DNA from: Oligoflexia bacterium | GTDB lineage: Bacteria; Bdellovibrionota; UBA1018 | Reading direction: 5' to 3' | NCBI GenBank assembly: GCA_963758495.1 | Contig: CAVWVI010000003.1 | Location: 384,001 to 448,000 of the forward strand | Length of the DNA stretch: 64,000 nucleotides | Part shown: positions 1-64,000 of the stretch, piece after piece | Position numbering within the stretch: position 1 is the first letter of the stretch | Layout of the letters: every line of letters starts with the position of its first letter | The notes under the pieces: model-generated | What the model saw: only the letters and a program-made list of their open reading frames with translations | What the model was told of the DNA's origin: nothing | Database searches by the model: none | Program-made: the position numbers and the translations under genes

Positions 1-31
1 CCGCTAAAAAAACGGGCCGGAAAATAATTTA

Positions 32-1363
32 ATGCTCACATACGGAATTGATTTCGGAACATCAAATTCACTTATTGGAGCCGCTGACGAAAGTGGCTTG
101 AGGGGATTCGTACCTTTGAATCCAGGTGCACCCAATCCTGAAGTACTCAGAAGCCTACTCTATTTTCCCAATGCCAAGGAAGTATTTTTTGGAGCCAATG
201 CCATCCAGGAATTCAGTGCTAGAGATCATACAGGAAGATTCATTCGTTCCGTGAAGAAACAATTACCCAGCCGCAGCTTTCTCGGTACTTATATTGATAA
301 TCGCCCATTTAATCTTGAAGATCTCATCGGTGTGTTTCTCGGAGAATTACGAAAACGGGCAAATATCTATTTTGATCAAGATGTGACACGCGTTGTTTTA
401 GGCCGTCCTGCACGTTTTGCTGTATTAGAGGCTGACGACCGCTATGCCGAAGGTCGCCTTGAACGTGCAGCTCGCATTGCAGGATTCAAAGATATTGAGT
501 TTCTACCAGAACCTGTCGCCGCTGCATTTGGATATGGACGTAATAGTCAGGATAGCTCTGCTAGCCAAAAAAGCTGTGCTAAAACGATAAGCGAACAGGA
601 GAATTCCAAAGTCTCCAGTTTAGTTCTTGCAGCCGACTATGGGGGAGGCACTTCTGACTTTACTATTTACCAGTTAGGTAATCGACAATTTCAGCCTTCG
701 GACGTCATTTCAATGGGGGGCATATCTCTCGCTGGAGACGCACTGGATGCAGCACTCATGCGCCATAGAATTTCTCATTATTTTGGCACGGGTGTGCAAT
801 ATCGAGTGCCCTTTGGATCTAATACCCTGACTATGCCAGCATATCTTATGGAGAGAATTTGTCATCCAGCAGAGATCTCCCTTTTACGTAAGCAAGATAC
901 ATTGGAATTCTTTAGAAATGTTAAGCAGTGGGCTCTCGGAGAAGAAGATCGAGCTAAAATGGACCGGCTGTTTACATTATTAGACGATCAGCTCGGATTT
1001 CCTCTTTTTGAACGGATCGAATCCACAAAAAGAATATTATCAATGAATGAATCCACACAGTTTGAATTTAATTACCCAGATATCAATATACTTGAGACGA
1101 TCTCTAGAAAGGAGTTTGAAGAATACTCATCTTCGGCGCTCGAATCCATTTCAAAATCACTAGATAACACTCTTCACTCTGCGCAAGTTAAGCCCGAAGC
1201 TATTGACCGCGTCCTTTGCACTGGGGGAACAGCTAAAGTCCCCTGGCTTCGTCAATCTTTGATCGACCGTTTTGGTGAGAATAAGATTTTTGATCTTGAT
1301 CCATTTAAGGGGGTGGGTCGCGGCCTCATGGAACGAGCATTTGAAGTTGCCCGAATTTCCTGA
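32..1363 (+). CDS. Hsp70-family protein (YegD-like)
   Basis: GIDFGTSNS phosphate-1 motif, EPVAAA, DYGGGTSDF and TGGTAKVP; 443 aa with no DnaK substrate-binding domain. Confidence 0.9.
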   Translation: MLTYGIDFGTSNSLIGAADESGLRGFVPLNPGAPNPEVLRSLLYFPNAKEVFFGANAIQEFSARDHTGRFIRSVKKQLPSRSFLGTYIDNRPFNLEDLIGVFLGELRKRANIYFDQDVTRVVLGRPARFAVLEADDRYAEGRLERAARIAGFKDIEFLPEPVAAAFGYGRNSQDSSASQKSCAKTISEQENSKVSSLVLAADYGGGTSDFTIYQLGNRQFQPSDVISMGGISLAGDALDAALMRHRISHYFGTGVQYRVPFGSNTLTMPAYLMERICHPAEISLLRKQDTLEFFRNVKQWALGEEDRAKMDRLFTLLDDQLGFPLFERIESTKRILSMNESTQFEFNYPDINILETISRKEFEEYSSSALESISKSLDNTLHSAQVKPEAIDRVLCTGGTAKVPWLRQSLIDRFGENKIFDLDPFKGVGRGLMERAFEVARIS

Positions 1364-1381
1364 ATTTAAAGAAAAGTCCAC

Positions 1382-4366
1382 CTAAGAGTTCTGGCTCTCT
1401 AAGGGTAACAAAAACTTGACTATTGTGCCCTTGCCTAAGGTACTTTCAAGATGGATCGTTCCACCATGGGATTCGATAATTTTTTTTGTAAGTGAGAGAC
1501 CAATTCCCGTACCTTGGTCTGGAGATTTGGTTGTAAAAAATGGATCAAAAACTCGAGGAAGAACTGTGTTCGCAATACCTTCTCCGGTATCACTGATAGA
1601 GATTTCAATTTTGTCATGGCCACCCATTCTACATTCTCTGATTTTGACCCAAACATGTCCGCCCGCAGGTGTAGCAAAGATCCCATTCCTAATCACGTTC
1701 AGAAGAGCTGTCTCTAATTCTTGAATACAAACTCGCAATGTCATATGTGATTGGCTCAGAGTACTTTTATCAAAGCTAAGCAGAACTCGTTTCTGTTGAG
1801 CCAACGGCTCCGCGAGGGTCTCGACGGTATTAAATAGAGTTGTCAGATGAATTACTTCTTTTTTCAACGGCTTTTTCCTGGAAATATCCAGCAGGGCACG
1901 AACCAAGTGAGCACACCTCTGAGTCTGACTTTCTATTGTAGTTAGGCCATTTTTTATGAATGACTCCTCCTGCAAGGATAAACTTTTTAAAAGAAACTGC
2001 ACATTCATGAGAATGGCTCCTAAAGGATTATTTAATTCATGCGAAATTCCTGCGATCAATGTACCTACCGCAGCCATCTTCTCCGATTGCACCAAAGACT
2101 CTTGAGTTTGCCGCAGATTTTTTAGCGTAGCTTCTAAATCCAGCAACGTACGATAAAGTCGAAAGGCTGATTGCACTCGAGCTTTAAGCTCTTCAGGAGC
2201 AAATGGCTTCCCTAAATAATCATTTGCGCCCGTTTTTAACCCTCTTACGATCTCACTATAGCTTGCTTTAGCTGTTAAAAGAATAATGGGTATATGTTGA
2301 AGTTCAGAACTTCCTTTAATGTGCGCCACAAGCTCTAAACCATCCATTTCAGGCATCATAATATCCGACACAATAATGTCGGGGCGCTTGACCTGGATTG
2401 CACTTAATGCTTGTAGTCCATTCTCAGCTTTATCGATACTATAGTCGTTAGTCAGAATTTCTGAAATATATTCACGCATATCTGCATTATCTTCAACAAT
2501 AAGCACTAAAGGTTTTTCAGCTTTTCCTTCTTCCTTTTCCTTTTCCTTCTCATTTTCCTTCTTGAAAACATCAGTGGGCGTGAGTGATATTTCCTTGAAC
2601 ATGAGTTCAGTTCGATGATCGGCTGCAGAATGACCTCCTGAAGAGCGCAAGAGATCAGCCCTTGACTTCATGATAGGGTCGGCACTTTTCGAGAACCGAA
2701 CAAAGAATCTTGAACCCTTTCCGGGTTCGCTTTCCAAACCTACTTGACCCCCCATAAGATGTGTGAATTCTTTAACCAGAGCTAAACCAATTCCTGTTCC
2801 CTCGTGTTTTCTTGTTGTCGAGCTGTCGAGCTGCTGGAATCTCTGAAAGAGTAGTCTTTGCTTTTCAGGAGCAATACCAGGCCCAGAATCCGAGACAGAA
2901 AGCTCAATACTCTCTTTAATTGAACGAAGCTCCACCTGGATCCATCCTCCTTGAGGTGTGAATTTGAGCGCATTGCCGAGGAGGTTGAGTATAATTTTTT
3001 CAAATTTTCCCCAGTCCAATGGAATTTGGCCTAAATCTGAATCGCATTTGAATTGGAGTTTAAGTCCCCTTTTTTCTGCTGTTGAAGATACATCTGTAAC
3101 GATCTCTCTTACTAAACATGCCGGATCGACAAGCTCCCAATGAACCTGAGTTTTTCCAGCTTCAATTTTAGAAAAATCTAAGATGTCATTCACAAGCGCG
3201 TACAATCGTGAACCATTCCTCCGAATTCGTTCCAACTCCACTCGAAGCCTGGGAGACAATTCTGGCTGCATAGTCGAAAGAATCATCTCTAAAGGTCCGA
3301 GAATTAATGTCAGGGGTGTTCTGATTTCATGACTGATCGTAGTTAAAAACTCGCTCTTGGCTTGAGCAGCTGCCTCGGCAGCTTTCTTTGCCTTTTCAAG
3401 CTCTTCTTCCATTCGCTTTCGTTCTGTAATGTCTACGAAGCTTCCAAGAAGGCCAATGATGCTTCCCTCTTCATTACGAAGTGGCACCTTACTTGTCAGT
3501 AAAATGCGCTCTCCACTCCCCTCTTGCCTCTGAGGTTCCTCAATATCTATCATAGGCTCGCCACTTTCCATGACAGCGAAATCACACTTTCTGAAATAAT
3601 CGGCCTGTTCTTTTGGGAAAAAATCATAATCGTTCTTTCCAATGAACTCGTCGATTGTATTGACTCCTAATGCCTTATTGAGAAAGTTGATATTTCCACC
3701 TAGAAAGCGGTCTTCTCGATCCTTCCAAAAAATAGCGTGTGGAACAAAATTGATAATGTACTGAAGCAGAATCTGCTGTTTACGAAGCTCTTCTTCAGCC
3801 CTTCTCCGTTCTGTTACATTGTGCATGGAGGCAATCGCACCTATTTTCTTACCTTGAGAATCAAAAATTGCTTGTGCATCCACCGACACACGAATTAATG
3901 GGGCATTCTTTGGAGCAATGACCATTTCTAAATTATGCACCTTTTCACCTTGAAGTGCACGATAGAGTGGAATATCTTCCTTTTCTAAAGGTATTTTTCC
4001 ATCCGGCCTATAGAGATCATAATGTTGTGCCCACTGCTCGGGAGGAATTGGGCTCTCTGAAAAACCATGAAATTCTCGTGAGGCACGATTAAAGACCGTT
4101 AAGATACCGTTTGAATCACAGGCAACAATTCCGTCTTTCATATTATTCAGTACAGCAGTCAAAAACTCCTTCTCATTATAGAGAGCTTCTTCGATTCGCC
4201 TGCGACTGACGATTTGCTCTCTCATCCGATCATTTGACTGGGAAAGTTCAATTGTTCTTGCCTTAACTCTTTCCTCCAACTCTTCGTGCACTTGTCGAAG
4301 CTCCTCTTGCGTACGCTTCAGAGTGCGCTTCAGCTCTACCAGATTGTCTTTATCTTCACTGACCAT
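1382..4366 (-). CDS. Hybrid sensor histidine kinase: coiled coil-PAS-PAS-HisKA-HATPase-REC-HisKA-HATPase
   Basis: H-box SHEIRTPL, N-box NLLGNALKFT, G-boxes DSGPGI/GTGIGL, receiver VEDN...SDIMMPEMDG...KPF, second H-box SHELNNPL and DPFFTTK...GTGIGL. Confidence 0.92.
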   Translation of the reverse strand: MVSEDKDNLVELKRTLKRTQEELRQVHEELEERVKARTIELSQSNDRMREQIVSRRRIEEALYNEKEFLTAVLNNMKDGIVACDSNGILTVFNRASREFHGFSESPIPPEQWAQHYDLYRPDGKIPLEKEDIPLYRALQGEKVHNLEMVIAPKNAPLIRVSVDAQAIFDSQGKKIGAIASMHNVTERRRAEEELRKQQILLQYIINFVPHAIFWKDREDRFLGGNINFLNKALGVNTIDEFIGKNDYDFFPKEQADYFRKCDFAVMESGEPMIDIEEPQRQEGSGERILLTSKVPLRNEEGSIIGLLGSFVDITERKRMEEELEKAKKAAEAAAQAKSEFLTTISHEIRTPLTLILGPLEMILSTMQPELSPRLRVELERIRRNGSRLYALVNDILDFSKIEAGKTQVHWELVDPACLVREIVTDVSSTAEKRGLKLQFKCDSDLGQIPLDWGKFEKIILNLLGNALKFTPQGGWIQVELRSIKESIELSVSDSGPGIAPEKQRLLFQRFQQLDSSTTRKHEGTGIGLALVKEFTHLMGGQVGLESEPGKGSRFFVRFSKSADPIMKSRADLLRSSGGHSAADHRTELMFKEISLTPTDVFKKENEKEKEKEEGKAEKPLVLIVEDNADMREYISEILTNDYSIDKAENGLQALSAIQVKRPDIIVSDIMMPEMDGLELVAHIKGSSELQHIPIILLTAKASYSEIVRGLKTGANDYLGKPFAPEELKARVQSAFRLYRTLLDLEATLKNLRQTQESLVQSEKMAAVGTLIAGISHELNNPLGAILMNVQFLLKSLSLQEESFIKNGLTTIESQTQRCAHLVRALLDISRKKPLKKEVIHLTTLFNTVETLAEPLAQQKRVLLSFDKSTLSQSHMTLRVCIQELETALLNVIRNGIFATPAGGHVWVKIRECRMGGHDKIEISISDTGEGIANTVLPRVFDPFFTTKSPDQGTGIGLSLTKKIIESHGGTIHLESTLGKGTIVKFLLPLESQNS

Positions 4367-4422
4367 TTTGCCCCACTCATCAGATCCTTATTGATCTGAG
4401 GTTTAAACGTATTTGACAGTCC

Positions 4423-6810
4423 TCACCCCGTTGTAAGCATTCCACTCGCTATCCCTGTCACAGTATGACGAAACAGAGAAGAGTCCTGCCCTTCAATTGC
4501 AAGAATCTGTAAAAGATTGAGAGGATGAATCATGGGAGCACGCAATCGAATACTAGCACCCAACCAAGGTCGGAACCAGAGCAGATTATCTTGCTCAGAA
4601 ATAAATTTAATAAATTCTAGGGTAAATTGAAATTCATCGTCAAAAAGTGTTTCAATACGAATGATGAGATCCCTAGCTAAACCGCTTTCACTCAGATAAA
4701 GTTTCCAAATAGGTAATTCTACTTTTGCAAGTGTAAATCCTAAAGCTCTCACAAAGGATGAAAATACTGGCTCTTTATAAAAAGCTTCGCGCAACTCCAT
4801 CCGAGATTGATGATCAAAGCTTTTCCAAGTGGACCCGACTCCCCACCAAGTTGGAAATAGCACTCGTGTTTGGGTCCAACATAAAACCCAGGGAATCGCA
4901 CGTAAGGATTGCACAGAAAGCTGCGTATTTCGACGAGCAGGTCTAGATCCAATTTTCAGTAAATTTAAATAAGAATAAGGAGTTGATTTTTCTACTGTTT
5001 TTAGAAAATCTGAATCTTCAATTATCTTTCGATATTTCTCTGAAACTCGATCTGAAAATTCTTGAACAATGGAAAGGTGAGGTGTCACTGAAGATCGATC
5101 AAGAGAATGATTCGCACTTGCTGCAATCCTTTCAATCTGACCTCGTGTAATTTCTGGGGTAGAAAGCGAACGTTCGACCATCTCACCTTGTATTGTTACT
5201 TTATAGATTTGCAATGCTGAAGCTGGCCACCACGCAGTTTGATCTTGAACACTCCCACCACCACGATCGACGCTCCCCCCGGAGCCTTGAAAGAACACAG
5301 GTTTTACTTTCTCAACCTTCTCTGCATTCTCATACTTGCATATAAGATCTATTCGATTCATAGCTTGAGCTATCGCAAGACGACTTGGAAAAACCCCGCT
5401 CTCTTTTGCTGAATCCGAGTAACCTAACATGACTTCAAGACTCCCACCCCAATTCTCCGAAATATCTTTTCCAATCAAAGGATCTTGAATCATTTGAAGA
5501 ACGATTTCCGCCGCTCCATCCAGCGACTCCATCTGTTCAAACAGTGGAATCACCGGAATTCTTGCGCAGCCAAATACCTTATGTACTTTTGTATGAGCTG
5601 CACGCAAATGCTCGATTGAATTCGCCATGCTCACAATGAACCCACGAGTATACCATCGTGGGTCTCCTCCTTGAGCAATTTGAGAAATTAAGTCGAGCAT
5701 ACGATCGATTGCGAGCTTCGATCTTTCTTTAGGATTAGACATCAAAATATCCGAAGACTCCCGAAGCTCAAGCGGAACGACCAAACCAGGAAATACATGA
5801 AAAAGTTGTTTCAATCGTATCAATAGAGGGTGAATTACGCCTATCTGGGTTTCATATTTACTCATAACTCGACGGAGCTTTTTACGAACCTTCATGACCC
5901 GAGCCCCATCACGACTTCGAATTTCTCGAAGCAAAATAAATTTATGAGATAATTCAGATAAATCTGACTTAATGGATAAACTCGGAAGCAATGAAAGAGA
6001 TTCTCCTACTCCCATTAAACAGCTTTTGGCAAAGCGAATGAGATGCGCTCTTGAAATCATCAGACTTTCACGCATGACTTTTTCATCGACAGCTGGATGC
6101 CCGTCTTTATCTCCCCCAACCCAACTCCGTACATAAACGGGAACAACCTCTCGACTCGCATCTAAAAGACTTGTCAAAGTGGCATTCGCTAGGAGCAGTG
6201 AGTAAATATGCTCAGCTTCATCTTTTACATGAGGAGTTCGTTCTCGAACTATGGAAATTCTCCAAGCAAGCTCTAAATCATGGCGAAGTTTATTTTCTAA
6301 ACTCACTTTTAAAAAATCTCCATTCAATGCATCCATTAACGTACGCTGAATTGAATGAAAAACGAGGATATTTTGAGGAGAACGAGCTTCAGTCGGATGA
6401 GCAGTGAGGACATAAATAATAGTTTCAATATTTAATTTTGACTCTACCCCTCCTTCTTTTGACAAGTTCAAATGTTTCAGTCGCGCGTGCTGCGCTAAAC
6501 GACAACTTCGGTAAGCATTTTCGCAACCGTTCATGAGCTCAAGCATTAGAGTGAAGGATCGCGCCACAATCATTCGTTCTTTTGAGTTCATCTGACGCAG
6601 TTGAACCAACTGCTCTTGGAGGACTCTCTTAACTATAAGATCGTCACTCTCTCGCAATCGCGTCATATTTATACGCAAGGTTTCAATAGCATGAAAAAGC
6701 TGTTCCCCCACTTCACGTTTTATGACCCCTCCCAGAAGCTCAACAGACCACTTCACAAGTTCACGTAATTCGATCGGTAACGAATCCATTTCTGGAAGAT
6801 CTCGAATCAT
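4423..6810 (-). CDS. ppc: Phosphoenolpyruvate carboxylase (divergent bacterial type)
   Basis: VLTAHPTE, SWVGGDKDG, VMLGYSDSAKESG, LRAIPWV and C-terminal GIASGMLTTG; start placed at ATG 6810 to avoid overlap with the upstream regulator (ORF track gives 6864). Confidence 0.88.
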   Translation of the reverse strand: MIRDLPEMDSLPIELRELVKWSVELLGGVIKREVGEQLFHAIETLRINMTRLRESDDLIVKRVLQEQLVQLRQMNSKERMIVARSFTLMLELMNGCENAYRSCRLAQHARLKHLNLSKEGGVESKLNIETIIYVLTAHPTEARSPQNILVFHSIQRTLMDALNGDFLKVSLENKLRHDLELAWRISIVRERTPHVKDEAEHIYSLLLANATLTSLLDASREVVPVYVRSWVGGDKDGHPAVDEKVMRESLMISRAHLIRFAKSCLMGVGESLSLLPSLSIKSDLSELSHKFILLREIRSRDGARVMKVRKKLRRVMSKYETQIGVIHPLLIRLKQLFHVFPGLVVPLELRESSDILMSNPKERSKLAIDRMLDLISQIAQGGDPRWYTRGFIVSMANSIEHLRAAHTKVHKVFGCARIPVIPLFEQMESLDGAAEIVLQMIQDPLIGKDISENWGGSLEVMLGYSDSAKESGVFPSRLAIAQAMNRIDLICKYENAEKVEKVKPVFFQGSGGSVDRGGGSVQDQTAWWPASALQIYKVTIQGEMVERSLSTPEITRGQIERIAASANHSLDRSSVTPHLSIVQEFSDRVSEKYRKIIEDSDFLKTVEKSTPYSYLNLLKIGSRPARRNTQLSVQSLRAIPWVLCWTQTRVLFPTWWGVGSTWKSFDHQSRMELREAFYKEPVFSSFVRALGFTLAKVELPIWKLYLSESGLARDLIIRIETLFDDEFQFTLEFIKFISEQDNLLWFRPWLGASIRLRAPMIHPLNLLQILAIEGQDSSLFRHTVTGIASGMLTTG

Positions 6811-6823
6811 AAAAAGGTACTCT

Positions 6824-7216
6824 CTATTCTCCAAGCGCCTGCCGCACAAGAGCAAGAACTTCATCTAATCCAAACGGCTTTCGAATATAGCCAAATGCTC
6901 CAAGTCTCTGATATTCATTAATAACTTCATCCGTTATAAAACCACTTGCAATAATAACAGGCAACGCTGAATCAAGCTTTTTTAATTCGGCTAGTGTTTC
7001 CAGACCGCTAATACCAGGCATCTTGAGATCCGTCATGGCAAGATCAAAGTGTCCTATTTTTGCAGCATGTATTGCATCTTTTCCGTTTGTAGCCGTGGCC
7101 ACATCGTATCCTGTATATTCAAGAATGAGTTTCAATGCATTGAGGATCGCAAGGTCATCGTCAATCACTAGGATTTTAAATTTATTCCTATGAACGTTAT
7201 TTAAAGTAGAGTCCAT
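6824..7216 (-). CDS. Single-domain response regulator (receiver)
   Basis: ILVIDDD, TDLKMPGISG and IRKPF receiver motifs; 130 aa. Confidence 0.92.
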   Translation of the reverse strand: MDSTLNNVHRNKFKILVIDDDLAILNALKLILEYTGYDVATATNGKDAIHAAKIGHFDLAMTDLKMPGISGLETLAELKKLDSALPVIIASGFITDEVINEYQRLGAFGYIRKPFGLDEVLALVRQALGE

Positions 7217-7474
7217 CTAGTGGTTCTCGCTTTCTAAGGGTAATAAAAGCTTGATCGTCGCACCCTTGCTTAAGGTACTTTCAAGATGAATAGTTCCGCT
7301 CACAAGATAGTTAAATTTTTTAATTAGAGGCAAACCTATTCCCATTCCCTCATCTTTTCTTGTAGTCGAACTATCGAGCTGCTCAAATCTTTGAAAGAGT
7401 AACCTTTGTTGTTCAAAAGCAATACCAGGCCCAGAAGAAGCGCCTGAAACGCTCTCACCCACCAATCGACCCAC
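7217..7474 (-). pseudogene. Histidine-kinase HATPase remnant paralogous to the kinase at 1382..4366
   Basis: SGPGIA...LFQRFEQLDSSTTRK..GMGIGL matches HATPase-1 and GTIHLESTL.KG...LPLES matches the HATPase-2 C-terminus of that kinase; no H-box. Confidence 0.75.
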
Positions 7475-7612
7475 ATCGAGATAGTTTTATAATTTTCTAA
7501 CACTTTACCCCCTTTGTCTAGATTCCCTATTTTTTCGGATCAAAATAAGTAATTGCAAGTCAATAGGTTCATTACTTTGTCACTAATATTGCAGATTACA
7601 TTTATAGGACTT

Positions 7613-8581
7613 ATGAAAAAAGACCCATGGCCAAAACTACCTTACACAGACTGGAAAAAGACTCGTGATACTCTCCATAGGTGGATCCAGATTATTGGGA
7701 AAGTTCGAACTACCCAAACGCCGTGGACAAATCATTCTTGGAATTCTACTCTCTATGTCACCTCAAGAGGCATGACAACCTCTCTCATCCCAAATAGCAT
7801 TCGCAACTTTTCGATTGACTTTGACTTCATTCATCATCGTCTTGAAATCCTAGCAAGTGATGGAACACAACGTCGATTTCCGCTAAAAAGTGAATCAGTA
7901 GCAAGTTTCTATGAACGCTTTTGTGCCATTATGTCAGATCTCGGGATTACACTTTTATTTGTACCGCGACCCAACGAAGTTCCAGATCCCATTCCTTTTG
8001 CCAACGACACGAACCACTCCACTTATGATCCTGAAGCTGCCTATCGATTTTGGCAGACTTTAGTACAAGTCACTACAGTATTTCAAGAATTTCGTTCAAA
8101 ATTTTTAGGCAAATGTAGCCCAGTCCATTTTTTCTGGGGAAGTCTAGATCTCGCAGTAACCCGTTTCTCAGGGCGTAGAGCTCCTGAGCATCCAGGAGGA
8201 ATTCCAAATCTTTCAGATGAAGTTGTTAAAGAAGCTTACTCTCATGAAGTGAGTAGTTGTGGATTCTGGCCGGGAAATAACATGATTCCTTATCCCGCAT
8301 TCTATAGTTATGCTTACCCACAACCAGACGGGTTTGAGACAGCACAAAAAATCGTAGACGCTGCCTTTTATAATCATACACTTAAAGAATATATTTTACC
8401 TTATGACGAAGTAAGAACCTATTTTGCGCCTAAAGACTTACTTCTTTCATTTCTCCAAAATACTTACGAATGTGCAGCAAATCTTGGAAACTGGGACCGC
8501 AACCTCTTGGAAGACAGCTATTATCTAAATATTCTCCAGGAAAAACAAAAAAAATCACATATAATATTAAGATCAGCATAA
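7613..8581 (+). CDS. Conserved protein, DUF5996 (Ava_C0101-like) family
   Basis: WPKLPY..W..T..TLH.W.QIIGKVR, SPVHFFWGSLDLAVTRFSGR and YSHEVSSCGFWPG; ATG at 7613 after AGGA (ORF track starts at 7553). Confidence 0.75.
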   Translation: MKKDPWPKLPYTDWKKTRDTLHRWIQIIGKVRTTQTPWTNHSWNSTLYVTSRGMTTSLIPNSIRNFSIDFDFIHHRLEILASDGTQRRFPLKSESVASFYERFCAIMSDLGITLLFVPRPNEVPDPIPFANDTNHSTYDPEAAYRFWQTLVQVTTVFQEFRSKFLGKCSPVHFFWGSLDLAVTRFSGRRAPEHPGGIPNLSDEVVKEAYSHEVSSCGFWPGNNMIPYPAFYSYAYPQPDGFETAQKIVDAAFYNHTLKEYILPYDEVRTYFAPKDLLLSFLQNTYECAANLGNWDRNLLEDSYYLNILQEKQKKSHIILRSA

Positions 8582-8611
8582 GTTATTCAACACTAAGCTC
8601 GAGTTCTTTAA

Positions 8612-9445
8612 CTAAAAAGTAAATCCAAGTTGAAGCCCACTCTGAAGTATAAGACTTGAACTATAAGGAATCATAGAAACTTGCGCCCCCAAGTGCAACG
8701 CTGACTGGGAAGGCCGCCAACGCATTCCTAGAGAATAAAAGAAAACGGAAGACGAGGGAACAAACGAGATCCCTGTCTCCGCAAATGAGAAAAGAAGCAG
8801 ACCATAGTCAATCCCACACCACGCGCTCCAACTTTCTCTTCCTGTCTGCTCTTCCCAGAAGGCAGGCTCTATCGGAAGCCGAACTCCTCCTCCAAACATA
8901 AAATTATTCACCCCACTCTCTAGACCTCCAACATTAAATCCACCAGAGAATAAGTGAAGACCTAAACGCCGTTTAATCCAAAAAGTAGTTTGTTCATTGA
9001 TCATGAATGAGTTAGGAGGCGAAGATTCTCGATTATTAAGAGAAGTAAAATAGAGAAGCCCCCCTTCTGGCTCGAAGGAAAGCCAAGGCGATGAATCACC
9101 CTCATTATCTGGCCATACCAGAAAGAGAAGAGAACCTGTTAGAATACCCGCACCAGTCACAGCCAGATGGTTAAAATTAAAAATAGGATCATAAAATTCT
9201 TGCTTTGAAAACTGCACAGCTAGGATTGCAAGGGCAGGTATGAGTACTGCTGGAGCTGTGCTGACACCAGCTTCCTTAAGAAGAAAAGCTCCAGTTAATG
9301 CCCCCTGAAGTGGAGGAAAAAAATGAGTTATCCCGTCATAGTCAGTAAAATAGGTGGACTCCGCATAAGAATAGTTACTGAATAATAAATAAAATCCAAA
9401 AATGAACTGTAATTTTTTTAATTTTAGTTTAACTCTATGCTTCAT
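8612..9445 (-). CDS. Hypothetical exported protein with probable C-terminal beta-barrel
   Basis: Signal-peptide-like N-terminus, alternating hydrophobic strands and terminal LQLGFTF aromatic signature. Confidence 0.55.
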   Translation of the reverse strand: MKHRVKLKLKKLQFIFGFYLLFSNYSYAESTYFTDYDGITHFFPPLQGALTGAFLLKEAGVSTAPAVLIPALAILAVQFSKQEFYDPIFNFNHLAVTGAGILTGSLLFLVWPDNEGDSSPWLSFEPEGGLLYFTSLNNRESSPPNSFMINEQTTFWIKRRLGLHLFSGGFNVGGLESGVNNFMFGGGVRLPIEPAFWEEQTGRESWSAWCGIDYGLLLFSFAETGISFVPSSSVFFYSLGMRWRPSQSALHLGAQVSMIPYSSSLILQSGLQLGFTF

Positions 9446-9544
9446 AATTTTTGGAAGATAATCTTATTTTATACTGTGTGAATGCTTTTTGAGAAGCGTA
9501 TTCGTTACAAGTAAGATAGGGTTCGTGTTTTAGTATTTTTTAAA

Positions 9545-10345
9545 TTAAAAACCAAAAACAACCATAAAGGCAAATGAGTTAACCGTACTCCCTTGCACTG
9601 CTAATGGACTCAACGCAGTCGTACTACCACTGCTGTTGCTAAAATTTGCAGTTGTATCAGAATAAGTTTCACGGGCGACTCGGAACATCAACATTTTCCA
9701 TTGAAGAGCCGCCATTAGACCTACACTACTCTGACTCATTGTAAAACTTGGAGTGGTATAATCACTAAAGCTGTACATCCGGAGATTGTAAGATAACTTT
9801 GGGCCTATGCTGAGAGACCAGTTTCCAAAAAGCAACGGATAGACAGGAATAGCAATATAGGCTCCAAAACCAAACATAAAGGGGTCAGGAGTAGTTGTAG
9901 ACGTACTGGTAGAGGCATTGACTCCATTTGTTGTAGGTTTATTAGAATTACTAGATGACGAGGTATCTGAAGATACCTTAAAACCCATATCGAAATTAAA
10001 CCCTCCCTGTATCCCTACTATTCCATGAATGCGCTTCTCCATAAAAAGCAAGAGAGAGCCAAATCCATTTAGATTTGGATTTTGATAAGAGTTGGGAGAA
10101 TAACCAAATCCAACACCCCCTCCAAATCCATTTCTGGCGTTATGCAATCTCTGAGTACCTAATTCAGTTTCAGTAGAAACAAGTGAAGGTTCATTTGAAT
10201 TCGGATCAAAAGCGCTCTCTTCGAAATAAATAGCCTTTGCCTGTGACGGAAATAATAGCATCGTTCCAATGAACGACACGAGAAGAAGCTGCTTTAATCT
10301 ATTCAGGCCGATTGGGAAACTATTCAGATTATAAATAAATTGCAT
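9545..10345 (-). CDS. Hypothetical outer-membrane beta-barrel protein
   Basis: Signal peptide ending SQAKA, Gly/aromatic-rich strands, Ser/Thr-rich loops and terminal VVFGF; ATG at 10345 directly follows the upstream stop. Confidence 0.6.
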   Translation of the reverse strand: MQFIYNLNSFPIGLNRLKQLLLVSFIGTMLLFPSQAKAIYFEESAFDPNSNEPSLVSTETELGTQRLHNARNGFGGGVGFGYSPNSYQNPNLNGFGSLLLFMEKRIHGIVGIQGGFNFDMGFKVSSDTSSSSNSNKPTTNGVNASTSTSTTTPDPFMFGFGAYIAIPVYPLLFGNWSLSIGPKLSYNLRMYSFSDYTTPSFTMSQSSVGLMAALQWKMLMFRVARETYSDTTANFSNSSGSTTALSPLAVQGSTVNSFAFMVVFGF

Positions 10346-10347
10346 TT

Positions 10348-11586
10348 TTACCTCGATAAAAACTGAGTTGTAGATTTCCCATACTGACAAAAGACGGCTG
10401 TATTCAATTCTACTTCAAAATCGATTACATTGGGGTCCACTCCGGAAGCTTCCTTTACAGAGGTAAATTTCGCAAAGTAAGCACGCCATTGTTCATCACG
10501 ATCTTCCAAAAGCTTTGAAGGTTTCACTTCGCCTTGGTCATCTAAGCCAAAGTAATGAGGTGATTGATTTGAGCCTAGATCTAGATCTAATTTTGAAGGT
10601 GAGAAGAATGCTTCTTTTTGAGATTCCTTAGACATCAGTAAGACAAAATAGTTTCGAATCATAGAGCTTTCCATGTGCTGAGCACGTCTCAGGACCGGAT
10701 ACTTATCTATTTTTTTGGTTCCAACTATCGAGCGCCCCTCGATGCCTATCGTCTGAGGTACAACAAAAAATCCGCTGACATGTTTGAGTTTATAATTCCT
10801 CATGGACTCCTCATCAAAGCTACGAAGAATTTGACCCGTCATTTCATCGATTTTCGTCGTTACAGAAAAATTTGCGACTAGATTCGGAAGCAGGTGAATC
10901 ACAGAATGCTCCCCTACAGTAGTGGCGACTAATATTGAAGGCTGATTTTCAACCGAACCCTCCGTGATATTTTTTACGCTTGCACTAATCTCTTCCACCT
11001 GCTCTGAGTCAAAAGGCTCTCTTTTGTATCGTGCTTCGATGTCTTCTGAACCTGTTAAAGGCAGAAGGGTTATATAACTCAGAGCATTACTATCCTTGCA
11101 AGATGGACTCACCTCTAACTCACTAGTCGGAAGAGATGACAGCTCCCAAAATAGATTTTTTACACGCGCTCGAGCCACTTTGATATAATTTTTGGTAATC
11201 TCGGATGCTACATCCAAAGCTAGCCCTGGAGGAATCTTTGGAACGATCAAACGGATTTTTTCTGATATGGGAGCTCTAGGTACTGATCCGTTACAATATT
11301 CTGCTTTAATTTGATTCATCTGGCTGTTCTGATCTGTTTCGTTTTTCACTTTTTCAAAAAGCTCAGATGGCCACTGGTGAGAACGACCTTTTACTGGAGG
11401 ATTCTGTGCTAATCCATCGCTGCAATAAACAGATCCTCGAAAATCCTTCAAGTCGCTAATATCTGTAACCTTTGAAGAATCCGCCCATGTCCTCAAGGAA
11501 ATCCCTGAAGATCCAATAGCTACAAGGATAAAGACCACCCCTTTAGTTACTGTCCAATAAGATCCGAATGCTTTCGCCATTCTCAT
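10348..11586 (-). CDS. Hypothetical secreted protein
   Basis: 412-aa ORF with N-terminal hydrophobic segment, tightly packed with its neighbours. Confidence 0.65.
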   Translation of the reverse strand: MRMAKAFGSYWTVTKGVVFILVAIGSSGISLRTWADSSKVTDISDLKDFRGSVYCSDGLAQNPPVKGRSHQWPSELFEKVKNETDQNSQMNQIKAEYCNGSVPRAPISEKIRLIVPKIPPGLALDVASEITKNYIKVARARVKNLFWELSSLPTSELEVSPSCKDSNALSYITLLPLTGSEDIEARYKREPFDSEQVEEISASVKNITEGSVENQPSILVATTVGEHSVIHLLPNLVANFSVTTKIDEMTGQILRSFDEESMRNYKLKHVSGFFVVPQTIGIEGRSIVGTKKIDKYPVLRRAQHMESSMIRNYFVLLMSKESQKEAFFSPSKLDLDLGSNQSPHYFGLDDQGEVKPSKLLEDRDEQWRAYFAKFTSVKEASGVDPNVIDFEVELNTAVFCQYGKSTTQFLSR

Positions 11587-12346
11587 TCCTTGTATTTTTG
11601 AGGTTTACCGTCTTAGGCACGCAGCCGTCTGCTTGAACTATAATTTCTCGATCGGATGAATCAATCACTACCGGCTGTGGATTTCCAGTACATTGAATAT
11701 TCCTAGTAGTCTCGCCCCGAATGATAAGACTGGCGCACATAGGAACTGTCTCTAAATAAAGTGTAGTTCTTGAACTTGCCATATATAAGTTTACTTCAGG
11801 AATTGTCCCATGATTTTTAACGGCCGCCAAGCCATGATTTGCGGCAGATAACGATAATTCTTTTTTATTAGAGGTCATTTTTTCTTCAGCTTCTTCCTTT
11901 GTTGATACCTGTTTGATTTTTGGCAGGTTGAAATCGCAAAGCAGCCAAACCTGAAATAAACCATTCTTAGTTTCCTCAACTTCTTCTTTTTTAGGCTGGC
12001 AGACAAGACCTGAGAAATGTTGATCCGAAGAAATTTCTTGAAAGTAGGCTACACTTTTCTCTGATTCGACGTTGACAGTCTGTACATGAATATCGGTCTG
12101 TAGTTGATGGGAAGCAGAACCTATGCATTGAGAAGTTGCAGTTTTTCTAGCTATATCAACGGAAGGACCCTCACCTTGGCATACGATACGAAGAGAGGAC
12201 CCCACTCGTTCCTGAGTATTGGACTTGGCCCAGGGTGGAATAGCCCATACTATCGATGTGGCCAGTAAAATTTTCAAGCCTAGGCATAAAGCATAGGTCA
12301 TTTTCAAGAAACAGTTTCTTGAATCCGCACTCAAACGCAAGTTCAT
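11543..12346 (-). CDS. Hypothetical secreted Cys-containing protein, possibly LPP20-like N-domain
   Basis: Signal peptide then PPWA...QGEG.S.DIAR..A pattern; paired cysteines. Confidence 0.6.
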   Translation of the reverse strand: MNLRLSADSRNCFLKMTYALCLGLKILLATSIVWAIPPWAKSNTQERVGSSLRIVCQGEGPSVDIARKTATSQCIGSASHQLQTDIHVQTVNVESEKSVAYFQEISSDQHFSGLVCQPKKEEVEETKNGLFQVWLLCDFNLPKIKQVSTKEEAEEKMTSNKKELSLSAANHGLAAVKNHGTIPEVNLYMASSRTTLYLETVPMCASLIIRGETTRNIQCTGNPQPVVIDSSDREIIVQADGCVPKTVNLKNTRNENGESIRILLDSN

Positions 12347-12496
12347 GATACCCTCACACTCTTGTCGAGTTATTTATCACTTATATTTAATATAGTTCTA
12401 TTCAGCGTTATTGAGTATATTTTATAAATATATATTGCATACCGCCATTATTTACTTTTAAATAAAAATATAAAGAAGTTAAAATCTGGAGGAATC

Positions 12497-13141
12497 ATGA
12501 AATTTCGAATTGAATTCTATTTAAACGTCATTTTATTGTCGGCTTTCATGACATCCTGTTCAAGCGAACCAAAAAATTTAACCTCTGAAAACACCCCAGA
12601 CAAAATTCTTTCTAGAATAGATGAATTATCCTCTCGTCCAGATTGGCTAAAAGAGTCCGAGCCCTTTATGGTTGAAAAAGGAACAGTGACTTCTCTAGGA
12701 CAAACAACAATCCCAGGGGACCATCGAGTAGAAGCTGCTTATCGTATTGCCGAAAACAGTGCAAAAGCCGCCATTGCAGGAGCTATCGAACAAAGACTTG
12801 AATTCATCTTTCAAAATGCTGAAGAAGGTACAACAGTAGACGCGAACCAAGCTCGCTATATCGGGGCCGAATCTTCAAAAATTGCCACCTCGTCGATTCG
12901 GACTGGAAAAAGATATTGGGAAAAATTCGCGACCACTTCTGATAATGGAGAGAGAGTCACCCGCTATCGTGTTTTTGTTACTGTAAATATGCCAGAAACT
13001 GATTTTAAACGCGCTGTAATGGACGCTATTAGTCGAGCACAAGGAAAAGTGGGTTTAAGTCAAGACTTCAAAGCAAAAGTAGATCAACACTGGGACCAGT
13101 TTACAGGTAACTTGCCAACCAAAGAAGCACAGACAAAATAA
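12497..13141 (+). CDS. Lipoprotein, LPP20-like
   Basis: GGAGG SD, lipobox-like FMTSC, RPDW motif followed by AYRIAENSAKAAIA helix. Confidence 0.7.
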   Translation: MKFRIEFYLNVILLSAFMTSCSSEPKNLTSENTPDKILSRIDELSSRPDWLKESEPFMVEKGTVTSLGQTTIPGDHRVEAAYRIAENSAKAAIAGAIEQRLEFIFQNAEEGTTVDANQARYIGAESSKIATSSIRTGKRYWEKFATTSDNGERVTRYRVFVTVNMPETDFKRAVMDAISRAQGKVGLSQDFKAKVDQHWDQFTGNLPTKEAQTK

Positions 13142-13351
13142 AAAATAAGAGTGTTAGAAAGTACAACCTCATTTTTTGAAAACAATGGCAAATTCCTTCG
13201 CAAAATCCTTCATTTTCACTTTGCCCAAAACAGGTCTATTCAGGTACAGAAACTAAGCTGCCTTTTTTCTAGCTTCAACCGAAGTGGTATTTTTCAATGA
13301 CTGCAAATATTCAAAGTATTGAACGTATGGATTTATCCACTTGTATTGGTT

Positions 13352-14395
13352 TTATTTTGGGAGATATTTTCCAAGTTCCCGTGCTTTATTTGTAAAATAC
13401 TGAGTTGCTTCCTTAGGGGAGGCTCCTTTCGCGTAGTACTCAATTTGATTAAACTGGTCTTTCAGTTCGTCGATTTTTTGCCAAACGGTTTCATTTACTA
13501 AAACTCTATCCTTAAAAATTTGAAGACCTCCTTTAACTTTTAGACATTCAAATAGCATTTGAGATGATATCGCATCATAGTCCTTATTGGGATTGTAGTT
13601 CGAGGCATAGTGAAACAGTCGCTCAGCCAAGATGTACCCACGAACCTTCTCCAAAAAATTTCTCGGAATTGTAGGTATCTTAGGAAGCTCGCTTAGTACA
13701 TTAAGATCAACCCGCAACTCCTCAAATGCTTCAGCCTCCTTTGACGCTTTATGACTCAAGTACTGTGGTAGGGGTAACACACTATTTGAATGAAAATATT
13801 CGTGCAATGAAACCCATATATTTGCACAAATATTTAGTTCATTCGATGATGCTTTGAGCAATGGTGTAAAGACATCCCCATCAATCTTGTCTAAAAGTAG
13901 CGGCCTAGTAAAATTAGAGTAACGCTCCAAGAAGCGATTTATGAAGTAGTATACAGGCATCGACTCCACGTTGATTCGAAACGTTTTATGCCAGGCTTCT
14001 GGAAATAAGGCCATAATTCGCTTATTTTTTAGTCTTATCGAAGTATCGCTGAGCTGGACAGGAAAAGAAGTAGAAGGGTAGTATTTTCGTATTGAAAAGT
14101 AATCATCTAAGGGCTTAAATAGGAAATACTCAAGACCTAGGATCGTATCATAAGTTGATTTTAGTCGCGTGAAGACAAAATGAGGATTTTCTGAGTATAG
14201 AATATTTTCTTTGTTTTCAGATGCATTTTGCAAAGCTGCTTTCACTATTTGTAGTGTGACCTCATCAACATTGGATTGATTGAAATCCACATAGTCACTG
14301 AATGATTGAATCGTTTGATTCCAATTAAAATCAGATGTTGAATTTTCTAAGTCCCTCGAGGCAGATCTAAGAAATAATGACAATGAGTCTTGCAT
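13352..14395 (-). CDS. HExxH metalloprotein resembling the DUF6421 / peptidase M49-like family
   Basis: WVSLHEYFH followed ~20 residues later by FEELRVD; ALFPE and YFINRF upstream motifs. Confidence 0.6.
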   Translation of the reverse strand: MQDSLSLFLRSASRDLENSTSDFNWNQTIQSFSDYVDFNQSNVDEVTLQIVKAALQNASENKENILYSENPHFVFTRLKSTYDTILGLEYFLFKPLDDYFSIRKYYPSTSFPVQLSDTSIRLKNKRIMALFPEAWHKTFRINVESMPVYYFINRFLERYSNFTRPLLLDKIDGDVFTPLLKASSNELNICANIWVSLHEYFHSNSVLPLPQYLSHKASKEAEAFEELRVDLNVLSELPKIPTIPRNFLEKVRGYILAERLFHYASNYNPNKDYDAISSQMLFECLKVKGGLQIFKDRVLVNETVWQKIDELKDQFNQIEYYAKGASPKEATQYFTNKARELGKYLPK

Positions 14396-14576
14396 TCAAC
14401 TTCTCTTTTCGAACAATAATGGAGATTTATTAGTTAATTTTTATTAACTTATATTAGAAGCTTGTGTGTCATAAATTATCGATATCGAAATTATCAAACT
14501 AAATCGGAAAGTGCTTTAGAACTTCCAGCAGGATTGCACAAAAGCAAAAGCATCTGATGCTGTCGGAGTTCAACCT

Positions 14577-14648
14577 GGAGTTGGAAAGATCGAGACTGGA
14601 GAGCGATACACACTCGGCATTATTTTTCATGACTTCAAGGAAAAGTGA
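14577..14648 (+). pseudogene. 3' remnant of a second 2OG-Fe(II) oxygenase gene
   Basis: Translates GVGKIETGERYTLGIIFHDFKEK*, nearly matching the C-terminus of 15232..15963 (GVGEITSGERYTLGIVFHDYKEK); upstream in-frame sequence is unrelated and hits TAG at 14517. Confidence 0.8.
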
Positions 14649-14752
14649 GCCCACAAGGCTTGAGTCGAAAAAATAAACGATGATGTCCGAAGACAGCCAG
14701 CACACCTGACCGAAAGAAGGCAATATGGTCTTAACGGAAAAGGAGATTCAGT

Positions 14753-15235
14753 ATGTCTGTCTCACAAATGAAAATCGAATCCAAGATTGGCCCACTTTAT
14801 TTGATTGGAAGCGAAAAAAGCCTGCAAGGAGTTTTCTGGGAAAAACAGAGCGCTCCATTGGTTGGCAAGAACTCGGTTACAGAGAAAACCGTTTTAGTGA
14901 AAGCCGCTATTCAAATAGAGGAGTATCTCGCTGGAAAGCGCAAGAGGTTCGACATTCCTCTTAGTGCGGAAGGAACCGATTTTCAGAAAAGCGTCTGGAA
15001 GGAGCTAGCGAAAATCCCCTACGGAGAATCCCGTTCATACAAAGAAATTGCAGTCGCCGTGGGCGACGCAAGCGCAAGCCGCGCCGTAGGAATGGCAAAT
15101 GGAAAAAATCCGCTTTGCATCATCGTGCCGTGCCATCGAGTAATTTCCTCGGATGGATCGCTGGGTGGCTACTCTGGCGGATTGAGCATTAAAAAGAGAC
15201 TGCTCAGTCTTGAAAAGAACGGAGTCCTGTCATGA
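14753..15235 (+). CDS. ogt: Methylated-DNA-protein-cysteine methyltransferase
   Basis: GTDFQKSVW, IPYGE..SY, RAVG.ANGKNP and active-site PCHRV; AAGGAG SD. Confidence 0.95.
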   Translation: MSVSQMKIESKIGPLYLIGSEKSLQGVFWEKQSAPLVGKNSVTEKTVLVKAAIQIEEYLAGKRKRFDIPLSAEGTDFQKSVWKELAKIPYGESRSYKEIAVAVGDASASRAVGMANGKNPLCIIVPCHRVISSDGSLGGYSGGLSIKKRLLSLEKNGVLS

Positions 15236-15963
15236 GTTTCAATCTCTCAAGCCGCCTCCAATCACTTGACTGGGCCTCTCTCAACGAACAGTTGCTTGGA
15301 AAGGGTTTTACAGTGACGAAACCTTTCCTCAAATCTGACGAGTGCAAAGATCTCAAGAGCCTCTTCGATGAAAACGAACTCTATCGTTCTACTATCGACA
15401 TGAAAAGATATAGCTTTGGTCGCGGAACATACCGGTACTTTAAGTATCCTCTGCCCGAAATGATTGGGTCGTTGCGCGAAGGGATTTACGAGAAAATTGT
15501 CCCGACCGCGAACGCGTGGGCTGAGCGCAGTAAAACGAATATTCATTACCCTCACAAGCTACCGCAATTCATCAAACAAATGCGCGAAAATGGGCAGACT
15601 CGCTCTACTCCAATCATCCTTAAGTACGGTCCTGCCGACTATACCTGTATGCACCAGGACATATCGGACGGTATTTTTTTCCCTTATCAAGTGATCTTTG
15701 GATTGAGTGAGCAAGGAAGAGACTACGAAGGCGGACAACTCATTCTGCTTCAGCAGCGTCCACGTCTGCAAACCATTCCCTATGTGATAACCATTCCGAA
15801 GGGAGCTGCTGTGATTACGACATCAAGCTACCACCCACAACAAGGTAAGCGTGGGTTCTATCGGTGTCCGTTCAAGCACGGTGTGGGCGAAATCACTTCG
15901 GGGGAACGCTACACACTCGGTATTGTGTTTCATGACTACAAGGAGAAACCCAAAGAGTTGTGA
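15232..15963 (+). CDS. 2OG-Fe(II) oxygenase, DUF2086-like
   Basis: FGRGTYRYF, HQD iron motif, QQRPR, HGV and RYTLGIVFHD; ATGA overlap with ogt. Confidence 0.85.
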   Translation: MSFNLSSRLQSLDWASLNEQLLGKGFTVTKPFLKSDECKDLKSLFDENELYRSTIDMKRYSFGRGTYRYFKYPLPEMIGSLREGIYEKIVPTANAWAERSKTNIHYPHKLPQFIKQMRENGQTRSTPIILKYGPADYTCMHQDISDGIFFPYQVIFGLSEQGRDYEGGQLILLQQRPRLQTIPYVITIPKGAAVITTSSYHPQQGKRGFYRCPFKHGVGEITSGERYTLGIVFHDYKEKPKEL

Positions 15964-16147
15964 ATAGTACTTCAAAATCATATATAAACATATTATATAT
16001 AAGCCTATAACCTTCATGTATTCATCAAGCCAAGCATAAAATCCGTCATCAGTAACTCGACAATCAACAATGAGCCGAAATACTTCCGAGACTTTTACCG
16101 GATACTATTTTGAATCCAGGGTGAATCCTACAATGAAGTGTTCAGAG

Positions 16148-17194
16148 TTACTTATTATTATTTTTTAACCCTTCTAGTAGGTTCACACTCATCTCCATCC
16201 TGCTTCCGGTGAGGGTTCCAATTCCGATAAGGATGGGTTCTAAAATATCAAGCGGCACCGCCCTTACAAAATCTAGACGATCAAGTTGCCCATCATATAA
16301 CTTTGCACTAAGTGCTAGTAAATTATCCATTTCCCCATGTGTTAAATACTGATATAAAAATCCTGCAATTGGAGAGTTTTTAAAATCGAATCCAGATGCT
16401 TGGGACCGTCCATATTTTAATGTTTCAAATACAATCAAGTTAGTAGGTTTCTCTTTTTTGGCAGTTCTTAAACGAGATGGTGGTGCTTTCAGGAATTCTT
16501 CGATTGGGACGCTATTGACTTGAGGTATGCTCACTTCTTCACCTAAAAAGAACAAATAAGGTGCATCTCCGCCGCTTAATTGTGCAAAAGTTTCTAGAAT
16601 AGCAATAGATACTAATTTTATATTGATGTACTCAACAGCATTCCTTAAGTTGATCTGAATCTGTTGATGCATAGCCTCTAAGTCTGATTCTCTAGGAAAA
16701 TCGTTCCATGAATGAACAACATTTTGGTATTTCAATGTTGATAAAAATAACTTTACTCGCTGTATTGCCAAGCGATATTGACCTACGGTAAAAAGTGAAT
16801 TTCTAAAGATCGGGTTATTTTCTAAAATAAGAGTCCATGTCTGAGAAATAAATAATCCAAAATCTTCATTAAAAAAACCGGATACATCTTGATTTGAAAA
16901 CGCTACTGCACGTTTGATATTTGTTTCAATTTTATCATTTGGAACCTGGAGTGTGAAGTCATTAATTAATTGCTGAGTTCTCTGGAAAAGAATATCAAAA
17001 GGCGTTTCTCCCTGTTCATTTGCAGCACGAAAAGGAATGGTAGATTCTATACAAGTCGTAAATTGAATTTTATCCCAAAGAGTGAACTGTATACATTCTT
17101 TGAGAATTCTAGCGGCAGCTACTGTGCTTAAAAACTCGTTTAACCCATTAAATGGATGTAAAACTGTGCCCTCTTTAAAGTTAAATACTTTCGC
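16148..17194 (-). pseudogene. 5'-truncated conserved hypothetical gene interrupted by IS110
   Basis: Plausible protein from about AKVFNF onward (PFNGLNEFLS, IESTIPFR, GGDAP); the N-terminal part of the ORF-track translation is antisense IS110 sequence; junction approximate. Confidence 0.55.
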
Positions 17195-17215
17195 TCTTAG
17201 CGACAATGTAAGAAA

Positions 17216-17364
17216 GCAACGTCCCCTCAGAGCTGCGGTACTAAGACCGTAAGCTTTGTGGGCTAATCGCTCAATGGGCCTCAATCTGGGGAGTGGTATA
17301 ATAGAAACTGCTTCGTAAAGTAGTTTCAACCAGTCTAACCAGCGTGCCAAGGAGGGAACGTTGT
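17216..17364 (+). ncRNA. Candidate IS110 bridge-RNA-like structured left end
   Basis: Closing stem GCAACGTCCCCTC (17216) / GAGGGAACGTTGT (17352); inner hairpin GAAACTGCTT-CGTA-AAGTAGTTTC (17304-17327); GCGGT/ACCGT stem near 17235-17250. Confidence 0.45.
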
Positions 17365-17365
17365 T

Positions 17366-18038
17366 ATGAACTATTATATTGGAATGGATGCACATGCAGC
17401 AACAACAACCGTCGCAGTCGTGGATGAAAAAGGGAAAAATATTGATCGCCAAAATTTTGCCACTACAGAGGCAAATTTACTTGGATTCATATGAAAGATT
17501 AAGGGGAAGAAGTTCCTGACATTTGAAGAAATGCATCTGGCTCAGTGGTTGTATATCATACTAAAAAAAGAGGTAGATCACCTGGTAGTTTGTAATCCTG
17601 TTTATGTAGCTGAAAAACAGGGAACAAAAACAGACTTTAGAGATGCTCTACAATTAGCTCAGGAACTTAGAACGGGGCATTTGGTTGCCGTTTATCATGA
17701 TGAAAGTCACTGGATCCAGCTGAGGGTTCTAGTGTACGGCTATTTGGCCTTAGTAGAAGAAATCATTCGAACTAAGAATAGACTGAAGGCAGTATTTAGA
17801 TCCGAGGCGATCGATACATCACAAACAGATTTTTATGAAAAAACGAGAGACCGATTAAAAGAACTGTCTCATGAGAGTGCACGGTTTGTTGCTGAGAATC
17901 TTTATTGGCAGATTGATGGTTTAGAGAAAAGAAAACGAGAATACCGTGAGGTTCTTCAGCGTAATTCTAAAAAATATAAACCTATTAAAAATCTCATGAC
18001 TATTCCCGGGATTAGTACGGTTCGAGCAAGTATTATCA
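17366..18038 (+). pseudogene. IS110 transposase, nonsense-mutated and truncated
   Basis: AAGGAGG SD then MNYYIGMDAHAATTTVAVVDEKG; in-frame TGA at 17492-17494; continues FEE, KTDFRDA, KNRL and TIPGIS before IS1380 sequence begins. Confidence 0.88.
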
Positions 18039-18195
18039 CCCTAAATTGGTAATTCAAATATTAATATATAAAGTATTTTCATTTTGTCATGCGTAAATTT
18101 GTACTTTATAGAATTAAATTTGTCCACTAAAATAGTGGAGTTTGAAATAAAATTCATTTACATGAGATCAAACTTTAGTTAAGACCTCCTGCATT

Positions 18196-19659
18196 ATGAT
18201 CATCCACAACAAGATGGGCCGTCCAAAAAAAGATCCTAATCGAACCGATATACGATTGGGGGAGCTCAAGTATAAGGGAGAAGATGACTCACTTACGGCG
18301 GCAGCAGGGCTTCCCATTATGTTGGAGCTGTTTTCAAGGTCACCCGCATTTACTCAATTTGTAAAGTGCCTCCCTTCCAGAGCTGGAAATAATACTTACG
18401 GAAGTGAAAAAATCGCATTACTTATTTGGCTAGGATTCTTGAGAGGATTCGATTGTATCGAGGATTTGGCTGATTTTGTATGGGATCCAGGTGTCATGCG
18501 AAAGCTGGGAGAGATTCCGAAACCTAGAGCTATTGGAAATTATTTGAGAGATTTTTCAGTAGAAAATAATGAAGCTATGAACGCATTCTTAAGACATCAG
18601 GCAAACCTGGCCAGAAGGCGGTTATTTAGCGACACTCCATTGGTGATTGACATAGATAGTACTTCACATGTTCAAAGAGGAAGTACCATTGAAGGGCTCG
18701 CTTATAATTATAAAAACGAATGGTGCTTAGATAGCCTAGTAGCGTTTGATCAATTAGGATTTTGTCATGGAATGAAGCTCAGACCAGGCAGTACGTTTTC
18801 CTCTCAGGGATCCGCAGATTTCATTCGTGAAATATTTCCTGTATTGCCTGTGGATGAAGTGCAAAGAAAAAAAGAAAAAAGTAGACGCTTTTTTCGAGCA
18901 GACTCAGCATTCTGCGAACAAGACTCCATTCATGCCTGCCTCGAGAGAGGGGTTTTATTTACAATCAGTGCACATGGCCGAACAGGATGGAAAGACCGAG
19001 TAAAAGCAGGAGCGATTCAAGATTGGATACCCTGGGAATATTCTCAAAAGGAAATAGAAGAAGCACAGGAGGCTGGCATTTCTTTACCTAAAGTAGATTT
19101 AGGTTCTTTTGTTTACCAGCCCGGATGGAGTGAGAATTTGCGTTTCTACCATGTCGTCAAAAGAACTTGGGTTACAAAGAAAACTAAACTCCCTAAGAAG
19201 AAACAAACACAAGTTGAGAGTCTGGATGAAGAAGAGACTTTTGTTGAAGGTGAATGGCTCTATTATGGAGTTTTAACTAATTGGAATCTCTTTGAACATT
19301 CGCTTCAGGAAATCATGATACATCACCACCAGAGGGGTCATGCGGAAAATTTTATAAAAGAGGGAAAAAATTCTTATGACCTTAAGCACTTTCCATGTAA
19401 ACCATTGAAAGCAAATCACGCTTATGGCCTTTTAGGTTTAGTCGCGCACAATTTCATGAGAACGCTTGCTCTTCTCGATTCACCGAGCAAGCCCCACTTT
19501 GCTAAAGCAATTAGAAAAAAATTCATTTTTATCCCAGGAAAACTAGTTAACAGCGCTAAACAATGGTGGATGAAAATTCCAAGTCACTGGAAGAAGGAGG
19601 TGGACCGACTTCTACACGCCTGGGAAAGGGCGTTTCTTCTTTCCCCAAATGCCAGGTAG
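18196..19659 (+). CDS. IS1380-family transposase (DDE)
   Basis: LTAAAGL, IDIDST, LRPG, RADSAF, HHQRGHAENFIKEGK and ANHA...LVAHN motifs. Confidence 0.92.
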   Translation: MIIHNKMGRPKKDPNRTDIRLGELKYKGEDDSLTAAAGLPIMLELFSRSPAFTQFVKCLPSRAGNNTYGSEKIALLIWLGFLRGFDCIEDLADFVWDPGVMRKLGEIPKPRAIGNYLRDFSVENNEAMNAFLRHQANLARRRLFSDTPLVIDIDSTSHVQRGSTIEGLAYNYKNEWCLDSLVAFDQLGFCHGMKLRPGSTFSSQGSADFIREIFPVLPVDEVQRKKEKSRRFFRADSAFCEQDSIHACLERGVLFTISAHGRTGWKDRVKAGAIQDWIPWEYSQKEIEEAQEAGISLPKVDLGSFVYQPGWSENLRFYHVVKRTWVTKKTKLPKKKQTQVESLDEEETFVEGEWLYYGVLTNWNLFEHSLQEIMIHHHQRGHAENFIKEGKNSYDLKHFPCKPLKANHAYGLLGLVAHNFMRTLALLDSPSKPHFAKAIRKKFIFIPGKLVNSAKQWWMKIPSHWKKEVDRLLHAWERAFLLSPNAR

Positions 19660-19735
19660 ATATTTTTCCTCTGGCATTGGGCCCACAAAAGCACTTTCGA
19701 TTGTGATTAGTCCTGCATGATCTTTGACAACTTCA

Positions 19736-21711
19736 CCCTAAATTGGTAATTCAAATATTAATATATAAAGTATTTTCATTTTGTCATGCGTAAATTTGTA
19801 CTTTATAGAATTAAATTTGTCCACTAAAATAGTGGAGTTTGAAATAAAATTCATTTACATGAGATCAAACTTTAGTTAAGACCTCCTGCATTATGATCAT
19901 CCACAACAAGATGGGCCGTCCAAAAAAAGATCCTAATCGAACCGATATACGATTGGGGGAGCTCAAGTATAAGGGAGAAGATGACTCACTTACGGCGGCA
20001 GCAGGGCTTCCCATTATGTTGGAGCTGTTTTCAAGGTCACCCGCATTTACTCAATTTGTAAAGTGCCTCCCTTCCAGAGCTGGAAATAATACTTACGGAA
20101 GTGAAAAAATCGCATTACTTATTTGGCTAGGATTCTTGAGAGGATTCGATTGTATCGAGGATTTGGCTGATTTTGTATGGGATCCAGGTGTCATGCGAAA
20201 GCTGGGAGAGATTCCGAAACCTAGAGCTATTGGAAATTATTTGAGAGATTTTTCAGTAGAAAATAATGAAGCTATGAACGCATTCTTAAGACATCAGGCA
20301 AACCTGGCCAGAAGGCGGTTATTTAGCGACACTCCATTGGTGATTGACATAGATAGTACTTCACATGTTCAAAGAGGAAGTACCATTGAAGGGCTCGCTT
20401 ATAATTATAAAAACGAATGGTGCTTAGATAGCCTAGTAGCGTTTGATCAATTAGGATTTTGTCATGGAATGAAGCTCAGACCAGGCAGTACGTTTTCCTC
20501 TCAGGGATCCGCAGATTTCATTCGTGAAATATTTCCTGTATTGCCTGTGGATGAAGTGCAAAGAAAAAAAGAAAAAAGTAGACGCTTTTTTCGAGCAGAC
20601 TCAGCATTCTGCGAACAAGACTCCATTCATGCCTGCCTCGAGAGAGGGGTTTTATTTACAATCAGTGCACATGGCCGAACAGGATGGAAAGACCGAGTAA
20701 AAGCAGGAGCGATTCAAGATTGGATACCCTGGGAATATTCTCAAAAGGAAATAGAAGAAGCACAGGAGGCTGGCATTTCTTTACCTAAAGTAGATTTAGG
20801 TTCTTTTGTTTACCAGCCCGGATGGAGTGAGAATTTGCGTTTCTACCATGTCGTCAAAAGAACTTGGGTTACAAAGAAAACTAAACTCCCTAAGAAGAAA
20901 CAAACACAAGTTGAGAGTCTGGATGAAGAAGAGACTTTTGTTGAAGGTGAATGGCTCTATTATGGAGTTTTAACTAATTGGAATCTCTTTGAACATTCGC
21001 TTCAGGAAATCATGATACATCACCACCAGAGGGGTCATGCGGAAAATTTTATAAAAGAGGGAAAAAATTCTTATGACCTTAAGCACTTTCCATGTAAACC
21101 ATTGAAAGCAAATCACGCTTATGGCCTTTTAGGTTTAGTCGCGCACAATTTCATGAGAACGCTTGCTCTTCTCGATTCACCGAGCAAGCCCCACTTTGCT
21201 AAAGCAATTAGAAAAAAATTCATTTTTATCCCAGGAAAACTAGTTAACAGCGCTAAACAATGGTGGATGAAAATTCCAAGTCACTGGAAGAAGGAGGTGG
21301 ACCGACTTCTACACGCCTGGGAAAGGGCGTTTCTTCTTTCCCCAAATGCCAGGTAGATATTTTTCCTCTGGCATTGGGCCCACAAAAGCACTTTCGATTG
21401 TGATTAGTCCTGCATGATCTTTGACAACTTCACGTTGCTTGGATTGAGCCGGACCTTCGCTAACGGATAGCGCCGATGTTTTACCAACTAAATAAAGCTA
21501 CACACTCAGAGGCGCTAAGCACGCCCTAAAAAATGCTGCAGGGGACCTGCAGGGAGCACTCCCTTGTCTAATTTCACTGCCTAGAGGCGGAGGTGATGCC
21601 AAATTCTGGGCGCACGAAGGCCCTTCCATCCCCATCGAGGGGAACAGAAACAAAAATTTCTTCTAAAAATGACCTGTTTTTAAAGTGTCTGATTCAAAAT
21701 GCGGATTTGGG
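19736..21711 (+). mobile_element. IS1380-family element copy B, complete (1976 bp), nested in copy A
   Basis: Flanked by direct repeat ACTTCA at 19730-19735 and 21712-21717 (ACTTCAC if the element starts one base later); no differences from copy A seen by eye. Confidence 0.9.
19893..21356 (+). CDS. IS1380-family transposase, identical protein to 18196..19659
   Basis: Same 487-aa translation, offset 1697 bp. Confidence 0.92.
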   Translation: MIIHNKMGRPKKDPNRTDIRLGELKYKGEDDSLTAAAGLPIMLELFSRSPAFTQFVKCLPSRAGNNTYGSEKIALLIWLGFLRGFDCIEDLADFVWDPGVMRKLGEIPKPRAIGNYLRDFSVENNEAMNAFLRHQANLARRRLFSDTPLVIDIDSTSHVQRGSTIEGLAYNYKNEWCLDSLVAFDQLGFCHGMKLRPGSTFSSQGSADFIREIFPVLPVDEVQRKKEKSRRFFRADSAFCEQDSIHACLERGVLFTISAHGRTGWKDRVKAGAIQDWIPWEYSQKEIEEAQEAGISLPKVDLGSFVYQPGWSENLRFYHVVKRTWVTKKTKLPKKKQTQVESLDEEETFVEGEWLYYGVLTNWNLFEHSLQEIMIHHHQRGHAENFIKEGKNSYDLKHFPCKPLKANHAYGLLGLVAHNFMRTLALLDSPSKPHFAKAIRKKFIFIPGKLVNSAKQWWMKIPSHWKKEVDRLLHAWERAFLLSPNAR

Positions 21712-22229
21712 ACTTCACGTTGCTTGGATTGAGCCGGACCTTCGCTAACGGATAGCGCCGATGTTTTACCAACTAAATAAAGCTACACACTCAGAGGCGC
21801 TAAGCACGCCCTAAAAAATGCTGCAGGGGACCTGCAGGGAGCACTCCCTTGTCTAATTTCACTGCCTAGAGGCGGAGGTGATGCCAAATTCTGGGCGCAC
21901 GAAGGCCCTTCCATCCCCATCGAGGGGAACAGAAACAAAAATTTCTTCTAAAAATGACCTGTTTTTAAAGTGTCTGATTCAAAATGCGGATTTGGGTTTT
22001 ACCAACTAAATAAAGCTACACACTCAGAGGCGCTAAGCACGCCCTAAAAAATGCTGCAGGGGACCTGCAGGGAGCACTCCCTTGTCTAATTTCACTGCCT
22101 AGAGGCGGAGGTGATGCCAAATTCTGGGCGCACGAAGGCCCTTCCATCCCCATCGAGGGGAACAGAAACAAAAATTTCTTCTAAAAATGACCTGTTTTTA
22201 AAGTGTCTGATTCAAAATGCGGATTTGGG
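21479..22229 (+). repeat. Three direct copies of the 233-bp IS right-end segment (21479-21711, 21764-21996, 21997-22229)
   Basis: TTTTACCAACTAAATAAAGC...AAATGCGGATTTGGG occurs three times. Confidence 0.95.
21997..22229 (+). mobile_element. IS1380-family copy C, right-end remnant (233 bp)
   Basis: Matches 21479-21711 of copy B and ends in the same GCGGATTTGGG terminus. Confidence 0.85.
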
Positions 22230-22290
22230 AACCTTTATTTTTCTTAGAAATTTCAATTACTTATCTTCATTATATAGGGAAATATTAAAA

Positions 22291-22367
22291 TGGCGGGAGT
22301 GAAGGGACTCGAACCCTCGACCTTCGCCGTGACAGGGCGACGTTGTAACCAACTCAACTACACCCCC
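22291..22367 (-). tRNA. tRNA-Asp (anticodon GTC), CCA encoded
   Basis: Reverse complement GGGGGTGTAGTTGAGTTGGTTACAACGTCGCCCT-GTC-ACGGCGAAGGTCGAGGGTTCGAGTCCCTTCACTCCCGCCA folds as a 77-nt cloverleaf. Confidence 0.96.
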
Positions 22368-22476
22368 GCATTTAAAATAGGGCTGTCACTGCGTCTTGAA
22401 CAAGAGAGAGAACTAATCGAATCGACTATCAAAGTCAACAAAGTTTCTTAAAAACTCCGATCATTCACCCGATTCA

Positions 22477-23355
22477 TCATCCGATTAATGGCAGCTTCCG
22501 CTTTTTATATTCTTCAGTCAAAACATCCTGCATCGTTTTAATCACGAAATCATAGATATTTTGTAGATTCTGCTCCTCGGTGAGCGAAGAATCCATCATT
22601 GCGCTCACATCAATTGGAGGGAGGATCTTGAAGTCCATTTTAGCGGGCATAGGAATAAAAATAGAGGCAAATGCGGCTGGAGCTAGAAGCAGCGGGAATA
22701 AGGTAAACACACCGCTAACCATGCACCACATAAAGAAAAGAGATCTAAATGTAATAGGAACGCCATGAAGACGAAATTTTTCCTTGAGACCTAATTTTTC
22801 AGCAATTTCCTCACCCCGATGAAGAATTACGTAACTCTCATGAGCACCAATGCTCACAACGGGCACGATGGGTACTTTGGCTTTAAGTGCAAGACGGATA
22901 AAGCCTTTTCGCTGATAAAAATCGACTTTTTTACGTTCAGAATAAGGGCGAAATGACTCTTTTTCTCCCCCCGGGTACACAAGTAATGAATAGTCACGGC
23001 TCAAAGCTTCTATAGCAATTTCCGGATCCGCAGGAATGGCACCAATCCTTGGAATAATCCAACGAAAAACGGGATTATTTAACGCAAGACTATGAGCTAA
23101 ACCCAAGGCTCTTTTAGAAGACCCGAAACGCTTCCACCAAGCATAAAAAAGCATCAACACTTCAAAAGTAAGTAGGCCGTTATGATTTCCTACAAACAGC
23201 GCCTTTTCCTTAGGAAAATTTTCCCAGCCAGCTACATTACAGCGAAAATAATATTTATAAAGACCTTCCAGGAATGGTTCAATTTTTCGTGCGAAATCAT
23301 GATCGACGCGGCCTAAGTCTCTAAAAAGTCTTCGTTTTTGTGCTGATGAAACCAT
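22477..23355 (-). CDS. Lysophospholipid/glycerol acyltransferase family protein (PlsC/DGAT2-like)
   Basis: ALFVGNHNG, LLVYPGG and GFIRLAL...PIVPV motifs; ATG 23355 after GAGGGG. Confidence 0.85.
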   Translation of the reverse strand: MVSSAQKRRLFRDLGRVDHDFARKIEPFLEGLYKYYFRCNVAGWENFPKEKALFVGNHNGLLTFEVLMLFYAWWKRFGSSKRALGLAHSLALNNPVFRWIIPRIGAIPADPEIAIEALSRDYSLLVYPGGEKESFRPYSERKKVDFYQRKGFIRLALKAKVPIVPVVSIGAHESYVILHRGEEIAEKLGLKEKFRLHGVPITFRSLFFMWCMVSGVFTLFPLLLAPAAFASIFIPMPAKMDFKILPPIDVSAMMDSSLTEEQNLQNIYDFVIKTMQDVLTEEYKKRKLPLIG

Positions 23356-23424
23356 AAACCCCCTCAATACGGAGGAACATATGCGCCAAGTTATGCCTAT
23401 TGTCAATTAAACTGACTGGAGAAG

Positions 23425-24598
23425 TTATGCAATATCTTCTGATCCACCCCCTCGAGCCCACTCCCCCGTAATTCGGCATGTCAGATAAGACTTCATGAAG
23501 CCGTCTAAATCCCCATCCAAAGTCTTTTCTGCTGTAGGGACGACGAAGCCTGTTCGATGATCTTTAACCATTTTATAGGGATGAAGAACATAAGAGCGAA
23601 TTTGACTGCCCCAGGCAATGTCTTTCTTGGTTTCCTCAATAGCAGCTTGCTTCTTTCGCTCTTCCTCAAGATGCCGTTCATAAAGACGAGATCTAAGGAC
23701 TTTCATTGCGAGATCTTTATTCTTAATTTGAGAACGTTCTTGCTGGCACGCAACCACGATACCCGATGGCATATGAGTCAGCCTGACCGCTGAGTCCGTC
23801 GTATTCACGCCTTGCCCCCCCTTACCTCCCGATCTGTAAACGTCAACTCTAAGATCAACCGGATTAATCACAACCTCAAAATCATCATCAATTTCTGGGC
23901 TGATATAAACACTCGTAAACGAGGTATGTCTGCGAGCATTTGAATCAAAGGGGGATATTCTTACCAATCGATGAACGCCCGCTTCGGACTTCAATAAACC
24001 ATAAGCATAGGGCCCGCTGACAGTCAGTGTGACATTCTTAATTCCTGCCTCTTCACCTGCCAAGTAATCAATCAAATCAACTTTAAATCCCTTATCTTGA
24101 GCCCAACGCTGATACATACGCATCAACATCTGCGCCCAATCTTGAGACTCAGTTCCGCCAGCACCGGCATTAATAGTTAAAATGGCATTATTGGAGTCTA
24201 CATCTTCAGAGAGCATCTTATGGAATTCAACTTGCTCAAACTGTAAAGACAGACCTTTCACAAGCTGAGAGACCTCTTTAAAAGTATCTTCATCCTTCGC
24301 TTCTTGTGCGAGCTCAAAAAGAGTAGTCGCATCGTTAAATGCACGCTCAAGCTCTGAAAACTCAGTCAATTCAGACTCAAGGCGAGATTTTTCCTGCGTG
24401 AGTGCCCGAGCCTTTCGGTTATCATTCCAAAAGCCATCTTGATTCGAAAGTTCTGCTAATTCTTGAATTCGACGTTGTTTGACCCCAAGGTCAAAGTGAA
24501 CCTCGAAGGAAATCGAGCTTTTCGCTCATATTGGATAGAAATTCCTTAATTTCATAAGGAGCCAAAATAGATCCGCTTCCCTGCTGTTGTAAACTCAT
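23425..24598 (-). CDS. prfB: Peptide chain release factor 2 with programmed +1 frameshift (~390 aa)
   Basis: SPF and GGQ motifs; upstream frame MSLQQQ...FLRGSL ends CTT TGA C at 24496-24490 and resumes in +1 as DLGVKQRRIQEL...FWND. Confidence 0.95.
24490..24504 (-). promoter_or_regulatory. prfB frameshift cassette GAGGT-TCA-CTT-TGA-C
   Basis: Canonical CTTTGAC slippery/stop site with an SD-like GAGGT just 5' of it. Confidence 0.9.
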
Positions 24599-24604
24599 GT
24601 GAAT

Positions 24605-25105
24605 CTAATTACCTGAGTAAGTGCGATCGATCAAGCCTAAGAATTGATGAAGTTTAGAAGAGGGTAATATTGTCTTCAGTATTTTGGACTCCCACTTTGC
24701 CATTTCTCCTGCCTCTCGAACTCCTAGTTCATGATCAAATCCCAATAAATGGAGAATCCCATGAACCAAAAGCACATCTAATTCCAACTCGGGTTCATGA
24801 TGATAGGATTTAGCTTGTTCTTTGAGGGTGGGTAGACAGATGACCATTTCACCCAGCAAGCCGGTTTCACGAAAGAATGCGATGGCAGGAAAACTTAAAA
24901 TATCAGTCGGATAGCGTTTTCCACGAAACGAGGAATTGAGACGGGTCATCGTAGGCCGATTGACTAATTTAAATTCGACATTCCATTGAACTTTTGGACC
25001 TAATTTTGCCAATGTTGGGAATTGCTGAGCTGCTTTTAGAATCCGATTGAGCTTCCGTTCCGCCAACTCATTCCAATCTTGAAGGGACAGGGCTTTCATG
25101 GACAA
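24605..25105 (-). CDS. ybeY: rRNA maturation endonuclease YbeY
   Basis: PTDILSF, LGEMVIC and HGILHLLGFDH zinc motif. Confidence 0.93.
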   Translation of the reverse strand: MSMKALSLQDWNELAERKLNRILKAAQQFPTLAKLGPKVQWNVEFKLVNRPTMTRLNSSFRGKRYPTDILSFPAIAFFRETGLLGEMVICLPTLKEQAKSYHHEPELELDVLLVHGILHLLGFDHELGVREAGEMAKWESKILKTILPSSKLHQFLGLIDRTYSGN

Positions 25106-25147
25106 GACTCTAACGTATACCCCAATATTATGTTAATTCATTTTAAT

Positions 25148-26611
25148 ATGACTCAAATGAAATCCAATCCATCTCCAACAGCGCTCCTTCAACTCATTGA
25201 AACCGTGCATCGCCTCCGAGCACCCGATGGTTGCCCGTGGGACCGAGCTCAAACTCATCAAAGTTTGCGTCAATACTTAATCGAAGAAGCCTATGAAGTA
25301 ATCGATGTTTTAGATCAAATTAACTCTCCTGAAGACCTAAAAATTCCAAAGATCCGAGACAGTTTTCGAGAAGAACTCGGTGACCTTTTCATGCAAGTAC
25401 TTCTGCACTCCGAAATGACTCATGAGGCGGGGGCATTTAATATTCATGACGTTGCTCAAGGCCTGAATGATAAACTCATCCGCAGACACCCTCATGTGTT
25501 TGGAGAAGTAAAAGCAGATTCAGTAGAGAGTGCACTCAAAAATTGGGAAAAAGAAAAATCAAAAGAAAAAGCCTCAGACTTAAATTCGAGTATTTTAGAG
25601 GGAGTACCTCGCAATTTGCCAGCACTTCAACGCGCCGCTCGCGTGTTGGAAAAAGTGACAAAAGTAGGATTTCAATGGCACGACATGCATGGCCCATTGG
25701 AAAAAGTCGATGAAGAACTCGCAGAACTTAAATTAGAAATACTCAAGCTCGATCAACTGACTCAGACCCCTCAAACTTCTGAGTCTTCTGAACTTGAAAA
25801 AGCACTTAAAAAACGAGTTGAATCTGAATTGGGAGATTTATTTTTTACGCTGTGCAACATTTCTTATCTCATGAAAATCAGCCCAGAGGATTCTTTACGA
25901 GGCACTCTCTCTCGTTTTCAAAATCGCTTTCGGCATGTTGAATCTAGACTCAAAGAACAGGGAAAAACTCCAGAGCAATCTAGCTTAGTCGAAATGGATC
26001 AGTTTTGGAATGAGGCAAAGAAAATTGAAAAAGCTGAAGTCTGGGGTCTTACAGGAGGTATTGCAGCAGGAAAATCAACAGTCGGTCAATACTTCATTCA
26101 GCTTGGAATACCCGTCATAGATGCAGATCAAATCACAAGAGACCTCCTCCAAAAAGATAGCCCGGCCTATTCTGATTTGATTCATCGCTTTGGAACCCTA
26201 GAGCGAAATCAACTCCGAGAAATTGTTTTTTCTGATTTAACAGCAAAGAAAGACCTTGAACAGATCCTCCATCCCTTGATTCAAATGGAAAGTAGAAAAC
26301 GAATTCAAACTTTGGCTTTAAAACATCCCATCATCATCTATGAAGCTGCACTTCTAGTCGAAACGGGTCGTTATCAAGACCTAGCGGGTCTCATTGTTGT
26401 AGAGGCTTCTGAAGAAATTCGCATTCAACGCCTTCTCTCACGGAAAACGGCAACACCCGAGTTAGCCAGAAAAATGATAAACTCTCAAATTTCAGATCTA
26501 GAGAGAGAAAAGCATGCAGATCTTATTTTGGAAAATTCAGGAACCCTTGAAGATTTGCATACTAAAGTTGAGGAATTTGTTTTTAAAAAAGGTTGGAATT
26601 CACACACTTAA
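25148..26611 (+). CDS. mazG: MazG nucleoside-triphosphate pyrophosphohydrolase fused to dephospho-CoA kinase (CoaE)
   Basis: LRAPDGCPWDRAQT, EEAYE, EELGD, RRHPHVF and ELGDLFF, then in frame GLTGGIAAGKS, IDAD and LEQILHP; start placed at 25148 (ORF track 25079). Confidence 0.9.
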   Translation: MTQMKSNPSPTALLQLIETVHRLRAPDGCPWDRAQTHQSLRQYLIEEAYEVIDVLDQINSPEDLKIPKIRDSFREELGDLFMQVLLHSEMTHEAGAFNIHDVAQGLNDKLIRRHPHVFGEVKADSVESALKNWEKEKSKEKASDLNSSILEGVPRNLPALQRAARVLEKVTKVGFQWHDMHGPLEKVDEELAELKLEILKLDQLTQTPQTSESSELEKALKKRVESELGDLFFTLCNISYLMKISPEDSLRGTLSRFQNRFRHVESRLKEQGKTPEQSSLVEMDQFWNEAKKIEKAEVWGLTGGIAAGKSTVGQYFIQLGIPVIDADQITRDLLQKDSPAYSDLIHRFGTLERNQLREIVFSDLTAKKDLEQILHPLIQMESRKRIQTLALKHPIIIYEAALLVETGRYQDLAGLIVVEASEEIRIQRLLSRKTATPELARKMINSQISDLEREKHADLILENSGTLEDLHTKVEEFVFKKGWNSHT

Positions 26612-26681
26612 TCTTTACAAACAAAAAAACGTCCCCTACTCTTAAATAATCGTTTTTTAAACGTCCGCTACCGGAGGGTGG

Positions 26682-27545
26682 ATGAAATCTATTATTGGAA
26701 TCATTGCGGGAATCATTGCGCTTAGTTCTCTATTCACAGGCTGCAATCCTTATAGCGTGGTGGATAAACCATCAGGAGATATTCAAACTTTATCTGCCGC
26801 CCGAGCCTGTTTTGACCAAGGTGATTTTACCTGTTCACTGAACTACTATGCACAGCTCTCGTCAGCCCAGTCAGATCAACAAAATGCTGAAACCGCTTTT
26901 TTACTCCTGGCTCAAAATGGTGCCCCAATCACTTCCTATGTCAATGCTGTTGTAAATGGCTCCAGCAGTGGAGGTAAGCTCATTACACTTCTTTCAAATT
27001 CTTTAACCCAAACACCCAGCTTAACCAATCGTCTTGCTTATTTTCATGCCTATCAAAAAAATACTGCCATTATCGATACGAAATCTCAGGGCTTGGTTCG
27101 TTTTGTGGCTAGTCTAGCTCTGATTGCAGAACTTCTCGGAGAAGATGCGAGCACCTCCGGCAATCTCTTGGCCTCAGATATTGTCAAGAATCCAACTGAA
27201 TGTCTGACCAACATGAATTCAAACCCTATTACTTTCGCCAGCCTCATTCCGAATACAGGTTGTGAAAAACCAACAGGAAAGCTCCTGACTACCGGAAGTC
27301 CCCTTACCTCTTTAGATGCGATCACCAGTGATACGAGTATGTCAGGAACGCCCACTCTTTACATGATTGATGCTGCCATTAATTCTGCGGAAGCAGGGTT
27401 GAATCAAATGGACACTTCCGGCTCTTTAGGCTCCACAACTCTAAGCTTTACCCAGAAGGTATTACAAGCGGGGCTTTCTGGAGGCTCAGGTGATTCCCCT
27501 TTCTTTCGAGGAACCCTCATCTTACTTGGTGTAGGAGCAAACTAA
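26682..27545 (+). CDS. Hypothetical lipoprotein
   Basis: GGAGG SD, lipobox FTGC, short TPR-like helix pair after the Cys. Confidence 0.7.
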   Translation: MKSIIGIIAGIIALSSLFTGCNPYSVVDKPSGDIQTLSAARACFDQGDFTCSLNYYAQLSSAQSDQQNAETAFLLLAQNGAPITSYVNAVVNGSSSGGKLITLLSNSLTQTPSLTNRLAYFHAYQKNTAIIDTKSQGLVRFVASLALIAELLGEDASTSGNLLASDIVKNPTECLTNMNSNPITFASLIPNTGCEKPTGKLLTTGSPLTSLDAITSDTSMSGTPTLYMIDAAINSAEAGLNQMDTSGSLGSTTLSFTQKVLQAGLSGGSGDSPFFRGTLILLGVGAN

Positions 27546-28666
27546 TGTCTTTCACACTCTCTTTTTTATTTTCATTATCTTGGATTGTCTGGATGAGTTT
27601 TAGCTGCACCTCTGCTTTCGCTTTGGACCAAATTATTCGCCCTTACCAGAGCGTTCGGAGTGCAGGTATGGGTGGAGTCAGAATCACGACTGGATTATAT
27701 GATGAAAACTTCTTCAATAACCCTGCTCGAGTCACTGCCAATCCAAAATCAAAATTCACGCTTCTCCAACTTACGCCAGGAGAAGTAACCCCTCCGACAA
27801 TCAATGCTGCGTCTTCTATTGCAAGCGGAAAAGATGCCATCACCACAGTAAACAGTGTCGCGGGCCAGAATCTCCATGATCGAATTCAATTGATACTTCC
27901 AGCCTTTTATCGAGCTGCCAGTGACGATAGAAAATGGGCCTGGGCTTTTGGACTCATTACAAGTCTGCAAACAGATGCTGATATCAGGATGAGTACTCAA
28001 GCCAGCTTCGACGGCATCGTAGATATAGGTCCTGCCCTCACCATTGGAAGAAAGCTTCTCAAAAATAATGCTCTCTCTATCGGCTTAACAGGACACCTCA
28101 CCTATCGTTTAGGCACCAACCCGAACTACGGATTATTGGATTATATTCGAGGCGTACCCCTCACACTCAATTCACTAGGCGGCGAAGGAGCCATGGTTGA
28201 TTTCGACCTAGGCTCTACCTATAAGCTCACCCGCTTAGGCGAATTTGAGATCAGCATCGGTGGTGCAATACAAAACTTGCTCGGAGGACAGTACAGTAAT
28301 TTGCACTTCACGCCTCTCAATATAGGGAGTCTTCCCCCCGCACAACCCCGAAGTTTTGGACTAGGGGGCTCTGCCACTCGTGCGAAGTGGGGACCCTTTT
28401 CTGAAACAGTTTTTGCGTTAGAAGCAACAGACTTTCTCAATAATTCAAATGGAAGTCTATTTCGACTTTTGCATATCGGCGGCGAAACTCGCTGGAAAGC
28501 CATTGCCTTCCGAGCAGGTCTTAATCAGGGATATTGGACAGCTGGACTTGGACTCGATGCTCATTATTTTACACTCAATTTAGCGAGTTATGGCGAAGAG
28601 ATGGGCTTAAACGCCGGTGTCTTACAAGATCGCAGGTATACCCTAGACTTTGGGCTTCATATTTAA
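27545..28666 (+). CDS. Outer-membrane beta-barrel protein (TraF/FadL-like superfamily)
   Basis: Signal peptide, RSAGMGG, FFNNPA and RAGLNQGYWTAGLG...SYGEE; TAATG coupling to the lipoprotein. Confidence 0.7.
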   Translation: MSFTLSFLFSLSWIVWMSFSCTSAFALDQIIRPYQSVRSAGMGGVRITTGLYDENFFNNPARVTANPKSKFTLLQLTPGEVTPPTINAASSIASGKDAITTVNSVAGQNLHDRIQLILPAFYRAASDDRKWAWAFGLITSLQTDADIRMSTQASFDGIVDIGPALTIGRKLLKNNALSIGLTGHLTYRLGTNPNYGLLDYIRGVPLTLNSLGGEGAMVDFDLGSTYKLTRLGEFEISIGGAIQNLLGGQYSNLHFTPLNIGSLPPAQPRSFGLGGSATRAKWGPFSETVFALEATDFLNNSNGSLFRLLHIGGETRWKAIAFRAGLNQGYWTAGLGLDAHYFTLNLASYGEEMGLNAGVLQDRRYTLDFGLHI

Positions 28667-28754
28667 GGCCCTGTTATTACTTATAAATACTTTAATAAAT
28701 AAAAACAGTACAATATTATTGTTTATTCGCTCGACTCAATGCATAATTATAAAC

Positions 28755-29198
28755 ATGTGGCATGCTCCGAATCAGCGTATCCGATCCCTCACAAGTGGGA
28801 AAAAACGAGACAAAGATAAGGGCCGAAAATCTTTACATATCAAGAGAGTAACTGCTCAACTCGAATTTTATGAGGGCGACTCTCCCGACCCCACTTCAAC
28901 GCATGTTCGTCTAGTTTTAAATGACTTAACCGCTAAAAGCACTGAGCTTTTTTCACCTATTGCCTTAAACCCTGGGCAGGAGATCGCCTTATCTATCAAG
29001 GAGCCTGAAAGGGTTAAAGTTCAAGCTCAAGTCGTTTGGTGTCAAGAACAGGGTGTCAATAGCCATATTCTCTCTAATCAACCTTACTCATTTCGATTGT
29101 GCGTAGAGTTCAAGTTAACACCAGAAGAAGCACAAGCCATGGCTGCATTTTGTGAAATTATAAATAATAATTATCTATTTAATACGCATACAATTTAA
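28755..29198 (+). CDS. PilZ-like domain protein (degenerate motifs)
   Basis: LNDLT, LNPGQEI.L.I, AQVVWC and FRLCVEF follow the PilZ strand pattern; start at ATG 28755. Confidence 0.55.
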   Translation: MWHAPNQRIRSLTSGKKRDKDKGRKSLHIKRVTAQLEFYEGDSPDPTSTHVRLVLNDLTAKSTELFSPIALNPGQEIALSIKEPERVKVQAQVVWCQEQGVNSHILSNQPYSFRLCVEFKLTPEEAQAMAAFCEIINNNYLFNTHTI

Positions 29199-29217
29199 AC
29201 TAAGGAACTACTTACAA

Positions 29218-30243
29218 TTAGCTAAAAAGAGAATTAAACTCATCCCAATGATTTCTAAGCTTTCCCTTTAATTTCAAAACTGCTTGTGTATGCAATTGAC
29301 TCACTCTTGACTCCGTAACATCGAGGACTCGTCCAATTTCCTTAAGATTCAGATCCTCATAATAATACAGCGAAAGCACTAACCTCTGCTTTTCAGGCAA
29401 ATCCTGAATCGCCTCTGCAATCATTTTTTTGATATATGCAACATTGACTTCACTAAAGGGGGTCGAAGCTCTACTACCATGATCACCCACGCCATGCAGA
29501 GCCCTTTTATCAGCTTTAGAAAAATGGGAAATATCATCATACGAAAGTAACGAAACACTTCGAACTTGATTCAACAGTTCATGATATTCTTCTTGAGAAA
29601 TACTGAGCTCCTCGCAGATCTCCTCATCCGTAGCTTGACGACCCTTTTGATGTTCAATTTTTGAATAGCATCGTTCTAATATCTTTGCTTTTTCTCTTAC
29701 TGATCGAGGAACCCAGTCTTGTGCCCGCAGTTCATCTAAGATCGCTCCTCGGATTCTAAATTCAGCATAAGTCTTAAATTTATTATCCCTGGATGCATCA
29801 TACTTTTCCATTGCATCCATAAGACCAATTACACCAGAGCTCATCAAATCATCCAGCTCAATATTTGCCGGCAAGCGGGCAGCAATTTTTTGAGCAATGT
29901 ATTTAATCAGAGGTGCATACTCCAGGATCAACTGATCTCTAGACCTATTGACAGGTGAACAATCCTCTTTCACTAATGATGCTGTGGCACCTGCTTCTCT
30001 TTCCAGTTCTTCAGCTATTTCCTTTTGAAGTGCTTCTTCTTCTCTTTTTGCCTCATCGCCGAGAATGGAATCGCTGGAGGATAATTCTGTTCCGTTCTCA
30101 TAAGAATTTTTTACACCCGAAGTCTCGCACCGCTTTTCATTGGGATTTTCTTTGGGAGTTTTTTCGACACTCTTAGTCTCCTTCTTCACAGATGATTTAC
30201 GAATATTTTCCCGGTACTTTTGAATTCCTTGATTGAGGCTCAT
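29218..30243 (-). CDS. fliA: Flagellar sigma-28 factor FliA/WhiG with N-terminal extension
   Basis: FKTYAEFRIRGAILDELR..DWVPRSVR and LYYYEDLNLKEIG.VL.VTESRVSQLH. Confidence 0.95.
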   Translation of the reverse strand: MSLNQGIQKYRENIRKSSVKKETKSVEKTPKENPNEKRCETSGVKNSYENGTELSSSDSILGDEAKREEEALQKEIAEELEREAGATASLVKEDCSPVNRSRDQLILEYAPLIKYIAQKIAARLPANIELDDLMSSGVIGLMDAMEKYDASRDNKFKTYAEFRIRGAILDELRAQDWVPRSVREKAKILERCYSKIEHQKGRQATDEEICEELSISQEEYHELLNQVRSVSLLSYDDISHFSKADKRALHGVGDHGSRASTPFSEVNVAYIKKMIAEAIQDLPEKQRLVLSLYYYEDLNLKEIGRVLDVTESRVSQLHTQAVLKLKGKLRNHWDEFNSLFS

Positions 30244-30307
30244 CCGTATCCCACCTTATCCAAAAAAATTTAATTTCTATAGATCTAAAGACATTCCTTT
30301 AGTTGTC

Positions 30308-30377
30308 AGGATTCAAGAAAATGTTTTGGGGCCGTTTAGATTTGGATCCCCGGCCCAAAAACATTTTCTTGAATCCT
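30308..30377. repeat. Long inverted repeat (27-bp arms, 1 mismatch, 16-nt loop) between flhF and fliA
   Basis: AGGATTCAAGAAAATGTTTTGGGGCCG (30308-30334) versus CGGCCCAAAAACATTTTCTTGAATCCT (30351-30377). Confidence 0.95.
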
Positions 30378-30448
30378 ACATCTATCAGTCTACCAGAAAT
30401 TTATTTTTCTTCATAAATTGTGTGAATTATTCAGTGTCACAAATTTGA

Positions 30449-31903
30449 CTATATATCCAAAATGAGAGTAACAAGTCTTTCAGGAGTAGCTTCTTCAATA
30501 TCACCCGGCACCGTTTGTCCCGTTGTAAAATAGAGAAAAGGTAACTTTATCTTTTGACTTAAATTATATATAGAGCCATAGAGCATTGCTTCATCAAGCT
30601 TCGAGATAATCATTCCCTTTGGCTCTAGAACAGCAAATCGATGAGCGGCATCAAAGAGTTCTGCATCCCTCGTAATTGCCGAAAGCACGAGATAAGTCTG
30701 CAAATTTTGAACTGATTTCAGAATCTCCTCTATTTCCGCCAAAGAAGCTGGGTCTCGTTGAGATCTGCCAGTCGTGTCGATCAAAATTAAGTCTAAATTC
30801 TTAAAATCAGATAATGCTGCTTTCAAATCATCTGCCGAGCTGGTGGATCTGAAAGGAAGATTTAAGACCTTTGCATAAGTACCCAACTGATCAAATGCTC
30901 CCATCTTAAATCCGTCTAAATTAATCAATCCTACTTTAAGATTGTTTTTATGAATTGCTTCAGTAGCTAATTTAGCGATGGTAGTAGTTTTTCCCACTCC
31001 CGTCGGACCGATCAATGCTATTAAAACAGGCTCCCCTAATGCCCGACCTGAATCTTTAATTGCACCCTGACTCGTCCGAGGATGTACGACTGTAAGAGGA
31101 TTAAAGACTTTCACAGTCTCCATAATTTCCTGAGCCAATAAATCCATGACATACTCAGCACTCCTCGATCGATCGGGGCCTAATTCAAATGCTACTTTTT
31201 TAATAAGAGATAAAACATAACGACGTTCCACTCCATTAACAACAAGCTGCTCAAATGCATCCTGTAGGGCCGGAATCTCAAAAGCATTATTTTGTAAAAT
31301 CATGTCACTTTTTTGATTCTGATTGTTTTCCGCTGATTGCTTTTGCACCATCTGAACAGTTTTTAATTCATCAATCATTTTCTTCAGATAATCAATTTCA
31401 TCTTCAAGTGAAATCTTTGTTTTTGTGGACATTTTGAGAGAGGCTTCAAGCTGACCTGATTGAGTATCTTTAGGGATTACGATAGGTTGAGATTGTGGTA
31501 ATGATTTAGACTTTGTTAAATGCGTCTTTTCATCAGCAATGTCTATATAACGAGTTGCAGTAATGGGTTTGCTTTTCTGGGTCATTTCCACTCGATCTTT
31601 AGTTTGAGCAGCCCTCTCTAAATGTTTATGAGTATATTTATCAAAAACATCCGCCTGCTTTCCGGCAGGGAGATTTCTCATCGCAACCTTCGTAGACTCT
31701 GGAAGTTTGGTTTCCACCCGTTGCTTCTTCTGGAAAGAACGATCAGAAACAGCCGCGGTCACTTCCACCGACGCCTTTGATGATAGTCCGAATCCTCGTT
31801 TATTTTTTTTTGTCTGTAGAATAATTGCTTCAGGGCCTAATTCCCTTTTGACACTTTCTAAAGCCTCTTGAATAGTCGGTGCTTCAAACTTCTTAACTTG
31901 CAT
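30449..31903 (-). CDS. flhF: Flagellar SRP-type GTPase FlhF
   Basis: MQVKKFEA N-terminus, GPTGVGKTTTIAKLA, DTTGRS, SKLDE and TTGQTVP. Confidence 0.95.
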   Translation of the reverse strand: MQVKKFEAPTIQEALESVKRELGPEAIILQTKKNKRGFGLSSKASVEVTAAVSDRSFQKKQRVETKLPESTKVAMRNLPAGKQADVFDKYTHKHLERAAQTKDRVEMTQKSKPITATRYIDIADEKTHLTKSKSLPQSQPIVIPKDTQSGQLEASLKMSTKTKISLEDEIDYLKKMIDELKTVQMVQKQSAENNQNQKSDMILQNNAFEIPALQDAFEQLVVNGVERRYVLSLIKKVAFELGPDRSRSAEYVMDLLAQEIMETVKVFNPLTVVHPRTSQGAIKDSGRALGEPVLIALIGPTGVGKTTTIAKLATEAIHKNNLKVGLINLDGFKMGAFDQLGTYAKVLNLPFRSTSSADDLKAALSDFKNLDLILIDTTGRSQRDPASLAEIEEILKSVQNLQTYLVLSAITRDAELFDAAHRFAVLEPKGMIISKLDEAMLYGSIYNLSQKIKLPFLYFTTGQTVPGDIEEATPERLVTLILDI

Positions 31904-33971
31904 ATGATATCCTCACTGTTCCATACGATTTAACAGTAACATTTGGAGTAATTTCATTATGTGAAAGTACGGTCACATTTGGAATAAAACGATCAATTAA
32001 TCCTTTTAAGTGGTAACGAATTAAAGGAGAACAAAGTACAATTGCATGACTTGTTTCAGTTCCCATCTCCATGGCTTTTTGATTTAATTGCGCAATAAAC
32101 GCTCGTACAAATTCGGGTTCAATAGAAAGCTGTTGGCCTTGATCGGTCTGAATAATTCCAGCGGCGACAGTTTCTTCAATCGTTCTATCTAAAGTAAGAA
32201 GCACAAGCTGCCCTTCCTGATTAATCAACTTTTTAGTAATGGTTCTCGCAAGTGCAGTTCGTACATGTTCCATCAAAATAGTAGGATCTTTCTGCGTAGG
32301 AGCCAAATCTGTAAGGGCTTCAAAAATCGTTCTCAAGTCTCTAATAGAAACATTTTCCTTTAGGAGTGACTTGAGCACTCTCAGTACGGTTCCCACAGTC
32401 AATAAATTAGGAACTAAGTCCTCGATTACTTTTGGCGCAGTTTGTTTGAAGTTATCGAGGAGGACTTGAAGCTCTTGTCGTCCCAGAAGTTCATGTACAT
32501 TCTGACGAATGAGTTCCGTTAAATGAGTTGCAATCACAGTAGAAAGATCAACCACGGTGTAACCAGCGTACGTAGCTTCTTCCTTTTGGCGTGGGGTAAT
32601 CCAAATAGCATCCAACCCAAATGCGGGTTCCTTTGTTGGCACCCCTACCACCCGATCCACTACGTTGCCAGGGTCCATAGCAAGCAAATTACCCACCATA
32701 AGCGATCCGGAGGCGATCTGGACGCCTTTTAGCAAAATTTGATAATCACCTGGTTTAAGCTCGAGGTTATCTCTAATTCTCAATGAAGGAATAATGACTC
32801 CCAAATCCAAAGCAAACTGCTTACGAATATTTGAAATTCTCTCCAAAAGATCACCATTTTGATCGGCATCCACAATATTAATCAACCCATAGCCTACTTC
32901 TAATTCCAAAACGTCCACTGGCAGTAAACTCTCCAACTTCTCAGGTGCATGCTTGAGTTTCTCTTGATTGGTTTTTTCTTCCTTTTGCTTTTCATCCAAA
33001 TTTGCTTTTGAATAAAGTCCATAAGAAACACTACCTAGACAAAGACTTAAAAATATAAATGGAAAAAAGGGTAATCCAGGAACAATCGACATAACTCCCA
33101 TTACCACTGATGCTGCTGCCAATGCTTTTGGCTGCATCATGAGTTGTTTGGATATTTCATGACTAAAATTAGTACTGGTTGCGGTTCGAGTTACAATAAT
33201 ACCGGCCGCCGTCGAAACGATTAGGGACGGAATCTGAGTAACCAGGCCATCTCCTACGGTTAAAAGCGTGAAAGTCGACGCAGCGGTTCCAATATCCATT
33301 CCCTTTTGCAAAGTACCAATGATAATGCCACCCACCACATTAACGATAACAATCAAAATTCCCGCAATTGCATCTCCGCGGACAAACTTGGATGCTCCAT
33401 CCATAGCTCCATAAAAATCTGCCTCGCGGGCAATTTCTGATCGCCGACGTCGAGCTTCTTCCTCGTTAATGAGTCCGGCATTCAAATCTGCATCAATTGC
33501 CATTTGTTTGCCTGGCATAGCATCCAAAGTAAATCGTGCAGCCACTTCAGCTACACGTCCTGCACCTTTGGTAATAACGACAAAATTTATAATCACGAGA
33601 ATGATAAAAATAATCATCCCCACTGCATAATTTCCACCTACAACAAATTCTCCGAAGGAGCGAATTACCTCTCCTGCAGCTGCAGTACCCTCTTCGGCTC
33701 CATGCAATAGGATTACTCTCGTTGTAGCTACGTTTAACGAAAGTCGAAAGAGTGTGGTAATTAATAGCAACGATGGAAAAATACTAAAATCTAGCGCACG
33801 ATTTGCGTATACAGAGGTAAGTAATAAAACCATTGAAAGAGCAATTCCTAAGCACAAGAGAATGTCCAAGAGGAACCGGGGCATCGGAATAATCATTACC
33901 GAAAGAATTGCCACTAATCCTAATGCGAGCAAAAGGTCGGCACTTTTCGTAAATCGTTCAAATAACTTCAC
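31893..33971 (-). CDS. flhA: Flagellar export gate FlhA
   Basis: RVAEVAARFTLDAMPGKQMAIDADL and FYGAMDGASKFVRGDA. Confidence 0.98.
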   Translation of the reverse strand: MKLFERFTKSADLLLALGLVAILSVMIIPMPRFLLDILLCLGIALSMVLLLTSVYANRALDFSIFPSLLLITTLFRLSLNVATTRVILLHGAEEGTAAAGEVIRSFGEFVVGGNYAVGMIIFIILVIINFVVITKGAGRVAEVAARFTLDAMPGKQMAIDADLNAGLINEEEARRRRSEIAREADFYGAMDGASKFVRGDAIAGILIVIVNVVGGIIIGTLQKGMDIGTAASTFTLLTVGDGLVTQIPSLIVSTAAGIIVTRTATSTNFSHEISKQLMMQPKALAAASVVMGVMSIVPGLPFFPFIFLSLCLGSVSYGLYSKANLDEKQKEEKTNQEKLKHAPEKLESLLPVDVLELEVGYGLINIVDADQNGDLLERISNIRKQFALDLGVIIPSLRIRDNLELKPGDYQILLKGVQIASGSLMVGNLLAMDPGNVVDRVVGVPTKEPAFGLDAIWITPRQKEEATYAGYTVVDLSTVIATHLTELIRQNVHELLGRQELQVLLDNFKQTAPKVIEDLVPNLLTVGTVLRVLKSLLKENVSIRDLRTIFEALTDLAPTQKDPTILMEHVRTALARTITKKLINQEGQLVLLTLDRTIEETVAAGIIQTDQGQQLSIEPEFVRAFIAQLNQKAMEMGTETSHAIVLCSPLIRYHLKGLIDRFIPNVTVLSHNEITPNVTVKSYGTVRISYAS

Positions 33972-35056
33972 AAGTCCTTCTTCCTAAGCCGATAAACAAA
34001 GGCTAAAACTTCTGCTACGGCTTGATAAAGTGCTCTGGGAATCGATTGATTTATTTTCACTGTTTTATAGAGAGTTCGAGCTAACGGTACATTTTCTACC
34101 AATGGCACTCCGGCGGCTGCAGCTACTTCCTTTATTTTTTGGGCCACAAAGTCTGCACCTTTTGCCACAACTCTAGGCGCACTCATCGACTGAGTGTCAT
34201 AAACCAGTGCCACAGCAATATGGGTAGGATTTGTAACAATGACATCAGCACTTTTCACGGCCTGCATCATTCGGCGTCGAGCCATTTCTCTTTGAACTGA
34301 ACGAATCCTCGCACGCATCTGAGGATTACCTTCACGTTCTTTATGCTCTTGCTTAGCCTCTTGTTTGGTCATTCTTAAATTTTTGCTGTATTCATATTTT
34401 TGAAATCCATAATCAATTGCCGCAAAAACTCCAAAAACTCCTACTAGGGAAAGAAAAATCACTTTTGCAGATTGACAAAAAGCGATCAGGAGATCATCTG
34501 CATCACCACCAAAGTGAGTAGGAGCCGCCAATATTTCTGACTTTAATAAATAAAATGATACCGCAAGAACTACGATCATCTTAAACATAAGTCTAAGTCC
34601 GTCATAGAACTGCTTCATGGAAATCATTTTCTGTAAGCCTTGAATAGGATTCAACTTATCAAGATCGGGCGTCAGAGGTTCAAATGAGAAAATGGATCCG
34701 ATCTGAACATAACTTCCTAGGATGCCAGCTATAAATCCTATTCCACAAATAGGACCGCCTATTGAAAACATAATTTCAATTGCTTTAACAAAATAACCAT
34801 GAGCGGTTTTTGCTGAACCTAAATCTAGCTTTGACGACAAGTCTGTTCGAAAGACCTCTCTCGTAAATTCAGAGATTTCGACTGCAAACTTAACGAAAAG
34901 TGAGTAGGTCGCAATGCCGGTCGCGAGCAAAGCGGCGAGTCCTGACAACTCCCGACTTTGAGCCACTATCCCTTTTCGACGATACTCTTCTAATCGATAG
35001 GGAGATGCTTCTTCGGTAAGATCTTCCTGCGATCGATCCTCTTGATTCTCTGCCAA
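33968..35056 (-). CDS. flhB: Flagellar export protein FlhB
   Basis: EGNPQ, NPTH autocleavage site and ENVPLAR. Confidence 0.97.
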   Translation of the reverse strand: MAENQEDRSQEDLTEEASPYRLEEYRRKGIVAQSRELSGLAALLATGIATYSLFVKFAVEISEFTREVFRTDLSSKLDLGSAKTAHGYFVKAIEIMFSIGGPICGIGFIAGILGSYVQIGSIFSFEPLTPDLDKLNPIQGLQKMISMKQFYDGLRLMFKMIVVLAVSFYLLKSEILAAPTHFGGDADDLLIAFCQSAKVIFLSLVGVFGVFAAIDYGFQKYEYSKNLRMTKQEAKQEHKEREGNPQMRARIRSVQREMARRRMMQAVKSADVIVTNPTHIAVALVYDTQSMSAPRVVAKGADFVAQKIKEVAAAAGVPLVENVPLARTLYKTVKINQSIPRALYQAVAEVLAFVYRLRKKDL

Positions 35057-35059
35057 TGG

Positions 35060-35869
35060 CTATCGCCTCCCCGAAAGAGCTAGCATAATTGACACCATCC
35101 AATCACCAATACCTCCTAGAATTTTTGTTATTACATTATTAAATTCTGGCATACTCAAAAACATCACAATAAAGCCAATACTGGCAGTAATAGCAAATGA
35201 CAGAATAAGGATATTAAGTTGAGGCATCGCTTTTGAAATCATTCCAAAAACTACGTTAACGGCAAAAAGTGAAATCGCGACGGGCGCCGAAATCTGAAGT
35301 CCAAATTTGAAAACTTCACCAGTCATTTGAATTAACCTATGACTAAATGGAGCTAAGAATTGAGCTCGTCCTAATCCCACTATTCTATAACTTTCGAGCG
35401 ATGCTCTTAACATCAAATGATGTCCATCCAAAGCAAGAAAAATTAACATAGCTAACGATGTTTGAATTTGAGCGACCACTTCACTCTGAGACTCTTGATG
35501 GGGGTCATACATACTAGCAGAAGCAAATCCCATAAAAGTCCCCACCAAATTTGCTCCAAATGAAATCCCTTCAAATACTAATCGCGCAGTAAATCCCAAT
35601 GCCAATGAAAACAGGGTTTCCAAGGCAATTACACCTATAATTCCGCTAGCCGAAGATCCCCATACGTCTGCATCTTGGGGCTTAATTTGACCTGATGCCA
35701 CTAAACTAGGAAAGAGAGCAAAAGAAACTGCTAGACCTAAAAGAACTTTGACAGATGAAGGAACAAAGCGATCACCGATGAACGGTAGAACTGAAAAGAG
35801 AACGGTGAATCGAACTAATACAGCGAAAAAAGTCAAAATTTCATCTGTATTAAAATTAAAAAGTGACAT
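35060..35869 (-). CDS. fliR: Flagellar export protein FliR
   Basis: Multi-TM, LDGHH and KAMPQLNI; ATG overlaps the fliQ stop (TAATG). Confidence 0.93.
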   Translation of the reverse strand: MSLFNFNTDEILTFFAVLVRFTVLFSVLPFIGDRFVPSSVKVLLGLAVSFALFPSLVASGQIKPQDADVWGSSASGIIGVIALETLFSLALGFTARLVFEGISFGANLVGTFMGFASASMYDPHQESQSEVVAQIQTSLAMLIFLALDGHHLMLRASLESYRIVGLGRAQFLAPFSHRLIQMTGEVFKFGLQISAPVAISLFAVNVVFGMISKAMPQLNILILSFAITASIGFIVMFLSMPEFNNVITKILGGIGDWMVSIMLALSGRR

Positions 35870-36138
35870 TACCTTACCCATTCTCCTGCATTTCCAAGAA
35901 TATCACTGGCATAATGTTGTAAAACTCCAAGCATCCAAGGGGCCATGATCGCAAGAACTACGATAACGGCAATCATTTTAGGAATAAAGGTAAGAGTTGA
36001 TTCATTAATTTGAGTGACAGCCTGCATAATACTCACAATAAGTCCTACCCCCATTGCTGCCGCTAAGAGAGGGCCTGCAAGAAGAATCGTGGTTTTAATT
36101 GCCTCTGAACCGAGTGACATCACCATTTCATCTGTCAC
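35869..36138 (-). CDS. fliQ: Flagellar export protein FliQ
   Basis: QAVTQINESTLTFIPK; 89 aa. Confidence 0.96.
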   Translation of the reverse strand: MTDEMVMSLGSEAIKTTILLAGPLLAAAMGVGLIVSIMQAVTQINESTLTFIPKMIAVIVVLAIMAPWMLGVLQHYASDILGNAGEWVR

Positions 36139-36156
36139 AATTGACTCCTCTCGAAT

Positions 36157-36936
36157 TTAACCAAAACTTTTTACTAAACTTCCAATCACAAGTTCCCAAC
36201 CATCTATCAAAACAAAAAGCAAAAGTTTAAATGGAAGAGAAATCACTACCGGTGGCAGCATCATCATTCCCATTGCCATAAGAACACTGGCTACCACCAT
36301 ATCTAAGACTAAAAAAGGCAGATAAAGCATAAATCCAATTTGAAATGCGGTCTTCAATTCACTGATAATAAAGGCTGGAATTAATACGTAGGTTGCTACT
36401 CCACTACGATTTTTTGGCTTCACCTCTTTGGATAAAGACAAAAACAATTCAAGGTCTTTTTCTCTTGTTTGATTGAACATAAACTCGCGAAGAGGCGCCT
36501 CAGCCTTTTCATAGGCCATTTTTTGGTCAATTTTCTCATTTAGGTAAGGTTCTACAGCATTTGAGGAAATCACTCTCCATGTCGGAGCCATAACAAAAAA
36601 TGAAAGAAACAAAGATAGACCTACGATTAACTGATTAGGAGGCATTTGCTGGGTACCCAACGCTTGTCGTACAAAACTCAACACAACTACTATTCTAGTA
36701 AAGGAGGTCATCATAATCAGAATAGACGGGGCGAGTGACAAGACCGTAAGCGTCATTATAATTCGTAGCACTGAGACAAGGTCACCCGGCTTTTGATTAT
36801 TAGCAAAAGAAAGACTCAATGAAGGCAAACTGAGCCCTGATGAGCCGGGTGTATAGGAGCCATTTGAATTTGCATAAGCGAAAGTTGGACCTTGAATGCT
36901 AAAAATGATGAACAAAGCTAAGGCCAAATATTTCAT
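36157..36936 (-). CDS. fliP: Flagellar export protein FliP
   Basis: [25 protein letters not shown] and MGMMMLPP. Confidence 0.97.
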
Positions 36937-37940
36937 AAAGGCTTTAGCCCTTTCAATCTCGTCCGGATTTTAGATCTCACACTGAAAGCCGCTTCTGGGC
37001 TTAAACTTTCAGAATTCAAAATCTCGGAGAATATGGGCTCATCTGACGATGACTTTGACAAAATATTTTTAGAACTACTTTGCTCAGGGTTGGATGGGCC
37101 ATCCTGAAGCTCTGTGATTAAATTGATTGATTCATTGGATACCCCTAATGCAAATAACTCCCCAGCAATCCTCACTACTCTAATGCTTTTTTTAGGGTCC
37201 AAATAATAGGTGGAAAGCACTTCGATCATTTTTCCATTTTTATTTTTTGAACCACCGCCAATAAATCGATTTAAAGTGCCTAAGGATTTTCCCGCTTGAT
37301 TTGCCTCAGAGAATTTTAATTTTTTCAAGATGAATAAAATCGGAAATAAAAGCAAAATAACTGCACCCAACTTGATCGCGATAGATGTCATCGAAGGAAG
37401 AGCATTTGTATTTTCAATTGTTTTCCGCTCACTCACCTTTTGCTTTACAATCACATCCGCCGGACTTACTTCTGGTTTAGGAGTACTGTCTTTAACAACA
37501 GTTTCCAGAAGTGCTTTCTCATCTATATCTTCATTTAACGCTCCCTTGGATGGAGCTACTGGATGAGCGTCAAATTTGATTGAAATCATTTTACCGTTAG
37601 GCTGAATCTTAACATAATCTTTGAAGTCGTCAGCTTTTCCACGTACAAAAAGACGGCATCTTACTAATCGAGGAGAATATTGATAGGCAAATACTTTAGT
37701 TAAATTATTACCACTTACAGGAGCAATTTTCGCCGGATACACAGATACATTTTTAATATTAATCTGAATGATATTGCTCAGATACTCGGTTGTAATTTGC
37801 TCCTTCCCAATCTTTCCATCGAAAAGCAAATTAATTTCGTCATTATTTTGAACTTGTACCTGCTTCAAATCTACCATTGCAAATGATGAAGACTCACAAA
37901 GCGTCACTGCCAATACCAATAAAACGTACAGTTTTCTCAT
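36933..37940 (-). CDS. fliO: FliO-family protein with periplasmic N-terminal domain
   Basis: Signal peptide, central TM and C-terminal [17 protein letters not shown]...LGVS; lies between fliN and fliP. Confidence 0.8.
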
Positions 37941-38347
37941 TTCAATTGCTCGATCCTCTCTACCGGTGAGATGATATCGGTCAAACGAATTCCAAATTTT
38001 TCGTTAACAACCACTACTTCCCCTCTAGCGATGAGTTTATCGTTTACTAAAACTTCTAGTGGTTCTCCCGCAAACTTCGATAACTCCACAACAGACCCCT
38101 GTGCTAATTGTAAAATTTCTCGAACAGCCATTTTTGATCGACCTAGTTCCGCTGTAATTTTTAAAGGAATATCTAAAATAAAATCTAAAGACTGAACTGC
38201 AGGCCCATTACTCTTTGGTGATCCGCCCTGGCCCGAGGAAGATGCAGCCCCTCCTCCACCACCAGCCTGAGACTTTGAGGCGTTTAAAGTAGCCCCAATG
38301 TCTTCTATATTTTCTCCAGATATATTTGTTTCCACTGAATCAGCCAT
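37937..38347 (-). CDS. fliN: Flagellar motor switch FliN
   Basis: LDFILDIPLKITAELG and GEVVVVNEKFGIRLT. Confidence 0.96.
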   Translation of the reverse strand: MADSVETNISGENIEDIGATLNASKSQAGGGGGAASSSGQGGSPKSNGPAVQSLDFILDIPLKITAELGRSKMAVREILQLAQGSVVELSKFAGEPLEVLVNDKLIARGEVVVVNEKFGIRLTDIISPVERIEQLK

Positions 38348-38363
38348 AGCGTCTCCTTACGTT

Positions 38364-39389
38364 CTATTCATCATCCGTAAATCTCGTAACCTGAACTGCT
38401 CTATTTCCACGAGAAATTCCAAAAAAGCATTTCAACTTTGGAACACCTTCAATTAAAATTTCCATTTCTCCATCTGCATCCTGAGTCAGTGGGATAATGT
38501 CGCCAATATTTAGATTGACTAAATCACCTACTGTAATCGTCGTAGAACCTAAATTGACTAACACATTGACCTCAGTATTTCTTAAATGCTCTTCTAGTGT
38601 CGCGGTCCATTCTTTATCAACACGATCCAATTCAGTTTGAAATGAGGCATTAAGTTTATTTTTAATAGGTTCAATGGTTGAATACGGAACTACAAGAGCA
38701 ATAGTGCCGCTTGCATTCTCAAGTTCTACTTCAAACGTGGTAGATATAATAACGTCCGAAGGAGGAACCACACCGACGAATTGAGGATTAACTTCTGTCC
38801 TTAAATAGGAAATATCAGTCTTATGGACCGGGTTCCAAGCCTCTTCCAAGTCCCTGATCGCAAGGTCCATGACTTTACGCATAATTGAGAGCTCAATTCT
38901 CGTAAATTCCTTACCTTCTAGTTTTGTATAGGGGCGATCCGTTCCTCCAAAAAAACTATCTACTAGCGCGTACGATAACTTCGATTCAAAAACAAGAATA
39001 GCGGGCCCTCGCAGGCTTTCGAATCGCATGATACACATACAACTTGGGATTGGCAGTGTATTTACAAACTCTCCAAATTTTAATAAGTCTGTAGAAATAA
39101 TACTAATAGTAGCAATTTTCCTCAAAGCATTAGATAAGGACATGCGATAGAGTCGAATAAATCGTTCATAAATAATATCAAGTGTCGGCATTCTTCCGCG
39201 AATGACACGATCTTGATTTGTTAGATCATATGGAACTATTTCGACTTCAGCATTTGAATTCAAATCATTGCTTAACGAATCACTCATCCCTCCAGAAGAG
39301 GGTTGTTCCGATGCTTTTGGATCAACTGATCCTTCGGCTACCGCATTCAGAAGTGCATCTACTTCTGCTTGAGTTAATACCTGATTCAT
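38364..39389 (-). CDS. fliM: Flagellar motor switch FliM
   Basis: VLTQAEVDALL CheY-binding peptide, YDLT, FGG and EVNPQF. Confidence 0.96.
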   Translation of the reverse strand: MNQVLTQAEVDALLNAVAEGSVDPKASEQPSSGGMSDSLSNDLNSNAEVEIVPYDLTNQDRVIRGRMPTLDIIYERFIRLYRMSLSNALRKIATISIISTDLLKFGEFVNTLPIPSCMCIMRFESLRGPAILVFESKLSYALVDSFFGGTDRPYTKLEGKEFTRIELSIMRKVMDLAIRDLEEAWNPVHKTDISYLRTEVNPQFVGVVPPSDVIISTTFEVELENASGTIALVVPYSTIEPIKNKLNASFQTELDRVDKEWTATLEEHLRNTEVNVLVNLGSTTITVGDLVNLNIGDIIPLTQDADGEMEILIEGVPKLKCFFGISRGNRAVQVTRFTDDE

Positions 39390-39445
39390 AACCTAGCCAT
39401 CCTAGCTTTTCGAATTTTAAGTTAGGCATCTTGCCCGACTTACTC

Positions 39446-40072
39446 TCAACCGGCTAAAGCGAAACTCGTAAAAAATACACCTTTGACCTTTCCGCTCACA
39501 AGAAAGGCATTAAGTGCATTTTTAATTTCCTCCTTTATATATTCTCTACCATCCACCGTTGCAAGATCAGCAGGTCTTTTACTATTAAAGAGATCAATGA
39601 CTACATTTCTAACTTGCGGCATTTTTACATTAATTTCACTTTCGGCTTCGTCATTTGGAAGCTCTAAGGAAATATTAATACGCACAAATTTTGGAGTTGC
39701 ACTACCTGGAGTGGATAAATTAATTGTAAATTGATCTAATGTGACCATTTTTCCAAAATTTGAAGGCTTTTTCTTTTCTACGTCTTTTCCCTCTTCCTCT
39801 TTTCCACCGCCTTCTTTTTCTTTTGATTTCTCTCCCTCAGCTTCACCCGTAGCACTACGGGCCGAAATATCCTCTACTGACGGGCGTTTTTTATCGCGTT
39901 GAAATGAAACGAATAAAACTGCAAGCATACCCATAGTAACTATTAAATTTACTAAAGATAAAATAACGACAAGTTTACTTCCACCAGAAGCACCACTAGC
40001 GGTACTTACTACTGAACTGGGCGCTTTTTCTTCGGTAGCTCCGGAATTTCCCGTTGCCATACTCATCCACAT
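39446..40072 (-). CDS. fliL: Flagellar basal-body protein FliL
   Basis: Single N-terminal TM, FTINL, PQVRN and VFFTSF; true start may be 40060. Confidence 0.9.
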   Translation of the reverse strand: MWMSMATGNSGATEEKAPSSVVSTASGASGGSKLVVILSLVNLIVTMGMLAVLFVSFQRDKKRPSVEDISARSATGEAEGEKSKEKEGGGKEEEGKDVEKKKPSNFGKMVTLDQFTINLSTPGSATPKFVRINISLELPNDEAESEINVKMPQVRNVVIDLFNSKRPADLATVDGREYIKEEIKNALNAFLVSGKVKGVFFTSFALAG

Positions 40073-40213
40073 CCTTCCAATAGACTACTTTCTATTTTGC
40101 AACGGGGCCTTATTGAAGGCAAGTGTACAAATAGAAGAAAAATAGTAAATATCAAAGTCTTGTGGCTTAATAGGAAAATTGTATCGACTTCTGTCAATTG
40201 AATGACAATATTT

Positions 40214-40253
40214 ACGGAATCAGGAATTACAAAAAGTATGTTCCTGATTCCGT
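40214..40253. terminator. Stem-loop downstream of flgE (13-bp perfect arms)
   Basis: ACGGAATCAGGAA / TTCCTGATTCCGT; T-tract only on the + side, so its role for the minus-strand operon may be stabilisation or pausing. Confidence 0.55.
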
Positions 40254-40269
40254 TTTTAAGAGCTTTTTT

Positions 40270-41553
40270 CTAGGTCCTCTTAAGATTCATAATTTCCTGT
40301 AACATTTCATCAGCAGTACTGACTACTTTACTGTTTGCTTGGAAATTTCTTTGAGCTTGAATCAAATTAATAAACTCACTCGCTACGTCTGTAGTCGAGG
40401 ATTCAATCGTCTTCGATGAAATTCTCCCTCGACCACCTGACTGAGGAATTCCTACGGTAGGCTGACCCGAGAGGCGACTCTCACGAAAGCGATTTTGACC
40501 CACTTTCATTAACCCTTCTGGGTTTTCGAATTTGGCCAAGGCTATTTGTGCTAAATTGAAATTTTCTCCGTTGGTATATACAGCAGTAAGCATGCCATCA
40601 TCATTGAAGCTCATACCTGCCAAGGTACCGGCGGTAAAACCATCCTGCATTGTCTTATAATTTTCTGAATTGGTTCCATACTGAGTCACCTGTAAACCAT
40701 TTCCTCCATGCGCCTTTTCCTCACCAAAGTTGAACCTAATCGCCTGATCAGGTAAAGCCCCTTTATTAAAATTGAAGGATGACTTATCAGTAATCTGATC
40801 TTTCAATCGCCCATCAGTATCGAATACTAACCGCCCCTTAGCACATTCTACCAATTGTCCTTTTTTCCCCGAGGTAGTCTCTTCCCCTTTTGCCATTGCT
40901 CGCCACGTCCAAATGCCGTCGTCGGTCTTATTCATATAAAGAGTGGTTACATGGGCTGTACCTGCAGTATCATACACCGTCACCCCTGTAGCAAAATGGG
41001 AAGTCTGCTCAGGATGAGTTGGGTCAAAGACAAGTGATTTATCAGCTCGAAAGTCAAGGTTCATAAACATTTTCACTTCACTGGTCTTTTTTGCATCGAT
41101 CACCGTACGACCAATATCGATAGGTCCCAGCTTAGAAGTAATTTTTCCATTTTCATCCGACTGAAATCCCATAACATGGAAATTATCGGCGTTAATGAGC
41201 TTTCCATCTTTATCAAAATGAAATGCTCCATTGCGAGAATAACTTTGTCCATCATCGCCATTCACACAAAAAAAGCCATCGCCCGTAATTGCAAGATCGG
41301 TTGAAGACTCTGTAGGTAATATTGAACCTTGAGAGAAAATTGGATTTACAGCCGCGAGCCGCACTCCTCGACCGATCTGGTTTCCACCGAGCAACCCCTT
41401 AAGTGATTTCGCGATCACATCCTGAAACTCAGGACGACTCACCTTAAATCCAACGGTACTTGAGTTTGCGATATTGTCGCCGTAAATTGACAGCGCTTCA
41501 CCTTGCGCACTTAATCCAGATACACCAGTATACATTGACGATAGAATTCCCAT
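40270..41553 (-). CDS. flgE: Flagellar hook protein FlgE
   Basis: SMYTGVSGL, NIANSSTVGFK, TDLAITGDGFF and AQRNFQANSKV. Confidence 0.96.
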   Translation of the reverse strand: MGILSSMYTGVSGLSAQGEALSIYGDNIANSSTVGFKVSRPEFQDVIAKSLKGLLGGNQIGRGVRLAAVNPIFSQGSILPTESSTDLAITGDGFFCVNGDDGQSYSRNGAFHFDKDGKLINADNFHVMGFQSDENGKITSKLGPIDIGRTVIDAKKTSEVKMFMNLDFRADKSLVFDPTHPEQTSHFATGVTVYDTAGTAHVTTLYMNKTDDGIWTWRAMAKGEETTSGKKGQLVECAKGRLVFDTDGRLKDQITDKSSFNFNKGALPDQAIRFNFGEEKAHGGNGLQVTQYGTNSENYKTMQDGFTAGTLAGMSFNDDGMLTAVYTNGENFNLAQIALAKFENPEGLMKVGQNRFRESRLSGQPTVGIPQSGGRGRISSKTIESSTTDVASEFINLIQAQRNFQANSKVVSTADEMLQEIMNLKRT

Positions 41554-41642
41554 AGGAACGCCTCCATGCGTTTTATTAATCTAACCCATCAATCATTCAA
41601 GGTTAGTTAGGCTTCCCAAATTGGGTCCAGCCTAAAGTTACG

Positions 41643-42071
41643 TTAAATAATTACTGCACCATCTATATTCGTGAATACATTACCAGCTAGCGAATCTCTA
41701 TCTAGTGCTGTAATCACAGTCCGATTCTTTACACTCACAATCAATGCCGTCGTTGAAGTTAAAACCAATGCCTCCTCCACGCCTTTAGCTTCGGCTTTAT
41801 CAACCGCATTATTGACTTTAGCCATGGTCATCGGGTCCAGAGCTATCTTTCGATCTCTCATCCTTTGAGCAGCATGAGAAGAGAACTTAAGAGGGGCTTT
41901 GATTTGACTTAAATCCGACTTATTCTCAGCCTCTCCCAAAGCTCTATCAAAGACTTGATCAAATTCTCCTTTTACACCCTCTTGCTTCTTCAGTTGCCTC
42001 TCAGACGGAGAAATCCCAACCTGAGAGGGTAACGAAGTTACATTCGGATACAGAAACCTTGCATCACTCAA
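41643..42071 (-). CDS. Flagellar operon protein (TIGR02530-like)
   Basis: LKFSSHAAQRM, NRTVITA and NVFTNIDGAV. Confidence 0.88.
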   Translation of the reverse strand: MSDARFLYPNVTSLPSQVGISPSERQLKKQEGVKGEFDQVFDRALGEAENKSDLSQIKAPLKFSSHAAQRMRDRKIALDPMTMAKVNNAVDKAEAKGVEEALVLTSTTALIVSVKNRTVITALDRDSLAGNVFTNIDGAVII

Positions 42072-43171
42072 TTTATATCACCTCCTTTTGGTATCTCAAT
42101 TTTAGCTTGATCCGGATCTTGCAATCCATTTGGAAAACCTTTTTCAATTTCCGGTGGGTTATTTACAGGGATTTTAGGCATGTTATTTACTGGCATGTCA
42201 TTTTGGCCCTTATTGACAACCTTTAATTCCTCTGGTTTAAAACCATCTAGATTATTAGATCCAACTCCCCTTTGAAATCCAATAAAATTATTTTGCTTGG
42301 GCGGCTCACTTACTGCAGATTCACTATTTTTTCCGATATTAGACGGAATACTGTCCATTTCAATTCGAACAATATTTCGCATGGTAACTTTGTCTTGGTG
42401 ACGAGAATCACCCACTAAAAAGATAGGTTCTGTGCCTTCGAAACTAATACCAACAATCTTGGATAGCATTTGCGGATTAGTTTCAATAGCCTGACCACGG
42501 TCATCTTTGGCCTCTATGCGAATCATATAATTACCGGCTTTTGCGGGAAGTGAATTGCTTCTGATTCCATCCCAATTGAAATTCACATTACCGGCCTTCT
42601 CTGAACCTAGGTCTTTTTCAAATACAGATTCTCCTGCTTCATTGGCAATCTGGACATGCACGGTAGCCGCGTTTTTAGGGAGTCTAAACTCAAGCGAATC
42701 CGTTTGTCCCTCAAGATGTGGAAATCTCCCTCGATCAATCGTGACATTTTTTCCTATAAGATTAGTCATTGCCATTTGTTCGATAGGTTTATTTTGAGCT
42801 GCCATTTTATTTAAATTTTGGTTTACATTCTGTAATTGTTCAACTGATGTAAATTGTGCTATCTCAGTTGCCATTTGCTCTGCTTTGAATGGGTTAATTG
42901 GATCCTGGTTTTTCATCTGCGTAATCATTATTTTTAGAAAGTCATCCTTACCTAATGTCTTCTTTATTTCTCTAGGTTTCTCTGGTCTTTCTCCATATTT
43001 CGCTTGGATTTCGTTATAGATTTCACCATACTTTGCAGATGTTGCAGCCTGTTTAGCATCCTTATCATTTGCAAGTAATCCACCTGAAGCCGACGCTCCT
43101 CCACTATTCAATGGACTATTCACTGCTAGATCGCTTTGAGATGCCCCACCTTTTCCAATACCTTGCAACAT
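42068..43171 (-). CDS. flgD: Hook capping protein FlgD
   Basis: LGKDDFLKIMITQMKNQDP, AQFTSVEQ and FNWDG. Confidence 0.94.
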   Translation of the reverse strand: MLQGIGKGGASQSDLAVNSPLNSGGASASGGLLANDKDAKQAATSAKYGEIYNEIQAKYGERPEKPREIKKTLGKDDFLKIMITQMKNQDPINPFKAEQMATEIAQFTSVEQLQNVNQNLNKMAAQNKPIEQMAMTNLIGKNVTIDRGRFPHLEGQTDSLEFRLPKNAATVHVQIANEAGESVFEKDLGSEKAGNVNFNWDGIRSNSLPAKAGNYMIRIEAKDDRGQAIETNPQMLSKIVGISFEGTEPIFLVGDSRHQDKVTMRNIVRIEMDSIPSNIGKNSESAVSEPPKQNNFIGFQRGVGSNNLDGFKPEELKVVNKGQNDMPVNNMPKIPVNNPPEIEKGFPNGLQDPDQAKIEIPKGGDIN

Positions 43172-43200
43172 CTATATCCTACTTTCCTCTCACTCTTCTC

Positions 43201-43237
43201 AAAAGAGGGAGTGCTGCCATTGACAAACAACACTCCC
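43201..43237 (-). terminator. Intrinsic-terminator-like hairpin between fliK and flgD
   Basis: Minus strand GGGAGTGTTG-loop-CAGCACTCCC followed by TCTTTT. Confidence 0.55.
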
Positions 43238-43257
43238 CTAATCCAGTATCCTTACAC

Positions 43258-44892
43258 TTACGCTTTCACATCAATTCGACCTTGAATCATAGATTGCCTT
43301 GAATCAGCAGCTACCCTCAAGGGCTCAATCATGGGTGTTCTAAATTGGCTTTTTCCTCCCCCATTTTGGAATGAAAGATCCGATTCAGATCCAAACCATT
43401 GTCCTGATTGTCCTTGTTGATGACTTTGATTCCCATTTTGTCCAAGGGACTCTTGAAATGCAGAATGCCCCTGTGACTGACTAAAATCTTGACTCAACTC
43501 GCCATTATTGGAACTCCCTATAGATCCAGCAACTGTTAAATCCACGCTATTCAAGCTTAGCTTTTGAGCTGAAAGACTGTCTTTGAGATGGCTGATACTT
43601 TCCTCAATGACTTTTTTAGCCTTAGCATCTGATGCTTGAATTTGAAGACTGACGAGACTACCGTCAGTAATCACGCGCACATTCAGTTCCCCTAAGTTAC
43701 CCGGCTTCAACCGAATTCGCATTTCTCCTCCTCCTTGAGAAGAGAGATTACGAATTCCTGTACTGATATTCATCAGTGAGTCTGTTGCTAGCCGACTCTT
43801 AGACATCGCTCCAGGGATGACTTGACCTGAAATCTCTAAAGCTGGTTTAGCTGTAGAAGAATTCAGCGCATTTAACTGTACGGAAGCAAAATGCGATTGA
43901 TCCGGTTTTGAAGTAATTTGTAATTCCTCTCCGAATGGTAATTTCTTACCTTTCGACCGAGTATTACCCATTTCTCCAATCCACTCCTGCTTACCTTCCG
44001 ACTGAGGATTTTCTGAATCCGATTTATTCAAAGTATTTACACCACTTCGAACTAAATTCAATGTATTCAAAAATTCACCACCGGATAAGTTCGCAGACAA
44101 GTGCGAATCTATTGACTTCTGTGATCCTTTTAGATTCGCCTCAGGTAGCCGCTGAATTACGGCCGCTTCTCCAATTATCGAACCAGATTGTAAATATTGC
44201 CCTGGCGTACTCTCAATCGACTGAACACCTGGGAAACGCTGATCTTGCGATAATTGAAGTAATTTCTGCCCGTGACCTCGTTCAACTGACTCTAATTGCC
44301 CCGGATTCAATTGATCTGTTTGATTGAATTCTTCAACCCAACTTCCCTGCTCCGCCTCACCCCCCAAATCTCGCGGATTTATCCCTCTAAGCTTCGATAA
44401 GTGATTACCCATCAAAGCAGAAGGAGTCTGCGATGCCTTGGATATAAGGTTCGAAACACTTCCTTTATCCAATGGCTTGAGTCCAGCAAATGCGGTAACA
44501 GATTGATCCGGATTAAAATCAACTTTAGATTGACCTTCGGCTTTATCCGTTTGTTTTAATCCGACCTCACCCTGCTTCAAAGTGTCTAAGTTTTTCAACT
44601 TCTCACTTAAAACAGGATTCTCTCTCATAAAGGCATCCTTACCTTTTTGAGCCTTGTCTCCCTCAATTACCTTATCTCCTTTGATCTGTTCGGGTTGTAC
44701 TACTTGCCCTAACTGACCAGGAAAATTCTGAGTTCCAAGTATTTGAGTTGCTGCATTCAGTTGAGTCAATTCCGATTGAAAATCGGAATCAGAATCAGTC
44801 CGCTTTTTCGAATTTTTCTGCAACTGAACCAGCTTGTCATCCCGAAGACGGTTGCGGTCCACTGACATTACGTTGTTCGTGACTTCGTTCAT
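43258..44892 (-). CDS. fliK: Hook-length control protein FliK
   Basis: Low-complexity N-terminus and C-terminal MRIRLKPGNLGEL.V; AGGAGG SD before ATG 44892. Confidence 0.88.
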   Translation of the reverse strand: MNEVTNNVMSVDRNRLRDDKLVQLQKNSKKRTDSDSDFQSELTQLNAATQILGTQNFPGQLGQVVQPEQIKGDKVIEGDKAQKGKDAFMRENPVLSEKLKNLDTLKQGEVGLKQTDKAEGQSKVDFNPDQSVTAFAGLKPLDKGSVSNLISKASQTPSALMGNHLSKLRGINPRDLGGEAEQGSWVEEFNQTDQLNPGQLESVERGHGQKLLQLSQDQRFPGVQSIESTPGQYLQSGSIIGEAAVIQRLPEANLKGSQKSIDSHLSANLSGGEFLNTLNLVRSGVNTLNKSDSENPQSEGKQEWIGEMGNTRSKGKKLPFGEELQITSKPDQSHFASVQLNALNSSTAKPALEISGQVIPGAMSKSRLATDSLMNISTGIRNLSSQGGGEMRIRLKPGNLGELNVRVITDGSLVSLQIQASDAKAKKVIEESISHLKDSLSAQKLSLNSVDLTVAGSIGSSNNGELSQDFSQSQGHSAFQESLGQNGNQSHQQGQSGQWFGSESDLSFQNGGGKSQFRTPMIEPLRVAADSRQSMIQGRIDVKA

Positions 44893-45508
44893 TTTTATCA
44901 CCTCCTTTCGTTATTGAATTTTCATACCCATCCATGTCACGCGACATGGTCGCCTTTCTCTCAGATGAGAGAGATCTTTTGGCATGAACTACCCCTGCCA
45001 TAAGCTCTGAAAGTTTTGTCGATCGTACTGAGTCCATTAAATTCATGATCTTGGCTAAACGCGCGGTATCCATTTGAGACAATGTAGCAACTGCCAAATC
45101 ATCATCCAGCGTGCTCAGCACTTTAGCTGCAGCTTTTGGACTCATTGTAAGAAAAGTCTCTACTAACTTTAAGATTTTCTCTTCGTTTTCTTTAGTTTTA
45201 GCTTCATATGATTTGGCAATATCTTCACGAAGCACTTTTAATTTTTTAAACTCCTCAGCTAAAGCATCCTCTCTTGCCTTTAGTTCGGATGCCTTTGTCA
45301 CTAACTCTTTCCGCTTGACCTCATTTGAGTCTCGAACTTTTGAAAGATCTTCAAGAATCGCCTGATCCACCATACATCCACTATTTTTTACCGTGCTTTT
45401 TATTGGCGCATTAGATTCATCCTCCCCTGCAAGTACGGTAAGAATGCGAGTGCCTAATATTCCTAAAAATACTGATAACAATATTTTTTCCATCAACTGT
45501 CGTTTCAC
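44837..45508 (-). CDS. MotE/FlbB-like (MgtE N-terminal-like) flagellar protein
   Basis: N-terminal TM, coiled coil and MSPKAAAKVL...LAKIMNLMD; between fliJ and fliK. Confidence 0.75.
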   Translation of the reverse strand: MKRQLMEKILLSVFLGILGTRILTVLAGEDESNAPIKSTVKNSGCMVDQAILEDLSKVRDSNEVKRKELVTKASELKAREDALAEEFKKLKVLREDIAKSYEAKTKENEEKILKLVETFLTMSPKAAAKVLSTLDDDLAVATLSQMDTARLAKIMNLMDSVRSTKLSELMAGVVHAKRSLSSERKATMSRDMDGYENSITKGGDKNERSHEQRNVSGPQPSSG

Positions 45509-45957
45509 AAGATTTCCTCTTTTAACCTATGGCGCATAATCATAAGATCATCGAGTTCATTGTTTTCTTGCTTAATCAGTTGCTTTTTATAATCTTGATA
45601 CGCATGATCATAAATAATTTCAATCATTCGAGTCTGTCTTTTTGCAAACAAATACGCTTTCAGTGCCTTTTCTACGCTACGATTTGCCCTAAGGATGGCG
45701 TGATCAGCTTGAAGTATCCACTGCTTAGTACCACTAATATAGTCTTGTTCTGCAAGAAATGCTGATATCTTCACTGGAGCATTTGCTAACTGTTCACGTC
45801 TTTCAAGAGCACTTCGATACTCCGTAACAAGATATTCTTTACGCTTGAGTTCGGCTTGATAAATTTCTTGCTTGCTCGCAAGATTCCGCAGCGATTCATT
45901 TTCTTTGTTCTTTCTCGCATCAAGTACAGTAGCAAGTTTAAATTTAAACTTCTTCAT
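45505..45957 (-). CDS. fliJ: Flagellar export chaperone FliJ
   Basis: MKKFKFKLATVL, coiled coil and ELDD; directly after fliI. Confidence 0.88.
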   Translation of the reverse strand: MKKFKFKLATVLDARKNKENESLRNLASKQEIYQAELKRKEYLVTEYRSALERREQLANAPVKISAFLAEQDYISGTKQWILQADHAILRANRSVEKALKAYLFAKRQTRMIEIIYDHAYQDYKKQLIKQENNELDDLMIMRHRLKEEIL

Positions 45958-46064
45958 TCTTTTTATATTTTCTAACTATTAATTTAAAATTAAAAGACTG
46001 AATGTTTTTCCCGCTAGGGGCAAATTATGCCGTAAGTAGTTCCTTTAGGGCTGTAACCGCTCCC

Positions 46065-47489
46065 CTAAAACCTAACTTTTTGGGATGCTTGTGCTTGATT
46101 TATCGAAGCACCGGAAAGTTGCGGGTGAGTCGCAAGGATGGCTTCACCATGACGAACAATGGAGTGCATCGCTTCTAAAGTAACAGCCATATTTGACTGT
46201 TCATTGAATCCTTGCCTTAAGAAGGCTGTAATTCTATCATTTACTCCTACGGCCTGATCTATTTTTGGATTACTTCCACGTACATATGCCCCTATATTGA
46301 TTAAATCTTCTACTTGATTATAAATTGCGATCCACTCTCGAATCTGACTTGCCCAAGCTTGATGTTCGGGCGTAATAACGGCACGCATCACGCGACTTGT
46401 ACTTTGTAATATATCGATTGCAGGAAAATGATTCTTCTGGGCAATTTTTCGACTCAGAACAATATGACCATCGAGAACGGAGCGAGTAGCATCCGCGATA
46501 GGATCATCTAAATCATCCCCTTCAACAAGAACAGAATATAATCCAGTAATGCTGCCACGAGCAGGCGACATTCCGGCACGTTCCAATAGTTTTGGGATCA
46601 TTGAAAATACACTCGGCGTATACCCTTTAGATGCAGGAGGCTCTCCCATTGAAAGGCCTATTTCTCTTTGAGCCATGCAAAATCGCGTAACGGAATCCAT
46701 CAGTAAAAGAACATCTTTTCCCTTATCTCGAAAATACTCTGCAATTGTCGTCGCAAGAAATGCACCCCGCATTCTCAATAGAGGAGACTTATCTGAAGTA
46801 GAAACAACTACTATAGATTTTTTCATCCCTTCTGGGCCTAATTCATTTTCAATAAATTCACGAACCTCACGGCCCCGTTCGCCTATTAAAGCAATGACAT
46901 TAATATCGGCCGAGGTATGTTTGGCCATCATCCCCAAAAGCACTGACTTTCCTACACCAGAACCAGCTAAAATACCTAAACGTTGTCCTTTACCACAAGT
47001 TAAAAAACCATTAATAGCTCGAACCCCCAGATCAAGAGGCTTCTCAATCATTTGGCGGTCTAGAGGATGAGCCGGTTTATAATAAAGGCTTCGCTCTTCA
47101 AAATTATAATGATCAAGCTCCTTGAATCCGAATCCATCCAAAGGAACTCCTCGAGCATCAATGACTCTTCCAAGTAACCAAGTTCCTACTCCTACCATAG
47201 CTGATTTTCGTTTCAAAATAACCAAACTATCTTTATTAATTCCAGGTACCTCCTCATACGGCATGAGAAGCACACGCTCCTCTTTAAAGCCGACCACTTC
47301 TGCTTCTACTCCCTGGCCACTGGATGAATCACCCGAGGTTAATATCCTACAAATGCTACCAATGCCTGCACCCGGTAAGTGAGCTTCAAAAATAAGTCCC
47401 ATTGATTTGGTAATTTTTCCAGCTTCAGTATATCTGAGTGATTGAGCTAACCGCTCCCCATAGAGCATCTCATCTATTTTCCAATTCAA
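46065..47489 (-). CDS. fliI: Flagellar export ATPase FliI
   Basis: AGSGVGKS Walker A, GERGREV, DSVTRF and LDGHIVLSR. Confidence 0.97.
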   Translation of the reverse strand: MNWKIDEMLYGERLAQSLRYTEAGKITKSMGLIFEAHLPGAGIGSICRILTSGDSSSGQGVEAEVVGFKEERVLLMPYEEVPGINKDSLVILKRKSAMVGVGTWLLGRVIDARGVPLDGFGFKELDHYNFEERSLYYKPAHPLDRQMIEKPLDLGVRAINGFLTCGKGQRLGILAGSGVGKSVLLGMMAKHTSADINVIALIGERGREVREFIENELGPEGMKKSIVVVSTSDKSPLLRMRGAFLATTIAEYFRDKGKDVLLLMDSVTRFCMAQREIGLSMGEPPASKGYTPSVFSMIPKLLERAGMSPARGSITGLYSVLVEGDDLDDPIADATRSVLDGHIVLSRKIAQKNHFPAIDILQSTSRVMRAVITPEHQAWASQIREWIAIYNQVEDLINIGAYVRGSNPKIDQAVGVNDRITAFLRQGFNEQSNMAVTLEAMHSIVRHGEAILATHPQLSGASINQAQASQKVRF

Positions 47490-48340
47490 GATTCACCTAA
47501 AGTTTTCGTCCCGACTAAGGCATCATAAATTGCCTCAATCTGAGTATCTATGCTCGCATCAATTACATTCCAATGAGTTTCAACTTTGCATCCTCCTCTT
47601 CTTACTTGAGGGGATGGTACGATTTTTAAATTAGTTAAATTGTCGTAAGCTTTTGATAAACCCTCTTTTAATAACTCTATAGTATGGATATCGTCTGGAT
47701 GAATCAATAGGGTTACATGATCCCGAACTCCAATTTTTCCAATAAGTTCTGTCGCTAATCGAAGCACATATCCACTATCTGTGGATAACTCTTTGAGAGT
47801 AATCGTGCGCCCAATTTTGAAAATAATCTCCATCAAAAATCGTTCATTCGCTCTAAATATTTCTAATTTCGCAGATTCTGCCTCAGCGACCATACGATTA
47901 AATTGCTCTAAATTTGCAGTAGCCTCCTTATTAAACTTATCAAATGCCTCCTGATATCCTTTTTTCAATCCCTCTTGATATCCAAGCAAATCCGCTTCTG
48001 ACTTTACTTCTTGAGCAATTTCCTCTACCCTCGCACGAACTCTTTCATCCATAGCTCGCATTTCTTCAGCTTCAATCGACAAGGGGTCACGAAGAAGTGG
48101 ATTTAAACTAAAACGACGATCTTTTTGTGGTCGATTTCGTCTTTCATGATCAGTAGAAGCTAACGGTCCATATTTTTCTTTAACAGTTTTATACTCTTTT
48201 TCATTACTTTTATTGAAGGCATTCAACTCAAATTCCTTAATGACTGGCTTTTGAATATTTTCGAAATTAACAACCTTGTAGTCTGAGTTTTCAGAAGCTT
48301 CATGAATAATTTTGAATTTTCCTAATTTAAATTCAGACAT
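47486..48340 (-). CDS. fliH: Flagellar assembly protein FliH
   Basis: GxxxG repeats (GYQEGLKKGYQE), IHPDD and GGCKVET. Confidence 0.9.
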   Translation of the reverse strand: MSEFKLGKFKIIHEASENSDYKVVNFENIQKPVIKEFELNAFNKSNEKEYKTVKEKYGPLASTDHERRNRPQKDRRFSLNPLLRDPLSIEAEEMRAMDERVRARVEEIAQEVKSEADLLGYQEGLKKGYQEAFDKFNKEATANLEQFNRMVAEAESAKLEIFRANERFLMEIIFKIGRTITLKELSTDSGYVLRLATELIGKIGVRDHVTLLIHPDDIHTIELLKEGLSKAYDNLTNLKIVPSPQVRRGGCKVETHWNVIDASIDTQIEAIYDALVGTKTLGES

Positions 48341-48368
48341 AGTTTAACTTGCCTTACTCCAAATTATT

Positions 48369-49382
48369 CTAAACCAAGGCATCCGCATCTCCCCCTCGAT
48401 TAATAATAATCTTACCTTCCGCTTCAAGTCGTTTTGCGACATTAACAATTTCTTGCTGTGCAGTTTCAACATCTGAAAGTCGAACTGGTCCCATTGCTTC
48501 CAGATCCTCTTTCAAGAGCTCAGCCGCTCTTTTAGAGATATTCTTAAATATTTTATCACGAATTTCCTCTGGAGCTGTCTTTAATGCTACTACTAGTTTA
48601 TCATTAGATACGTCTTTAAGTAGCAATTGCATTCCGCGGTCATCAATAAAACTGATGTCCTCGAACACGAACATAAGTTTTCTAATTTCCTCTGCCAATT
48701 GAGGATCTTTCTCTTCGACCCTTGCCATAATATTTTGCTCGCTGGACTTGTCCATAATATTGAGCATTTCCGCGATGGGCTGTACGCCTCCCAATTGCTG
48801 AGTGTCTATCGAACCCAAAGTAGCAAGCTCCTGCTTGAGTACCTCGTCTACTTGTGCAATCAGATTAGGAGAAATAAAGTCAAGATTTGCGATACGTAAA
48901 ACGACTTCTGTTTGAATCGATTCCGGCAACCGTTTTAATACTTCGCACTTTTTAGACGGCTCAAGGTGAGCTAATATGAGCGCTACCGTTTGAGGGTGTT
49001 CGTTTACCAAGAAATTAGCAAGAGTTCGTGGGTCTACAAGTTCTAGAGCCTCTAAAGTTCGACTTCCTTCCAAAACAGAGAGCTGCCCAAGAACCGTTTT
49101 CGCTCTTTCTTCTCCTAATGTCGAAAGAACGAAATCCCTTCCCTGTGCATGTCCAAAAATCAAATTATCTTCTTCAGCTATTTCAGTATAAAATGCTTCA
49201 AGTACCAACTTGACTGAAGGAATTGGAATTTTTGTAACTTGACCCATTGCACTCACAAGTCTCTTAACATCGTTATCTTTCATTTTTTGAAATATTTGCG
49301 AAGTAACTTGATTTCCAAGCACGTTTAAAAGAAGGGCTGATTTTTCAAGTCCGTTCATTTCCTCGAAACTATCAAATGACAT
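48369..49382 (-). CDS. fliG: Flagellar motor switch FliG
   Basis: EHPQTVALIL, MFVFED and MGPVRLSDVE. Confidence 0.97.
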   Translation of the reverse strand: MSFDSFEEMNGLEKSALLLNVLGNQVTSQIFQKMKDNDVKRLVSAMGQVTKIPIPSVKLVLEAFYTEIAEEDNLIFGHAQGRDFVLSTLGEERAKTVLGQLSVLEGSRTLEALELVDPRTLANFLVNEHPQTVALILAHLEPSKKCEVLKRLPESIQTEVVLRIANLDFISPNLIAQVDEVLKQELATLGSIDTQQLGGVQPIAEMLNIMDKSSEQNIMARVEEKDPQLAEEIRKLMFVFEDISFIDDRGMQLLLKDVSNDKLVVALKTAPEEIRDKIFKNISKRAAELLKEDLEAMGPVRLSDVETAQQEIVNVAKRLEAEGKIIINRGGDADALV

Positions 49383-49415
49383 TTTAACGCCTGTCCTCTC
49401 AGATTTTAGATTATC

Positions 49416-51113
49416 CTACGCTGTCGCGGCTTTATCGCGACCCTTCGCCGCCTCTTCTTGATTTCGTTTTTTCGTCTCTCCATGTAACCAGTCCTTCAAA
49501 ATAAGGGCTGCCTTATGGGGGTTTGCGTCCACTAAAGTAATGATTTTTTCTTTAATCATTTCTCCTTCAACTTTAACTGGATCCATACTTTCAGGAAGCA
49601 CGGGTATCACATCATCTAAATTTGGAATGTTAGTATTCTTTTGAATGGTTTCTAACTCCTCGATGGTTTGAGGTAGGAAAGTATCAACACTATCGGTTGT
49701 ATTTTCCGTTATCCACTTCATGAACGGCCTCACGACAAGGAAGAAAAAGAGCATAATTGCCAAGCCAATTACGCCGTACACCACCAAGTTTTGAATATAA
49801 CTATTACGATCATGGTCCGCAATCACCCGTTGCGCTTCATCAAAGTCTTCACGTGTGAATTCCATATTCTTTATTTCAATAGAATCTCCACGTTTTTTAT
49901 CTAATCCTACTGCTTCAGAAGCTATTACTAAAAATTCCTGTAATCTTTCCGGCGGCCAACTCTCTACTTTTGTAGTCACTTGGCCGTCTTTACTCACAGT
50001 CTTATTCGTCTTTCCATCTATAACAATTGCCACGGAAAGTCGCTTAATTGAACCTAAAGCCCTCGTCATCTTCCGAACTGTTTGTGGAACCTCATAGTTT
50101 GTAACTTCGTTATTTTTAGAAGTCTCTGTTTTGACTTCCCCGTTAGCAGCCGGTGGTTGTCCTGGAGTATTCGAAGTATTCCCAGATACTCCATAGGGTC
50201 CAGGACGAGTGCCATTCATCGAATCATTATGCTTTTCTACAGATCGAATAGCAGTACCATCGGAATCGTAGACTGTCTGAGTCTCATTGATTTGGGAAAA
50301 GTCCAGTTCAGCAGAAACTTTCGCTACTACATGCCCGTCTCCCACAATATGGGAGAGCATATTTTCAATTCTCTTTTCTAAATCCGATTCTACCTTTTCT
50401 TGAAAATCAAGCTGTCCCGCGGTCGCCGCAGAAAGTGGATCAGTAGGATTTTTAGAAAGAGTTTTACCATTGGAGTCCATGATGACAACGTCTGTGACCT
50501 CAAGACCCTCGACTGCCCTTGCTACCAAATTACCAATTCCAAAAACCTGCTTATCCGAAAGAGAGATACCTGGATCGAGATCGATTACTACTGAAGCAGT
50601 AGATTTTTTCTGATCTTCAACAAATGTTGTTTTTTGAGGAAGAGCCAGATGAACTCTGGAGCGCTTTACTCCTTTAATAGTATTTATAGTTCTTATTAAC
50701 TCGCCCTCTAGGGCTCGCTTCTGATTTAATTTTTGAACAAAGCTCGTCGTACCTAAAGATTGCTTATCAAAGAGTTCGTAACCGATTACCCCCGACTGCG
50801 GTAGCCCCATAGTGGATAACTCTAGTCTTAAGTCGTAAAGGTTTTCTTGGGGGATAGAGATGTTTTTACCGGTTACATCAATTTTAAATGGAATATGTTT
50901 TTCTCTTAAAAGACGAATAATATTACTGGAATCCTCTCCACTTAAATTAGACATCAAAATAACATAACTTGTATTTCCCGCCCAAAAAAACAAGGCTACC
51001 AAGCCTAAAATGATTGTTGAACTGACCAATACTAATGCTATTTTTTTCCCAACACTAAGAGAATTAAGGAATTCAACTATTTGCGCATATACTTTATTTA
51101 CGTAATTTCCCAC
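49416..51113 (-). CDS. fliF: MS-ring protein FliF
   Basis: Two TMs, GYELFD, RALEGEL.RTI, RVHLALP and TNYEV. Confidence 0.97.
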   Translation of the reverse strand: MGNYVNKVYAQIVEFLNSLSVGKKIALVLVSSTIILGLVALFFWAGNTSYVILMSNLSGEDSSNIIRLLREKHIPFKIDVTGKNISIPQENLYDLRLELSTMGLPQSGVIGYELFDKQSLGTTSFVQKLNQKRALEGELIRTINTIKGVKRSRVHLALPQKTTFVEDQKKSTASVVIDLDPGISLSDKQVFGIGNLVARAVEGLEVTDVVIMDSNGKTLSKNPTDPLSAATAGQLDFQEKVESDLEKRIENMLSHIVGDGHVVAKVSAELDFSQINETQTVYDSDGTAIRSVEKHNDSMNGTRPGPYGVSGNTSNTPGQPPAANGEVKTETSKNNEVTNYEVPQTVRKMTRALGSIKRLSVAIVIDGKTNKTVSKDGQVTTKVESWPPERLQEFLVIASEAVGLDKKRGDSIEIKNMEFTREDFDEAQRVIADHDRNSYIQNLVVYGVIGLAIMLFFFLVVRPFMKWITENTTDSVDTFLPQTIEELETIQKNTNIPNLDDVIPVLPESMDPVKVEGEMIKEKIITLVDANPHKAALILKDWLHGETKKRNQEEAAKGRDKAATA

Positions 51114-51148
51114 TATGTCACCAAATCTCTAATTTACATTTTTAATAA

Positions 51149-51526
51149 CTAGATCTGCATACGCATTATTTCTTTGTATGCATCTAAAATTTTATTTCTT
51201 ACTTGCATCATTAGTTTTAACGAGGTATCAGCTCGCTCTATTGTGAGCATAGTTTCATGAATGTTTTTATTCCTTCCCGCGACGAGTTCAGAAACAGCTG
51301 TATCTGCCTGCTTCTGGTATAAATTCGCTTTATCAACAGAGTCTCGTAAAATGTCAGAAAAATTTTTACCTGCCTCGGCCGCGCCTGCCGAAGACATACC
51401 CTGATTTTGCATCTCACTCATGACTCGATTTTCAGCCGGAACGGCTTCCATCGATCCACTCAAAAGTTGCTCGACGTTTCCTGATTGAACAATTTTATTT
51501 AAATTAGATACAGTTAAATCAGTCAT
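51149..51526 (-). CDS. fliE: Hook-basal body protein FliE
   Basis: QVRNKILDAYKEIMRMQI C-terminus. Confidence 0.95.
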   Translation of the reverse strand: MTDLTVSNLNKIVQSGNVEQLLSGSMEAVPAENRVMSEMQNQGMSSAGAAEAGKNFSDILRDSVDKANLYQKQADTAVSELVAGRNKNIHETMLTIERADTSLKLMMQVRNKILDAYKEIMRMQI

Positions 51527-51538
51527 TTATCTTCCTAA

Positions 51539-51982
51539 TTAACGCCCAATTTCCAATGCTTTTTGAGCCATCGACTTTGCTGCGCCCATTGCAGTTACAT
51601 TAGCCTCATAGGATCGCTGAGCACTAATCATATTAGCCATTTCTTCTACAGGATTTACATTAGGCATTGCCACATATCCCTCAGAATTTGCATCCGGATG
51701 GTGGGGATTATAGACCATTCTCGGAGCCTTTACGTCTTCTGCAATATCCACAACCTGAACACCCTGAACGTTCTCATCCAGTGCACTTTGTAAAATCTCT
51801 CCAAAATTCTCTCGATCTGTTTGGGCTGCAAATATGGGGTCCTTTTTTCGATAAGGACCATTTCCAGGACCTACTCCGCGAGTCGTTTCAGCATTAGCAA
51901 TATTGCTCGAAATCGTATTCATTCTTTTTGTTTGAGCATCTAATCCTGAAGCACTTACTCTCATCGATGAAAAAAAGTCCAT
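51539..51982 (-). CDS. flgC: Basal-body rod protein FlgC
   Basis: NIANAETT, YNPHHPDA, MPNVNPVEEM and RSYEANV. Confidence 0.97.
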   Translation of the reverse strand: MDFFSSMRVSASGLDAQTKRMNTISSNIANAETTRGVGPGNGPYRKKDPIFAAQTDRENFGEILQSALDENVQGVQVVDIAEDVKAPRMVYNPHHPDANSEGYVAMPNVNPVEEMANMISAQRSYEANVTAMGAAKSMAQKALEIGR

Positions 51983-52398
51983 TAACGATTTCCTCCACCT
52001 TCTGTAACCGCATATCTCAACATCCCTAATTTTCTTTTTAGCATTTCAGTTGAAGCATCATAAAGGATTTGATTTTCTGCAAGTTTCGCCATTTCTGCTG
52101 ATCGATCAACAGTATTTCCATCTAACGATTCAATTCCATTCGGATCATCATAGATCTCTGGTGTTACCGGGTCTGTAGACCGGTGAACAATGTGATTTGG
52201 ATTTGTTTCTGCTGTTGGAATCTGATCTCCAACGCCCAATGCGTCTCGTAATGCAGACTCAAACTCCATAACTTTTGATTTGTATCCTGGAGTATCTGCA
52301 TTAGCTATATTGGAGCTGATCACATTTTGATTCGCAAGTCTCAGATTCAAAGATGTGTTCAGCGCACCTATGACTGGATCAAACCCACCATCTCCCAT
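51982..52398 (-). CDS. flgB: Basal-body rod protein FlgB
   Basis: NIANADTPGYK and DGNTVD. Confidence 0.96.
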   Translation of the reverse strand: MGDGGFDPVIGALNTSLNLRLANQNVISSNIANADTPGYKSKVMEFESALRDALGVGDQIPTAETNPNHIVHRSTDPVTPEIYDDPNGIESLDGNTVDRSAEMAKLAENQILYDASTEMLKRKLGMLRYAVTEGGGNR

Positions 52399-52420
52399 AA
52401 TTTTCCTTCATCAAATAGAA

Positions 52421-52436
52421 TTCAAGTATTGTGCCT
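52421..52436 (-). promoter_or_regulatory. Putative sigma54 -24/-12 promoter for the flgB operon
   Basis: Minus strand AGGCAC-AATAC-TTGAA: correct GG-N10 spacing but GA instead of GC at -12. Confidence 0.5.
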
Positions 52437-52662
52437 AAAAAACCGATCAAGAAAGAACTGAAATTTAAGCCTATTCTGAAAATAATCTCTTTCACTAGGC
52501 AAAATAAATCCGGAAAAATAATCCATCTCACGCCAGTTTTGCCTAGTATCCAATCTTACGTAATCGTAAACAGCTCCTTTAAGGCTGTTGACAAGTACTA
52601 TAAGGAATCCTGTTACGCCGTAAAGATTTGGATTCCCGGCGCAACAGGACTCCTTATAGTGA

Positions 52663-53640
52663 TTAAACTTGAATCCCAAGACGACGATAGTCTGCTAGTT
52701 TATTCCTTAAGGTACGAATAGAGATCCCTAGGGCACGAGCCGTGTGTGTTCTATTTCCATGATGATACTGAAGTGCTTCTAATATGACGTTCTTTTCAAT
52801 ATCATCCAGAGTACGCCCTGGCATCCAATTAATATCCGTAGCGAGAGATGCCTTCCCAAAAAGCTGAGATGAAAGGTGGTTTGAGAGCTGGCGACGTTCT
52901 ATATAAATATCTCGATCGTAAACTTTATTTCCTTGCGTTGTAATCACTGCTCTTTCAATTACATTTTCCAATTCACGAATATTACCGGGCCAATTATGTG
53001 ACTCAAGTAAAGTGAGTGCCTCAGGTGAAAACCCCAGGACTTGTTTCTTATTTTTTTCTGCATATTCTTTCAGAAAATGTAGACTCAGGACTTTCACATC
53101 ACCGATTCTTTCTCGAAGTGCCGGCAGGGTCAAATTGACAACATTTAGACGATAAAATAGATCTTCTCGAAATGTCCCTTGTTTAATACAATCTGTAAGA
53201 TTTCGATTAGTCGTGGCGACGATTCGCACATCTACAGAAATAGGTCTACGACCGCCAATGCGATCTACTTCACCTTCTTGAATCGCTCTTAGAAGTTTTG
53301 CTTGTAGGCGAACTTCCATCTCAGAAATTTCATCTAAAAGTAAGGTACCCCCCATAGCCATTTCAAATTTCCCGGCCTTGGTACCTACCGCTCCAGTGAA
53401 AGCTCCTCTTTCATAGCCAAAAAGCTCAGATTCCAATAAGTTTTCTGGGATAGCAGCGCAATTAATTGCAACATATGGCTTGCCCGCCCGATTACTATTC
53501 TGATGAACTAAGTTTGCTACTAATTCCTTGCCCGTACCGCTTTCACCTTGAATCAAAATGGTAGCCTTACTCTGAGCCACCGTTTTTGCTAGCTGGATGA
53601 CTTCACGCATTCTTAGGTCTGTAGTTAGAATTTCACTCAT
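52663..53640 (-). CDS. Sigma54-dependent activator (AAA+ plus HTH) without a regulatory domain, FlrC/FlgR-like
   Basis: GESGTGKE, GAFTGA, LLDEI, WPGNIRELEN and Fis-type HTH; GGAGG SD before ATG 53640. Confidence 0.9.
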   Translation of the reverse strand: MSEILTTDLRMREVIQLAKTVAQSKATILIQGESGTGKELVANLVHQNSNRAGKPYVAINCAAIPENLLESELFGYERGAFTGAVGTKAGKFEMAMGGTLLLDEISEMEVRLQAKLLRAIQEGEVDRIGGRRPISVDVRIVATTNRNLTDCIKQGTFREDLFYRLNVVNLTLPALRERIGDVKVLSLHFLKEYAEKNKKQVLGFSPEALTLLESHNWPGNIRELENVIERAVITTQGNKVYDRDIYIERRQLSNHLSSQLFGKASLATDINWMPGRTLDDIEKNVILEALQYHHGNRTHTARALGISIRTLRNKLADYRRLGIQV

Positions 53641-56434
53641 TTTTGCCCTCCTTGGCATTTTTAGTTACAAGGTCTTCACTTTTACTATTAGCTAGCGATT
53701 CCTGTGCTAGCCTTATCCAGAAATCGTCAGTTCCATTTTTTACCTGACTACTCGCCAACTTTTCGAGAGCTTCCTGTCCCTTAAGTCTTTGAGAAGGATC
53801 ATTTGATTTTCTTAAAGTAATTGCATATTGGTAACGGACTTGATCTCCGCCTAAGCCCTTCTCTAATGCTTTCGAGTAGACTAATGCAGCATCACCCCAA
53901 CGCTTTAGTTTTTCAAAAAATTCCGCTTGCTGTAATAGCACCTCATTAAACGTGGGGGTTGCGGGCACGCCTAGTAAATCCTCTACTTGTATCTCTGAGG
54001 TAGAGGAAAGCTGCTTGTTTTTGAAGTTTTTTTCGGAATCTTTATCGACTTGTTTTCCTTCAATTTTATTTTTTGAATCTAATTGTTGCTCTAAATGTTG
54101 ATTAATATTTAATGCAACATCAATATCACCGATTTTTGATTCAAGTCGAACTATCCAAGCATCCAGCCGGGGTTGGTTTTTAATGAGTTGAGCCCGGCTC
54201 ACATGTTCGATCGCCGACTTAAGATTTTCTTCTTTTTCGTCCATTATACCTAGAATCAGCTCTTTTTGATAAGAGTATTCAGATTCATCTTTTACCATTG
54301 CCAGTAAGCTTCGAATTTTTTCGTTATTCGCTTCTTTTTTTGAGAATTGAAAATCGATCCAAAGAGCTTTTGCTTGAACGAAGTTTTCCTCTGAATTTTT
54401 AAGTTCTATCTCTAAATCTTCAGTTGGCTCAGCGAGATCCGTTTTAGCCTGCATGTGAGAGGATTGTTGATATTTTTTAAATAATTCATCGCCAAATTTT
54501 GACATCCCTAGATCTAAGGCTGCTTGAGACAGTTTCAATAAATATTCATGATCTGAAGTATTTTCTAAGCCTGAAATCAAGTGCGCTTTGTCTCCATAGA
54601 TTTTAAGCGCTTCATATTTTTTCCCCTGTGCCAAAAGCTCTGAAATTTCTCTTCCTAAAAAATTATTTGAAAATGTAACAAGAGTGTTCTTTACATAGGG
54701 GAGCTTTACATTTTCAAGCTCTTGAATGGCTCCATTTGTAGCCTGTTCCAAGGTACCTAATGTAATAAGCCCCTGAACGTGAGCTAGAGCACGAAAATCT
54801 TGATAGTTTTTAAGAACCACCTCTTCTGACCCATTGAAGTTTTTAGCTTCTTGAGAGAAGAATCTTTCCAACGAATCCACAGTGAACCCTCCATGATCTT
54901 CACAGGGAATGAGTCGAAGTCTCGCTAATGTTGCACCTGGACTGAAAGGATAGCGATTGATTGTGGTGTAGAACCATTCTCTCGAGGAGTGATTGAACGT
55001 ATTTAGATTTCGACCTTCTATTTCACCTAATCGGAATGTCGCCCTCCATCCTTCTGGATGGTTTGGAAAAATCTCTAGAAACTCCTTAAAACTTTCTTGC
55101 GCTCTGTCGTATTGTCCTAATTGATAAAGTGATTCAGCTCTATTTATATAAAAAGACGGATACTTTTTAGCTTCACTCTTAAAATAGTTAATTCCTTGAA
55201 AATATGCACCTAAGGCTTGTGCATACTGAAACCTAAGAAGATAAAGATCACCTAAACGAAACGCTGCCTCAGCTTTATCTGATGTTTGAGGAGCATTATC
55301 CATAACCCACCGATATTCTAAAGCCGCTCTGTCAACTTGACTCAGGGAGTAGAGGGACTCAGCCGCTCCAAGATGAAACACCCAAGCAAGTTTGTAATGA
55401 GAATAATGATGAGCCAACCAAAGATAGTTTTCCAATGCGGCCAAGTATGAATTCTGATCAAGAAGTTTTGCTCCTAGATACATACTTGAATGTAAAGCGA
55501 CAGAGGAGCTAGGCGCATCTGTCATTAATTTCCTTAAAATTGCTTCACCTTCACTGCTAAATCCTAATTTAATTAAGGAATTTGCTCTAAGAAAATTCAT
55601 TTCCAATCTAAATTCGGATCGAGGATATTCCGAATCAAAAAAGTCTAATGTCCGAATAGCTAATCCAATTTTACCTTGTCCATAGAGATCAATTGCTAAG
55701 CGTACATATTGAGCTTCTTTGGTCTTCTTTTTCGCTTTGTAGTAAGAAAAATCTGCATCCGGGGTTATTACTGAAAACCAGCGATGAAAATCTACTTTTT
55801 GATGTACAGGATTAAAACCTAGGAAAACATCTGTATTTTCTTTTAAAGGTTGCTTACAAAATCGACTCAGATTGGCTTCTTCTTTTTTTTTATTTTCAGC
55901 TATCAACTTCCGGTTGAATTTTTTTTTCCTTTCTTCTTCATTTTTTTTCGCCATGAATGAAAGTTGGGCTCGATGCTTGGATGCTTTCACTTCTAAAAGA
56001 GTCGGACCTTCTTTAAGCCAAAAATCAACGACATAACGTGGAGGATTTTTCTCATAATAATCAAAAAATTCCATTGTCGGATTAGCCAATGCTAGTTTGC
56101 CAATTGGAAATTTCCACTTTCCTTTTAGCCTCACGCCTTCTGGCAGCTCATCCAATACCAATGATCCCGTACGAATATCATTTAACTTCTCGAGTTGCTG
56201 CTTCCAGGTTTGCTCCTCCCCAAGAGGCGCGCCTAAATCCACGAGACTCGCCCCTTTTAGCAAAACCTCAAATCCTTGGTTCTCATTTTTCCATTTAACA
56301 GGCACTCTTTCACTCATATGAAGAATAATCCGACTATGAGTGCTGAAAGTGAGAAGCTCAACAGCATCGCCTGCCTTTGCCCATGAGCAAATATGAAATA
56401 AGATCAAGGCCACGATCCAGTGTGAATTTTTCAT
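53633..56434 (-). CDS. Large exported tetratricopeptide-repeat protein
   Basis: Signal peptide MKNSHWIVALILFHICSWAKA; repeated TPR helices (AAFRLGDLY, RAESLYQLG, ATFRLGEI). Confidence 0.8.
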   Translation of the reverse strand: MKNSHWIVALILFHICSWAKAGDAVELLTFSTHSRIILHMSERVPVKWKNENQGFEVLLKGASLVDLGAPLGEEQTWKQQLEKLNDIRTGSLVLDELPEGVRLKGKWKFPIGKLALANPTMEFFDYYEKNPPRYVVDFWLKEGPTLLEVKASKHRAQLSFMAKKNEEERKKKFNRKLIAENKKKEEANLSRFCKQPLKENTDVFLGFNPVHQKVDFHRWFSVITPDADFSYYKAKKKTKEAQYVRLAIDLYGQGKIGLAIRTLDFFDSEYPRSEFRLEMNFLRANSLIKLGFSSEGEAILRKLMTDAPSSSVALHSSMYLGAKLLDQNSYLAALENYLWLAHHYSHYKLAWVFHLGAAESLYSLSQVDRAALEYRWVMDNAPQTSDKAEAAFRLGDLYLLRFQYAQALGAYFQGINYFKSEAKKYPSFYINRAESLYQLGQYDRAQESFKEFLEIFPNHPEGWRATFRLGEIEGRNLNTFNHSSREWFYTTINRYPFSPGATLARLRLIPCEDHGGFTVDSLERFFSQEAKNFNGSEEVVLKNYQDFRALAHVQGLITLGTLEQATNGAIQELENVKLPYVKNTLVTFSNNFLGREISELLAQGKKYEALKIYGDKAHLISGLENTSDHEYLLKLSQAALDLGMSKFGDELFKKYQQSSHMQAKTDLAEPTEDLEIELKNSEENFVQAKALWIDFQFSKKEANNEKIRSLLAMVKDESEYSYQKELILGIMDEKEENLKSAIEHVSRAQLIKNQPRLDAWIVRLESKIGDIDVALNINQHLEQQLDSKNKIEGKQVDKDSEKNFKNKQLSSTSEIQVEDLLGVPATPTFNEVLLQQAEFFEKLKRWGDAALVYSKALEKGLGGDQVRYQYAITLRKSNDPSQRLKGQEALEKLASSQVKNGTDDFWIRLAQESLANSKSEDLVTKNAKEGKNE

Positions 56435-56462
56435 TAGAGCTTCCTGCTCTCCTCTTGTCTTC

Positions 56463-56501
56463 TTATTCAATTAGGTTATTCAAATAGGTTATTCAAATAA
56501 G
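56463..56501. repeat. Three tandem 13-bp repeats TTATTCAA(A/T)TA(G/A)G
   Basis: 56463 TTATTCAATTAGG, 56476 TTATTCAAATAGG, 56489 TTATTCAAATAAG. Confidence 0.85.
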
Positions 56502-56511
56502 CAAGATACCA

Positions 56512-56528
56512 AGCAAGCAAGATGCCAA
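56512..56528 (-). promoter_or_regulatory. Sigma54 -24/-12 promoter for the TPR-activator operon
   Basis: Minus strand TTGGCAT-CTTGC-TTGCT matches TGGCAY-N5-TTGC. Confidence 0.7.
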
Positions 56529-56767
56529 GTTTTTTAATCAATCTCTCTAGGGTTCAGGAGCTGAGTAATCTTATGAAGCTACTAGGTAATCCTTGACCGA
56601 GTTGATTTAGCAGATGGGAAAAATAGATGCCTGTTTTTTTGACCTATCGTCAGAAAAGACTACAGTTTACGGCGAAACTTTGACAGTTTAGTAAAAAATT
56701 CCAGTCAGTAGTGATTTTTGAATGAATCGTAATGGCTTAAAGCCTGGTAAGCTTAAAGGACATAAAA

Positions 56768-57334
56768 ATGAAAAAATATTTTATTTCTCTCCTTATATTT
56801 ATACTTTTGTTCCAGACTGGCTGCAGTTTACTTTTTGGAAATATCCGGAGTGAAGACGAGAAATCGACAACCTATAGAATAGCGGACCTTTCCAAAACAA
56901 ATCCAGACTGGTTAAAGCTTGATCCTAAAAGCATAAATGATACGGTAAACGTCGACGGCAATAGTTCGGGGAATGGAGTATCAGATGTTCTATTTCAATC
57001 TCAAAAAACCGCTTCGATTATTTCGATGAATTCAACATGTAGAACTAGCGAAAAAAAAGAAGAACGACAAAGCTTAAGAGAACTCTCTAGAGAATTGCTC
57101 CTTGGAATCTCTGATATTACATCCCAGGTCGAAAAATCTTTGACTCTCCAAAATACAAAGGCTTTGCAAACGACTATAAAGGGAAAAATGAATCATGAAG
57201 AAATGACGCTCCGAACCATCGTACTTCAATACTCTCATTGCATTTATGACCTCATGTATGTCACACGGCCTGAGCACTTTGAGGAAAATGAATCAGACTT
57301 TAATCACTTCGCTGATTCCCTTCGACTCAAATAA
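56768..57334 (+). CDS. Hypothetical lipoprotein at the head of the mla operon
   Basis: Lipobox-like FQTGC; AAGGA SD. Confidence 0.7.
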   Translation: MKKYFISLLIFILLFQTGCSLLFGNIRSEDEKSTTYRIADLSKTNPDWLKLDPKSINDTVNVDGNSSGNGVSDVLFQSQKTASIISMNSTCRTSEKKEERQSLRELSRELLLGISDITSQVEKSLTLQNTKALQTTIKGKMNHEEMTLRTIVLQYSHCIYDLMYVTRPEHFEENESDFNHFADSLRLK

Positions 57335-57363
57335 AGTATCAAACCGAGAGGGGGATAAAAACC

Positions 57364-58203
57364 ATGAATGATATTTACTTGAAGGAATTATCAGAGGAAC
57401 TTCATACTGCTCCTTTGTCATTAGCGAGTCAAATTGGACGACGTATCCTAGACATGCTTCAGTTTTTAGGGGGATATGGATTGCTCTGTGTTCAGATCGT
57501 AAAAGAATGCCTTTACCCTCCTTTTTATTTCAAGCTCATTCTTGAACAAATCTTTGCAATTGGAGTTCAATCAATTTTGCTGGTAGCCGTCACTGCCTTA
57601 GCGACCGGCTCAGTTATGGCCCTTCAATTTGGTTATGGAGTAGCAAAGTTTGGGGGGAAATTATATGTTCCTAAAGTCGTTACTTTAGCCATTTTACGAG
57701 AAATGGGACCCGTTTTCACAAGTCTCTTGGTTGCAGGTAGAATTGGATCAGGCATTGCCTCTGAAGTAGGCTCCATGAAGGTCACTCAACAAATCGATGC
57801 AATCCGCGCCTTAGGAACAAGTCCAATTAAGCGAATTGTCATTCCCCGGTTAGTTGCTAGTTTGATCTCCCTTCCTATTCTTACCTTATTTGCTGATTAT
57901 ATCGGTCTTTTGGGCGCGATGATTGTCTGCTCAACTGAACTGGGTATTAATAAAGAGTATTTTTTTTCTAAAGCGATCGAGACTTTGCGGATGTATGATC
58001 TTTTTACAGGTATGGCTAAAACCGTTGTCTTTGCGTTTTTTATAGCTGTCTCTGCTTGCTGGAAAGGATTGAATACAGAAGGAGGAACGCAGGGAGTTGG
58101 CAATTCTACAACGTGGGTCGTGGTTGCCTCTAGTATTTTCATCATGATCAGTGACTTTTTCCTCACTAAACTCTTCATTTTAACAGTTTATCCAAGGAGC
58201 TAA
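57364..58203 (+). CDS. mlaE: MlaE-family lipid-asymmetry ABC permease
   Basis: REMGPVFT, AGRIGS, EVGSMKVTQQIDA and GVGNSTT. Confidence 0.93.
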   Translation: MNDIYLKELSEELHTAPLSLASQIGRRILDMLQFLGGYGLLCVQIVKECLYPPFYFKLILEQIFAIGVQSILLVAVTALATGSVMALQFGYGVAKFGGKLYVPKVVTLAILREMGPVFTSLLVAGRIGSGIASEVGSMKVTQQIDAIRALGTSPIKRIVIPRLVASLISLPILTLFADYIGLLGAMIVCSTELGINKEYFFSKAIETLRMYDLFTGMAKTVVFAFFIAVSACWKGLNTEGGTQGVGNSTTWVVVASSIFIMISDFFLTKLFILTVYPRS

Positions 58204-58218
58204 AAATAATAAAAGATC

Positions 58219-58962
58219 ATGGAAAACCATCAAAATAAAATTGCACTGGATGTTCGTAATGTCTTTAAATCCTTCGGCAGTAAAGTCGTACATAATGGGG
58301 TATCCTTCCAGCTCTTAAAAGGTGAGATTTTGGGCCTCTTTGGGGGCTCTGGAACGGGTAAGAGCGTAATTTTAAGATCTATCATTGGACTCGAGTGCCC
58401 CGACAGGGGTGAAATTATTTTTGAAGGAAAAAATATTATTGGTCAGGATGAACGTGATCTCGTTAAAATTCGAACGAAAATTGGGTACGTTTTTCAAAAT
58501 GGCGCACTCTTTGATTCTCTCACTGTCGAAGAAAATCTATCCTACCCCCTCCTCGAACATACTGATCTCAATAGTGATGAAATTCATAAAAAAGTCGAAG
58601 CCATGTTAAAACTAATCGATTTACCCGAGAGTAATTCACTTTATCCCAATGAACTCTCGGGAGGGATGCAAAAACGAGCTGGGCTTGCCCGAGCCATTAT
58701 CTTAAAACCTCAAGTTATTCTATTTGATGAACCCACTGCAGGATTGGACCCACTGAATACAAAGAGACTCATTGATAATATAAAAACTTTAAAAGAAAAT
58801 GGAATTACAGGAATTTTTGTTACTCACGATATACCCAGTGCTTTTGAAATTGCGGATCGCATCGCTATTCTTTATGAGGGAAAGATCCGAGTCATTGATA
58901 CAGTGGAAAATATTAAAAAATCTACAGACCCATTAGTTCAATCATTTGTCAATAGTACTTAG
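58219..58962 (+). CDS. mlaF: MlaF-family ABC ATPase
   Basis: GGSGTGKS, FQNGALFDSL, LSGGMQKR and DEPTAGLDP. Confidence 0.93.
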   Translation: MENHQNKIALDVRNVFKSFGSKVVHNGVSFQLLKGEILGLFGGSGTGKSVILRSIIGLECPDRGEIIFEGKNIIGQDERDLVKIRTKIGYVFQNGALFDSLTVEENLSYPLLEHTDLNSDEIHKKVEAMLKLIDLPESNSLYPNELSGGMQKRAGLARAIILKPQVILFDEPTAGLDPLNTKRLIDNIKTLKENGITGIFVTHDIPSAFEIADRIAILYEGKIRVIDTVENIKKSTDPLVQSFVNST

Positions 58963-58995
58963 AAGATTATTTACAACCGAAAAGGGATCAGAGGT

Positions 58996-59820
58996 ATGCA
59001 CAACAAACAAACTAAGACTGAGATCAAGGTCGGTATTTTTGTCTCGATAGGGCTCACATTAATCATGCTTGCTATTCTTCTACTGGGAGGGGGTACTCAA
59101 AGTTTTTTTTCCAAGAAACTTCGATATACAGCCCATTTCTTACGGGTAGATGGCTTGATTACCGGAGCTAAAGTCATTTTAGGTGGTGTGCCTGTAGGTA
59201 CTGTCGAAAACATTGAACTTGATAAAACCAATAGGAATATCAAGGTAGAATTCTACGTAGATTCCACTGCCAAGGAGTGGATCAGAAATGATTCAAGGGT
59301 GGAAATTGCCACCCAAGGGGTCTTAGGAGATAAATACATCAGCATAGAGGCAGGGAATCAGGAACAACCTATTCTCCCCCCCGAATCTGATATTCCTAAT
59401 CGACCCACTAAAGATTTAAGTCAATTTCTGACCAAAGGCGATCAACTCATGGTCTCTTTAAATGGAATCGCTACAACTTTAGATGGAATTCTAAAAACTT
59501 TCGAAACTGATAATCGAAGTGATGTTTTCTTTAAAGGAATGACTCTTGCTGCAAAAAATCTTTCACAAGCCACTGAAAAATTAAATGAAGAATTAGATCA
59601 TAGTCAAATTAAGAGTACGCTCTCTCATCTGAATCAGATATTTGAAAAGATCAATAATGGCACGGGAACCATCGGTGCATTAGTCAATGACCCTAACCTC
59701 TACGACGAAATGAGAGCACTCATGGGCGGGGCCAATAGAAATAGAATTATACGCAATTTGGTTCGCCAAACGATTAAGGGATCAGAAGAACCTCTTCCGA
59801 CCCCAAAAGTACATCCTTAG
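58996..59820 (+). CDS. mlaD: MlaD/MCE-domain protein
   Basis: EIKVGIFV TM, V.GL..GA.V...GV.VG.V and GVLGDKYI. Confidence 0.9.
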   Translation: MHNKQTKTEIKVGIFVSIGLTLIMLAILLLGGGTQSFFSKKLRYTAHFLRVDGLITGAKVILGGVPVGTVENIELDKTNRNIKVEFYVDSTAKEWIRNDSRVEIATQGVLGDKYISIEAGNQEQPILPPESDIPNRPTKDLSQFLTKGDQLMVSLNGIATTLDGILKTFETDNRSDVFFKGMTLAAKNLSQATEKLNEELDHSQIKSTLSHLNQIFEKINNGTGTIGALVNDPNLYDEMRALMGGANRNRIIRNLVRQTIKGSEEPLPTPKVHP

Positions 59821-60899
59821 CTCTCAATTATCGGCAGTTGTCCATCCACTACTAAAGGTTCAGGATGAACCTCGACTTTTTCTCCAGCATTGATAGGAAT
59901 AATCATCCCACGCTTTCTCAGCTTTTCCACTAGAGTGGTCCGATTCATACTCAGAAGCCCACTTGCACGATTTTTATTTCCATTGGTTCGCGCAAGAGCC
60001 TGGTCGACTAAATGATTTTCAAATGCTGCAACGATCGCTTTTAAATCCACTCCTGAATTAGGAAGGACCATACGAGGGAACTCCCACTCAGAGAGGGCCC
60101 CTAAACCTTGAGGGCGAGCATCTGCATATTTTTGAAAAATCCGATGAGGCAAATCCCCTAAGTCTACGGTTCCTTGCCCCTTTAATATCACTAACCGCTC
60201 CATAAGATTTTCAAGTTCTCGTATATTTCCGGGCCAATCATAGGCCAGCAAAGCTTCCATAATTTGGCCTGAGGGTGCCTCTACCGAATATCCTGTCATC
60301 TCATTAAATTGCTGCACAAAGTGATGAACTAAAAGAGGGATATCGGTCTTCCGATCCCTCAAGGCGGGAATCTTAAGTGGAATCACATTCAAACGATAAT
60401 AGAGATCTTCTCGAAATTCTCGTTTTTGCACGGCTTCCTCAAGATCTCGATTTGTCGCTGCTATGATTCGAACATCCACTTCCATCGTACGAGAAGAACC
60501 TACAGGCTCAAATTGCCGTAACTGTAACACTCTTAATAATTTAACTTGAAGATGAAGGGGTAATTCTCCTACTTCATCCAAGAAAATAGTGCCACCATGA
60601 GCTAACTCAAACCGTCCTTGTCGACTCTGGATTGCTCCAGTAAATGCTCCTTTAACATGACCAAAGAGCTCTGCCTCAAGAAGATCAGACGGAATCGCAC
60701 TACAGTTTACAATTACTAAAGGTTTTAAAGCCTTAGAGGAGTTTTCATGGATAGCTCGAGCAACAAGCTCTTTGCCCGTACCACTTTCCCCAGTAATTAA
60801 AACTGTACTATCTGTCTGAGAAACTTTCTCGATAGTGTTAAATAGACTTTGAATTGCAAGACTTTCACCGACTAATGGAGACCGAAACGCGAGCATCAA
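59817..60899 (-). CDS. Sigma54-dependent activator (FleQ/FlrA-like) without an N-terminal domain
   Basis: GESGTGKE, GAFTGA, FLDEVG, WPGNIRELENL and NRTTLVEKL HTH. Confidence 0.9.
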   Translation of the reverse strand: MMLAFRSPLVGESLAIQSLFNTIEKVSQTDSTVLITGESGTGKELVARAIHENSSKALKPLVIVNCSAIPSDLLEAELFGHVKGAFTGAIQSRQGRFELAHGGTIFLDEVGELPLHLQVKLLRVLQLRQFEPVGSSRTMEVDVRIIAATNRDLEEAVQKREFREDLYYRLNVIPLKIPALRDRKTDIPLLVHHFVQQFNEMTGYSVEAPSGQIMEALLAYDWPGNIRELENLMERLVILKGQGTVDLGDLPHRIFQKYADARPQGLGALSEWEFPRMVLPNSGVDLKAIVAAFENHLVDQALARTNGNKNRASGLLSMNRTTLVEKLRKRGMIIPINAGEKVEVHPEPLVVDGQLPIIES

Positions 60900-61007
60900 T
60901 GCTCCCCTCCCCTTAACCCTTCCCTGAGTTTTAATTCTAAATCTTATCTGACGTGTAGTTCTCTTTAATATAGGCTAAGCAAACTTTGCCGGAGTGTCAA
61001 AAGGAAA

Positions 61008-61229
61008 CTAATAACCGAATGCAATACGAATCCATCTATCCGAATTCAGATCACCTCGAAAACCAATCCACAGAATGAATATAAGAACAAGGAAAATAGC
61101 TGAAGACCAAAAACAGTGTTGAACTGGATTATTTCTTCGCCTAAAGAAAAGGCCTAATTCTAGCAGAATAACAGAACAAGGCACCGCCCAATACGGATAA
61201 AGTCGAACTACAACAAAAATAAAGTGCAT
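61008..61229 (-). CDS. Small two-TM membrane protein
   Basis: 73 aa with two hydrophobic segments, directly downstream of metK. Confidence 0.55.
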   Translation of the reverse strand: MHFIFVVVRLYPYWAVPCSVILLELGLFFRRRNNPVQHCFWSSAIFLVLIFILWIGFRGDLNSDRWIRIAFGY

Positions 61230-61255
61230 TTAAATAAGTTTAAAGGAATCTACTT

Positions 61256-62422
61256 TTATTTCAAGCTACGAAGTGCGGCTACCTGATCCATCTTTTCCCA
61301 AGTAAAATCAGGATCCATTCTACCAAAATGACCATAAGCAGCTGTTTTAGAGTAGATAGGTCGCAAAAGATTCAAAGATTCAATAATACCTGCAGGACGA
61401 AGAGAAAAGACCTCTCTTACAGCTGCATTCAGTTTTTTTAATTCAATTTTTTCTGTACCAAACGCATTCACCATCACGCTGACTGGCTCCGCTACCCCAA
61501 TAGCATACGCCAATTGAACTAAGCATCGGTCTGCTAGTCCTGCCGCAACAATATTTTTAGCTATATAACGACCCATATAACAAGCAGAACGATCTACTTT
61601 TGAGGGGTCTTTACCTGAAAAAGCTCCACCACCGTGAGCCCCGTGACCGCCGTAAGTGTCCACAATAATCTTTCGACCCGTTAGACCACAATCGCCCATA
61701 GGGCCTCCGACAACAAAACGTCCCGTCGGATTAATATAAAATTGGGTCTTATTATCTAGGAAGTGACTTGGAACCGTTTTCTTAACAACTTCTTCAATCA
61801 ACGCTTCTTGAATCTGCTTATAAGAAACATCTTCATCGTGCTGAGAACTTACGACAACTGCATCAATTCTTTTAGGATGACCATTTTCGTATTCAACAGT
61901 GACCTGTGTTTTACCATCAGGTCGAAGCCATTTTAAAACGCCTTCTTTTCGAACCTGAGATAAGCGTAATGCTAATTTATGGGAAAGATCGATAGAAAGG
62001 GGCATAAACTGTTCCGATTCACGGACAGCATAGCCAAACATAATTCCTTGATCGCCTGCGCCTTGTTCTTTTTGATTATGAACCCCTTGGCCTGCCGTCA
62101 CACCTTGAGAAATATCAGGAGATTGACGATCTAAAGAGACCAAGACGCCACAGGTCTTGTAATCAAATCCTTTTTCAGAGGAGTCGTAACCGATCTTCTT
62201 GACAGTCTGACGTGCAATATCTGCATAATCTACACGTGCTTCTGTAGTCACTTCTCCTGCAATTACAATTAATCCAGTCGTAACGAGAGTCTCACAAGCA
62301 ACACGAGACTTAGAATCTAGACCTAATAAAGAATCCAAAACTGCATCCGATATTTGATCTGCAATTTTATCAGGATGGCCTTCTGTTACTGATTCCGAGG
62401 TAAATAAATAGTGATTTGACAT
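61256..62422 (-). CDS. metK: S-adenosylmethionine synthetase
   Basis: [28 protein letters not shown] and AYGHFGR. Confidence 0.98.
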
Positions 62423-62465
62423 GAAGAATAACCTCTCTAAACTGAATAAATTGACTTGAATTTAA

Positions 62466-62594
62466 TTAAGTTTCAAGATGAATTGGAAATTTCGGCGTCG
62501 TGCCTTTATTCTGTTCACGACGTTTACGAACCTTTCCCTTGCGAGCTTGTCGAACTTTACGAGCAGTCTTAGTTTTCATCATACGTGAGGGCAT
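62466..62594 (-). CDS. Small highly basic protein (42 aa), below the ORF-track cutoff
   Basis: GGAGG SD 5 nt before ATG; MPSRMMKTKTARKVRQARKGKVRKRREQNKGTTPKFPIHLET*. Confidence 0.7.
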   Translation of the reverse strand: MPSRMMKTKTARKVRQARKGKVRKRREQNKGTTPKFPIHLET

Positions 62595-62687
62595 ACGAAC
62601 CTCCAAAAAGTAAAATAACGATTTAGCCTCTATGAGGGGGTGTTGTCAATTACTTAGCATCAGTTTACTTAAAAATAGATCCTGGGT

Positions 62688-62704
62688 TTGGCCCATAGGT
62701 TGCT
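62688..62704 (+). promoter_or_regulatory. Putative sigma54 promoter upstream of the secretin gene
   Basis: TTGGCCCATAGGTTGCT with GG-N10-GC spacing. Confidence 0.55.
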
Positions 62705-62716
62705 TTAACGGGGCCC

Positions 62717-64000
62717 ATGACTTTAAAATTAATGAATTCAGCGTGGATAGCGCTATTTCTAGCTCATCCCTGGACGACTCCTCAAGTTGAAGCCAGCGAT
62801 TTTACTCATGCCCTTGAAAAACCCCCTCTTGTGTTAGGTCTAGGAGAACAAAGACTTCTCCGAATAGAAGGCCTTCTGAAATACTCTCTTGGAAATAAGG
62901 TGGCCCGCATTCTCCCATTGACCGAACGCTTTGAAAAGTCAAAGCATGCTCGAAAAGAAAGCCTTTTACTCAAAGGAATATCGATAGGCATGGGAGATCT
63001 ATGGATCTGGAAAACGGATGGAAGTACCGAACACAGAACGATTCGGGTAGAAAAGTCAGGACATAATGACATCAATATCTTACTGGAACGAGCGCTAGGA
63101 AAGCTCAATGAAGTTGAAGTGATCTTTTCCGGCAGGGGAGTCATCCTAAGGGGGGAGCTGGTCACCTTATCAGAAAGCGCTCAAGTGGCTGCTATCACTC
63201 GACTCTTTTCTAAAGAAGTTCATGATGAGACCTCCATTTCCAATGAACTCTTAAATCAAGGACAAATGAAATTAGAAGACTGGCTCAAGCATTCTAGAAG
63301 TTTTAAAAATCTTCGAGTTGAACGAATCGGATGCAACCTCTGGGTACGGGGAAACATCGATCGACCTTCGGAGCAAAGCTCAATTGAGCGACAAATCAAA
63401 GGTATTTTTCCTTTAGCTCATACTGAAATTGAATCTCTCCCAGATCACGCACCTACGGTTTATTTTCGAGTTTTTTTATTAGAATTAAAAAAGAATCAAT
63501 TCCATAGCTTAGGCATTTCTTGGCCAGGTAGCACACAGGGTGCATTTCAAGTGACGACTGGAAAAATCCGCGAAATGGTGCAAATGGATTTAACTCTTCA
63601 ACAACTAGAAAGTAGCGGCAATGCGCGCATTCTCTCTAATCCCGAGCTGGTCGTAAGAGCACCCGGAGAGGCCGAACTTTTTGCAGGAGGAGAGCTCCCT
63701 ATTCAAACTCAGAATAGATATCATTCAAATGTCAGCTGGAAAAACTATGGATTAACTCTCCGCCTCAAAGTATCTCACACGGCTGGAGATCGAGTACGTC
63801 TCGATATATTTACAGAAGTCAGCCATTTAGATGCCCCTAGTTCTCAGGATAGAATTCCAGGAATACAAGCAAATCGCATGAAAACACAAGTAGACGCAAA
63901 ATTTGGGACCCCCCTTCTCCTTTCTGGACTGCTTCAACAAGGAATGAGAGAAGAAGCTCGAGGACTCCCCTTTCTTCGAGGTATTCCAATATTAGGGTTA
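62717..64000 (+). CDS. Type II/III secretin, CpaC/RcpA (Tad pilus)-like; runs off the window end
   Basis: Frame from ATG 62717 (or 62732) with signal peptide, LLLKGISIG.GDLWIW, ILSNPELVV, FAGGELPI, WKNYGL.L and GLPFLRGIPILGL; no stop seen before 64000. Confidence 0.85.
   Translation, partial: MTLKLMNSAWIALFLAHPWTTPQVEASDFTHALEKPPLVLGLGEQRLLRIEGLLKYSLGNKVARILPLTERFEKSKHARKESLLLKGISIGMGDLWIWKTDGSTEHRTIRVEKSGHNDINILLERALGKLNEVEVIFSGRGVILRGELVTLSESAQVAAITRLFSKEVHDETSISNELLNQGQMKLEDWLKHSRSFKNLRVERIGCNLWVRGNIDRPSEQSSIERQIKGIFPLAHTEIESLPDHAPTVYFRVFLLELKKNQFHSLGISWPGSTQGAFQVTTGKIREMVQMDLTLQQLESSGNARILSNPELVVRAPGEAELFAGGELPIQTQNRYHSNVSWKNYGLTLRLKVSHTAGDRVRLDIFTEVSHLDAPSSQDRIPGIQANRMKTQVDAKFGTPLLLSGLLQQGMREEARGLPFLRGIPILGL

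Follow-up and report, generated by a model that had tools for sequence, protein, structure and literature searches.

A tRNA-antisense, pseudoknotted 3′ end in an IS1380-family element as a candidate RNA guide for insertion behind tRNA genes

The IS1380 array and its relatives

The window, that is the whole 64-kb stretch of DNA that was analysed, contains an array of IS1380-family elements composed of two identical 487-aa transposases of the PF13701 type, two left ends and three right ends (Table 1). Copy 2 is nested in the 3′ tail of copy 1 and the insertion is marked by a 6-bp target duplication. On its left side the array borders a truncated IS110-family element and on its right side it ends 61 bp from the 3′ end of a tRNA-Asp gene, which lies on the opposite strand. 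Up to the cut, the IS110 remnant is a 99.6% match to an intact copy in the same genome (G000; C3:1437.5-1439.2 kb). The self-insertion pattern mentioned in the earlier note on this DNA is real, as two left ends with their transposases are combined with three right ends. That the stacked ends are an assembly artefact was considered and judged unlikely, because comparable nesting is present in six further loci (L520, L082, L060, L056, L073 and L074). The RNA model R1, built for the structured 3′ region discussed below, matches the window at 21498-21607, 21783-21892 and 22016-22125, and the host genome G000 gives five matches in total. Outside the window, G000 has two more RNA loci: at one of them a right end lies at a distance of 119 bp from tRNA-Gly(ccc), and the other is an element of 44% identity that is 257 bp away from tmRNA.

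Table 1. Features of the IS1380 array and its surroundings (positions in the window)
Feature	Position	Strand	Remarks
IS110-family element, 5′ part only	17191..18038	+	PF01548; left flank of IS1380 array, cut where the array starts
Left inverted repeat, copy 1	18039..18052	+	
IS1380-family transposase, copy 1, 487 aa	18196..19659	+	
Start of 3′ non-coding end, copy 1	19660..19735	+	Broken by copy 2 just past boxA; ends with the left 6-bp copy of the target duplication
Left inverted repeat, copy 2	19736..19749	+	
IS1380-family DDE transposase, copy 2	19893..21356	+	PF13701 E 2e-28; Tn5-like predicted fold
Hairpin spanning the stop codon	21341..21378	+	Own z -1.7; family median -1.3; weakly conserved
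boxA-like antitermination motif	21414..21428	+	Both rrn 16S-23S spacers of G000 contain the identical GATCTTTGACAAC
First part of predicted guide, degenerate and antisense to the tRNA 3′ half and T-arm	21434..21460	+	Family signal; copy itself degenerate
Small hairpin in place of the skipped anticodon arm	21458..21472	+	
Second part of predicted guide, antisense to the tRNA D-arm and 5′ acceptor strand	21474..21507	+	
Scaffold pseudoknot 1	21511..21537	+	P1 21511-21514/21522-21525; PK1 about 21518-21521/21534-21537
Scaffold pseudoknot 2	21538..21582	+	P2 21538-21549/21557-21567; PK2 21551-21556/21577-21582
Variable 3′ hairpins and A/T-rich spacer	21583..21697	+	
Right inverted repeat, copy 2	21698..21711	+	
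Second right end, remainder of copy 1 (6-bp duplication, guide, scaffold, inverted repeat)	21712..21996	+	100% identical to 21427-21711
Third, outermost right end (partial guide, scaffold, inverted repeat)	21997..22229	+	Left part missing
tRNA-Asp(gtc)	22291..22367	-	3′ end toward element, 61 bp off; presumed target gene

The elements are 1.7-2.1 kb long and carry a single ORF between their ends. The AF2 model of the transposase (pLDDT 89.5) has the Tn5 transposase as its top Foldseek match (TM 0.48, E 3e-10), a PDB sequence search with the transposase returned no matches, and no extra nuclease domain was seen in the protein, only DDE families and the Tn5-like predicted fold. Membership in IS1380 is indicated by the presence of a PF13701-type enzyme as the sole DDE transposase and of short imperfect terminal inverted repeats with terminal C/G, and a close homologue bears the name IS1380 family transposase. 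Of 47 elements whose left end is placed with confidence, 11 have a target duplication of 6 bp (once 7 bp), as does the array in the window. For the IS1380 family a duplication of 4-5 bp is given in the available part of the source (PMC12116815), compared with which the 6-bp duplication is a variant that does not exclude the element from the family.

Relatives are present in 20 of 401 genomes of Bdellovibrionota, and their database names include Bdellovibrionales, Bacteriovorax, Silvanigrellales and Oligoflexus; one protein relative bears the name of a described species, Oligoflexus tunisiensis. From metagenomes 80 homologues of at least 148 matches were kept, together with two named Bdellovibrionota MAGs. 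Plasmid sequences contained no homologue at 1e-15, and at 1e-3 the best 25 of 3272 matches were all distant IS1380 proteins of at most 25% identity. Viral contigs provided 13 distant IS1380 elements that served as controls. In a quick tree of 48 proteins, rooted at midpoint only, the 36 RNA-bearing elements lie on one side of a branch (SH-aLRT 99) and 12 RNA-less IS1380 elements lie apart. A group with 25-33% protein identity is referred to below as the far clade.

A conserved structured 3′ region with antisense tRNA

The earlier note described the 3′ non-coding end of copy 2 as a chain of hairpins in a GC-rich region with no convincing ORF. All arm pairs that it listed are present (21341-21378, 21458-21472, 21511-21525, 21536-21552, 21551-21564, 21574-21596, 21608-21623, 21629-21643, 21646-21661 and 21664-21682), the GC content of the 3′ non-coding end is 0.47, reaching 0.57 in its core, vs. 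0.25 in the 5′ end (0.415 in the transposase ORF), and the 3′ non-coding end holds no ORF of 80 aa or more. The folding of the single sequence, proposed there as a check against shuffles, gave only a modest result. On the + strand the 371 nt fold with z -2.16 (1 of 100 shuffles as good), and the minus strand folds alike (z -2.30, 3 of 100). The support for the fold comes instead from comparison of homologues, i.e., from mutual information and covariation.

In the alignment of 86 regions, each reaching from the stop codon to the right repeat, the order of parts is boxA, antisense tRNA and pseudoknot core, and the structured region spans 230-410 nt in the family. The top pairs of an unbiased mutual-information scan are complementary and define four helices, P1, PK1, P2 and PK2, so arranged that P1-PK1 is followed by P2-PK2, that is two pseudoknots in tandem. 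Among 58 distinct sequences 82.7% of 1369 cells are paired, compared with 32-49% in slid controls. Covariation among homologous 3′ ends, which the earlier note had also put forward as a check, is strong: double changes occur in 23 of 24 pairs and number 299 vs. 98.9 in shuffles, and none of 500 shuffles reaches any of the measures. The wobble pairs of the core favour the + strand (93 G-U vs. 45 A-C cells). RNAalifold alone gave only PK2, because this tool cannot draw pseudoknots; in copy 2, PK2 keeps five of its six pairs. The far clade is not detected by model R1 and its fold was assessed separately (nine sequences; alignment row L510 with a shifted range). It retains the core topology with a different sequence, PK1 being 96.8% paired in the nine sequences and PK2 being formed in eight of eight, which were hand-picked.

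Seen from the family, the chain of hairpins gives way to the two tandem pseudoknots, into which two of its members can be fitted: GGCG/CGCC is the conserved P1 and AGGGA/TCCCT is a part of P2. CTGCAGG/CCTGCAG and CTGCC/GGCGG overlap strands of other family helices and fall outside the conserved fold, the AT-rich pairs near the element end lack comparative support, and CGCTA/TAGCG occupies the site of the anticodon arm of the antisense tRNA. The hairpin at the stop codon is present, yet it is weak in the family, with z below -2 in 27% of 79. HDV-like and theta ribozymes have a nested double pseudoknot topology; they were considered as relatives of the core and rejected, as its helices are in tandem and no Rfam match was obtained. 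Searched with Rfam 15, the region in the window and in 17 homologous loci gave no family, only tRNAs and sub-threshold matches.

Upstream of the core, the boxA pattern is found on the + strand in 66 of 79 distinct homologous regions, and on the reverse strand in 2; of 14 control elements, 1 has it. Over a core of 13 nt the motif is identical to both rrn 16S-23S spacers of G000. The consensus of boxA in B. subtilis and E. coli and its NusB-dependent role are given in the available part of the source (PMC13753749). The element motif is nearly identical to the B. subtilis consensus and resembles in this respect the boxA of rrn operons and CRISPR leaders; it differs from them in that the putative boxA of the element precedes a transposon RNA. 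TTGACA inside the motif was considered as a -35 box and rejected, since no -10 box lies downstream and the motif matches rrn boxA instead. A promoter scan found 3 sites vs. 4.3 expected, none of them for a separate RNA promoter. The region is very probably a conserved structured element of RNA type, and the proposal of the earlier note that the element encodes a structured RNA gains support from covariation, from the + strand G-U bias and from boxA on the + strand, all of which are features of the sequence.

The segment between boxA and P1 is made up of reverse-complemented stretches of tRNA that keep their tRNA order: the CCA end, T-loop, D-arm and 5′ acceptor strand, with the anticodon arm skipped between T-loop and D-arm. 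The earlier note mentioned neither this segment nor tRNA targeting. In the main clade, 50 of 59 regions have a significant antisense match to the T-arm and 16 have one to the D-arm; among the 20 far-clade regions these numbers are 0 and 10. TGG, the complement of the CCA end, stands upstream in 39 of 54. At tRNA positions that can be either A or G the segment carries U, namely at 57 (37/50, although 50 of 76 tRNAs have G there), 59 (46/50) and 9 (26/26), as is expected of an RNA that pairs with many tRNAs. In the window itself the segment is degenerate and an ungapped scan is non-significant (p 0.30 and 0.70). ARAGORN and Rfam call no tRNA in the 3′ region. The T-stem is kept on neither strand (minus-strand pairing 19-47 of 54 per position); the wobble of its inner part favours the plus strand (18 vs. 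5) and that of its outer part the minus strand (32 vs. 6). The latter counts against reading the segment as a guide.

Placement behind tRNA and tmRNA genes and fit to the neighbour

In a first set of loci a tRNA or tmRNA gene was present in 37 of 86 distinct right flanks and in none of 49 left flanks. The final set comprises 105 right ends, 51 of which have such a gene, and all 54 genes found face the element. A gene lies within 300 bp at 34 of 69 right ends with at least 380 bp of flank and within 1 kb at 26 of 47; the chance rate of such a neighbour in the host genome is 0.19%. The distance between element and gene ranges from 1 to 1060 bp, with a median of 60 bp. Among controls, IS256 elements have tRNA or tmRNA in 2 of 28 loci; for IS1380 elements that lack the RNA the figure is 0 of 23, with short flanks at five of these loci. 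Eight R1-type matches without a full transposase ORF and the copies in the single-contig genome G225 served as prospective checks of placement. One of the eight (L138, E 0.008) was dropped as false; five of the seven true matches face a tRNA within 41 bp and one has a tRNA remnant, and both G225 copies are tRNA-adjacent. A distant-protein search added six tRNA-adjacent loci, the two G225 copies among them, one locus without tRNA and two truncated ones, and seven right ends taken from tRNA-centred loci, excluded from all rates, are without exception in the expected orientation. In another family a stack of five right ends lies 61 bp from a tRNA-Arg gene.

Exceptions to this placement are also found. 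A full tRNA within 300 bp is absent at 35 of the 69 well-flanked ends, some of which show tRNA 3′ remnants by eye, and clean insertions with no tRNA nearby occur at L072, L079 and L097. An intact duplication is present in 11 elements, only 4 of which have a tRNA in the available flank, and 36 of 47 elements have no duplication, which implies that assembly chimeras or later rearrangement affect the set. Still, these elements almost certainly target tRNA genes in an oriented manner. The suggestion of the earlier note that the structured end might be linked to self-insertion holds in the form of repeat targeting of one tRNA locus, for which the stack beside tRNA-Arg is an independent case. The tRNAs for Leu, Ser and Tyr have a different D-arm. 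Their genes account for 0 of 42 near neighbours vs. 10 of 45 genes in G000; operon position could contribute to this absence.

The segment also fits the particular gene beside which it is found. At 28 sites it matches its own neighbour better than the neighbours of other elements (0 of 20000 permutations as high), the sites being related and thus non-independent, the guide borders hand-set and several scorings having been tried. The signal lies in the first 26 nt of the tRNA; the 3′ half gives p 0.06 and the anticodon arm none. When neighbours were ranked among the 23-45 tRNAs of their own genome (at most 30 of the 24-42 matching loci per genome), which removes host effects, own guides gave a mean quantile of 0.19 over 14 sites in 11 genomes, and foreign guides one of 0.40 (p 0.0013). 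For the window element tRNA-Asp ranks 1/45 in G000 and tRNA-Gly(ccc) 9.5/45, and for the second G000 element the neighbouring tmRNA ranks 1/45. A tmRNA-adjacent element matches both ends of tmRNA, which in DNA are more than 300 nt apart; L103, also beside tmRNA, shows no evident match to the tmRNA 5′ end, which lies beyond the contig.

The specificity is loose, as L131 ranks its neighbour 11/23, L132 11/30, and several other ranks are middling. The scaffold, taken as a control, is itself mildly low (with G-U scoring, quantile 0.33 and p 0.014; without it, 0.40 and p 0.10), and replacing the true neighbours by their G000 orthologues lowers the signal to p 0.043. The seed of one guide fits both separate target tRNAs in G000, and among 46 G000 genes GTGTAG occurs only in the two targeted tRNAs, although this seed was picked after both targets had been seen and is given as an illustration only. 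Guide and neighbour form direct repeats, so that gene conversion could add to the match. The guide sequence thus appears to track the target loosely and in a statistical sense.

Proposed mechanism, alternatives and comparison with known systems

The conserved fold, the boxA motif, the antisense segments, the placement with its orientation, the 6-bp duplications and the own-neighbour fit can be read together in a model in which the element RNA serves as a guide and directs the Tn5-like transposase, by base pairing, to sites behind tRNA genes; in our judgement this model is probably right. The RNA would arise by read-through from the transposase gene, and the putative boxA would recruit Nus factors against Rho. 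The pseudoknot scaffold would bind the transposase, and the guide would pair with the tRNA-sense strand. The paired parts would be the D-arm and 5′ acceptor strand, joined in the main clade by the T-loop and CCA end, and the anticodon arm would be looped out. The tethered complex would then insert, right end first, 1-250 bp and at times up to 1 kb past the 3′ end of the gene. As the partner of pairing, the nascent transcript on the elongating polymerase is somewhat preferred over the unwound non-template DNA strand, which remains a serious contender; the preference is based on the guide being always antisense, on its skipping loops and once matching tmRNA ends over 300 nt apart, and on the loose and always downstream insertion distance. 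An R-loop on the exposed non-template strand is possible. Repeat visits to one tRNA would land in the tail of the previous copy, and recombination between such direct-repeat copies would leave stacked right ends and unmatched flanks, which fits the stack in the window, the five-end stack at tRNA-Arg and the fact that 36 of 47 elements lack a duplication. Assembly chimeras may contribute to the last of these. The most specific form of the model, a Cas-free single-protein RNA-guided DDE transposase whose double-pseudoknot RNA captures the nascent tRNA or tmRNA transcript and which integrates just downstream, with a guide that could be rewritten for other transcribed targets, is put forward tentatively.

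One may ask if the RNA has a regulatory role, as a T-box-like sensor of mature tRNA that controls transposase expression, and if the protein finds tRNA genes alone. Its cue would then be the polymerase, the terminator or a DNA feature, and the match to the neighbour would result from gene conversion. This is unlikely, even though the guide matches the single-stranded CCA end and the loops common to most tRNAs, forms direct repeats with its neighbour and has loose specificity, all of which a sensor could show. The RNA, however, is located downstream of the ORF and is not a leader, it co-occurs with tRNA placement on one side of the tree branch, tRNAs with a different D-arm are excluded from the neighbours, and the seed of one guide fits both separate G000 targets; conversion, moreover, would not yield wobble-biased letters.

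IS200/IS605 elements use DNA guides that pair with the target. By analogy, the fold and the antisense segment might act as ssDNA of a transposition intermediate, from which an RNA cannot be separated by covariation alone. Since boxA is an RNA signal and matches the boxA of host rrn, the core has a G-U bias, and the enzyme has a Tn5-like double-strand DDE fold and makes 6-bp duplications, we regard this as quite improbable. A functional minus strand is, if anything, a shade less credible. It would supply, in read-through from the tRNA promoter, a tRNA mimic that is cut by tRNA-processing nucleases and so limits antisense RNA against the transposase. The geometry of the loci yields such read-through, the minus strand folds equally well in the window copy and the outer T-stem wobble lies on it, but cloverleaf stems are not conserved, the T-stem is kept on neither strand, the far clade has no T-arm part, boxA and the scaffold bias belong to the + strand, and the placement and the neighbour-specific match would stay unexplained. 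Least credible of all is insertion that is untargeted or trails integrative elements, with survival near tRNA genes and an unrelated cis element as the structured end: integrases or other IS do occur in many flanks, as do off-target copies with clean duplications, yet the single orientation (54/54) at the right end only, the rates for IS256 and RNA-less IS1380 and the antisense tRNA inside the element speak against it.

The guide model can be set against systems already described. With IS1380 itself (ISEcp1/ISEc9) the element shares a PF13701 DDE transposase as its only ORF, a target duplication and short, imperfect inverted repeats with a terminal G, as given in the available part of PMC12116815. 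It differs in the 6-bp duplications, in the structured 3′ region with boxA and antisense tRNA, and in the oriented tRNA placement, which was absent in 23 other IS1380 loci examined. A literature search at the level of abstracts, largely outside subscription journals, found no description of an IS1380 RNA or of tRNA targeting by IS1380.

IS200/605 (omega RNA) and IS110/IS1111 elements carry functional RNAs in their non-coding ends. As in OMEGA (TnpB/IscB omega-RNA of IS200/IS605), the right end has a pseudoknotted RNA with a scaffold and a guide part. In contrast to OMEGA, no RuvC/HNH protein is present, no described RNA model matches, the guide is internal and 5′ of the scaffold instead of being derived from flanking DNA, and the predicted role is the choice of insertion site instead of cutting of empty donor sites. 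The IS110/IS1111 bridge (seek) RNA is similar in that one protein and one element RNA would set the target by pairing, as is predicted here. Those elements use a DEDD recombinase and insert within the match, whereas here a DDE Tn5-like enzyme with inverted repeats and duplications is found, pairing would involve one strand only and the distance between insertion and match is loosely set; the RNA is found behind PF13701 genes, and PF01548 is a neighbouring remnant only. CAST and Tn7-like elements that home to tRNA genes also insert in one orientation behind a conserved gene, which offers a safe harbour, but no Cas, TnsC or TniQ/TnsD is present here and the distances of 1-1060 bp do not form a narrow range. 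Integrases whose attB lies in a tRNA gene likewise use tRNA and tmRNA loci, and their elements carry a partial tRNA sequence. Here, by contrast, the element inserts outside the gene and makes a 6-bp duplication, its tRNA-related piece is a degenerate, antisense one in the interior, and Leu, Ser and Tyr genes are absent among the 42 near neighbours.

The RNA-guided mobile elements known to us rely on Cas complexes with helpers, RuvC/HNH nucleases or DEDD recombinases, and a lone Tn5-type DDE transposase with an RNA guide of its own is not known among them. If true, it would represent a further independent origin of RNA-guided integration, possibly one that recognises a transcript during its synthesis, in a two-part system of about 2 kb with targeting set by 25-70 nt. 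Even without guiding, an explanation is needed for a new family of structured RNAs that combine boxA with an antisense tRNA and go together with strictly oriented targeting of tRNA genes.

Transposase-less copies and a natural control

The RNA core and the right end are kept in transposase-less remnants or internally deleted copies of the IS1380 element, that is at the fetched loci L133, L135, L137, L266 and L267 and at one further locus of G000, the genome of the window (Table), and most of these copies are adjoined by tRNA genes. Some of the transposase-less copies which carry both the core and the right end may be non-autonomous elements. At locus L520 five right ends form a stack, in which units of 268 and 345 bp alternate, and tRNA-Arg(tct) lies 61 bp beyond the stack end. 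The natural control is the multi-copy IS1380 of genome G172, with a 3′ end of only ~25 bp (L174, L189, L192 and L195); a tRNA neighbour was absent in all four of these loci, the ones fetched.

Variants of the 3′ region and palindromes

The TCACC...GGTGA-type palindrome is present 5′ of the transposase gene, in the 5′ non-coding ends of 34 out of 49 main-clade elements, and is possibly an operator or an internal transposase site. In the window, the two arms of the stop-codon hairpin look like the inverted repeats at the left and right ends of the element itself; this hairpin is a possible internal binding site or scar.

In one subgroup of the elements (L009, L027, L030, L036, L037, L128 and L132) an additional conserved module, ~45 nt long, separates boxA from the guide. 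At L008, L013 and other loci a run of A precedes a G+C hairpin, 5′ of the right repeat. This arrangement is a predicted minus-strand terminator that would block tRNA read-through into the element; the minus-strand candidates of the window are weaker.

Coordinates of the features discussed (C3, a contig of G000)
Feature	Coordinates	Location
Hairpin related to the TCACC...GGTGA palindrome	window, about 19819-19838	5′ non-coding end
Stop-codon hairpin	window, 21341-21378	across the transposase stop codon
IS110 5′ part	window, 17191-18038	left flank of the IS1380 array
IS110 adjoining IS1380	C3:1437511-1439219
Copy with RNA core and right end	G000:C3:1439218-1439541
Stack of five right ends	L520:360-1992

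tRNA fragments and IS110 neighbours

At L008, L011, L090, L093, L136 and L169 the right ends adjoin 3′ fragments of tRNA genes, not whole genes, and these were identified by eye as attachment-site remnants of integrative elements. IS110 of one family adjoins the IS1380 element directly at two G000 loci (Table) and, in another genome, at L132. At C3:1439218 the IS110 right end meets the IS1380 tail, with GC common to both. The abutting IS110 family may target the tail of IS1380, or else share with IS1380 a preference for DNA close to tRNA genes.
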